Assembly: GCA_021824605.1 (NCBI GenBank)
Contig: JAKAKH010000003.1
Location: 1 to 32,343, forward strand
Direction: 5' to 3'
DNA: 32,343 bases
DNA from: a bacterium
GTDB taxonomy: Bacteria > Patescibacteriota > Minisyncoccia > Phycocordibacterales > Phycocordibacteraceae
Shown: positions 1-32,343 of the stretch, one piece after another
Layout: the number at the start of each line of letters is the position of its first letter
Numbering within the stretch: the first letter of the stretch is position 1
The notes under the pieces: model-generated
Told to the model about the DNA's origin: nothing
The model's database searches: none
Seen by the model: the letters and a program-made list of their open reading frames with translations, nothing else
Program-made: the position numbers and the translations under genes

Positions 1-14
1 TAACTGGGTGCCGC

Positions 15-176
15 TCAGCGAACGCCGAAGGCCTGGTTCCAGTCGGTACCGAGTGCCATCGCGACCACGATGATCGCGAAAGCCAGAACGAGAGCGATGT
101 GGTTCCGGGTAATTTTCCCGATAACCTTCTTGTTCCACCAGTTGTCCACCGGGGCGTAATTGCGTTTCGAGCTCAT
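15..176 (-). CDS. Small single-TM membrane protein (53 aa; MSSKRNYAPVDNWWNKKVIGKITRNHIALVLAFAIIVVAMALGTDWNQAFGVR), not in ORF track
   Basis: ATG at 176 preceded by GGTGAGGAG SD; TGA at 15-17; basic N-terminus followed by one hydrophobic helix; second gene downstream of the 332-360 promoter. Confidence 0.65.
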   Translation of the reverse strand: MSSKRNYAPVDNWWNKKVIGKITRNHIALVLAFAIIVVAMALGTDWNQAFGVR

Positions 177-193
177 TTTTTCTCCTCACCCCT

Positions 194-304
194 CTAAAAG
201 AGAGAGGCAATGTGGTTAAAGATGTCTTCCCAGTTTTTCACGGCGGGCGTGATAAACAAGAGGAGGATGCCGACATTCAACGCAAATTCCTTCAGGCTTC
301 TCAT
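194..304 (-). CDS. Very small hydrophobic protein (36 aa; MRSLKEFALNVGILLLFITPAVKNWEDIFNHIASLF)
   Basis: ATG at 304 with GGAG 5 nt upstream; lies directly downstream of a near-consensus sigma70 promoter; 3' part of the 194..487 ORF. Confidence 0.55.
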   Translation of the reverse strand: MRSLKEFALNVGILLLFITPAVKNWEDIFNHIASLF

Positions 305-331
305 CGGGTCTCCAAAGATCAAGCCAAACAC

Positions 332-360
332 AGCATAGCATCTTTGTTTATAAAAGTCAA
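332..360 (-). promoter_or_regulatory. sigma70-type promoter for the two small ORFs
   Basis: Minus strand reads TTGACT-17 nt-TATGCT with extended -10 TG. Confidence 0.7.
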
Positions 361-393
361 TAGCTCCTAAAATGCGGTGTATACTGGCTCTAT

Positions 394-927
394 ATGCTCT
401 ATACCGGCAAGGGAGATGGGGGAACGACGACCGCTTTTGGCTGCGATCAACAGCGGATCTCCAAGTCGTCTGAACTGCCTGAGGCACTCGGGGCGCTCGA
501 TGAACTCAATGCTTTCCTGGGGTTTGTGAAGATGCGCGCTCACGGGGAAGTACGTATTGCGCCTCTTCTGCGTGAAGTGCAGGAGACTCTTTTTGTCATC
601 CAAGCGGCAGTAGCTGGCGCCGAGAAGCGGGTAGAGGAGGGAGCGGTGAAGCGTCTCGAAGAGCTGACCAATGCTATCGAGCAAGAAATCCCGCCACTAA
701 AGGGGTTCTCAATTGCAGGGGGAACAGAGCTTTCAGCACTCCTCGATGTGGCTCGAACATTTGCGCGTCGAGCAGAGCGCCGGCTCATTGCTGCGGAGGA
801 GGTGCAAGCTTGCTCGCTTTCGGGAGAGCTAAAAGCGTATATGAATCGCCTCTCTTCGCTTCTCTTTGCGCTCGCACGTCTCGCAAATCATCTCGCGGGC
901 GTCGCTGAAGAGAATCCGCGGTACTGA
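394..927 (+). CDS. pduO: ATP:cob(I)alamin adenosyltransferase, PduO/MMAB type
   Basis: N-terminal YTGKGDGGTT, G.LDELNAFLG, ARTFARRAERR and YMNRLSSLLF motifs; 177 aa. Confidence 0.9.
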   Translation: MLYTGKGDGGTTTAFGCDQQRISKSSELPEALGALDELNAFLGFVKMRAHGEVRIAPLLREVQETLFVIQAAVAGAEKRVEEGAVKRLEELTNAIEQEIPPLKGFSIAGGTELSALLDVARTFARRAERRLIAAEEVQACSLSGELKAYMNRLSSLLFALARLANHLAGVAEENPRY

Positions 928-972
928 AGTTAGAAAAAAATGATATCTGTGCTATAACCTAAGGGTGTTCAT

Positions 973-1045
973 GGCGACTATGGTGTAATGGTTAACACTG
1001 GAGCTTGTGGAGCTCTCGATCAGGGTTCGATTCCCTGTAGTCGCC
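973..1045 (+). tRNA. tRNA-His(GTG), G-1 encoded, CCA not encoded
   Basis: Acceptor GCGACTA/TAGTCGC with G-1:C73; D-stem GTGT/ACAC; anticodon stem GGAGC/GCTCT around TTGTGGA; T-arm CAGGG-TTCGATT-CCCTG. Confidence 0.95.
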
Positions 1046-1214
1046 CTCGAAGAGTCCTCGATTACGAGGGCGCCTAAGCGAGGCGCCTGCGCGCCTCGCG
1101 GCAGGGAATCGAAAGCCGGAGCATGTTTTGTTTCTGAACGAAACAGCGAGGTGGGGTCGCGCATACTTATGAGCGAAGCGAATTAGTAAGGCGTGACCGA
1201 TCCCTGTAGTCGCC
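1046..1214 (+). repeat. Structured tRNA-3'-associated element ending in a 14 bp direct repeat of the tRNA 3' end
   Basis: TCCCTGTAGTCGCC at 1032-1045 and 1201-1214; CAGGGAATCGAA (1102-1113) is the reverse complement of the T-loop and T-stem 3' strand; several internal hairpins. Confidence 0.8.
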
Positions 1215-1270
1215 AACAGATGAGTTGTATATTCATCTCTTTTTCATTTATCGAGTGAGACACTACGAGT

Positions 1271-1594
1271 ATGAATACATTTCCTACGGGAGGATTTATT
1301 ACGATTATCATTATCGTTGTTGCGGTGCTCGGTGCGTGGTATTGGATGGCGACGAAGACCTCGTCTCCCATGACGCTTGCACAGGCGGTAGCTGTAGCGC
1401 AGGGAAGTGAGTGTTCGGTGAAGGGAACGTTGCTTGGTACCGGTACATACAATCAAAACAGCGAAACGTGGTGGCTCGATTTCATTCCGAAGAGTAACTA
1501 TGTTGTGTCGGGATGCAATCCTGCCTGTGTGGTGTATACGGCTTCAAGCAGTGCTGAGATAAATTGGCGATGCACCGGACTCGTCCAGCCTTAA
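1271..1594 (+). CDS. Small membrane-anchored/secreted Cys-rich hypothetical protein
   Basis: N-terminal TM helix, then four Cys including GCNPACVV...EINWRCTG; 107 aa. Confidence 0.8.
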   Translation: MNTFPTGGFITIIIIVVAVLGAWYWMATKTSSPMTLAQAVAVAQGSECSVKGTLLGTGTYNQNSETWWLDFIPKSNYVVSGCNPACVVYTASSSAEINWRCTGLVQP

Positions 1595-1650
1595 GAGCGA
1601 GTGGCGGTTGCTCGGATTGATGAGAAGGTCGTGCGTGATAGAATTCCCCT

Positions 1651-2304
1651 ATGAAAGGTCTCTTGTTGGGCGTGGTACTCATTGTGCTTATTGGGATCGG
1701 GGGCTTGGTGTATCGCAATGCGGCAGAACACCCCTCCCAGCCGATCGCGTGCCCGATGGATGCACTCGTGTGTCCGGACGGTACTTCGGTTTCTCGGACA
1801 GGAATATCGTGCACATTCCCGGCGTGTCCTCCGCCGAATGTGTCGTTCCCAGACAGCAATATCGCTTTTGCGGTGCCTGCAGGGTTTGTGCCCGCAGAGG
1901 TTCCTGATGCAGCGAGTGTTGTGGCGTACAGCCTTTCGACTGCATCAACCTCTGCGACAACTACCACCGCCACTCTTGTGCTGCGGCGATATGCGATCAC
2001 TGCGTCGTCGACACCGCTCGCAACGATTGAACAAACGGCAGTGAATGGTGCCTCGGGACTCCCTATCAGTGCCACGTCGTTTACCTCAACTGTACTTAAT
2101 AATCGTCGCTTCACCGTTGTTACCGTCGAGCGTTTTGAAGGAGTCATTGATACGGCCTACTATCTCACGCACGGTACCGAGGTACTTCGTTTTGATGCTA
2201 TCGATACGAATGTGACGAACTGGACTGACGCGAATCTTGATTTCTCAACACTTCCCGCGCATGCGGCGCTTCAGAAATTGCTCATAACTCTGCAGGGGCA
2301 GTAG
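1651..2304 (+). CDS. Membrane-anchored protein with a CxxDxxxCPDGxxVxRxxxxCxFxxCP Cys motif
   Basis: N-terminal TM; ACPMDALVCPDGTSVSRTGISCTFPACP; TGnTAGAAT-6 nt-ATG start context. Confidence 0.85.
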   Translation: MKGLLLGVVLIVLIGIGGLVYRNAAEHPSQPIACPMDALVCPDGTSVSRTGISCTFPACPPPNVSFPDSNIAFAVPAGFVPAEVPDAASVVAYSLSTASTSATTTTATLVLRRYAITASSTPLATIEQTAVNGASGLPISATSFTSTVLNNRRFTVVTVERFEGVIDTAYYLTHGTEVLRFDAIDTNVTNWTDANLDFSTLPAHAALQKLLITLQGQ

Positions 2305-2383
2305 GCACAAAGTGCACGCAGTTCATCGTGGGTGCATCGGTATAGTGGTACACTAAAGGAGTTATCACCTAACCTATTTTCGT

Positions 2384-3190
2384 ATGGATAAAGGAACTCT
2401 CTCTGAGATATATGGCAATGTAGGTGTCCGTATTGGTATTGTCGGGGTGTGTGCTATTCTCGCGCTCTTCTTGCTTGTGGAGACCATGAGCGTCGCAAGA
2501 AATCTCGGTCGTTCGAGTACACCCGCCACCGACACGATTACGGTACAGGGGTCTGGACAGGCAACGGTACCGCCAGACGTCGCACGTATATCGTTCACGG
2601 TACAGAATGCTGCTGCAACCGTTGCCGGGGCGCAAGCTGCGACGACGAAGCAGGCCAATGCTGCGCTCGAGTATGTGAAAGGGCAGGGTATTGCGGAGAA
2701 GGATGTGAAGACCCTTTCCTACAATATTTCACCGCAGTACTCGTACCCGAATCCATGTACGGGCGCACTCTGTCCGACACATATTGGTACGCCGAAGATT
2801 ACTGGCTATGAAGTATCAGAAACAGTACAGGTGACTGTTCGGGCACTTTCTTCAGTTGGCACGATCTTAAATGGGCTCGGTTCGCTTGGTGTACAGAACA
2901 TTCAAGGTCCTGCGTTTGCACTTGATGACCCTGTTGCCGGATATGATGCAGCTCGCTCTGATGCGATAGAGAAGGCCAAGATGCAAGCAATGCTGCTTGA
3001 GAATCAGCTTGGCGTTCATCTCGGGAAGATCGTGAATTTCAGCGAATCGTCCGGTTCCTACGGTATGTTCTACGGCTATGGTGCCGGAGCGTCTGTCTCT
3101 AAGATGGACGCGACAGCGCCGGCACCAAACATCCCGACAGGGGAGAATACCTATACGGCGTCGGTTTCGATCACGTACGAAATTCGCTAA
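2384..3190 (+). CDS. SIMPL (DUF541/BP26-like) domain protein
   Basis: N-terminal TM; TITVQGSGQATVPPDVARISFTV, ARSDAIEKAK.QA..L...LGV.LG.I and C-terminal ASVSITYEI typical of SIMPL. Confidence 0.88.
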   Translation: MDKGTLSEIYGNVGVRIGIVGVCAILALFLLVETMSVARNLGRSSTPATDTITVQGSGQATVPPDVARISFTVQNAAATVAGAQAATTKQANAALEYVKGQGIAEKDVKTLSYNISPQYSYPNPCTGALCPTHIGTPKITGYEVSETVQVTVRALSSVGTILNGLGSLGVQNIQGPAFALDDPVAGYDAARSDAIEKAKMQAMLLENQLGVHLGKIVNFSESSGSYGMFYGYGAGASVSKMDATAPAPNIPTGENTYTASVSITYEIR

Positions 3191-3219
3191 TTGACGGGTA
3201 GGCAGGGCGGTGGTATGCT
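3191..3219 (+). promoter_or_regulatory. sigma70-type promoter upstream of secE
   Basis: TTGACG-17 nt-TATGCT with extended -10 TG. Confidence 0.7.
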
Positions 3220-3230
3220 CTCAGTATTAG

Positions 3231-3254
3231 AGAGCCCGCAGGGCTTTTTTATTT
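3231..3254 (+). terminator. Short terminator-like hairpin plus U-tract between the promoter and secE
   Basis: AGAGCCC-GCA-GGGCTTT followed by TTTATTT. Confidence 0.55.
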
Positions 3255-3271
3255 ACAGAACACATTCGTCT

Positions 3272-3457
3272 ATGATTTCACCGATCACCTATTTGAGGCA
3301 TGTTCGCGAAGAGTTCACGCACATCGTTTGGCCGAGCAATCGGACAGCCATCGCTCATACGCTTGTTGTCGTCCTTATCGCTGCTGCAATAGCGCTCTTC
3401 GTCGGATTGCTTGACTACGTGTTTGGGTCGGTCGTGAATCATATTATTGGCGGCTAA
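3272..3457 (+). CDS. secE: Preprotein translocase subunit SecE
   Basis: YLRHVREEFTHIVWPS motif (E..KV.WP-like), single TM, directly upstream of nusG; start moved to ATG 3272. Confidence 0.93.
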   Translation: MISPITYLRHVREEFTHIVWPSNRTAIAHTLVVVLIAAAIALFVGLLDYVFGSVVNHIIGG

Positions 3458-3468
3458 CGTACTCGCGT

Positions 3469-4104
3469 ATGGATGAACAGTTGCATAGCGGAGAAATGGA
3501 TTTGCCTGAGGAGATCGGTATGGCCGACATCGCGCCGACGGTGCGGAAAGAGATCCGTGACGAAGTCACTCCAAAGCCAGAAGACGCACGGTGGTACACC
3601 ATTCACACCTACGCTGGCTATGAGAATGCCGTCGAACGTAACCTCAAACAGCGTATTGAGTCGCTCGGCATGGAAGGGAAGATTTTCGAGGTGATTGTTC
3701 CCACAGAGAAGAAGATTCGCGTAAAAGGCGGAAAGCGAATTGTCGAAGAGGAGAAGATTTATCCTGGCTACATCCTTGTTCGGATGATTGTCGACGACGA
3801 CTCGTGGTTTGTGGTGCGCAATACGCCACGCGTGACCGGCTTTGTCGGCGCCGGGAACACGCCGGTTCCTATGGAGGAGTCTGAGGTCGCGCTTCTTATG
3901 AAGCGTATGACCGCGGAGGCACCGAAGCACCGTATTGACCTCGTCAAGGATGATCAGATTATTATCGCCGATGGTCCGTTCAAGGACCTTGAGGGGAAAG
4001 TAGGCGAGATCGACGAAGATCGCGGGAAGGTCAAAGTCATGGTTTCGATGTTCGGTCGCGAGACGCCGGTCGAACTCGACTTTTTGCAAATCAGGAAGTT
4101 ATAG
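3469..4104 (+). CDS. nusG: Transcription termination/antitermination factor NusG
   Basis: WYTIHTYAGYE, YPGYILV, VRNTPRVTGFVG, KOW motif GPFKDLEG and MFGRETPVELDF. Confidence 0.97.
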   Translation: MDEQLHSGEMDLPEEIGMADIAPTVRKEIRDEVTPKPEDARWYTIHTYAGYENAVERNLKQRIESLGMEGKIFEVIVPTEKKIRVKGGKRIVEEEKIYPGYILVRMIVDDDSWFVVRNTPRVTGFVGAGNTPVPMEESEVALLMKRMTAEAPKHRIDLVKDDQIIIADGPFKDLEGKVGEIDEDRGKVKVMVSMFGRETPVELDFLQIRKL

Positions 4105-4121
4105 CGTAAAGTCCTTATATT

Positions 4122-4544
4122 ATGGCTCAAGTAGTAAAAAAGATAAAACTTCAAATCCCTGGCGGGAAGGCGACCCCAGCACCTCCTGTGGGTACGGCGC
4201 TCGGCCCAGCTGGCGTGAACATTAGTCAGTTCGTGACGCAGTTTAACGACGCGACACGAGACAAGATGGGAACGATTATTCCAGTCGAGCTTTCGGTCTT
4301 CGATGATCGTACGTTCACGTTCATTATGAAGAATCCGCCGGCATCGCGGCTGATTTTGAAAGCACTTGGTATCGAGAAGGGCTCGAGCAAGTCTCAGAAG
4401 GAGCGTGCGGTCGGCACTCTCACGAAGGCGCATATCGATGCCATCGTCGCAGAGAAAATGCCCGACTTGAACGCAAATTCGCCCGAGGCAGCGGCGCGAC
4501 TTATCGCCGGTACGGCGCAGTCGATGGGAATTGCTGTTGAATAA
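4122..4544 (+). CDS. rplK: 50S ribosomal protein L11 (uL11)
   Basis: [26 protein letters not shown] and [10 protein letters not shown] motifs. Confidence 0.97.
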
Positions 4545-4551
4545 AAACGAC

Positions 4552-4600
4552 AATCGACCGAAGCGCGACGGCGCGAGGTGAGGCCGAGAGATTTCAGAAA
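4552..4600 (+). repeat. Degenerate, truncated relative of the tRNA-associated element
   Basis: AATCGA-CCGAAGC-spacer-GCGAGGTGAGGCCGAG matches AATCGA-aag-CCGGAGC-spacer-GCGAGGTGGGGTCGCG at 1107-1161 in order and orientation. Confidence 0.55.
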
Positions 4601-4602
4601 AG

Positions 4603-4636
4603 AAAAACGGCACCCGCAAGGGTGCCGTTTTCGTTT
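4603..4636. terminator. Bidirectional intrinsic terminator between convergent rplK and folA
   Basis: AAAACGGCACCC-GCAA-GGGTGCCGTTTT; GNRA loop with A/T tracts on both sides. Confidence 0.88.
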
Positions 4637-4649
4637 CCCACACAGCCTT

Positions 4650-5168
4650 TCACTTGCGTGTGAAGGTGTGGAATGAAACGGGGTAGTCGTCGTTTGGGTG
4701 CGGTGGCTCGTCCGGCTCGTCCTTGCGGCTCCAGCCAGACGGGTCTAGCTCCGGGAAATGAGCATCGCCGTCAATCGAAGCATGGACTCTTGTGAAGTAG
4801 ATCTTCTGAAGGCGCGGGAGAAATAGCCGATAGACCTCGGTACCGCCGATGACGAAGATCTCAGCGGAACCGTCGCTGTGCATCGCTCCCCAGAGAGCCT
4901 CCTCGAGGGAGTAGGCCGTTATGGCCCCGTGAGTGGTGTAGTCTGGTTGGCGCGTGAGGACGATGTTCGTGCGTCCTGGGAGTGGTCGAAACTTCTCCGG
5001 TATCGATTCCCAGTTTCTGCGTCCCATGATCACGGGATGTCCATTCGTAACTCGCTTGAATCTCTGCAGGTCGCTTGGAATGCGCCAAGGAAGTGTGTTG
5101 TCACGCCCAATGACCCCATTCTCTGCGACCGCCACGATTGCGGAAAGAACTTGCTCTGATTGTTGCAT
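4650..5168 (-). CDS. folA: Dihydrofolate reductase
   Basis: IVAVAENGVIG, LPWRIPSD, IMGRRNWESI, RPLPGRTNIVLT, IGGTEVY and GDAHFP; start set to ATG 5168 (AGGAG SD upstream). Confidence 0.96.
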   Translation of the reverse strand: MQQSEQVLSAIVAVAENGVIGRDNTLPWRIPSDLQRFKRVTNGHPVIMGRRNWESIPEKFRPLPGRTNIVLTRQPDYTTHGAITAYSLEEALWGAMHSDGSAEIFVIGGTEVYRLFLPRLQKIYFTRVHASIDGDAHFPELDPSGWSRKDEPDEPPHPNDDYPVSFHTFTRK

Positions 5169-5196
5169 CACTGTTCTCCTGTGGAATGCCTGACGC

Positions 5197-5225
5197 ATTC
5201 TTCCGTAATAGTAGGGTGCTGTCAA
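5197..5225 (-). promoter_or_regulatory. Promoter for folA
   Basis: Minus strand TTGACA-17 nt-AAGAAT; back-to-back with the thyA promoter. Confidence 0.55.
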
Positions 5226-5227
5226 TC

Positions 5228-5256
5228 TTGTGCCGCTCCTGCTTCGCGCGTAGAGT
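5228..5256 (+). promoter_or_regulatory. Promoter for thyA
   Basis: TTGTGC-17 nt-TAGAGT. Confidence 0.5.
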
Positions 5257-5303
5257 GCATCTCGGACTCTTTTCAACAACCCTCAACCTCGAGGAGATGG
5301 ACA

Positions 5304-6227
5304 ATGGGCAAGAAAATCGTGCCTGATTTGGGTAATTGGGATGGCAATCCCAATGAACACATGTATCTCGGTGCACTGTTCAGTTCACTGGGACATGGTG
5401 ATGTGCGCAAGACGCGGAATGGCTACACGCGGGCGATCTTTGCCGAGCAAGTCGGTTTTGATATGAGTTGTGGGTTTCCAGCGCTGTCAACGAAGCAGCT
5501 TGCATTCAAATCGGTGGTGGCGGAACTCCTGTGGTTCATCGCGGCGGGTAAAGACTCGCCGATTCCGTACCGTTTGTCTATCGGCCGGCTCAATCAGCTG
5601 ATGGGGCTTCCCGAAGACGCGCGTAACCCCCTATGGTCTCACGACCAGGAGCGGTTCGCGGCGGGCGGCAAGGCGCGCTTTCCGGGCGATTGCGGTGTGA
5701 TCTATGGTTCGCAATGGCGCAACTGGAATGGCGAAGGGAAGGACCAGTTGGCGGAGGTGATTGCGACCCTCAAGAAAGACCCATTCAGTCGGTATCACGT
5801 CGTCACGGCGTGGAATCCGTCGAAGCTCAGCGATATGTGCCTGGCGCCCTGTCACATGAAGATGCAATTCTTCGCGGCGCATTCTCGGCGACAAGATGGC
5901 AGGATGTACCTTTCTCTCTCAATGGATCAACGTTCGTGCGACATGTTCCTCGGCGTGCCATTCAATATCGCGTCGTATGCGCTTCTGCTCCATATGGTCG
6001 CGCAATGCGTCGATATGGTTCCGGCCAGGCTCGTCATCACGCTGAACGATTGTCATGTCTACAGCAAGCACTTGAAGCAGGTGCGAATGCAGCTCGGGCG
6101 GGGCACTCTTCCGCCGCCGAGGCTGTGGCTCAATCCTGTTGTCAAGAATATCGATGACTTCAGCATGGACGATGTGAAGCTGGTCGACTATAAGCATCAA
6201 GGGCGCATCAAGGCGCCACTGCTCTAG
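5304..6227 (+). CDS. thyA: Thymidylate synthase (classical ThyA)
   Basis: ELLWF, YGSQWR, AWNP, catalytic LAPCH, QRSCDMFLGVPFNIASYA and DCHVY; GAGGAG SD before ATG 5304. Confidence 0.95.
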   Translation: MGKKIVPDLGNWDGNPNEHMYLGALFSSLGHGDVRKTRNGYTRAIFAEQVGFDMSCGFPALSTKQLAFKSVVAELLWFIAAGKDSPIPYRLSIGRLNQLMGLPEDARNPLWSHDQERFAAGGKARFPGDCGVIYGSQWRNWNGEGKDQLAEVIATLKKDPFSRYHVVTAWNPSKLSDMCLAPCHMKMQFFAAHSRRQDGRMYLSLSMDQRSCDMFLGVPFNIASYALLLHMVAQCVDMVPARLVITLNDCHVYSKHLKQVRMQLGRGTLPPPRLWLNPVVKNIDDFSMDDVKLVDYKHQGRIKAPLL

Positions 6228-6245
6228 AGCAAGGAGCGAGAATTC

Positions 6246-6272
6246 AGCGACGGTTTCGGCCGTCGCTTTTTT
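6246..6272 (+). terminator. Intrinsic terminator after thyA
   Basis: AGCGACGGT-TTCG-GCCGTCGCT followed by T run. Confidence 0.88.
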
Positions 6273-6281
6273 ATGCGCAGG

Positions 6282-6310
6282 TTGCTTTTTATATGTCCGC
6301 CACGTAGAGT
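6282..6310 (+). promoter_or_regulatory. Promoter for dcd
   Basis: TTGCTT-17 nt-TAGAGT; same CGTAGAGT -10 context as the thyA promoter. Confidence 0.55.
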
Positions 6311-6359
6311 CTTCGTGGGCTGTTCCACTCAGATTCAACCAACGGAAAGGAGAATCATC

Positions 6360-7445
6360 ATGTCTCGAACCGGCGTTCTTCCGAAACAGATGCTGCAGGA
6401 ACTTCGTGCGACGGGATATATCGACGGCGTCCTGCCGCGGTATCTCAACCCTGCGTCCATTGATCTCCCGCTTGCGGACGAAGCGTATCGGCTTGAGAGC
6501 ATCTTTTTGCCCCTTCCGGGCGAGAGGGTGCGTGGTCTCTTGCCGCTTGTCGGCGCAACGCCGCACAACTTCAATAATCCGCTTGAAGTAAACGTGCCGT
6601 ATTTGGTGCGCATCGCTGGCACCTGGCGGCTTCCGAGTACTGTGTACGGCTACGCGAACCCGAAGTCTTCGACGGGCAGGAATGGATTCTTCTGCCGAAT
6701 CGTCGCGGACAAGGTCGACATGTACGAAGCGCTTGTCGGTCCGGGATGGTCTGGAGAGATGTGGGTGCTCGCGAGGCCTGATTATTTTCCGATCCTGGTC
6801 GCTCCCGAACTTGCCGTGTCGCAGATGCGCTTCTTCGATGGGAAATCATTTCTTGACGACCTGCATGTCGAACTCGCCATCACGCAAACAGGACTTTTGT
6901 TCGATGAAGAAGGCAGGAAGCTGTCACTCCAAGAGACGCGTCGGCACGCCGATTCGTTCCTCCTTACGCTTCATGTCGGCGAAATGATGGGGTGGGAGTG
7001 TCGCGGGACTCGAAAGATACTCAATCTGAACAAGAATGATTTCTACGAACCCGATGACTTCTTCAAACCCCTCAGCACTTCGGGCAAGAAATATTTCCTG
7101 CGCAAGGGCGGCTTCTACATCCTCACGACACGTGAGCGAGTGATGGTTCCACCCACGCTCTCTGCAGAACTGCGCGCCATCGATCCGCGGCTTGGCGAAT
7201 TCCGGTCGCATGCGGCCGGGTATATCGATCCGGGATGGGGATACGGAAGGAGTGGTGAAGAGCGAGGACGACCGATTACGCTCGAGGTTATCCCGCAAGA
7301 GGATATGCTGGTGCGCGACGGTCAGACGATTGCTCGTATACGGTATGAGTACATGAAAGAAGCACCGGAAACTCTCTACGACGCAGCGGTGTCGAACTAT
7401 ACCGACCAGCGCGCCGCCAGGCTTTCGAAGCACTTCAAGAAGTAA
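6360..7445 (+). CDS. dcd: dCTP deaminase, long two-domain type
   Basis: LNPASIDL, ANPKSSTGR, GEFRSHAAGYIDPGWG and ITLEV motifs; about 360 aa; AAGGAG SD before ATG 6360. Confidence 0.88.
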   Translation: MSRTGVLPKQMLQELRATGYIDGVLPRYLNPASIDLPLADEAYRLESIFLPLPGERVRGLLPLVGATPHNFNNPLEVNVPYLVRIAGTWRLPSTVYGYANPKSSTGRNGFFCRIVADKVDMYEALVGPGWSGEMWVLARPDYFPILVAPELAVSQMRFFDGKSFLDDLHVELAITQTGLLFDEEGRKLSLQETRRHADSFLLTLHVGEMMGWECRGTRKILNLNKNDFYEPDDFFKPLSTSGKKYFLRKGGFYILTTRERVMVPPTLSAELRAIDPRLGEFRSHAAGYIDPGWGYGRSGEERGRPITLEVIPQEDMLVRDGQTIARIRYEYMKEAPETLYDAAVSNYTDQRAARLSKHFKK

Positions 7446-7466
7446 TGCAGGGTTAGATGTTGAAAT

Positions 7467-7504
7467 ACCCCGCGACAGCTGACACTGTCGCGGGGTTTCC
7501 TTTT
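7467..7504 (+). terminator. Intrinsic terminator after dcd
   Basis: ACCCCGCGACAG-6 nt-CTGTCGCGGGGT then TTCCTTTT. Confidence 0.8.
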
Positions 7505-7554
7505 GCCAGTCTCAAGCGTAGGATGACTCCGGACCAACTTACAGGAGTAGCGTG

Positions 7555-8184
7555 ATGAAGGCCAGCATAAACGGTGCGAAATACGTCGTTTTCGACGGCA
7601 TGGACGGATCAGGCAAGGGCACGCAAATGAAGCTTTTGCAAGAGAAGTTCGGAGATTCGGTCGTGTTCACTCGGGAGCCGGGTGGTACGCCTCTCGCCGA
7701 GAATTTGCGAGAAATAATATTGAGGGAACCATGCACTCCTCTTACGGAAATGCTTCTCTTTTTAGCGTCGCGTTCAGAGCTCCGGTCTCAAGTAATTGTT
7801 CCGGCATTACAAAGGGGCCTGCACGTGTTCTCCGATCGCAGTGATTCGTCCACGTGGGCGTTTCAGTTGAACGGGAGAGAGCATAAGGTTGAATTTCTCG
7901 ATTTGTTCATCCTGACGCGCAAGATGATTCTCCCAAGGCCCGACTTGTACATCATTTTCGATCTTCCTGCCGAGGTGGCACGCAAACGGGCCTTGGGAGA
8001 CACGGGCCGTGTCGCAGACCATATCGATAAGCTTGATCTCATGTTCTATGAGCGAGTACGGAATGGTTTTCGCGAGTTTCAGAAGTGGGCCCCGGTCGAA
8101 TTCATTGATGCCACTCAAATGCCAGAAGAGATACAGCAGAATGTCGTGGCTGTGCTGGCGTCGATGGGAATTGAACCAGGATAG
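7555..8184 (+). CDS. tmk: Thymidylate kinase
   Basis: P-loop FDGMDGSGKGTQ, TREPGGT, EMLLFLASR, SDR, PDL and FYERVRNGF; AGGAG SD 7 nt before ATG 7555. Confidence 0.94.
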   Translation: MKASINGAKYVVFDGMDGSGKGTQMKLLQEKFGDSVVFTREPGGTPLAENLREIILREPCTPLTEMLLFLASRSELRSQVIVPALQRGLHVFSDRSDSSTWAFQLNGREHKVEFLDLFILTRKMILPRPDLYIIFDLPAEVARKRALGDTGRVADHIDKLDLMFYERVRNGFREFQKWAPVEFIDATQMPEEIQQNVVAVLASMGIEPG

Positions 8185-8209
8185 CGACTTTGGTCAGGTG
8201 AAATCATTT

Positions 8210-8236
8210 GAGGCGCGCCTATGGCGCGCCTTTTTT
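8210..8236 (+). terminator. Intrinsic terminator after tmk
   Basis: AGGCGCGCC-TAT-GGCGCGCCT followed by T run. Confidence 0.85.
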
Positions 8237-8257
8237 CATTTCTGTTACACTCGCACT

Positions 8258-9520
8258 ATGACATTTCCGTTCATCGAACAGGAAGACCCAGAAATATTCG
8301 CTGCACTTGTCGGCGAGGAGCAGCGGCAAGCGGAGGGACTCGAACTCATTCCGTCAGAGAATTATGTCTCGCGTGCAGTGAAAGAAGCGAGCGCGTCGTC
8401 GCTTACGAATAAGTACTCCGAAGGGTATCCGGGGAAGCGGTACTATGGCGGCCAGGAATATACTGACCAAGTAGAGACACTTGCAATTGATCGCGCGAAG
8501 ACGCTTTTCGGCGCAGCGTATGCAAACGTGCAGCCCTTGAGTGGAGCGAATGCGAATATTGCGATGTACATGGCACTTCTTGAACCGGGTGACACGGTAC
8601 TTGGTATGGACCTCTCGCATGGTGGGCATCTGACCCACGGACACCCGGTCACGTACCTCACGAAGATGTTCAATTTCGTACGGTATCAGATGAAGAACGT
8701 CGAGACAGGAGAGATCGATTATGAGGAGATGCGCCGCACGGCAAAAGAGGTGCGACCGAAGATCATTCTTGCAGGATTCTCAGCGTACCCACGGGAGCTC
8801 GATTACGCGAAGTTTGTTGCCATTGCACGTGAAGTGGGCGCTGTCGCAGTGATGGACATAGCACATATTGCCGGACTCATCGCAGGAAAGGCTGCGAAGA
8901 ATCCTTTTGATGCCGGGTTCGACATTATGACCTCGACTACGCACAAGACGCTCCGTGGTCCGCGTGGCGGGCTCATTCTCGTCCGCGAAAGCGAAGAACT
9001 GGCGAAAAAAATCGATAAAGCGGTGTTTCCCGGGCTCCAAGGCGGTCCACATATGCATCAGATCGCAGCAAAGGCTGTATCATTCCGCGAAGCACTCGCA
9101 CCGTCGTTTGCCGCGTATGCGAAGCAGATCATTGCGAATACAAAAGCAATGGAACGCGTGTACAGCGAACACGGCGCACGCATGATTACCGGCGGGTCCG
9201 ACAATCATTTGATCCTGCTTGATGTGTGGACGTCGTTTGGTATTTCGGGCGGGGAAGCGGAGAAACTTCTCGATCGCGCCGGTATCACGCTGAATAAAAA
9301 TACGATTGCGGATGATACGCGCAAGCCGATGGACCCGTCGGGTATTCGCTTCGGCACGCCAGCAATGACGACTCGCGGGTTCGGCACGACCGAGTCAGCA
9401 CGTGTCGCCGAGAGTATGATCGAGGTGCTGACGAAGCGTGATGACGCGACGGTAGAACGAGCGAAACAAGAGGTGAAGAACCTCGCCCTCGCACACCCCA
9501 TTCCCGAGTCGTTTGTGTAG
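8258..9520 (+). CDS. glyA: Serine hydroxymethyltransferase
   Basis: LELIPSEN, NKYSEGYPGKRYYGG, GGHLTHG, PLP-lysine STTHKTLRGPRGG and SGIRFGTPA; start ATG 8258 (TGnTACACT-6 nt-ATG). Confidence 0.97.
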   Translation: MTFPFIEQEDPEIFAALVGEEQRQAEGLELIPSENYVSRAVKEASASSLTNKYSEGYPGKRYYGGQEYTDQVETLAIDRAKTLFGAAYANVQPLSGANANIAMYMALLEPGDTVLGMDLSHGGHLTHGHPVTYLTKMFNFVRYQMKNVETGEIDYEEMRRTAKEVRPKIILAGFSAYPRELDYAKFVAIAREVGAVAVMDIAHIAGLIAGKAAKNPFDAGFDIMTSTTHKTLRGPRGGLILVRESEELAKKIDKAVFPGLQGGPHMHQIAAKAVSFREALAPSFAAYAKQIIANTKAMERVYSEHGARMITGGSDNHLILLDVWTSFGISGGEAEKLLDRAGITLNKNTIADDTRKPMDPSGIRFGTPAMTTRGFGTTESARVAESMIEVLTKRDDATVERAKQEVKNLALAHPIPESFV

Positions 9521-9548
9521 TTGCGTGTCGAGACGGAGTTGCTACACT
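9521..9548 (+). promoter_or_regulatory. Promoter facing a non-coding structured region
   Basis: TTGCGT-16 nt-TACACT with extended -10 TG. Confidence 0.55.
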
Positions 9549-9553
9549 GAAAG

Positions 9554-9684
9554 AAGGATCTGTTCTAGGGGTCTGGACACACGCGGTGCGATGGTTGGGT
9601 CAGCGGGTCTCGCGTGTGGCACCCTCCGGTTATCAGCCCTCTTTGGGGTCCTCGGCCTCCACCTGCTTAGTGGGGGCCGTCTTT
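9554..9684 (+). ncRNA. Candidate small structured RNA (irregular rod of about 100 nt plus 3' terminator-like hairpin); family not recognised
   Basis: Nested helices AGGATCT/GGGTCCT, AGGGGTCTGG/TCAGCCCT and CACACGCG/CGCGTGTG, then CGGCCTCCAC/GTGGGGGCCG-TCTTT; promoter upstream; argS has its own separate -10. Confidence 0.5.
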
Positions 9685-9701
9685 ATTGCTATACTCGCGA
9701 C

Positions 9702-11357
9702 ATGGAAGAGCGCATACGAAAAGCTATTGAGGGAGTACTCGCCGATATGGGTGTATCGGGGGGTATTTTTGTTGTCGAACGACCGACTGACACTGTGTAT
9801 GGGGACTACGCGACCAACGCAGCTCTCGCTGTCGCGAAGATACTGGGACGGAATCCGCGCGAGCTCGCTGACGAGCTCGCGCGCCGCCTCCTGGACGTGC
9901 TCGGGGATAGTCTCGTGAGCCATGTTGCGGTTGCAGGACCAGGTTTTGTAAATATTACTCTCTCGCGCGAAGCGGTGACCCTGGCGCTCGCTGAGGCAGA
10001 CGCGAAGGGCACGGAGTGGGGGAGAGAGACTATTCCCGTCGCACAGCGCGTTATGATCGAGTACACCGACCCGAATCCGTTTAAGGAGATGCATATCGGG
10101 CATCTGATGAGTAATGTCATTGGCGAATCGCTTGCGCGACTTATTGAAAATGAGGGCAAGACAGTTATTCGTGCTAACTATCAAGGCGATGTTGGTCCGC
10201 ACGTTGCGAAAGCGTTGTGGGGTCTTCAGAAAGCGGGTATCACCGAGCCAGCGACAGCGCGTGAACTTGGCGAAGCGTATGCTACAGGTTCGCGAGCATA
10301 CGAAGAATCACTGGATGCGAAAGCAGAGATCGACGCGCTCAATCAGGCAATCTATGCGGGCGGTATGCACGAGCTTATGGAGCTCTGGCGCAAAGGTCGC
10401 GACGTATCGCTCGCAGCATTTGAACAAGTCTATACGGTTCTAGGGACACATTTCGATTACTATTTTTTTGAAAGTGAGACAGCAGCGTCCGGGATGCGCA
10501 TTGTTCGCGACGGGCTCAATCGAGGTGTGTTTGAAGAAAGTGACGGCGCTGTGATTTATCGTGGAGAGAAGAAAGGATTGCATACGCTCGTCTTCATTAC
10601 GAGCAAGGGCACACCGACGTATGAAGCGAAGGATATGGGGCTCGCTTTCCTTAAAGAAGAACGAGCACAGTTCGACCGTTCTATTATCGTCACGGCAGCG
10701 GAGCAGATAGGACACTTCAAGGTCTTTTTTGCGGCGCTCGAAGAGATGGCACCGATGCTTGCTGCGAAGACGACGCATGTGCCGCACGGATTCCTACGTC
10801 TTACGTCGGGGAAGATGTCGTCTCGGGAGGGGAATGTCATTACGGCAGCAGGTCTTATTGAAGATGTTGTGGCGAAGGCGAGTGAGAAAAATGCCGATCC
10901 GCTCGTCGCAGAACACGTCGCACTCGGGGCGATTAAGTATATGGTACTCCGACAGGCACCGGGATCGGATATCATTTTTGATCCGGAGAAATCTCTTTCT
11001 CTTGAAGGTGATTCCGGGCCGTACCTCCAGTACGCGCTCGTGCGGGCGAAGTCGGTGATTAGTGCGGCGGCAGAAAGCGGTGCTACGACAGCAGGAGCAC
11101 CAGCCTCCCCCTATCTTCTCGAGCGAAGTCTTGTGCATTTCCCCGATGTCGTTGCGCGTGCTGCACGCGAGCTCGCTCCTAACCTGCTTGTCACATATCT
11201 CACCGAGCTTGCAGGGGAGTGGAATTCCTTCTACGCACAGGAACGTATTGTGGGCGGTGAATACGAAACTCACAAACTGATGCTTGCGCGCGCGTTTGTG
11301 AACACGATGAGTAACGGACTCATGCTCCTCGGTATCCCCACTCCTGAACGAATGTGA
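9702..11357 (+). CDS. argS: Arginine--tRNA ligase
   Basis: GDYATN, AGPGFVNI, EYTDPNPFKEMHIGH, KMSSREG and GPYLQYA; start ATG 9702 (TGnTATACT-6 nt-ATG). Confidence 0.96.
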   Translation: MEERIRKAIEGVLADMGVSGGIFVVERPTDTVYGDYATNAALAVAKILGRNPRELADELARRLLDVLGDSLVSHVAVAGPGFVNITLSREAVTLALAEADAKGTEWGRETIPVAQRVMIEYTDPNPFKEMHIGHLMSNVIGESLARLIENEGKTVIRANYQGDVGPHVAKALWGLQKAGITEPATARELGEAYATGSRAYEESLDAKAEIDALNQAIYAGGMHELMELWRKGRDVSLAAFEQVYTVLGTHFDYYFFESETAASGMRIVRDGLNRGVFEESDGAVIYRGEKKGLHTLVFITSKGTPTYEAKDMGLAFLKEERAQFDRSIIVTAAEQIGHFKVFFAALEEMAPMLAAKTTHVPHGFLRLTSGKMSSREGNVITAAGLIEDVVAKASEKNADPLVAEHVALGAIKYMVLRQAPGSDIIFDPEKSLSLEGDSGPYLQYALVRAKSVISAAAESGATTAGAPASPYLLERSLVHFPDVVARAARELAPNLLVTYLTELAGEWNSFYAQERIVGGEYETHKLMLARAFVNTMSNGLMLLGIPTPERM

Positions 11358-11359
11358 GG

Positions 11360-11388
11360 TTGCAGTAGGCTACGTGGTGCGGTAGATT
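11360..11388 (+). promoter_or_regulatory. Promoter for the small orphan gene
   Basis: TTGCAG-17 nt-TAGATT. Confidence 0.55.
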
Positions 11389-11436
11389 CACTCGCAGACT
11401 GCACATCCCGTGCTGTCGGTACGGAAGGAGTTCAGA

Positions 11437-11685
11437 GTGAGTAGACTGACGGGGAAAACCGAGAAGAAACTGCGGCAGGACGTCGCTCATGCCGTGTCGG
11501 TGCTGAAATTGTCCTTCGAGGACTTTTTTCAGAAAGCAGCGGAGACGCATGCACCGCAGCTGAAGCCGAAGGAGATCGAACGCAAGCTGAGGCGGTACCG
11601 CCAGGGCTGCGCCGCACCGCTCTTCGTGAAGGTACACGCGCTCGACACGCTCAAGCAGGTGCGTGCCGCACCCGCGGCCAACTGA
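11437..11685 (+). CDS. Small basic hypothetical protein (82 aa), possibly HTH-like
   Basis: AAGGAG SD 6 nt before GTG 11437; own promoter and terminator; helical, K/R-rich. Confidence 0.75.
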   Translation: MSRLTGKTEKKLRQDVAHAVSVLKLSFEDFFQKAAETHAPQLKPKEIERKLRRYRQGCAAPLFVKVHALDTLKQVRAAPAAN

Positions 11686-11702
11686 TCGACGTAGTCGCCA
11701 CC

Positions 11703-11734
11703 AAACAGCCGCTTATTGCGGCTGTTTCATTTTT
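11703..11734 (+). terminator. Intrinsic terminator after the orphan gene
   Basis: AAACAGCCGC-TTATT-GCGGCTGTTT-CATTTTT. Confidence 0.8.
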
Positions 11735-11761
11735 ATCCAGTAAACGCTACGATAGGAGGAT

Positions 11762-14563
11762 ATGGCTGAATTGCCCGAGAAATCTGAAGCCGCAAAGCGC
11801 GAGGAAGCAATACTCGCGTTCTGGGAGCGTGAACGTATCTTCGAGAAGACACTCGCGAAGGAATCTCCGAAAGGAGAATACGTCTTTTATGACGGACCGC
11901 CGTTTGCGACAGGGACTCCGCACTACGGCCACATCGTTGCAAGCGTCATCAAGGACGTTGTGCCGCGGTACTGGACGATGCGTGGCTATCACGTGCCACG
12001 CGTCTGGGGGTGGGATTGTCACGGCCTGCCGATCGAGAATATCGTCGAGAAGGAGCTTGGCTTCAAGCACAAGAAAGATATTAAGGAGTACGGGATCGCG
12101 AATTTTAATGAACGCTGTCGCGAGCGGGTGCTGACGTATGTCGACTACTGGAAGACATTCATCCCGCGCATTGGTCGTTGGGCAGATATGGAGCATGCGT
12201 ACCGCACGATGGATAAGCCGTTTATGGAGTCGGTATGGTGGGTGTTCAAAACGATTTATGAAAAGGGGTTGGTGTATGAAGATTATCGGGCGATGCATGT
12301 GTGTCCACGATGTGAGACAACGCTTTCGCAACAGGAAGTGTCAGAGGGGTATAAAGACGTCAAAGACATCTCAGTAACGGTGAAGTTCAAACTGAAGCAT
12401 CCTGAGAAGCTCGGTCTCTCGGGGGATGTGTATATGCTTGCGTGGACCACCACGCCATGGACTCTGCCGGGCAATGTCGCGCTTGCGGTTGGGAATGACA
12501 TTACGTATGTCGAGATAAAACAAGAAGGAGAGTCATATATCTTAGCGAAACAGAGATTGGGAGTTTTGCAAAAGGAGATTGTTATAACAGAAGGGAAGGA
12601 ATTCAAGGGCAGTGAGCTTGTCGGTCTTGAGTACGAACCACCATTCGATTACTACATTAAGGATACGACCCTCAAGAATTACGAAAATGGGTGGAAAGTA
12701 TACGCAGCAGACTTCGTAACCGATGAGAGTGGTACCGGTATCGCACACGAAGCGCCGGCTTTTGGTGCAGATGACTGGGAACTCTCGAAGAAAGTAAATC
12801 TGCCATTTGTGCAGCACGTGAACGGCGATGGCACTATGAAAAGCGAAGTCACGGCTTTTGCCGGGATGGAGGTGAAGCCACGTTCTGAAGACGACAGTGT
12901 GCGTCTCGGGACCGACATTGCCGTTTTGAAATATCTGCAAGAGCACGGCACCTTTTTCTCAAAAGAGAATATTACGCACTCGTACCCGCATTGCTGGCGT
13001 TGTGATACACCGCTTCTGAATTATGCGACCTCGTCATGGTTCGTCTCCGTGACGAAACTGAAAGAGAACCTGCTTGAGAACGCCAAGAACATCTCGTGGT
13101 CGCCGGCACACATGAAAGAGGGTCGTTTCGGAAAGTGGCTTCTCGGAGCTCGTGACTGGTCGATCTCCCGTCAGCGATTCTGGGCCAGTGCTATTCCGAT
13201 GTGGCGCTGCGAGAGCTGCAAGGCAGTCCGGGTCTTCGGGAGCGTTACTGAGCTTGAAGAAGCAAGCGGGAAGCAGGTGGATGATTTGCACAAGCACATT
13301 GTCGATGAGATTACCGTACCGTGTTCGTGCGGGGGAGAGATGCGCCGCATTCCAGATGTGCTCGACACGTGGTTTGATTCCGGCTCGATGCCCTACGGCG
13401 AGAAGCACTATCCTTTTGCCGATAAGGAACATTTTGATGCACAGTTTCCGGCCCAGTTTATTGCTGAAGGAACTGATCAGACGCGGGCGTGGTTTTACTA
13501 CCTCCACGTGCTCGGCGGAGCTCTCTTCGGGAAGAATGCTTTTCAGCATGTCATCGTTAACGGCATTGTCTTAGCCGAGGATGGAAAGAAGATGTCGAAG
13601 CGGTTGCAGAATTATCCCGACCCGATGGAAGTTGTGGAGAAGTATGGTGCTGATGCGCTTCGACTCTACCTCCTCTCGTCGCCCGTAGTGCAGGCCGAGG
13701 ATCTCGCTTTTTCAGAAAGCAGCGTTGATGAAATAGCAAAGAAAAATGTGGGACGGCTTCAAAACGTGCTCGCATTCTATGAGCTCTATGCGGATGGTAC
13801 TGTGCGCGCTGCTACCAGTGACCATATTCTCGACCGATGGATGCTTGCTCGTCTCGAGGAACTTCTCAAAGAGACAACAGCGGGATATGAGCAGTACCGG
13901 CTTGATGCCGCGACTCGTCCGCTCGCGCTTTTCATCGATGACCTGTCGGTTTGGTATATACGACGCTCGCGCGATCGTTTCAAAGAAGATACGGCGGACA
14001 AGAAAGTAGCGCTCGCAACGCTCCGCTACGTGCTCGTGCAATTGGCGACGATCATGGCGCCGGCGATGCCGTTTATCGCCGAGGAACTGTTCCAGAAAGT
14101 ACGGGAAGAAGGGGATCCTGAGAGCGTGCATCTTGTTGGTTGGCCAGAAGTAACTGCTATACAAAACGAAAATCTCATTCCTGAAATGGCACAGGTGCGA
14201 AGTCTCGCATCTGAAGCACTTCAACTTCGCCAGAAAGTTGGTATCAAAGTGCGTCAGCCACTCGCATCACTTTCAATCCCCGGTCTTCTTTCTGAAGAAC
14301 TTGCAGGTATTCTTGCGGATGAAATAAACGTAAAGCAGATTATCTCAGGGAGCACAAAAGTTGAGCTCGATAGTAACCTCACACCAGAGCTCATCAAGGA
14401 GGGCGATGAGCGTGAGATGGCAAGCGCGGTTGCACAAGCGCGGAAGGCGGAAGGGTTTGCGCCAAGCGATCACGCTGAGACGAAGATTACTCCAGAAGGG
14501 AAGCATATGGTGATACTCTCAACTGGTGAAGTGCGGTTCGATCTCGTTCGCGATGCGGCATAA
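11762..14563 (+). CDS. ileS: Isoleucine--tRNA ligase, type 2 (eukaryote/archaea-like)
   Basis: FYDGPPFATGTPHYGH, GWDCHGLP, editing-domain WTTTPWTLPGN, DWSISRQRFW, DQTRAWFY and KMSKR; no C-terminal Zn finger of type 1. Confidence 0.95.
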   Translation: MAELPEKSEAAKREEAILAFWERERIFEKTLAKESPKGEYVFYDGPPFATGTPHYGHIVASVIKDVVPRYWTMRGYHVPRVWGWDCHGLPIENIVEKELGFKHKKDIKEYGIANFNERCRERVLTYVDYWKTFIPRIGRWADMEHAYRTMDKPFMESVWWVFKTIYEKGLVYEDYRAMHVCPRCETTLSQQEVSEGYKDVKDISVTVKFKLKHPEKLGLSGDVYMLAWTTTPWTLPGNVALAVGNDITYVEIKQEGESYILAKQRLGVLQKEIVITEGKEFKGSELVGLEYEPPFDYYIKDTTLKNYENGWKVYAADFVTDESGTGIAHEAPAFGADDWELSKKVNLPFVQHVNGDGTMKSEVTAFAGMEVKPRSEDDSVRLGTDIAVLKYLQEHGTFFSKENITHSYPHCWRCDTPLLNYATSSWFVSVTKLKENLLENAKNISWSPAHMKEGRFGKWLLGARDWSISRQRFWASAIPMWRCESCKAVRVFGSVTELEEASGKQVDDLHKHIVDEITVPCSCGGEMRRIPDVLDTWFDSGSMPYGEKHYPFADKEHFDAQFPAQFIAEGTDQTRAWFYYLHVLGGALFGKNAFQHVIVNGIVLAEDGKKMSKRLQNYPDPMEVVEKYGADALRLYLLSSPVVQAEDLAFSESSVDEIAKKNVGRLQNVLAFYELYADGTVRAATSDHILDRWMLARLEELLKETTAGYEQYRLDAATRPLALFIDDLSVWYIRRSRDRFKEDTADKKVALATLRYVLVQLATIMAPAMPFIAEELFQKVREEGDPESVHLVGWPEVTAIQNENLIPEMAQVRSLASEALQLRQKVGIKVRQPLASLSIPGLLSEELAGILADEINVKQIISGSTKVELDSNLTPELIKEGDEREMASAVAQARKAEGFAPSDHAETKITPEGKHMVILSTGEVRFDLVRDAA

Positions 14564-15122
14564 GTACGAGACGTCGGGTATCGTTCTTGCTCGCGTACAT
14601 ACCGGAGAAGCAACAACGCTGGTCACGCTTCTTACCTCTGACCTCGGGGTGGTGCAAGCTCGTGCGCAGAGTGTGCGGAAAGAAGGAGCGAAACTTGCTG
14701 CTGGGCTTGTGACGCTTGCCGAGAGCCGCGTCATACTCGTGCACGGGAAGGAGGGATGGCGTCTTACCGGGGTCGTGCTGGAAGAGAATTGGTTTATGCG
14801 TCTACCGAGCGTTGCAACACAAGAAATGGTTCGTCGGGTCTTTGGGCTCTTGCTCCGGCTCGTTCCGGGAGAGGCACAAGATTCAGAGCTGTTCCCGATA
14901 GTGCGTAGCTTCCTCGAGTCGCTCACGACGGTACCCGAATCCCTGCATGATGCGATTGAGATTCTGACCGTACTGCGCTTTCTGGCGGCGCTTGGACTCG
15001 ATACGGGAGAGCTCCCCGGGGGAGGGGGTGTGCTTACCGAAGAGCAGTTTGCAACTATCCTTGCAGACCGCAAGGTGTATGTGGATCGTATTAATACGGG
15101 TATTGCCGCCTCCGGTCTTTGA
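14553..15122 (+). CDS. recO: DNA repair protein RecO (short form)
   Basis: N-terminal OB-fold pattern GIVL....GEA...VTLLT.DLG.V.A.AQSVRK..AKL; ATG overlaps the ileS 3' end. Confidence 0.8.
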   Translation: MRHKYETSGIVLARVHTGEATTLVTLLTSDLGVVQARAQSVRKEGAKLAAGLVTLAESRVILVHGKEGWRLTGVVLEENWFMRLPSVATQEMVRRVFGLLLRLVPGEAQDSELFPIVRSFLESLTTVPESLHDAIEILTVLRFLAALGLDTGELPGGGGVLTEEQFATILADRKVYVDRINTGIAASGL

Positions 15123-15141
15123 AGTCTTGTATACTACGACT

Positions 15142-17016
15142 ATGCCACCGCGCCAAGACTCAGAAGAAGATACTCTCGGTTCGCTCGAACACGCACGCGA
15201 AGCGCTCTATAGCCCGCACTCCTCGGTGCGCGACCGAGCCTCTTTCCGCCCGCCAGAGGAGCATGCGCTCCCCCATGCGTGGGAAGACACTGGCCTTCCT
15301 CATGAGGGGAAAAAGCACGTCCGTCTCGCGACGATATTTCTCGGCGTCTCTTTCATTTTCTTTCTTATCGCCCTCGGAGTCGCGAGCTATCTCTTTTATT
15401 TCGGTAGCAGCTCAGTCTCGACCGATAAGATCGACGTGTCGATACAGGGTCCTATAACGATCGCGGGCGGTGACACGGTGCCGCTTCTCATAACGATTAC
15501 AAATAAAAATCCGGTTGCTATCCAAAACGCCACGATTGAGGTTGATTTCCCTGATGGGACGCGAAGCGCGACTGACATACTGAGTCCGTATACGCATTAT
15601 GTAGAAAATCTCGGCACGCTCGCAAGCGGGGCAACGGTCACGCGCTCGATCAAGGCCGTGGTGTTTGGTGGAGCAGGGCAGACTCTCACGCTCCCGGTGT
15701 CACTTTCCTACGGTATGCCAAGTTCGAATGCTGTCTTCGAGAAGAAATTGTCATATGCACTTTCGGTTTCATCTACACCGCTTTCGGTCTCAGTCGACGC
15801 GCTCTCTGAGACTGTCTCGGGTACGCCGATGACCTTTACCGTTACGGTTCGTTCAAATGCGACGATACCGCTCGATAATGTCGTTCTTTCGGCAACGTCG
15901 CCTATCGGGTTTTCGCTCACGTCGTCATCAATCCCTTCTTCGAATTCGAATTTCTATATCGGCACGCTTGCTCCGGGCGCAGTCAAGAAGATCGTACTCA
16001 CGGGTGTGCTAAGTGGTCAGGATAATGAACAGCGAGTGTTCCACTTCACCGTAGGAACGGCGGCATCTGCCCAGGATCAGACACTTGCGGTCACGTATAT
16101 GACGCAGGATGCCACTGTGTCGATTGCCTCGCCGTTTATCACCACCACCCTCGCGATCAATGGGGATACCTCAGGAAACACGGTATTGACGCAAGGTAGT
16201 TCTCAGAGTGTATCGCTCTCTTATACCAACACCCTTCCAACGACTGTGATGAATGCAGCTGTTTCGATTGCCATTACGGGTTCAGCAGTTGACTACAACA
16301 GTATTCGAACAACGAGCGGATTCTATGATTCGGTGCACCATTCGATTCTTTTTAGTAAGGATACGGACCAATCATTAGCCTCACTTGCGCCTGGAGCTTC
16401 CGGCATCGGCTCCTTCACTTTTTCGACGCTTCCCGCTGGGGTAGCGTCACCCACGGTGACTTTCACGACTACCGTATCTGGTACGCGCGTCGGACAGACG
16501 AACGTGCCAGAACAAATCACCTCGTCACTCGTACGGACTGCAAAAGTGGGAACGGCGGTCTCGCTCTCGGCGCTCTCTTCACGAGCAGGGCCGTTTGAGT
16601 CGACAGGTCCTATCCCACCTCGTGCCGGCGCTGCCACGACGTACGCCATTCTCTGGAATGTGTCGAATACTGGCAATGCGGTTGCTGGGGGAGTGGTCAC
16701 CGCGGTGCTGCCGAGCTACGTGTCCTATACCGGGAAAACGTCAGGCACTGGATCATTCTCCTACGACACAGCCTCTCGGACGGTGACCTGGAATGTCGGG
16801 GATCTTACCGAAACGGCGCAAGCACAAGGAGCTTTCCAGGTGTCACTCACTCCGTCGACTTCTCAGAAGGGGGCAAGCGTCTCGCTCACAAGCGGGGCGT
16901 CCTTCTCGGGATATGATCGTTTTGCGGGTGCTACGGTTACCGCTACGGCCAATCCGGTCACGACCGAGACACGGACAGATGCGGGGTACATCCCTGCGGA
17001 CGCGCTGGTGCAATAA
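15142..17016 (+). CDS. Single-pass membrane protein with repeated beta-sandwich (Ig/DUF11-like) extracellular domains
   Basis: Cytoplasmic N-terminus, one TM (LATIFLGVSFIFFLIALGVASYLFYF), S/T-rich region with recurring (I/L)GxLxxG motifs; TATACT-6 nt-ATG. Confidence 0.85.
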   Translation: MPPRQDSEEDTLGSLEHAREALYSPHSSVRDRASFRPPEEHALPHAWEDTGLPHEGKKHVRLATIFLGVSFIFFLIALGVASYLFYFGSSSVSTDKIDVSIQGPITIAGGDTVPLLITITNKNPVAIQNATIEVDFPDGTRSATDILSPYTHYVENLGTLASGATVTRSIKAVVFGGAGQTLTLPVSLSYGMPSSNAVFEKKLSYALSVSSTPLSVSVDALSETVSGTPMTFTVTVRSNATIPLDNVVLSATSPIGFSLTSSSIPSSNSNFYIGTLAPGAVKKIVLTGVLSGQDNEQRVFHFTVGTAASAQDQTLAVTYMTQDATVSIASPFITTTLAINGDTSGNTVLTQGSSQSVSLSYTNTLPTTVMNAAVSIAITGSAVDYNSIRTTSGFYDSVHHSILFSKDTDQSLASLAPGASGIGSFTFSTLPAGVASPTVTFTTTVSGTRVGQTNVPEQITSSLVRTAKVGTAVSLSALSSRAGPFESTGPIPPRAGAATTYAILWNVSNTGNAVAGGVVTAVLPSYVSYTGKTSGTGSFSYDTASRTVTWNVGDLTETAQAQGAFQVSLTPSTSQKGASVSLTSGASFSGYDRFAGATVTATANPVTTETRTDAGYIPADALVQ

Positions 17017-17112
17017 GTGCGCAAAGCTGCACTTCCTCCCTGCGCTCGCTCACACAAATACAAGAAGACGTGATTTGTGATTCGCTCCGCTTGGTAGTAG
17101 TCTTTCCTCTAT

Positions 17113-18438
17113 ATGACTGACCTGACGCTTATGGAAAAGATTGTCTCGCTCGCAAAGCGTCGTGGGTTCGTCTTCCCTGGCTCGGAGATCTACGGCGGGC
17201 TTGCGGGTACGTTTGACTATGGTCCGTACGGGGTCCTCTTGAAAGAGAATGTGCAGCAGCTCTGGCTGCAGATGTTTCGTGATGATCGTGACGATATGTA
17301 CAGTGTCGATGCGACTATCTTGATGAATCCAAAGATATGGGAAGCTTCGGGACATGTGGCTGGATTCTCCGATCCGCTCGTCGAATGTGAAAAATGTAAG
17401 CGTCGTTTCCGCGCTGATCATCTCGATAATCCAACAACGTGCCCAGAGTGTGGAGGAGTACTTGGCGAGGCACGGCAGTTCAATATGATGTTTAAGACGC
17501 ATGCTGGCGCAATGGAAGACGATTCGGCCGTTGTGTACCTTCGTCCTGAGACAGCTGGCGGTATTTTCGCAAATTTCAAAAATGTTATGGATTCGTTACA
17601 TCCGAAATTACCGTTTGGCATCGCGCAAATAGGGAAGGCTTTTCGAAATGAAATAGCACCACGCGATTTCATTTTCCGTCTCCGCGAACTCTCTCAGATG
17701 GAAGTGGAGTATTTTGTGTCACCGAAGGATTGGGCGCAGGCTTTTGAAGAGTGGCGGAAAGTACTGCATCTTTTTGCGACCGCTATTGGGCTCCCGTCAA
17801 ATAGCGTGCACGAACTCGAGATTCCACCTGAGGAGTTGGCACATTACAGTAAACGCACCATCGATTTCGAGTTTGATTATCCGTTTGGGCGCAAAGAGCT
17901 CTGGGGTCTTGCGTACCGTACTGATTTCGATCTCTCGGCGCACGAGAAGGGTTCAGGAGTATCGCTCTCCTATCTTGATGAGGAGACAAAAGAAAAATAC
18001 GTACCACACGTCATTGAGCCATCGCTCGGCGTCGATCGAACTATCCTTGCGATTCTTACAAGCGCGTATCGTGAGGATGCTCTGGGTGGAGAAGTGCGCA
18101 CGTACCTTGCCCTTGCGCCGAAGGTAGCACCAGTGAAAGCGATGGTCTCGCCGCTCTTGAAGAATAAGCCAGAGCTCGTTGCAAAAGCGCGCGAAGTGCG
18201 CGAGATCTTGAAAAAAGTACATCCGGCAATCGCGTGGGATGACAATGGCAATATTGGGAAGCGCTATCGTCGGCAGGATGAAATCGGTACGCCGTTTTGT
18301 GTCACGATTGATTTCGATACACTCGGGGAAACCCCAGAACACAAAGACACCGTCACACTGCGTCATCGCGATAGTGGCGAACAAGAGCGGCTCTCGATTG
18401 TTGAAGTTGCCGAGCGCATCGCCACCGCAATCAGGTAG
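17113..18438 (+). CDS. glyQS: Glycine--tRNA ligase, alpha2 homodimeric type
   Basis: KRRGFVFPGSEIYGG, WEASGH, YLRPETAGGIF, QIGKAFRNEI, IEPSLGVDR and IGKRYRRQDEIGTP. Confidence 0.96.
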   Translation: MTDLTLMEKIVSLAKRRGFVFPGSEIYGGLAGTFDYGPYGVLLKENVQQLWLQMFRDDRDDMYSVDATILMNPKIWEASGHVAGFSDPLVECEKCKRRFRADHLDNPTTCPECGGVLGEARQFNMMFKTHAGAMEDDSAVVYLRPETAGGIFANFKNVMDSLHPKLPFGIAQIGKAFRNEIAPRDFIFRLRELSQMEVEYFVSPKDWAQAFEEWRKVLHLFATAIGLPSNSVHELEIPPEELAHYSKRTIDFEFDYPFGRKELWGLAYRTDFDLSAHEKGSGVSLSYLDEETKEKYVPHVIEPSLGVDRTILAILTSAYREDALGGEVRTYLALAPKVAPVKAMVSPLLKNKPELVAKAREVREILKKVHPAIAWDDNGNIGKRYRRQDEIGTPFCVTIDFDTLGETPEHKDTVTLRHRDSGEQERLSIVEVAERIATAIR

Positions 18439-18460
18439 GGGAGTGTGCTAGGATGCCGGT

Positions 18461-19522
18461 ATGAATAAGGATATCCGCGTCACCATCACCCCAAGTACGA
18501 TTGCTTCGGCCGTCTTGGTCATCGTTGGTGCGTATGTGGTCTGGCTCCTGCGAGACTTGGCGCTCCTCGTGCTGACGGCGATTGTCATCGCTTCGGCCAT
18601 CGAGCCAGAGATTGCCTTCTTTATACGTCACCGGGTCCCACGCTTCTTCGCGGCGATTCTTGTGTACGTACTCGTGTTCGGGTCGGTATTTGCGCTCCTA
18701 TTCTTCTTCTTCCCACCAATCATTTCTGATGCGGCTGGATTCCTCTCCGCGATGCCGCGATACTTGGATGCTATTAATGCATCAGGTTCCTTCTCAGGTC
18801 TCACGAGCGCAACGAGCCTGATTGGCGGCTCACACGACCTACAGTCCTTTATCCAGACGCTCTTCTCGCTGCAGTCAATGTTTACTGCCGGTTCGGGGAG
18901 CATTGTGCAGCTCTTCGTCACATTCTTTGGAGGCATTTTCTCGCTCCTGCTTGTGATCGTGCTTTCATTCTACTTCGCCCTCCAAGATACAGGCGTCGAT
19001 GATTTCCTTCGACTAGTAATGCCCGCTGCGTATGAGGACTATTCGGTAGACCTCTGGAAGCGAGCACAGAAGAAGATTGGACTCTGGATGCAAGGACAGA
19101 TACTCCTCTCTGTCATCGTGGCTATTTTGGTATACCTCGGGCTCCTTATCATCGGGATCCCGTATGCGCTTCTCCTCTCGGTCTTTACGGCGGTCGCCGA
19201 GATCATCCCGATCTTTGGTTCGCTTATCGCCGGAACATTTGCGGTGATTATTGCGACCTCAAATGGCGGGTTGGCGCTCGGTGCCGTTGTACTCGGTCTC
19301 TATATCGTCGTGAATCAATTCGAGTCGAATCTTATCTACCCACTCATTGTGAAGAAGGTTGTGGGTGTACCGCCACTCCTTGTCATTGTAGCGCTTATCG
19401 CAGGCTACACACTTGCTGGTTTCTTGGGGGTGCTACTCTCGGTACCAGTCGCGGCAGTGCTGCTTGAGCTCATTACCGACTTTGATAAACGGAAGCGTCG
19501 CTTGGCGCATCCTCACGCCTAG
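18461..19522 (+). CDS. AI-2E family (PerM/UPF0118) transporter
   Basis: Multiple TMs; QFESNLIYPLI...VGVPPLLVIVAL..G..L.G.LG.LLSVP signature. Confidence 0.9.
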   Translation: MNKDIRVTITPSTIASAVLVIVGAYVVWLLRDLALLVLTAIVIASAIEPEIAFFIRHRVPRFFAAILVYVLVFGSVFALLFFFFPPIISDAAGFLSAMPRYLDAINASGSFSGLTSATSLIGGSHDLQSFIQTLFSLQSMFTAGSGSIVQLFVTFFGGIFSLLLVIVLSFYFALQDTGVDDFLRLVMPAAYEDYSVDLWKRAQKKIGLWMQGQILLSVIVAILVYLGLLIIGIPYALLLSVFTAVAEIIPIFGSLIAGTFAVIIATSNGGLALGAVVLGLYIVVNQFESNLIYPLIVKKVVGVPPLLVIVALIAGYTLAGFLGVLLSVPVAAVLLELITDFDKRKRRLAHPHA

Positions 19523-19531
19523 TGTCTCTCT

Positions 19532-20941
19532 ATGCGCGCACGGTACATCACCACCACTCTGCCGTATGTAAACGCGGATCCGCATATCGGGTTTGCGCAG
19601 GAGATCGTGCAGGCGGATGCATTGGTGCGTACCTGGCGTCGTGCAGGGGACGATGTTTTTTTCTCGACCGGGACTGACGAGCACGGGCAGAAAATATTTG
19701 AAGCGGCACAGAAGGCAGGACAGACTCCGCAAGAGTATGTCGATCACTATGCCGCTGAATTTCAGAAATTAAAAAGCTCACTCGATCTTAGTTACGATGC
19801 GTTCATTCGGACAACAGACACGAAGCATATACAGGCGGCACAAGAGATGTGGCGTCGCTGTGCGGCGAAAGGGGACATCTACAAGAAGACATACACTGGT
19901 CGCTACTGCGTCGGCTGCGAGGCGTTTAAGACTGAGAAAGAGGTGGTTGAGGGGCGTTGCCCACTCCATCCGAATGCTGATCTCAAAGAAATCTCAGAAG
20001 AGAACTATTTCTTCAAGTTCTCAAACTATCAGAAACAGCTAGAAGAGTATCTCGAGCGGTCAGGAGTCGTATTCCCTGAGTGGCGTCGAATCGAAGCACT
20101 GAATTTCGTAAAGGATGGATTAGAAGACTTCAGTATTTCGCGCGAAGCCGCGCGGTTGTCGTGGGGTATCCCCGTGCCAGAGGACGAGTCACAGGTAATG
20201 TATGTGTGGTTCGATGCGCTTACGAATTATATCTCCACGCTTGGCTGGCCTGAGGATACGGAAGGGAAGTTCAAGAAGTTTTGGACTGAGGGTACGACGC
20301 TGCAGGTCGCGGGGAAGGATCAGGTGCGCTTCCAGTCGCTTATGTGGCAGGCGATGCTCTTGTCGGCCGAGATTAAGAATACTGATCAGATCTTCTATCA
20401 TGGCTTCATCACCTCGGGCGGACAGAAGATGAGTAAGTCGATCGGAAATGTCATCAATCCGCTCGACCTTGTGCAGAGGTATGGCACGGACGCGACACGA
20501 TACCTCCTGCTACGACACTTGAGTCCCGTTGAGGATTCTGACCTGACTCCAGAGGCAATTCACGAGCACTATACCGCGAATCTTGTGAATGGATTGGGAA
20601 ATGCCGTTGCGCGAGTGATGAAGCTTGCTGAGCAATATCTACCAGAACCAGTGATAGTCTCTGAACTCACTTCCCAGCCAGTGATTGAGTACAAGTTTAA
20701 TGATGCGATGGATCAGATCTGGAGCAGAGTGAGTGCCATTGATCAAACGATCACAGAACACAAGCCGTTTGCGATCGTGAAAACTGATCCAGAGGCTGGG
20801 CAAAAGATGATTACGATGCTTGTTAAGCAATTGCAGGTGGTTGGAGCAACATTGTTGCCTTATATGCCAGGAACGGCTGAGAAGATACTTACTGCGATCA
20901 AGGAAAATAAAAAGCCCGAGAACTTGTTCCCGCGCCTCTAA
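19532..20941 (+). CDS. metG: Methionine--tRNA ligase (short form, no C-terminal tRNA-binding domain)
   Basis: YITTTLPYVNADPHIGF, TGTDEHGQK, Zn knuckle YCVGCE...CPLH, YVWFDAL and KMSKSIGN. Confidence 0.96.
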   Translation: MRARYITTTLPYVNADPHIGFAQEIVQADALVRTWRRAGDDVFFSTGTDEHGQKIFEAAQKAGQTPQEYVDHYAAEFQKLKSSLDLSYDAFIRTTDTKHIQAAQEMWRRCAAKGDIYKKTYTGRYCVGCEAFKTEKEVVEGRCPLHPNADLKEISEENYFFKFSNYQKQLEEYLERSGVVFPEWRRIEALNFVKDGLEDFSISREAARLSWGIPVPEDESQVMYVWFDALTNYISTLGWPEDTEGKFKKFWTEGTTLQVAGKDQVRFQSLMWQAMLLSAEIKNTDQIFYHGFITSGGQKMSKSIGNVINPLDLVQRYGTDATRYLLLRHLSPVEDSDLTPEAIHEHYTANLVNGLGNAVARVMKLAEQYLPEPVIVSELTSQPVIEYKFNDAMDQIWSRVSAIDQTITEHKPFAIVKTDPEAGQKMITMLVKQLQVVGATLLPYMPGTAEKILTAIKENKKPENLFPRL

Positions 20942-20950
20942 TCTATCTCC

Positions 20951-21748
20951 ATGGACACTCGTTATATTGATGCGCACTGCCACATTCAATTTGAGCAGTA
21001 CGACGACGATCGAGAGGAAATTGTCGAGCAGATGCGTGAGCAAGGAATTGCCGCGATCGTCGTCGGGTGCGATTACGAATCATCACAAAAGGCAGTAGCT
21101 CTCGCCGAGAAACACGAACATCTTTTTGCGTCGATAGGGATCCATCCAACAGACACGGATGAATTATTTGATATTGATATGTTCCGTATGCTTGCGGAGC
21201 ATCCGAAGGTGGTGGCGATAGGGGAGTGTGGTCTCGATTTTTTCCGACCCGAGACAGTTGACGCGTCTGAGAAGGAGAGGCAGCGTGCATTGTTTCGTGC
21301 ACATATTGCACTTGCAGCGGAGCTCGACAAGCCGCTCATCATCCATGCGCGCCCAAGCAAGGGGACACAGGATGCCTACCAGGAGGTGTTGCAGATACTC
21401 GCGGACGCGAAGAAACAATACCCCTCCTTGCGCGGGGACGTCCACTTCTTCGTTGGCGGAGTTGCAGAGGCGCAGCAGTTTATTGCGCTCGATTTCACTC
21501 TATCGTTCACCGCGGTGATGACATTTGCTCGCGATTATGATGAGGTCATCCGTACAGTGCCGCTCACAAGCATCCTTGCCGAAACCGATTCGCCATATGT
21601 CGCGCCAGTAGGTCGCCGTGGGAAGCGCAACGACCCGCTCGCGGTCGTCGACGTTACGCTGAAGATAGTCGAGCTTCGCGGGGACGACCCGGAAATAGTG
21701 CGCCGTACGCTTGTTAGCAGCACCGAGAAGCTCTTTGGGCTGGGGTAG
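20951..21748 (+). CDS. tatD: TatD family metal-dependent nuclease
   Basis: IDAHCH, GIHP, AIGECGLDF, LIIHAR and ETDSPY; follows metG as in many bacteria. Confidence 0.93.
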   Translation: MDTRYIDAHCHIQFEQYDDDREEIVEQMREQGIAAIVVGCDYESSQKAVALAEKHEHLFASIGIHPTDTDELFDIDMFRMLAEHPKVVAIGECGLDFFRPETVDASEKERQRALFRAHIALAAELDKPLIIHARPSKGTQDAYQEVLQILADAKKQYPSLRGDVHFFVGGVAEAQQFIALDFTLSFTAVMTFARDYDEVIRTVPLTSILAETDSPYVAPVGRRGKRNDPLAVVDVTLKIVELRGDDPEIVRRTLVSSTEKLFGLG

Positions 21749-21756
21749 GGTTGGTG

Positions 21757-21785
21757 TTGCGGGCGCCCAGAAGTCGTGCTAGGAT
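21757..21785 (+). promoter_or_regulatory. Promoter of rpsF-ssb-rpsR
   Basis: TTGCGG-17 nt-TAGGAT with extended -10 TG; ATG 9 nt downstream. Confidence 0.6.
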
Positions 21786-21794
21786 GCGGGAATT

Positions 21795-22283
21795 ATGGCG
21801 AAGAATCAAGACGAAGACATCGAGGTGCTCGAGGACGATACTATTGGCGCGGAGGCGCGTGTCTACGAGCTTGGATTCCATCTCGATCCTGAATTGCCGG
21901 TTGAGGAGGTGAAGAAAGCCTACCAGACGATTCACGGCGCTATTGCCGCAAAGGGTACGATCGTCGCTGAGGTTGAACCAGAGAAAATACAGCTCGCTTA
22001 CACGATTTCTCGTCAGGAAGTGGCTGGTCGTCGCGACTTCAATTCTGCGTACTTCGCATGGATTGTGTACGAGATGTCGGCTGTTGATCATGTCGAGGTC
22101 GTCGCTGCTATGCGTGCTGACAAGGCAGTGGTGCGTTTCATCGACCTGGTAACGACCAAGGACGAAGCACGGCACGCTCTTGAGGTGCATGAGCTTATGG
22201 CCAAGGCTCCAGCTCCAGAGACTGACGGGGAAGAGGCTCTTGCAGCAGAGCTCGATACCGCGCTTGAGAGTGTGGTAGTGTAA
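21795..22283 (+). CDS. rpsF: 30S ribosomal protein S6 (bS6) with acidic terminal extensions
   Basis: YELGF...P, LAYTI and VVRF pattern; canonical position before ssb and rpsR. Confidence 0.88.
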   Translation: MAKNQDEDIEVLEDDTIGAEARVYELGFHLDPELPVEEVKKAYQTIHGAIAAKGTIVAEVEPEKIQLAYTISRQEVAGRRDFNSAYFAWIVYEMSAVDHVEVVAAMRADKAVVRFIDLVTTKDEARHALEVHELMAKAPAPETDGEEALAAELDTALESVVV

Positions 22284-22288
22284 TCATC

Positions 22289-22741
22289 ATGTACCTCAAC
22301 AAAGTTCTTCTCTACGGCAATCTTACTCGCGATCCAGAATTGAAGGCGCTTCCAGGAGGAAGTCAGGTGGTGAATTTCAGTCTTGCAACCGACCGTGTCT
22401 TCAAGGACAAGAATGGTCAGAAGCAGGAGGCAACCGAGTTTCATAATGTCGTTGCCTTCGGTCGTACCGCTGAAGTCATCGCCCAGTACTGCAAGAAAGG
22501 TCGACCACTCTACATCGAGGGTCGCTTGCAGACACGTTCGTGGGACGATAAGGAGACAGGTAAGAAGAATTATCGTACGGAGATCATTGCTGAGTCGTTC
22601 CAGTTTGGCGCTGATGGCGGACGGGGTGGTGCGGGAGCTGGTTCAGGAATGGCTTCTCACGAGGAACAGCCGGCACCAAGCGACAGCAGCGATATCAAAT
22701 ATCCTGATGAAGAAATCAATCCAGAGGACATTCCTTTTTAA
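22289..22741 (+). CDS. ssb: Single-stranded DNA-binding protein
   Basis: LNKVLLYGNLTRDPE, IEGRLQTRSW and acidic C-terminal EDIPF. Confidence 0.97.
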   Translation: MYLNKVLLYGNLTRDPELKALPGGSQVVNFSLATDRVFKDKNGQKQEATEFHNVVAFGRTAEVIAQYCKKGRPLYIEGRLQTRSWDDKETGKKNYRTEIIAESFQFGADGGRGGAGAGSGMASHEEQPAPSDSSDIKYPDEEINPEDIPF

Positions 22742-22763
22742 TTATTCAATATAATTCTTTTGT

Positions 22764-22970
22764 ATGGCATACCAATCTGAACGTGAAGAAATAGAGCTCA
22801 AGAAGTTTATCGACTACAAGGATGTGGCGTACCTGAAGCAATTCACCAATCCCCACGCAAAGATCCTTGCGAAAAAGCGCACGGGCATTCCTGCAGGGAA
22901 GCAGCGTGAGATCACGCAGGCGATAAAGCGCGCTCGGTATATGGCGCTTCTCCCGTACGTTGCGGCATAA
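22764..22970 (+). CDS. rpsR: 30S ribosomal protein S18 (bS18)
   Basis: IDYKDV..LKQF, KI...RTG and [19 protein letters not shown]. Confidence 0.96.
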
Positions 22971-22982
22971 TATAGCTCAACA

Positions 22983-23024
22983 GCACAAGCAAAAGCCCCG
23001 GGTACCCGGGGCTTTTGCTTGTGC
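22983..23024. terminator. Bidirectional terminator formed by a perfect 42 bp palindrome between convergent rpsR and efp
   Basis: GCACAAGCAAAAGCCCCGGGT|ACCCGGGGCTTTTGCTTGTGC. Confidence 0.85.
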
Positions 23025-23039
23025 GAACAGAGAAATTCT

Positions 23040-23615
23040 TTAGGACTTGGTCACGCGCTCGGTGTATTCGCCAGTGTCGGTATTGATACGAACAATGTCG
23101 CCGCTGTTAATGAAGAGAGGTACGTTAACTTTTGCGCCCGTGACCAGCGTTGCGAGCTTGGTACCGCCAGAGACAGTATTGCCTTTCACTGCCGGCGGAG
23201 CCTCCTTCACTTCGAGGTCGACTTTCACCGGGATTTTAATAGTCATAGGCTTCTCTTCGTAGGTCAGAACTTCGACAACACTATTCGGCGCGAGCCACTG
23301 TACCTGGTCGTGTACGCTCTCAAGAGGGAAGGAGAAGCGATTCTTCGGGTTTCCTTCTTCTGCAAACCAGCTCTCAGTCTGATTACTGTAGAGATAGACG
23401 GCATCCATGCGATCGGTCTCTGCCTCCTCGACAGTTTCGCTCGAGTGGAATGAGATTTCAAGAACGCCACCGTTCACCATATTGCGCAACCGTGTCTGAT
23501 TGACCGGTTTTCTCTTTTGCATACGGAAAATATGCGCGGAAAGTACCTCGTAGGGTGCGTCGTTGTAATTAATAATCTTTTTTGGAAGAATTTCGTTGTA
23601 GCTGAGTACGGCCAT
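23040..23615 (-). CDS. efp: Translation elongation factor P
   Basis: PPAVKGNTVSGGTKLATLVTG, VPLFINSGD and INTDTGEYTER motifs; 191 aa. Confidence 0.94.
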   Translation of the reverse strand: MAVLSYNEILPKKIINYNDAPYEVLSAHIFRMQKRKPVNQTRLRNMVNGGVLEISFHSSETVEEAETDRMDAVYLYSNQTESWFAEEGNPKNRFSFPLESVHDQVQWLAPNSVVEVLTYEEKPMTIKIPVKVDLEVKEAPPAVKGNTVSGGTKLATLVTGAKVNVPLFINSGDIVRINTDTGEYTERVTKS

Positions 23616-23692
23616 AGTCTGAAACTAAAAGCGGATAAGGTGCGTTATAAAAAGTGCCGCCAAGGGCGGATACGGGTATGATACAAGATGTT

Positions 23693-24274
23693 ATGACTTT
23701 TTCAAATTCCGAGCCCAGTCCGGCTCTTGAGGACTACGAGATCCTTACCCGTTCGAAGCGGGAGCCGGAACTGTTCGCCCTGCTGGTTCGCCGCTACGAA
23801 GCGCCGCTTTTGCGGCGTGCCCGGGCTGTTGTATGGAGTCCTGAAGACGCCGAGGAGGTGGTCCAGGACACTTTCACCAAGATGTACCTCTATGCCGACA
23901 AGTATCACCCACAAGAGGGTGCTACATTTTCATCATGGATGTATACCATTCTCAATCGGGTCGCGTATACCAAATATGCCGTTCGCCGGAAGGAGCGCGG
24001 ACATCGTGCGGAACTCGAGCCAGAACACTACGAAGCGCTTCCTGATGCGCGAGCTGAATTTCTCGAGAACCTTTCGATTCGAGATGAAGTTATTGCGGCG
24101 CTTGCGGCACTTCCTGAAACTATGGCCCGCATACTGCGGTTGCAGTTCCTTGAAGGGAAGACCCAAGAAGAGATTGCAAGATCAGAGCAGCTCTCGATCT
24201 CGGCAGTGAAGACCCGGGTGCATCGTGCCAAAAAACTGTTTAAACGAGCCTATGACGAACAACACCATGACTAA
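23693..24274 (+). CDS. ECF-type sigma-70 factor
   Basis: Region 2 (EDAEEVVQDTF, FSSWMYTI) and region 4 HTH (LPE...IL.L..LEGKTQEEIA...SAVKTRVHRAK); start uncertain. Confidence 0.92.
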   Translation: MTFSNSEPSPALEDYEILTRSKREPELFALLVRRYEAPLLRRARAVVWSPEDAEEVVQDTFTKMYLYADKYHPQEGATFSSWMYTILNRVAYTKYAVRRKERGHRAELEPEHYEALPDARAEFLENLSIRDEVIAALAALPETMARILRLQFLEGKTQEEIARSEQLSISAVKTRVHRAKKLFKRAYDEQHHD

Positions 24275-24593
24275 TCCATCAACCATCGAACGCATTGTAC
24301 TGCGACGAATTTATACGATGCGCGTACTGCGCGTACTTCTTTCAAATGCGACGCTCGCGCTCCTTATCTCGGGGGTAGCTCTCTGGGGGATTGGACGGGA
24401 AGTGTGGGTAGCCCACGTACTGCAGAATGCCCCGAAGGACATTCGGGAAATACCGCGTTTCTATATCGACGCGTTTGATCATACGCGTCTTCTGGTGCAG
24501 GCGCTTTCAGTTATCACGCTCGCGGGGTGCATCGTGCTGGCCCGGGAGACAGCACGTTCGATCTCCCGGCTTGTGGCACCAGCCCTGTCGTAG
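24267..24593 (+). CDS. Small two-TM membrane protein, putative anti-sigma partner
   Basis: ATG overlaps the sigma factor 3' end (ATGACTAA); two hydrophobic segments; 108 aa; alternative start at 24252. Confidence 0.75.
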   Translation: MTNPSTIERIVLRRIYTMRVLRVLLSNATLALLISGVALWGIGREVWVAHVLQNAPKDIREIPRFYIDAFDHTRLLVQALSVITLAGCIVLARETARSISRLVAPALS

Positions 24594-24596
24594 AGG

Positions 24597-25646
24597 TTAT
24601 CCCTCAGCCAATTTCTCCTTAATCTGTTTCAACAGGTCTTTTGCAACGTCTTTGTGCTCATTGAGGAAGGTGCGCGACGCATCGTAACCACGTCCGAGCG
24701 GAATCTCGCCAAACTTATAGGAAGCGCCTGACTTCTGCACAAGGTCATATTTCTCACCGAGGGCGAGGAGTTCGCCTTCGCGACTGATACCTTCGTTGTA
24801 GAGGAGGTCGAATTCGGTCGTGCGGAAGGGAGCAGCGACTTTATTCTTCACGACTTTCACACGGACGCGCCCTCCGACCACTTCTTCGCCTTTTTTGATA
24901 GCAGCGATGCGGCGAATATCGAGGCGAACCGAGGTGTAGAACTTGAGTGCTTTCCCGCCTGGGGTGGTTTCAGGATTGCCGAACATCACGCCGATCTGCA
25001 TGCGGATCTGGTTGATGAAAATAACGATGGTCTTGCTGCGGGAGACGATGCCGGTCAGCTTGCGCAGTGCCTGACTCATAAGGCGTGCTTGCTTACCGAC
25101 ATGTTGTTGGCCCATTTCTCCCTCAATCTCGTCGCGGGGGGTGAGGGCAGCGACTGAGTCGACGACGATCACGTCGACGTTTCCGCTCCGCACGAGGCTC
25201 TCGACGATATCGAGCGCCTGCTCGCCAGTGTCGGGTTGTGAGATAAGGAGTTCAGTGAGCTTCACGCCAATGCGACGTGCGTACTCAGGATCAAGTGCAT
25301 GCTCTGCATCGACAAAGGCAGCGATGCCGCCCGCTTTCTGCGCCTCGGCGATAACGTGGAGGGCCAGAGTCGTTTTCCCCGAGGACTCAGGACCAAATAT
25401 TTCGATGATGCGGCCACAGGGAAGGCCGCCGACACCGAGCGCCGCATCGAGCCCGATAGAGCCGGTTGGGATCGAAGGAATTTTCTGCGGTGTGCCGGCA
25501 CCGAAAATTGTGATGGCTTCATCGCCAAACTTCGTGCGGATATCTTTGAGTGCCTGATCAATCGATTTCTGCTTCTCGTCTTTATCGCTGCTTGTGGCAG
25601 TGACTGTCTTTAGCACTTTCTCTTTCGCTGGTTTTTTAAGAGCCAT
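24597..25646 (-). CDS. recA: Recombinase RecA
   Basis: [38 protein letters not shown] and [20 protein letters not shown]; start set to MALKK. Confidence 0.98.
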
Positions 25647-25656
25647 AGGATAGGGA

Positions 25657-25983
25657 TTAATCAGGGACAAATATCGAACGGGTCGTGGCGACGTGGCGTC
25701 CGAACCGGTCGGTAGCTATGAGGGTAAGTATAGAGGTTCCGTGAGGAAAGGTAAGAGTTGTTGAGAATGACCCGTCTTGATCGTGGAGAACTTGTGCACC
25801 ATCAAGAGTGAGAAGGGCAACGCGCGAAGCTTTCCCGGAGATAGTCACGGTCCCGCCGGGGAAGGAGGCGGCATTTTGCGGTGACGCAACCGTGAGGCCA
25901 GGACCGGCGATGAGCGGCCAGGCTTCGATGAGACCATAGCCGGTAAGCAGGACGAGAGTGAGGGCGAGAAGAGAGCGAATCAT
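25657..25983 (-). CDS. Small membrane-anchored Ig-like protein
   Basis: ATG 1 nt after the ftsK stop; N-terminal hydrophobic helix then beta-rich domain (P.LTV.SP...VTISG...DGSF...L..G...L...ATDRFG). Confidence 0.8.
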
Positions 25984-25984
25984 A

Positions 25985-28213
25985 TTAGAAGTCGTCCTCG
26001 ACGTCGGAGCCATGCGGCGAGGGAGTTGCAGCGACGGAGAGCACCTCGCGTGGTTTTGAACCATCTGCCTGTCCGATGATGCCTTTTGCCTCAAGTACGT
26101 CCATCAGGCGAGCTGCGCGCGAGTAGCCGATCTTCAACTTACGTTGGAGGTAGGAAGTAGAGGCGCGCCCAGCTTCTTCGACGGCAGCTCGGGCATCTTC
26201 GTAGAGATCGTCATCGATCTCATCATCGTCGAAGCTGCCATTCACGAGTCCAATGACATCATTCGGATCATGCGACTGGATACCGGTCGTGCCTGGTCCG
26301 CCGAAGTCGATACTCGAGAGGTCACCAGCGTTATGACTCTTAATATAGCTTACGACTTTCTTCACCTCCGCTTCGCTGATATAGGCCGTTTGGATACGGA
26401 CAGGTTTCTGCATATCGCTTGAGAGATACAGCATATCGCCAGCGCCAAGGAGGGATTCAGCCCCGGCACTATCAATAATAGTGCGCGAGTCTATTTGGGA
26501 GGCGACCTGGAGCGCCATACGGGTTGGAACGTTGGCTTTGATGAGACCGGTGATGACGTTCACTGACGGGCGCTGGGTCGAGAGGATAAGGTGGATACCG
26601 ACCGCACGACTCATCTGCGCAAGTCGGACAATCGAGCTCTCGAGTTCGCGCGGGTAGCTATGCATAATGTCGGCGAGTTCGTCGATCACAATCACGATAT
26701 AGGGAAGCGCCTCAGGCATATCTTCGAGGCCCTTCTTCTTCGCTGGTTCGAAGACTGTGGCATGATAGGAGGTGATATCTCGCACCTGCTCCTTCTCAAG
26801 GAGGTTATAGCGGCGTTCCATTTCTTTCGCGGCCCACTTGAGCGAGAAGATGGCCTTCTTTGGATCGGTAATAACCGGAGTGAGGAGGTGGGGGATACCG
26901 TTATAGGCGGTGAGTTCGACGCGCTTCGGGTCGATCATAATAAAGCGGAGCTGGTTCGGCCCGTTTCGATAGAGGAGTGAGGTGATGAGTGCATGAATAG
27001 CAACCGACTTCCCGCTTCCCGTTGCGCCGGCAACGAGGCCGTGCGGCATTTTCGCGACATTCACGTAGTGGGGAGTACCCGTAATATCGCGACCGAGCGC
27101 GGCAAGGAGAGGCTTGTCACTATCGCTCCACTTCGTGTCGCTCATAAGGCCGCCGAGTCCGACCATTGCTTTGGTCGTATTCGGTACCTCGATGCCGACG
27201 AGTGACTTCCCGGGAATAGGTGCCTCGATACGGACGGGGTGGGCGGCAAGCGCGAGTTCGAGATTATTCGCAAGCGAGACTATTTTCGAAAGGCGAACCC
27301 CCTCAGCGGGCTTCACTGCGTAGCGAGTGACCGTTGGGCCGACCGAGACTTCATCCATCTCAAGACTAATGCCGAAATTTTGAAAAGTACGTTTGATGAT
27401 GTTCGCATTTGCTTTGATATCGCCAACGCCGGGTTTCCCCTTATCAGCACCGAGTATCGAGAGTGGCGGTGCTTCATACTCAGCGTCGAAGTTCGCGATG
27501 CCAGTGCCCTGTGATCCTTCAGAGCGATTGAAGATGGTGACGATTGGTTCGTGTTCGGGTTCAGGAAGAGGGGCCTCTTCGTGCGACTCTGCGTCGCTCG
27601 GCTCGTCGTCGGGAAGTGGGACGCCGACAACATCCTCAAACTCCTCATCAGCCTGCTCGGCGAGCTGTCGTTCCTTTCGCGCGGCGCGAGATTCACGGGC
27701 ACGCTCCCAGAGATGAGAGACTTCTTCTCCAAGAAGCAGTACCAGCGCTTCGATGTCGCTCACAATGGCGATGCCGATAGCGACCATCGCTATAAGAAGG
27801 ACACTTGCTCCCCAGAAGCCGAAGAAGCCGGAGAGCACCTGTCCGAGCCAGGTGCCGGCCATACCGCCGAATTGGACACCCGGGAAGAGTCCGGCAAATG
27901 CGAGAACCGATGCGGCGATGAGGAGTGTCCCTGAGGCGGTGAGAGGTTCGATTGTTGGTTGTCCAAACCCAGCGTAGAGACCGACAGCAATGAGAGCGAT
28001 AGGCAGGAGGAATGCGCCGATACCGATGATGCTGTAGCTCGCAATAAAGAGAGCTGATCCGACTGGGCCGGCAGCACCAAACATACCGAGCAAGAAGAGG
28101 ACGCCAATGGCAAGGAGAACGATCGTGGAAGCGTACCGGATAAGCGTACTGTACTCGCGCACCACTTTTTTCTGGGCGCGACTCGCGCGCGCTCGACTAT
28201 TTTTACGGCTCAT
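25985..28213 (-). CDS. ftsK: DNA translocase FtsK
   Basis: N-terminal TMs; RIEAPIPGKS.VGIEVPN, Walker A GATGSGKS, IDPKRVEL, IDELAD, LSTQRPS and gamma domain STSYLQRKLKIGYSRAAR; start uncertain (28213 or 28222). Confidence 0.96.
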   Translation of the reverse strand: MSRKNSRARASRAQKKVVREYSTLIRYASTIVLLAIGVLFLLGMFGAAGPVGSALFIASYSIIGIGAFLLPIALIAVGLYAGFGQPTIEPLTASGTLLIAASVLAFAGLFPGVQFGGMAGTWLGQVLSGFFGFWGASVLLIAMVAIGIAIVSDIEALVLLLGEEVSHLWERARESRAARKERQLAEQADEEFEDVVGVPLPDDEPSDAESHEEAPLPEPEHEPIVTIFNRSEGSQGTGIANFDAEYEAPPLSILGADKGKPGVGDIKANANIIKRTFQNFGISLEMDEVSVGPTVTRYAVKPAEGVRLSKIVSLANNLELALAAHPVRIEAPIPGKSLVGIEVPNTTKAMVGLGGLMSDTKWSDSDKPLLAALGRDITGTPHYVNVAKMPHGLVAGATGSGKSVAIHALITSLLYRNGPNQLRFIMIDPKRVELTAYNGIPHLLTPVITDPKKAIFSLKWAAKEMERRYNLLEKEQVRDITSYHATVFEPAKKKGLEDMPEALPYIVIVIDELADIMHSYPRELESSIVRLAQMSRAVGIHLILSTQRPSVNVITGLIKANVPTRMALQVASQIDSRTIIDSAGAESLLGAGDMLYLSSDMQKPVRIQTAYISEAEVKKVVSYIKSHNAGDLSSIDFGGPGTTGIQSHDPNDVIGLVNGSFDDDEIDDDLYEDARAAVEEAGRASTSYLQRKLKIGYSRAARLMDVLEAKGIIGQADGSKPREVLSVAATPSPHGSDVEDDF

Positions 28214-28341
28214 ATGATGCATATAGTGTACCACCACGTAGTGTGATAGCGAGAGCAGCGGACACGACGGGAGGCGGGGGAGAGAGCGTGGGCGAGAAGT
28301 TGCCCTCAAGGTCAGAAGAGGAGTATACTGTCCCATACGAT

Positions 28342-29169
28342 ATGAGACACGGAGAATCAGATAAAGGACAGAATACGCATATCCAAAATGTGTCGAAACA
28401 GGGCTCACTAAACCGCAGTGTTGGTCACAATGGAGACTTTGTCTTAGAAAAAAGTATATTTAATAACATTTTCGAAAAGGACATACGCAGAGTCTTTATC
28501 TATAAAAAAGCAGAACGTCTGGCGAAAGCGCTGCACCTGATCGCTCCAGCTTTCTCAGAATCGGTCTCACTCAGGAACCGTATTGATGCGATCGCCATCG
28601 GTCTTGTCGATGCTGCAGTGCTCTCACCTGCGGTCGCTCGGACGGCACTCTCGCGTGAGCTCCTCTCGCTCTCGAGCGTGCTCTCTATCGCGCGGACAGG
28701 AGGACTACTTTCGACCATGAATGCTGATCTCATTACGCGTGAAGCGCATACGTTACTGCAAGAAGTGGCGGGGTATGAAGAGCCACGTCTTTTTCTTGAC
28801 GATGCACCAACGCTTTCAAGCATTGCAAAGACCGCATCGAAAAATGAACTGCTCCACAGTACGGCAGAACTCGCTTCGCCACAGCAGCCGCAGACGCCGC
28901 GGCGACACGTGCCAGCGACGCTACGCGCAGTAGCTAAAGGACAGATAAAAGACAACACTACAGCACCGAAAGAATCTATAAAGGACAGACGTGACGCCGT
29001 GATGTCCGTCATACGCAGTAAAGGAAGTGTCAGCATTAAGGACATCTCCACACTCATTCGCGGAGTATCTGAAAAAACAATTCAACGAGAGCTTGCAGCC
29101 TTGATCGAGTCGGGGGTCGTAGCGAAACAAGGGGAGCGTCGTTGGAGCACCTACTCTCTTGTTGCGTGA
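28342..29169 (+). CDS. Protein with N-terminal helical (four-helix-bundle-like) domain, low-complexity linker and C-terminal DeoR-like winged HTH
   Basis: C-terminal RRDAVMSVI...VSIKDI.....VSEKTIQREL..L...G.V...G...W..Y; TTGCCC-18 nt-TATACT upstream (28300-28329). Confidence 0.8.
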   Translation: MRHGESDKGQNTHIQNVSKQGSLNRSVGHNGDFVLEKSIFNNIFEKDIRRVFIYKKAERLAKALHLIAPAFSESVSLRNRIDAIAIGLVDAAVLSPAVARTALSRELLSLSSVLSIARTGGLLSTMNADLITREAHTLLQEVAGYEEPRLFLDDAPTLSSIAKTASKNELLHSTAELASPQQPQTPRRHVPATLRAVAKGQIKDNTTAPKESIKDRRDAVMSVIRSKGSVSIKDISTLIRGVSEKTIQRELAALIESGVVAKQGERRWSTYSLVA

Positions 29170-29179
29170 GGTCTTCTGT

Positions 29180-29224
29180 AAAATCCCAAGATGTCATCTT
29201 GAGATGACATCTTGGGATTTTTTT
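29180..29224 (+). terminator. Long inverted repeat / terminator after the wHTH gene
   Basis: AAAATCCCAAGATGTCATCT-TG-AGATGACATCTTGGGATTTT followed by more T. Confidence 0.8.
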
Positions 29225-29227
29225 ATG

Positions 29228-29251
29228 CATATACCTATATATAGGTATATG
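29228..29251. repeat. Perfect 24 bp AT-rich palindrome, candidate operator
   Basis: CATATACCTATA|TATAGGTATATG, 10 nt upstream of a -35 box. Confidence 0.6.
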
Positions 29252-29261
29252 TCAGAACATT

Positions 29262-29290
29262 TTGACTACGGGCCGCGTATTTGGTACTAT
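29262..29290 (+). promoter_or_regulatory. Near-consensus sigma70-type promoter for the surface-protein locus
   Basis: TTGACT-17 nt-TACTAT with extended -10 TG. Confidence 0.75.
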
Positions 29291-29297
29291 GGCCTCT

Positions 29298-29640
29298 GTG
29301 GTAGCGACTAGGAAATAAGGGAGTGAAAAGGCCGGAAACGGTCTCTTTTGCTTTGGTATTTCCTGGTTGTTATCCACACACCAGAACCCGAGAACAAGCG
29401 TAAGCGCTATATACTTAGCACTAGTCCTCACGAGGACACGTTTGTTCTCGGAGGGCGTACTTTGATAACTGAATAGTTCAACGAGAGTTGAACATTATCC
29501 TTGCCAACTAATCCATGGCGCACTGGTCGACACGGTGCGCTGTGGGATAGTGTAAAAATTGTGCGCAATGTTCTTGATGTGTGCGACTAAGAAAACAAGG
29601 AGTGTCCTCACGACACTGTTGTTGTGAAGTACTCCCTGTA
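29298..29640 (+). ncRNA. Long structured leader RNA upstream of the S-layer-like gene
   Basis: Many long helices with G-U pairs and GNRA tetraloops; no credible ORF; begins about 7 nt after the -10 box. Confidence 0.6.
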
Positions 29641-29691
29641 GTGCGAACTCAACTTGATTACTATGTGCGTCTAAAATAATTAACAATTGTT

Positions 29692-32343
29692 ATGAACAAG
29701 GTAACTACAAAAGCGATGGCGAAAGTCGCGGCAGTAGCGACCGGACTCGCAATGGCGACGTCAATGCTCTCACTCGCGCCTATGGCGCATGCTGCAGCGT
29801 TGACGAGCGCACAGGTCCAGTCGATCCTCTCGCTCCTCACGTCCTTCGGTGCTGATGCATCGACGATCGCAAACGTTCAGGCTTCCCTCACGGGCGGCAC
29901 ACCTACCACACCGACGACTCCGTCAACTGGCTCATCATGCTCCTTCACGAAGGACATGACGGTCGGCTCAACGGGTGCAGAAGTCACTTGCCTCCAGAAT
30001 GCTTTGAAGGCAAACGGCTTCATGACGGTCAACGCAACGGGCTACTTCGGTGCCCTTACGAAGACTGCAGTTATCGCGTGGCAGAAGTCAGTCGGTGTCT
30101 CACCGGCGGCTGGCTACTTCGGTAGCATCTCACGTGCACACTGGAGCCTCGGTAGCGGTTCAACAACCGGTACCACCGGCACTGGCGCAGGTACGGGCAC
30201 AGGCCTCAAGGTCTCGCTCTCCGCAACCTCACCAAACGGTACGGTTCTCGTTGCAGGTCAGGGTGTTGGTGATCTCGGAGACTTCGTCTTCGCGAACCCA
30301 ACAGCTTCTCCGATCAACGTGACGGCGCTCTCGTTCAAGCGAACGGGTGTCAGCAACGACGCTACGATGAGCAACGTCTACCTCTACAATGGTATGACCC
30401 GCATCACCGACTCAGCTGGCGTCAGCAACTCAGCATTCACCTTCTCTGATCCTACGGCACTCTTCACGGTTCCAGCAGGCATGACCTACACGGTCTCGGT
30501 CCGCTCGGATATCGCGACCGGTACCTCAGGTCAGCAGATCGGTGTGAGCCTTGTCTCGGCAACCAGCAACGGTACGCTTGACTCTTCAGTCAGCTTCCCG
30601 ATCAACTCTGGCTACCAGTCAATCTCGAATGCAACGCTTGCAACGGTAAACTACGCAGTCAATCCGACTCCGTCATCAGCAACGAATATCAGCCCTTCAA
30701 ACGACTACCCAGTCTGGCAGGATTCAATTGCTGTTTCTGGCAACCCTGTGAAGCTCTCGTCGATGAAGTTCATGAACCTCGGTTCGGCTGATTCGCAGTA
30801 CATCACGAACCTCCGCCTTATGGTGGACGGTGTCCAGGTTGGCAGCGCAGTCCCATCGATGAACGCAGATCGCTCGGTCACCTTTGACCTCGGTGCTACG
30901 CCGTTCTTGATGTCGACACAGACACACATCGTTAAGGTTGTTGCAAACATCGGTACGGGTGCTGCTTCACGCACCATCCAGTTCTCGGTCCAGCGCAGCT
31001 CAGACGGTATGTTCACAGACAGCCAGCTTAACCAGGCTGTCACTCCGACGTACAACAACCTCGCGTTCGCGTCAGCTTCGACGGCAGTGGTTACGGTCAA
31101 TTCCGCAAGCTCCTCAGGAGTCTCGGTCTCCCGCAATCCTTCCTCACCTACGCAGAACATTGCAGTTGGTGCTTCGTCAGTGAAGTGGGCATCCTTCGAT
31201 ATGCTCGCCTCGGGTGAAAACGTAAAGGTCTCTGACCTCTACGTCTACGCAAGTACGACCGCAACCGGTGGTGCACTCGATGGTGTTGGCGGTTTGAACA
31301 ACGGTAAGATCATGGTCAATGGTGTCCAGATTGGCTCCACCAAGGACATTGGTTCTCTCCTTGCAAACAAGACTGACTTCTCCCTCGGTTCATCCCTTAT
31401 CCTCCCAGCAGGACAGGTGACGACGGTTGATGTCTACGCAGATGCGCAGCTTACGAACGGCAATAACCTCGCGTCAGGTGACACGGTGGTTGTCTCGCTC
31501 GCAGCAAGTTCAAACAATGCCCAGGGTACTTCTTCGCTCACCACAACCGGTGTGCCGAACGGTACTGCAGGTACAAACGATGTGTCGGGTAATTCCATCA
31601 CCGTTACCTCTTCAGCGCTTACCGCAACGAAGGCAACTGGCTATGGTAACCAGACCATCATCGCTGGAGCAACGAATGCCAAGATTGGTTCGTTCACCCT
31701 CTCAGCAGGGGCAACGGAAGGTATCACGGTCAATACGATCAATGTTACCTTCGCAAATGCAGTTTCTTCGACCATTACGAACTTGACGCTTAAGGACAGC
31801 GCAACAGGGACTACTCTCGGTTCGGTCGTAACGACCCCATCGACGAGCAACTCTGTCTCGGTGACCCTCGACGTTCCAGCTTCGTCAACGAAGACTGTCG
31901 ATATCTACGCAAACGTCCTCTCGGGCGCAAACGCAGGTACGATTGTCGCATCGGTTGGTACCGGCACGACCGGCTCGGGTGATCTCACGAACACCTCAGC
32001 ATCGGTTGGTACTGCTGTTGCACTGCAGACCATTACCCTCGGCACAGGTACGCTTACCGTCACTCGCGGTGCGGGTGATCCGGTCAGCAACAATATCCTC
32101 GCCGGTGCAAGCTCAGTGAACGTCGGTGAATTCAACTTCGCCGCTCAGAACTCAGCCTTCACGGTGAACAACCTTGCTATCCTCGTTCCAAACAACGTCG
32201 CAACTTCGGTAACGAACGTGACGGTGACCTACAAGGATGTCAATGGTGCAACCAAGACTGCAACATCAGCTCTTACGACGAGCACGACAGCGCCATACGC
32301 AACCGCAACCTTCACTGGTCTCGGTATGTACGTCCCTACGAAC
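29692..32343 (+). CDS. Large secreted surface (S-layer-like) protein with N-terminal peptidoglycan-binding domain; partial, runs off the window end (>=884 aa)
   Basis: Hand translation: signal peptide MNKVTTKAMAKVAAVATGLAMATSMLSLAPMAHA, then FTKDMTVGSTGAEVTCLQNAL...TGYFGALTKTAVIAWQ...GYFGSISR (PG_binding_1 pattern), then S/T/G/N/V-rich beta sequence; absent from the ORF track, consistent with no in-frame stop in the window. Confidence 0.9.
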   Translation, partial: MNKVTTKAMAKVAAVATGLAMATSMLSLAPMAHAAALTSAQVQSILSLLTSFGADASTIANVQASLTGGTPTTPTTPSTGSSCSFTKDMTVGSTGAEVTCLQNALKANGFMTVNATGYFGALTKTAVIAWQKSVGVSPAAGYFGSISRAHWSLGSGSTTGTTGTGAGTGTGLKVSLSATSPNGTVLVAGQGVGDLGDFVFANPTASPINVTALSFKRTGVSNDATMSNVYLYNGMTRITDSAGVSNSAFTFSDPTALFTVPAGMTYTVSVRSDIATGTSGQQIGVSLVSATSNGTLDSSVSFPINSGYQSISNATLATVNYAVNPTPSSATNISPSNDYPVWQDSIAVSGNPVKLSSMKFMNLGSADSQYITNLRLMVDGVQVGSAVPSMNADRSVTFDLGATPFLMSTQTHIVKVVANIGTGAASRTIQFSVQRSSDGMFTDSQLNQAVTPTYNNLAFASASTAVVTVNSASSSGVSVSRNPSSPTQNIAVGASSVKWASFDMLASGENVKVSDLYVYASTTATGGALDGVGGLNNGKIMVNGVQIGSTKDIGSLLANKTDFSLGSSLILPAGQVTTVDVYADAQLTNGNNLASGDTVVVSLAASSNNAQGTSSLTTTGVPNGTAGTNDVSGNSITVTSSALTATKATGYGNQTIIAGATNAKIGSFTLSAGATEGITVNTINVTFANAVSSTITNLTLKDSATGTTLGSVVTTPSTSNSVSVTLDVPASSTKTVDIYANVLSGANAGTIVASVGTGTTGSGDLTNTSASVGTAVALQTITLGTGTLTVTRGAGDPVSNNILAGASSVNVGEFNFAAQNSAFTVNNLAILVPNNVATSVTNVTVTYKDVNGATKTATSALTTSTTAPYATATFTGLGMYVPTN

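What the first reader, a model, noticed from the sequence alone, without database searches (positions are those of the whole stretch)
973..1216. tRNA-His carries a structured 3' appendage with an antisense T-arm and a second copy of its own 3' end
Seen: the last 14 nt of the tRNA (TCCCTGTAGTCGCC) recur at 1201-1214. The ~155 nt between the copies contain CAGGGAATCGAA (1102-1113), the exact reverse complement of the T-loop/T-stem 3' strand. They also contain stacked hairpins: CCTCG/CGAGG, GCGAGGCGC/GCGCCTCGC, TGTTTC/GAAACA and GGTCGCGC/GCGTGACC. The antisense block can pair with either the real T-arm or the downstream copy, and either 3' copy can pair with the acceptor 5' strand, so two mutually exclusive folds are possible. 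Established: tRNA 3'-end duplications are the usual attL/attR signature of tyrosine-integrase elements, but those carry cargo and do not need an antisense T-arm. Inference: a miniature non-autonomous tRNA-targeting element whose ends match its host tRNA, a pre-tRNA processing switch, or a decoy att site.
Basis: partly seen in the sequence, partly recalled or inferred. Interest (0 to 1): 0.75.

Follow-up and report, generated by a model that had tools for sequence, protein, structure and literature searches.

The report
tRNA-tail-flanked structured insertion element
The stretch behind tRNA-His is one copy of a gene-less, tightly folded ~150-base insertion module that sits behind many tRNA genes in an order of tiny-genome bacteria. 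Each copy carries a mirror copy and a second direct copy of its host gene's tail, and how it spreads is unknown.

Summary

- **Same design in this genome.** It follows 7 of this genome's 35 tRNA genes, with two core types.
- **Spread.** A covariance model of the core hits 128 of 151 genomes of the same order, with more than 1100 matches and up to 22 scored per genome. It hits only 7 of 149 other genomes sampled from the phylum.
- **Structure.** All 37 modelled base pairs show compensatory changes.
- **Tracking of the host.** The antisense block follows each host tRNA: 30 of 45 cognate pairs match at 11 or more of 12 positions, against 57 of 1960 non-cognate pairs.
- **Insertion point.** The block crosses the insertion point (T55|C56) by exactly 2 nt.
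- **Insertion, not ancestral sequence.** Related genomes have empty sites at the same locus. Tandem arrays occur. The 3' end of topA is a recurrent non-tRNA target.
- **No partner found.** No Rfam family matches, the element has no ORF, and no recombinase is co-distributed with it.

My best reading is a non-autonomous insertion element that replaces the 3' end of its target gene. Its closest known relatives in design are the E. coli tRNA-linked repeats. The insertion chemistry and any RNA-level role remain open. Earlier runs of this scan noted the same family in other Parcubacteria windows. Five full-text searches here found no paper describing it.

The parts
973..1046 (+). tRNA-His(GUG), host gene, with G-1 at 973. 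No CCA is encoded.
   Evidence: ARAGORN; Rfam RF00005, 63.5 bits
1032..1045 (+). Copy 1 of the direct repeat: last T-loop base, T-stem 3' strand, acceptor 3' strand and discriminator.
   Evidence: D3, 100% identical to 1201-1214
1046..1064 (+). Linker with a small hairpin (CCTCG ... CGAGG region). This copy has no T-run.
   Evidence: terminator scan found nothing
1065..1076 (+). Anti-acceptor block, complementary to 1038-1049 (acceptor 3' strand plus 4 nt of copy 1's trailer).
   Evidence: I2 (12 nt, 92%)
1078..1099 (+). hp2: 9-bp hairpin with loop CTGC, sitting between the two guide blocks.
   Evidence: I4; helix 1 (9 of 9 pairs with compensatory changes)
1102..1113 (+). Anti-T 'guide' block: exact reverse complement of T54 to the end of the T-stem 3' strand (1026-1037). 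Its last 2 nt match T54-T55, which lie left of the repeat start.
1115..1153 (+). P1 (GCC GGA GC ... GC GA GGU, with a conserved purine-rich internal loop) enclosing the P2 hairpin (about 1124-1145).
   Evidence: helices 2-4
1155..1198 (+). P3 long hairpin (GGTCGCGC ... GCGTGACC) with a conserved G.U pair. Its tip carries GAGCGAAGCGA.
   Evidence: helix 5; G.U in 42 of 48 copies
1199..1214 (+). Copy 2: a degenerate T-loop remnant (GA) plus the 14-nt duplicate. It abuts the ancestral downstream flank.
   Evidence: D3; at the Leu(tag) locus copy 2 abuts the conserved promoter
1215..1245 (+). AT-rich hairpin plus T-run after copy 2, probably the original tRNA terminator.
   Evidence: I6 (arms 1215-1223/1233-1241); below the threshold of the scan, so this is inferred

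Best explanation
The appendage is one copy of a multi-copy, gene-less insertion module of about 150-170 nt. Shown: it lies inside the 3' end of its target gene. The junction falls in the T-loop between T55 and C56, or between NN and C(G/C)AAAAC in topA. It is followed by the displaced original 3' end (copy 2). Upstream it leaves a complete gene end (copy 1). Inferred: copy 1's 3' flank travels with the element, so the tRNA, or the topA reading frame, stays intact. Between the two copies lie a variable linker (often a terminator), a two-part antisense 'guide' split by hairpin hp2, and a conserved two-arm core ending in GTGAC. On the tRNA-sense strand the guide pairs with copy 2 and closes a three-way junction. 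The guide equally matches the intact target across the insertion point. Inferred: the element homes to sites its guide can pair with while the DNA, or a transcript, is single-stranded. The regenerated left junction is again a target, which would explain the tandem arrays. The catalyst acts in trans and has not been identified. Any transcript that reads through would be a tRNA-top-half mimic. Copy 2 would then keep the guide from sequestering the real tRNA's 3' half.
For: - Family. Own genome: 4 strong model hits, behind His, Leu(tag), Ala and Asp, plus 3 copies of a second core type behind Trp, Gln and Lys. Order: 128 of 151 genomes hit, 150 matches listed plus 957 more.
- Association. 32 of 49 hits in fetched loci have a same-strand tRNA within 81 nt upstream. 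Others follow tmRNA-like ends, sit in arrays or lie at contig edges.
- Insertion. At the orthologous tRNA-Leu(tag) locus the tRNA is followed directly by a conserved promoter in four same-genus genomes. In this genome that promoter follows copy 2. 13 of 16 relatives' tRNA-His genes lack the element.
- Tandem arrays. Three identical 148-nt units in one genome and two in another.
- Non-tRNA target. The topA 3' end is filled in 5 genomes of 3 families and empty in 3. The duplicate there is 60-75 nt long and runs to about the stop codon.
- Guide. Cognate pairs: 14 of 45 exact, 30 of 45 at 11 or more of 12. Non-cognate pairs: 2 and 57 of 1960. Rare T-loops TCCGATT (two cases) and TGCAATT are mirrored at positions 54-55. 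In topA the 2 upstream nt co-vary in 5 of 5.
- Pairing strand. Guide-target cells: 451 of 492 Watson-Crick, 12 G.T against 2 A.C.
- Structure. 96.5% of 1693 cells paired, against 64.4% in shuffles and 34-45% when partners are slid. All 37 pairs have double changes.
- Which copy is older. CCA follows copy 2 only in 6 cases and copy 1 only in 1.
Against: - No enzyme explains the mobility. The element has no ORF.
- A Y1/HUH-like protein is present in 87 of 151 genomes, but it is missing from element-rich genomes (for example 16, 20 and 15 matches) and present in 8 of 20 listed element-free ones.
- The genome's 380-aa integrase has homologues in only 2 of 151 genomes.
- No RVT_1, TnpB-type or IS110-type match in the own genome, which is only 75% complete.
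- No near-identical dispersed copies at different tRNAs were seen. Copies are old and diverged yet keep their structure, which also fits a selected RNA.
- No excision or empty allele appeared in four metagenome runs.
- No autonomous, cargo-bearing version was found.
- Which repeat copy is element-borne rests on indirect signs only.
Confidence: 0.55

Rival explanations
1. Host-serving or hitch-hiking RNA. The module is read through from the tRNA and folds into a mimic of the tRNA top half: anti-acceptor with copy 2 forms an acceptor stem, anti-T with copy 2 forms an extended T-stem, hp2 stands in for the tRNA body, and the core stands in for the T-loop. The tRNA end-maturation enzymes then cut it out as a stable small RNA, or it acts as a folding switch on the pre-tRNA.
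For: Strong covariation on the sense strand, with a conserved G.U and a purine-rich internal loop. The MFE folds show two competing states. Orthologous topA-linked copies in one genus differ by paired changes in hp2 and P3. In passages read from PMC8144298, three rrn-linked E. coli tRNA-linked repeats are reported as transcribed, processed small RNAs, and their repeated 3' end is discussed as a processing signal.
Against: 14 of 38 copies have a terminator-like hairpin plus T-run between the tRNA and the element. The element is absent from most orthologous tRNA-His and tRNA-Leu genes and decayed copies exist, so it is dispensable. topA-linked copies have no acceptor mimic. Complementarity to positions 54-55 and to copy 1's trailer is not needed for the closed fold.
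Confidence: 0.22
2. attP-only derivative of integrase-borne islands or phages, that is a cis-mobilisable element. The unit is a minimal attachment region integrated at the T-loop of tRNA genes by a tyrosine recombinase supplied in trans. That could be a phage or plasmid enzyme absent from the genome assemblies, or the host's Xer-type enzyme acting on a folded single strand as with integron attC or CTX-phage attP.
For: Direct repeat of the gene's 3' end, a replaced gene end, tandem accretion, and tRNA, tmRNA and protein-gene 3' ends as targets. A Xer-like recombinase is present in the own genome.
Against: The junction between the guide and the core is constant in all copies, so these are not independent deletion remnants. 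There are more than 20 different target specificities with tailored repeats and mirror blocks. No integrase is co-distributed and none lay in the 3 kb around the elements. Only 1 of 80 viral-contig loci that matched a core motif held true elements.
Confidence: 0.13
3. No dedicated machinery. The architecture arises and spreads by replication template switching and gene conversion at the palindromic, universally conserved T-arm. Quasi-palindrome correction would keep the mirror block matched to the tRNA.
For: No partner protein was found. In one genome the cores behind tRNA-Cys and tRNA-Leu are identical over 65 nt while guide, hp2 and linker are unrelated, as gene conversion would give. The repeat includes a few nt of local trailer in some copies.
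Against: The register is fixed: the guide always ends 2 nt left of the repeat start and the core always ends in GTGAC. G.T pairs in the guide argue for selected pairing over templated copying. hp2 interrupts the mirror copy at a fixed place.
Confidence: 0.08

Closest known systems
tRNA-linked repeats (TLRs) of Escherichia coli, including the tyrT-tyrV repeats and RttR (Egan and Landy 1978 and Rudd 1999, as cited in PMC8144298; passages read)
   Same: Gene-less units of about 100-180 nt lie directly behind tRNA or rRNA genes, one to five per locus. The last 18-19 bp of each equal the 3' end of the upstream RNA gene, and their function is unknown. In the K-12 tyrT locus I also found a 10-nt mirror block that pairs with the repeated tail and closes a multi-hairpin fold, and a GAGCGAAGCGA motif that also occurs in the window at 1172-1182.
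   Different: No detectable homology. The model of the core scores 2.7 bits or less on the TLR units. Rfam, which holds RtT, gives no match on 16 elements. The E. coli mirror block does not reach T-loop positions 54-58. The E. coli fold is not better than shuffles (z = -0.9). The family here is at least 10 times more numerous per genome relative to its size, has a conserved three-way-junction core, and also targets topA.
Genomic islands and prophages integrated in tRNA/tmRNA genes by tyrosine integrases, and their integrase-less derivatives (CIMEs). The sublocation classes are recalled from Williams 2002 and were not checked here. The term CIME was seen only in a search listing (PMC5704250).
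   Same: Insertion in the T-loop-to-3'-end segment, a regenerated gene end, a displaced duplicate, tandem accretion, and tmRNA and protein-gene 3' ends as alternative targets.
   Different: No integrase, no cargo, about 150 nt in all. There are dozens of target specificities within one family, a mirror copy of the target, and sequence-variable but structure-conserved hairpins.
REP/REPIN elements with RAYT, and IS200/IS605-type elements in which short DNA guides pair with the cleavage site (recalled, not checked here)
   Same: Non-autonomous hairpin elements acting on one strand, with target choice by base pairing inside folded single-stranded DNA.
   Different: The Y1/HUH homologue is at most weakly associated with the element across 151 genomes. 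The guide here is 11-25 nt, not 4. The element carries a replacement gene end and leaves a long direct repeat.
Integron attC sites and CTX-phage attP(+) (recalled, not checked here)
   Same: Structure is conserved while sequence is not. Folding is strand-specific, a side hairpin marks the strand, and arrays form.
   Different: The crossover point lies at the tip side of the closing stem, not at its base. No IntI-type enzyme was identified. The targets are gene 3' ends.

Membership tests
E. coli-type tRNA-linked repeats (TLR) | Unit lies directly downstream of a tRNA/rRNA gene and ends in about 18-19 nt identical to that gene's 3' end | tested here: met
   14 nt in the window. 15-24 nt in most relatives, starting at C56 in 17 of 45. 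The definition comes from PMC8144298.
E. coli-type tRNA-linked repeats (TLR) | Sequence or profile homology to the E. coli units (Rfam RtT) | tested here: not met
   No RtT match at E up to 10 in the window and up to 1 in 15 further loci. R1 scores 2.7 bits or less on the tyrT units.
Integrase-mobilised tRNA-gene island / CIME | Flanking direct repeat of the tRNA 3' end (attL/attR) | tested here: met
Integrase-mobilised tRNA-gene island / CIME | A cognate integrase in the element, or in the genome with a matching distribution | tested here: not met
   No ORF in the element. Homologues of the 380-aa integrase occur in 2 of 151 genomes. No recurrent neighbouring gene family in 47 loci.
REP/REPIN-RAYT | Co-occurrence of the repeat family with a RAYT-type Y1 transposase | tested here: not met
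   Y1-like protein in 87 of 151 genomes. It is absent from genomes with 9-20 elements and present in 8 of 20 listed element-free genomes.
MITE of a DDE transposon | Constant terminal inverted repeats and a short target duplication of fixed length | tested here: not met
   The inverted and direct repeats are copies of the target and differ at every locus. Repeat length ranges from 10 to about 75 nt and runs to the gene end.
Group I/II introns and known self-cleaving ribozymes | Match to the catalytic-core covariance models | tested here: not met
   Rfam 15 (4227 families) gives no match on the element.
Retroelement (retron, group II intron, DGR) | A reverse transcriptase in the genome | tested here: inconclusive
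   No RVT_1 match in the own genome, but it is only 75% complete.

The most novel reading that the evidence does not exclude
The element is a nucleic-acid-guided insertion system with no protein of its own. The two-part guide pairs with the single-stranded target across the T55|C56 bond. The conserved three-way-junction core ending in GTGAC carries out or recruits strand transfer. On this reading it is a minimal intron-like homing element that survives inside essential genes because it brings a spare gene end. E. coli tRNA-linked repeats would then be its decayed cousins, which would explain a puzzle open since 1978.
Probability: 0.12. Interest if true: 0.95.

Novelty: new variant of a known kind. 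Interest (0 to 1): 0.78.

Why it matters
About a fifth of this genome's tRNA genes carry the module: 7 of 35 in a 0.58-Mb, 75%-complete assembly. It is in most sampled genomes of a whole order of ultra-small bacteria. That makes it one of the commonest non-coding features of these genomes, yet it is absent from Rfam and from the literature I could search.

It gives a large, structure-rich comparison set for the E. coli tRNA-linked repeats, whose function is still unknown. Its guide spans the insertion point and co-varies with the target, which points to target choice by base pairing without an element-encoded protein. That idea can be tested directly with synthetic substrates.

In practice, these modules break assemblies, as in a contig split seen at one copy. 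They can also be mistaken for att scars or riboswitches when genomes are annotated.

Tried and rejected
- **Expression.** No RNA holder was listed for the stretch, so expression could not be examined.
- **Population variants.** Contigs of four DNA runs were laid on 600-1700. Two carry the element. No contig joined across it, and one joint (1046 to 1633) looks like another organism's tRNA-His. No empty allele was seen.
- **Rfam.** Nothing on the element at the gathering thresholds in the whole window, at E up to 10 in the region, or at E up to 1 in 15 further loci.
- **Y1/HUH (RAYT-like) partner.** Rejected on distribution.
- **The genome's 380-aa tyrosine integrase as partner.** Rejected: homologues in 2 of 151 genomes, one of them element-free.
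- **Two large serine recombinases.** They lie beside that integrase on another contig and look like one island. I did not follow them up.
- **Other own-genome searches.** No RVT_1, TnpB-type or IS110-type match.
- **Viral-contig scan with a 16-nt core motif.** 119 loci were found. Of the 80 scored with the model, only 1 held true elements: 3 in tandem behind a small nrdD-like ORF, with no integrase in the 3 kb.
- **Neighbouring genes.** All-against-all comparison of ORFs in 47 loci gave no recurrent family apart from smpB beside tmRNA.
- **Distant copies of tRNA tails in the own genome.** Mostly chance 13-mers inside genes, plus one partial tRNA-Met copy.
- **Model R1 on the E. coli tyrT locus.** No match.
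- **Literature.** Five full-text searches found no description of the family. One preprint on bacterial tRNA mimics was checked by abstract and outline only and concerns other motifs.
- **Not used.** Structure prediction, complex prediction and protein searches, because there is no protein to test.

Full report
**1. Observation**

The window is contig C8 of a 0.58-Mb, 49-contig assembly that is 75% complete.
- tRNA-His(GUG) lies at 974-1046.
- Its last 14 nt recur exactly at 1201-1214.
- The block 1102-1113 is the exact reverse complement of the T-loop plus the T-stem 3' strand.
- A second block, 1065-1076, is 92% complementary to the acceptor 3' strand plus 4 nt of trailer.
- Between the two blocks sits a perfect 9-bp hairpin, which I call hp2.
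- Rfam finds only the tRNA.
- RNA folding of 973-1216 gives -122 kcal/mol with z = -8.1. In that fold the 5' acceptor and T-stem strands pair with the second copy, and the first copy pairs with the antisense blocks. The appendage alone folds into a closed three-way junction, z = -4.5.

**2. It is a family**

ARAGORN on the whole assembly finds 35 tRNA genes, and 9 of them repeat their own last 12-14 nt within 260 nt downstream.

Six of the nine share one layout: tRNA, linker, anti-acceptor block, hp2, anti-T block, a two-arm core, then the duplicate.
- His, Ala and Leu(tag) have one core type, which I call A.
- Trp, Gln and Lys have a second core type, B.
- A fourth type-A copy follows tRNA-Asp.
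- Thr and Ile(gat) have longer, ordinary partial tRNA duplications.

Relatives carry type A behind many different tRNAs.

**3. Structure**

An alignment of 14 type-A cores gives 37 consensus pairs, 31 of them with compensatory changes. On 50 further copies aligned to the model:
- 96.5% of 1693 cells are paired, against 64.4% in shuffles and 34-45% when the partners are slid.
- All 37 pairs show changes on both sides. This alignment is fitted to the model, which favours the structure.
- A G.U pair in P3 is kept in 42 of 48 copies, so the fold belongs to the tRNA-sense strand.

**4. Distribution**

- The model R1 hits 128 of 151 genomes sampled from the order. That is 150 matches listed plus 957 more, with at most 22 candidates scored per genome.
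- In a sample of the phylum it hits 7 of 149 genomes outside the family, and 0 of 5 from other orders of the class.
- The seven loci I fetched from six of these outlying genomes are true copies behind tRNAs. There the encoded CCA is part of both repeat copies, and in one locus (L246) it is also mirrored in the anti-acceptor block.
- Of 49 hits in fetched loci, 32 have a same-strand tRNA within 81 nt upstream and 4 have one further away.
- The other 13 follow tmRNA-like or tRNA-Met-like 3' ends, lie inside arrays or at sequence edges, or sit in topA.
- Hosts cover nearly all isotypes.

**5. It is an insertion**

At the tRNA-Leu(tag) locus the downstream promoter and gene are conserved within the genus.
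- In four genomes the tRNA is followed within 0-23 nt by that promoter.
- In this genome the promoter follows copy 2.
- One genome has a 31-nt remnant plus an 11-nt copy.

Other signs point the same way:
- 13 of 16 relatives' tRNA-His genes have no element.
- Perfect tandem arrays exist, with three 148-nt units in one genome and two units in another. Decayed copies lacking guide or duplicate also exist.
- CCA follows copy 2 only in 6 of 32 copies and copy 1 only in 1 of 32. This fits copy 2 being the original gene end.

**6. A non-tRNA target**

The 3' end of topA carries the same core in five genomes of three families and is empty in three others.
- The repeat starts at C(G/C)AAAAC, which resembles the T-loop CGA context.
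- It runs 60-75 nt to about the stop codon, so the reading frame is completed by copy 1.
- hp2 follows the stop codon directly, and there is no anti-acceptor block.

**7. The guide**

I took the reverse complement of T54 to the end of the T-stem (12 nt) and looked for its best match in the first 130 nt downstream.
- Cognate pairs: exact in 14 of 45, and 11 or more of 12 in 30 of 45.
- Non-cognate pairs: exact in 2 of 1960, and 11 or more of 12 in 57 of 1960.
- The duplicate most often starts at C56, right after GTGAC (17 of 45).
- The guide always ends with the complement of positions 54-55, which lie left of the repeat.
- Three tRNAs with rare T-loops (TCCGATT twice, TGCAATT once) are mirrored exactly at those positions.
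- In topA the two upstream nt (TA or CA) are mirrored in 5 of 5.
- Guide-target cells are 451 of 492 Watson-Crick, with 12 G.T against 2 A.C. Position 65 is often unpaired.
- Where the trailers of the two copies differ, the anti-acceptor block extends into copy 1's trailer in 3 of 24 and into copy 2's in 0 of 24.

**8. Search for a partner**

- The element has no ORF.
- The own genome has a Xer-like and a 380-aa tyrosine recombinase, two large serine recombinases next to the latter, and one Y1/HUH-like protein. It has no RVT_1, TnpB-type or IS110-type match.
- The Y1-like protein is in 87 of 151 genomes, but it is missing from genomes with 9-20 elements and present in 8 of 20 listed element-free ones.
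- The integrase has homologues in 2 of 151 genomes.
- Neighbouring genes show no recurrent family.
- One of 80 viral-contig loci held true elements, with no integrase nearby.
- No RNA runs were available, and no empty allele was seen in four metagenomes.

**9. Transcription context**

Fourteen of 38 copies have a terminator-like hairpin plus T-run in the linker. Nine of 26 have one within 80 nt after copy 2. The window's copy has none in the linker, and an AT-rich hairpin plus T-run after copy 2. Co-transcription with the tRNA is therefore likely for this copy but is not a rule for the family.

**10. Comparison with what is known**

The passages I read in PMC8144298 define E. coli tRNA-linked repeats. 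There are 22 units at ten loci, one to five per locus. The last 18-19 bp of each equal the 3' end of the upstream tRNA or rRNA gene. Their function is unknown, except that three rrn-linked ones are processed small RNAs.

In the K-12 tyrT-tyrV locus I found the following:
- four 19-nt copies of the tRNA tail (one of them the 3' end of the tyrV tRNA gene itself);
- in each unit, a mirror block (8-10 nt) that pairs with the tail and closes a multi-hairpin fold;
- a GAGCGAAGCGA motif that also occurs in the window.

There is no profile-level homology in either direction. This is therefore the closest known kind by design, not a demonstrated relative. Integrase islands and CIMEs, REPIN-RAYT, MITEs and known ribozymes each fail a defining feature (see the membership table).

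**11. Reading**

Shown:
- a structured, multi-copy insertion module at the 3' ends of genes;
- a mirror block that tracks the target across the insertion point.

Inferred:
- that it carries the replacement gene end;
- that target choice is by base pairing on a single strand;
- that a trans-acting catalyst exists.

An RNA-level role remains a serious rival. So does spread by integrase or Xer acting on a folded site, or by template switching. Earlier notes of this scan describe the same family in other Parcubacteria windows and also found no paper or mechanism. I used them as leads and re-tested their main claims here.

Noticed in passing
G000 contig C22, about 4.5-13.6 kb (not in the window): A 380-aa tyrosine integrase (4499-5638) lies beside two large serine recombinases (open frames of 577 and 508 aa, at 5818 and 12093), next to tRNA-Gln(ctg) at 13532-13603. 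This is probably one integrated island. The integrase has homologues in only 2 of 151 genomes of the order.
   Followed up: partly
G000 contig C24:13281-13946; 87 of 151 genomes of the order: A Y1/IS200-like 222-aa protein whose HUH motif reads H-F-D. It is often multi-copy, with up to 13 and 12 copies in two genomes, so it behaves like an expanding family of its own.
   Followed up: partly
L220, L221, L222, L230, L236 (topA 3' ends in five genomes): The last 20-25 codons of topA are duplicated around the same structured core. In one genome the two copies are about 75-80% identical and both keep an open frame with the zinc-ribbon cysteines.
   Followed up: partly
Copy 2 of many elements, for example L008, L037, L047, L059, L063, L065: A further 14-16-nt mini-hairpin (3-bp stem, loop TACT or TAAT) sits right after the CGA of the T-loop remnant, so the exact repeat then starts at T59. 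A similar GTRTACT motif links the two hairpins of the type-B core.
   Followed up: no
G000 C11:2149-2390 (tRNA-Thr tgt) and C38:13189-13508 (tRNA-Ile gat): Longer partial duplicates of the tRNA, running from the anticodon arm or T-arm to the 3' end, with no structured core. These look like ordinary att-type scars or tandem remnants.
   Followed up: no
tRNA genes of this order in general: Most tRNA genes, with or without the element, are followed by CA and not by CCA after the discriminator. Some relatives encode the full CCA.
   Followed up: no
G000 C25:~3700-3770 and C37:15599-18900: A partial copy of tRNA-Met(cat), from the anticodon loop to the 3' end, lies on another contig. Antisense fragments lie about 3 kb from the gene. 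This may be a further island at that tRNA.
   Followed up: no
L234/L235 (G170 contigs C5 and C8): Two contigs end inside the same element behind tRNA-Gly(ccc), so the repeat broke the assembly. Counts of identical 'copies' on contig ends should be read with care.
   Followed up: yes
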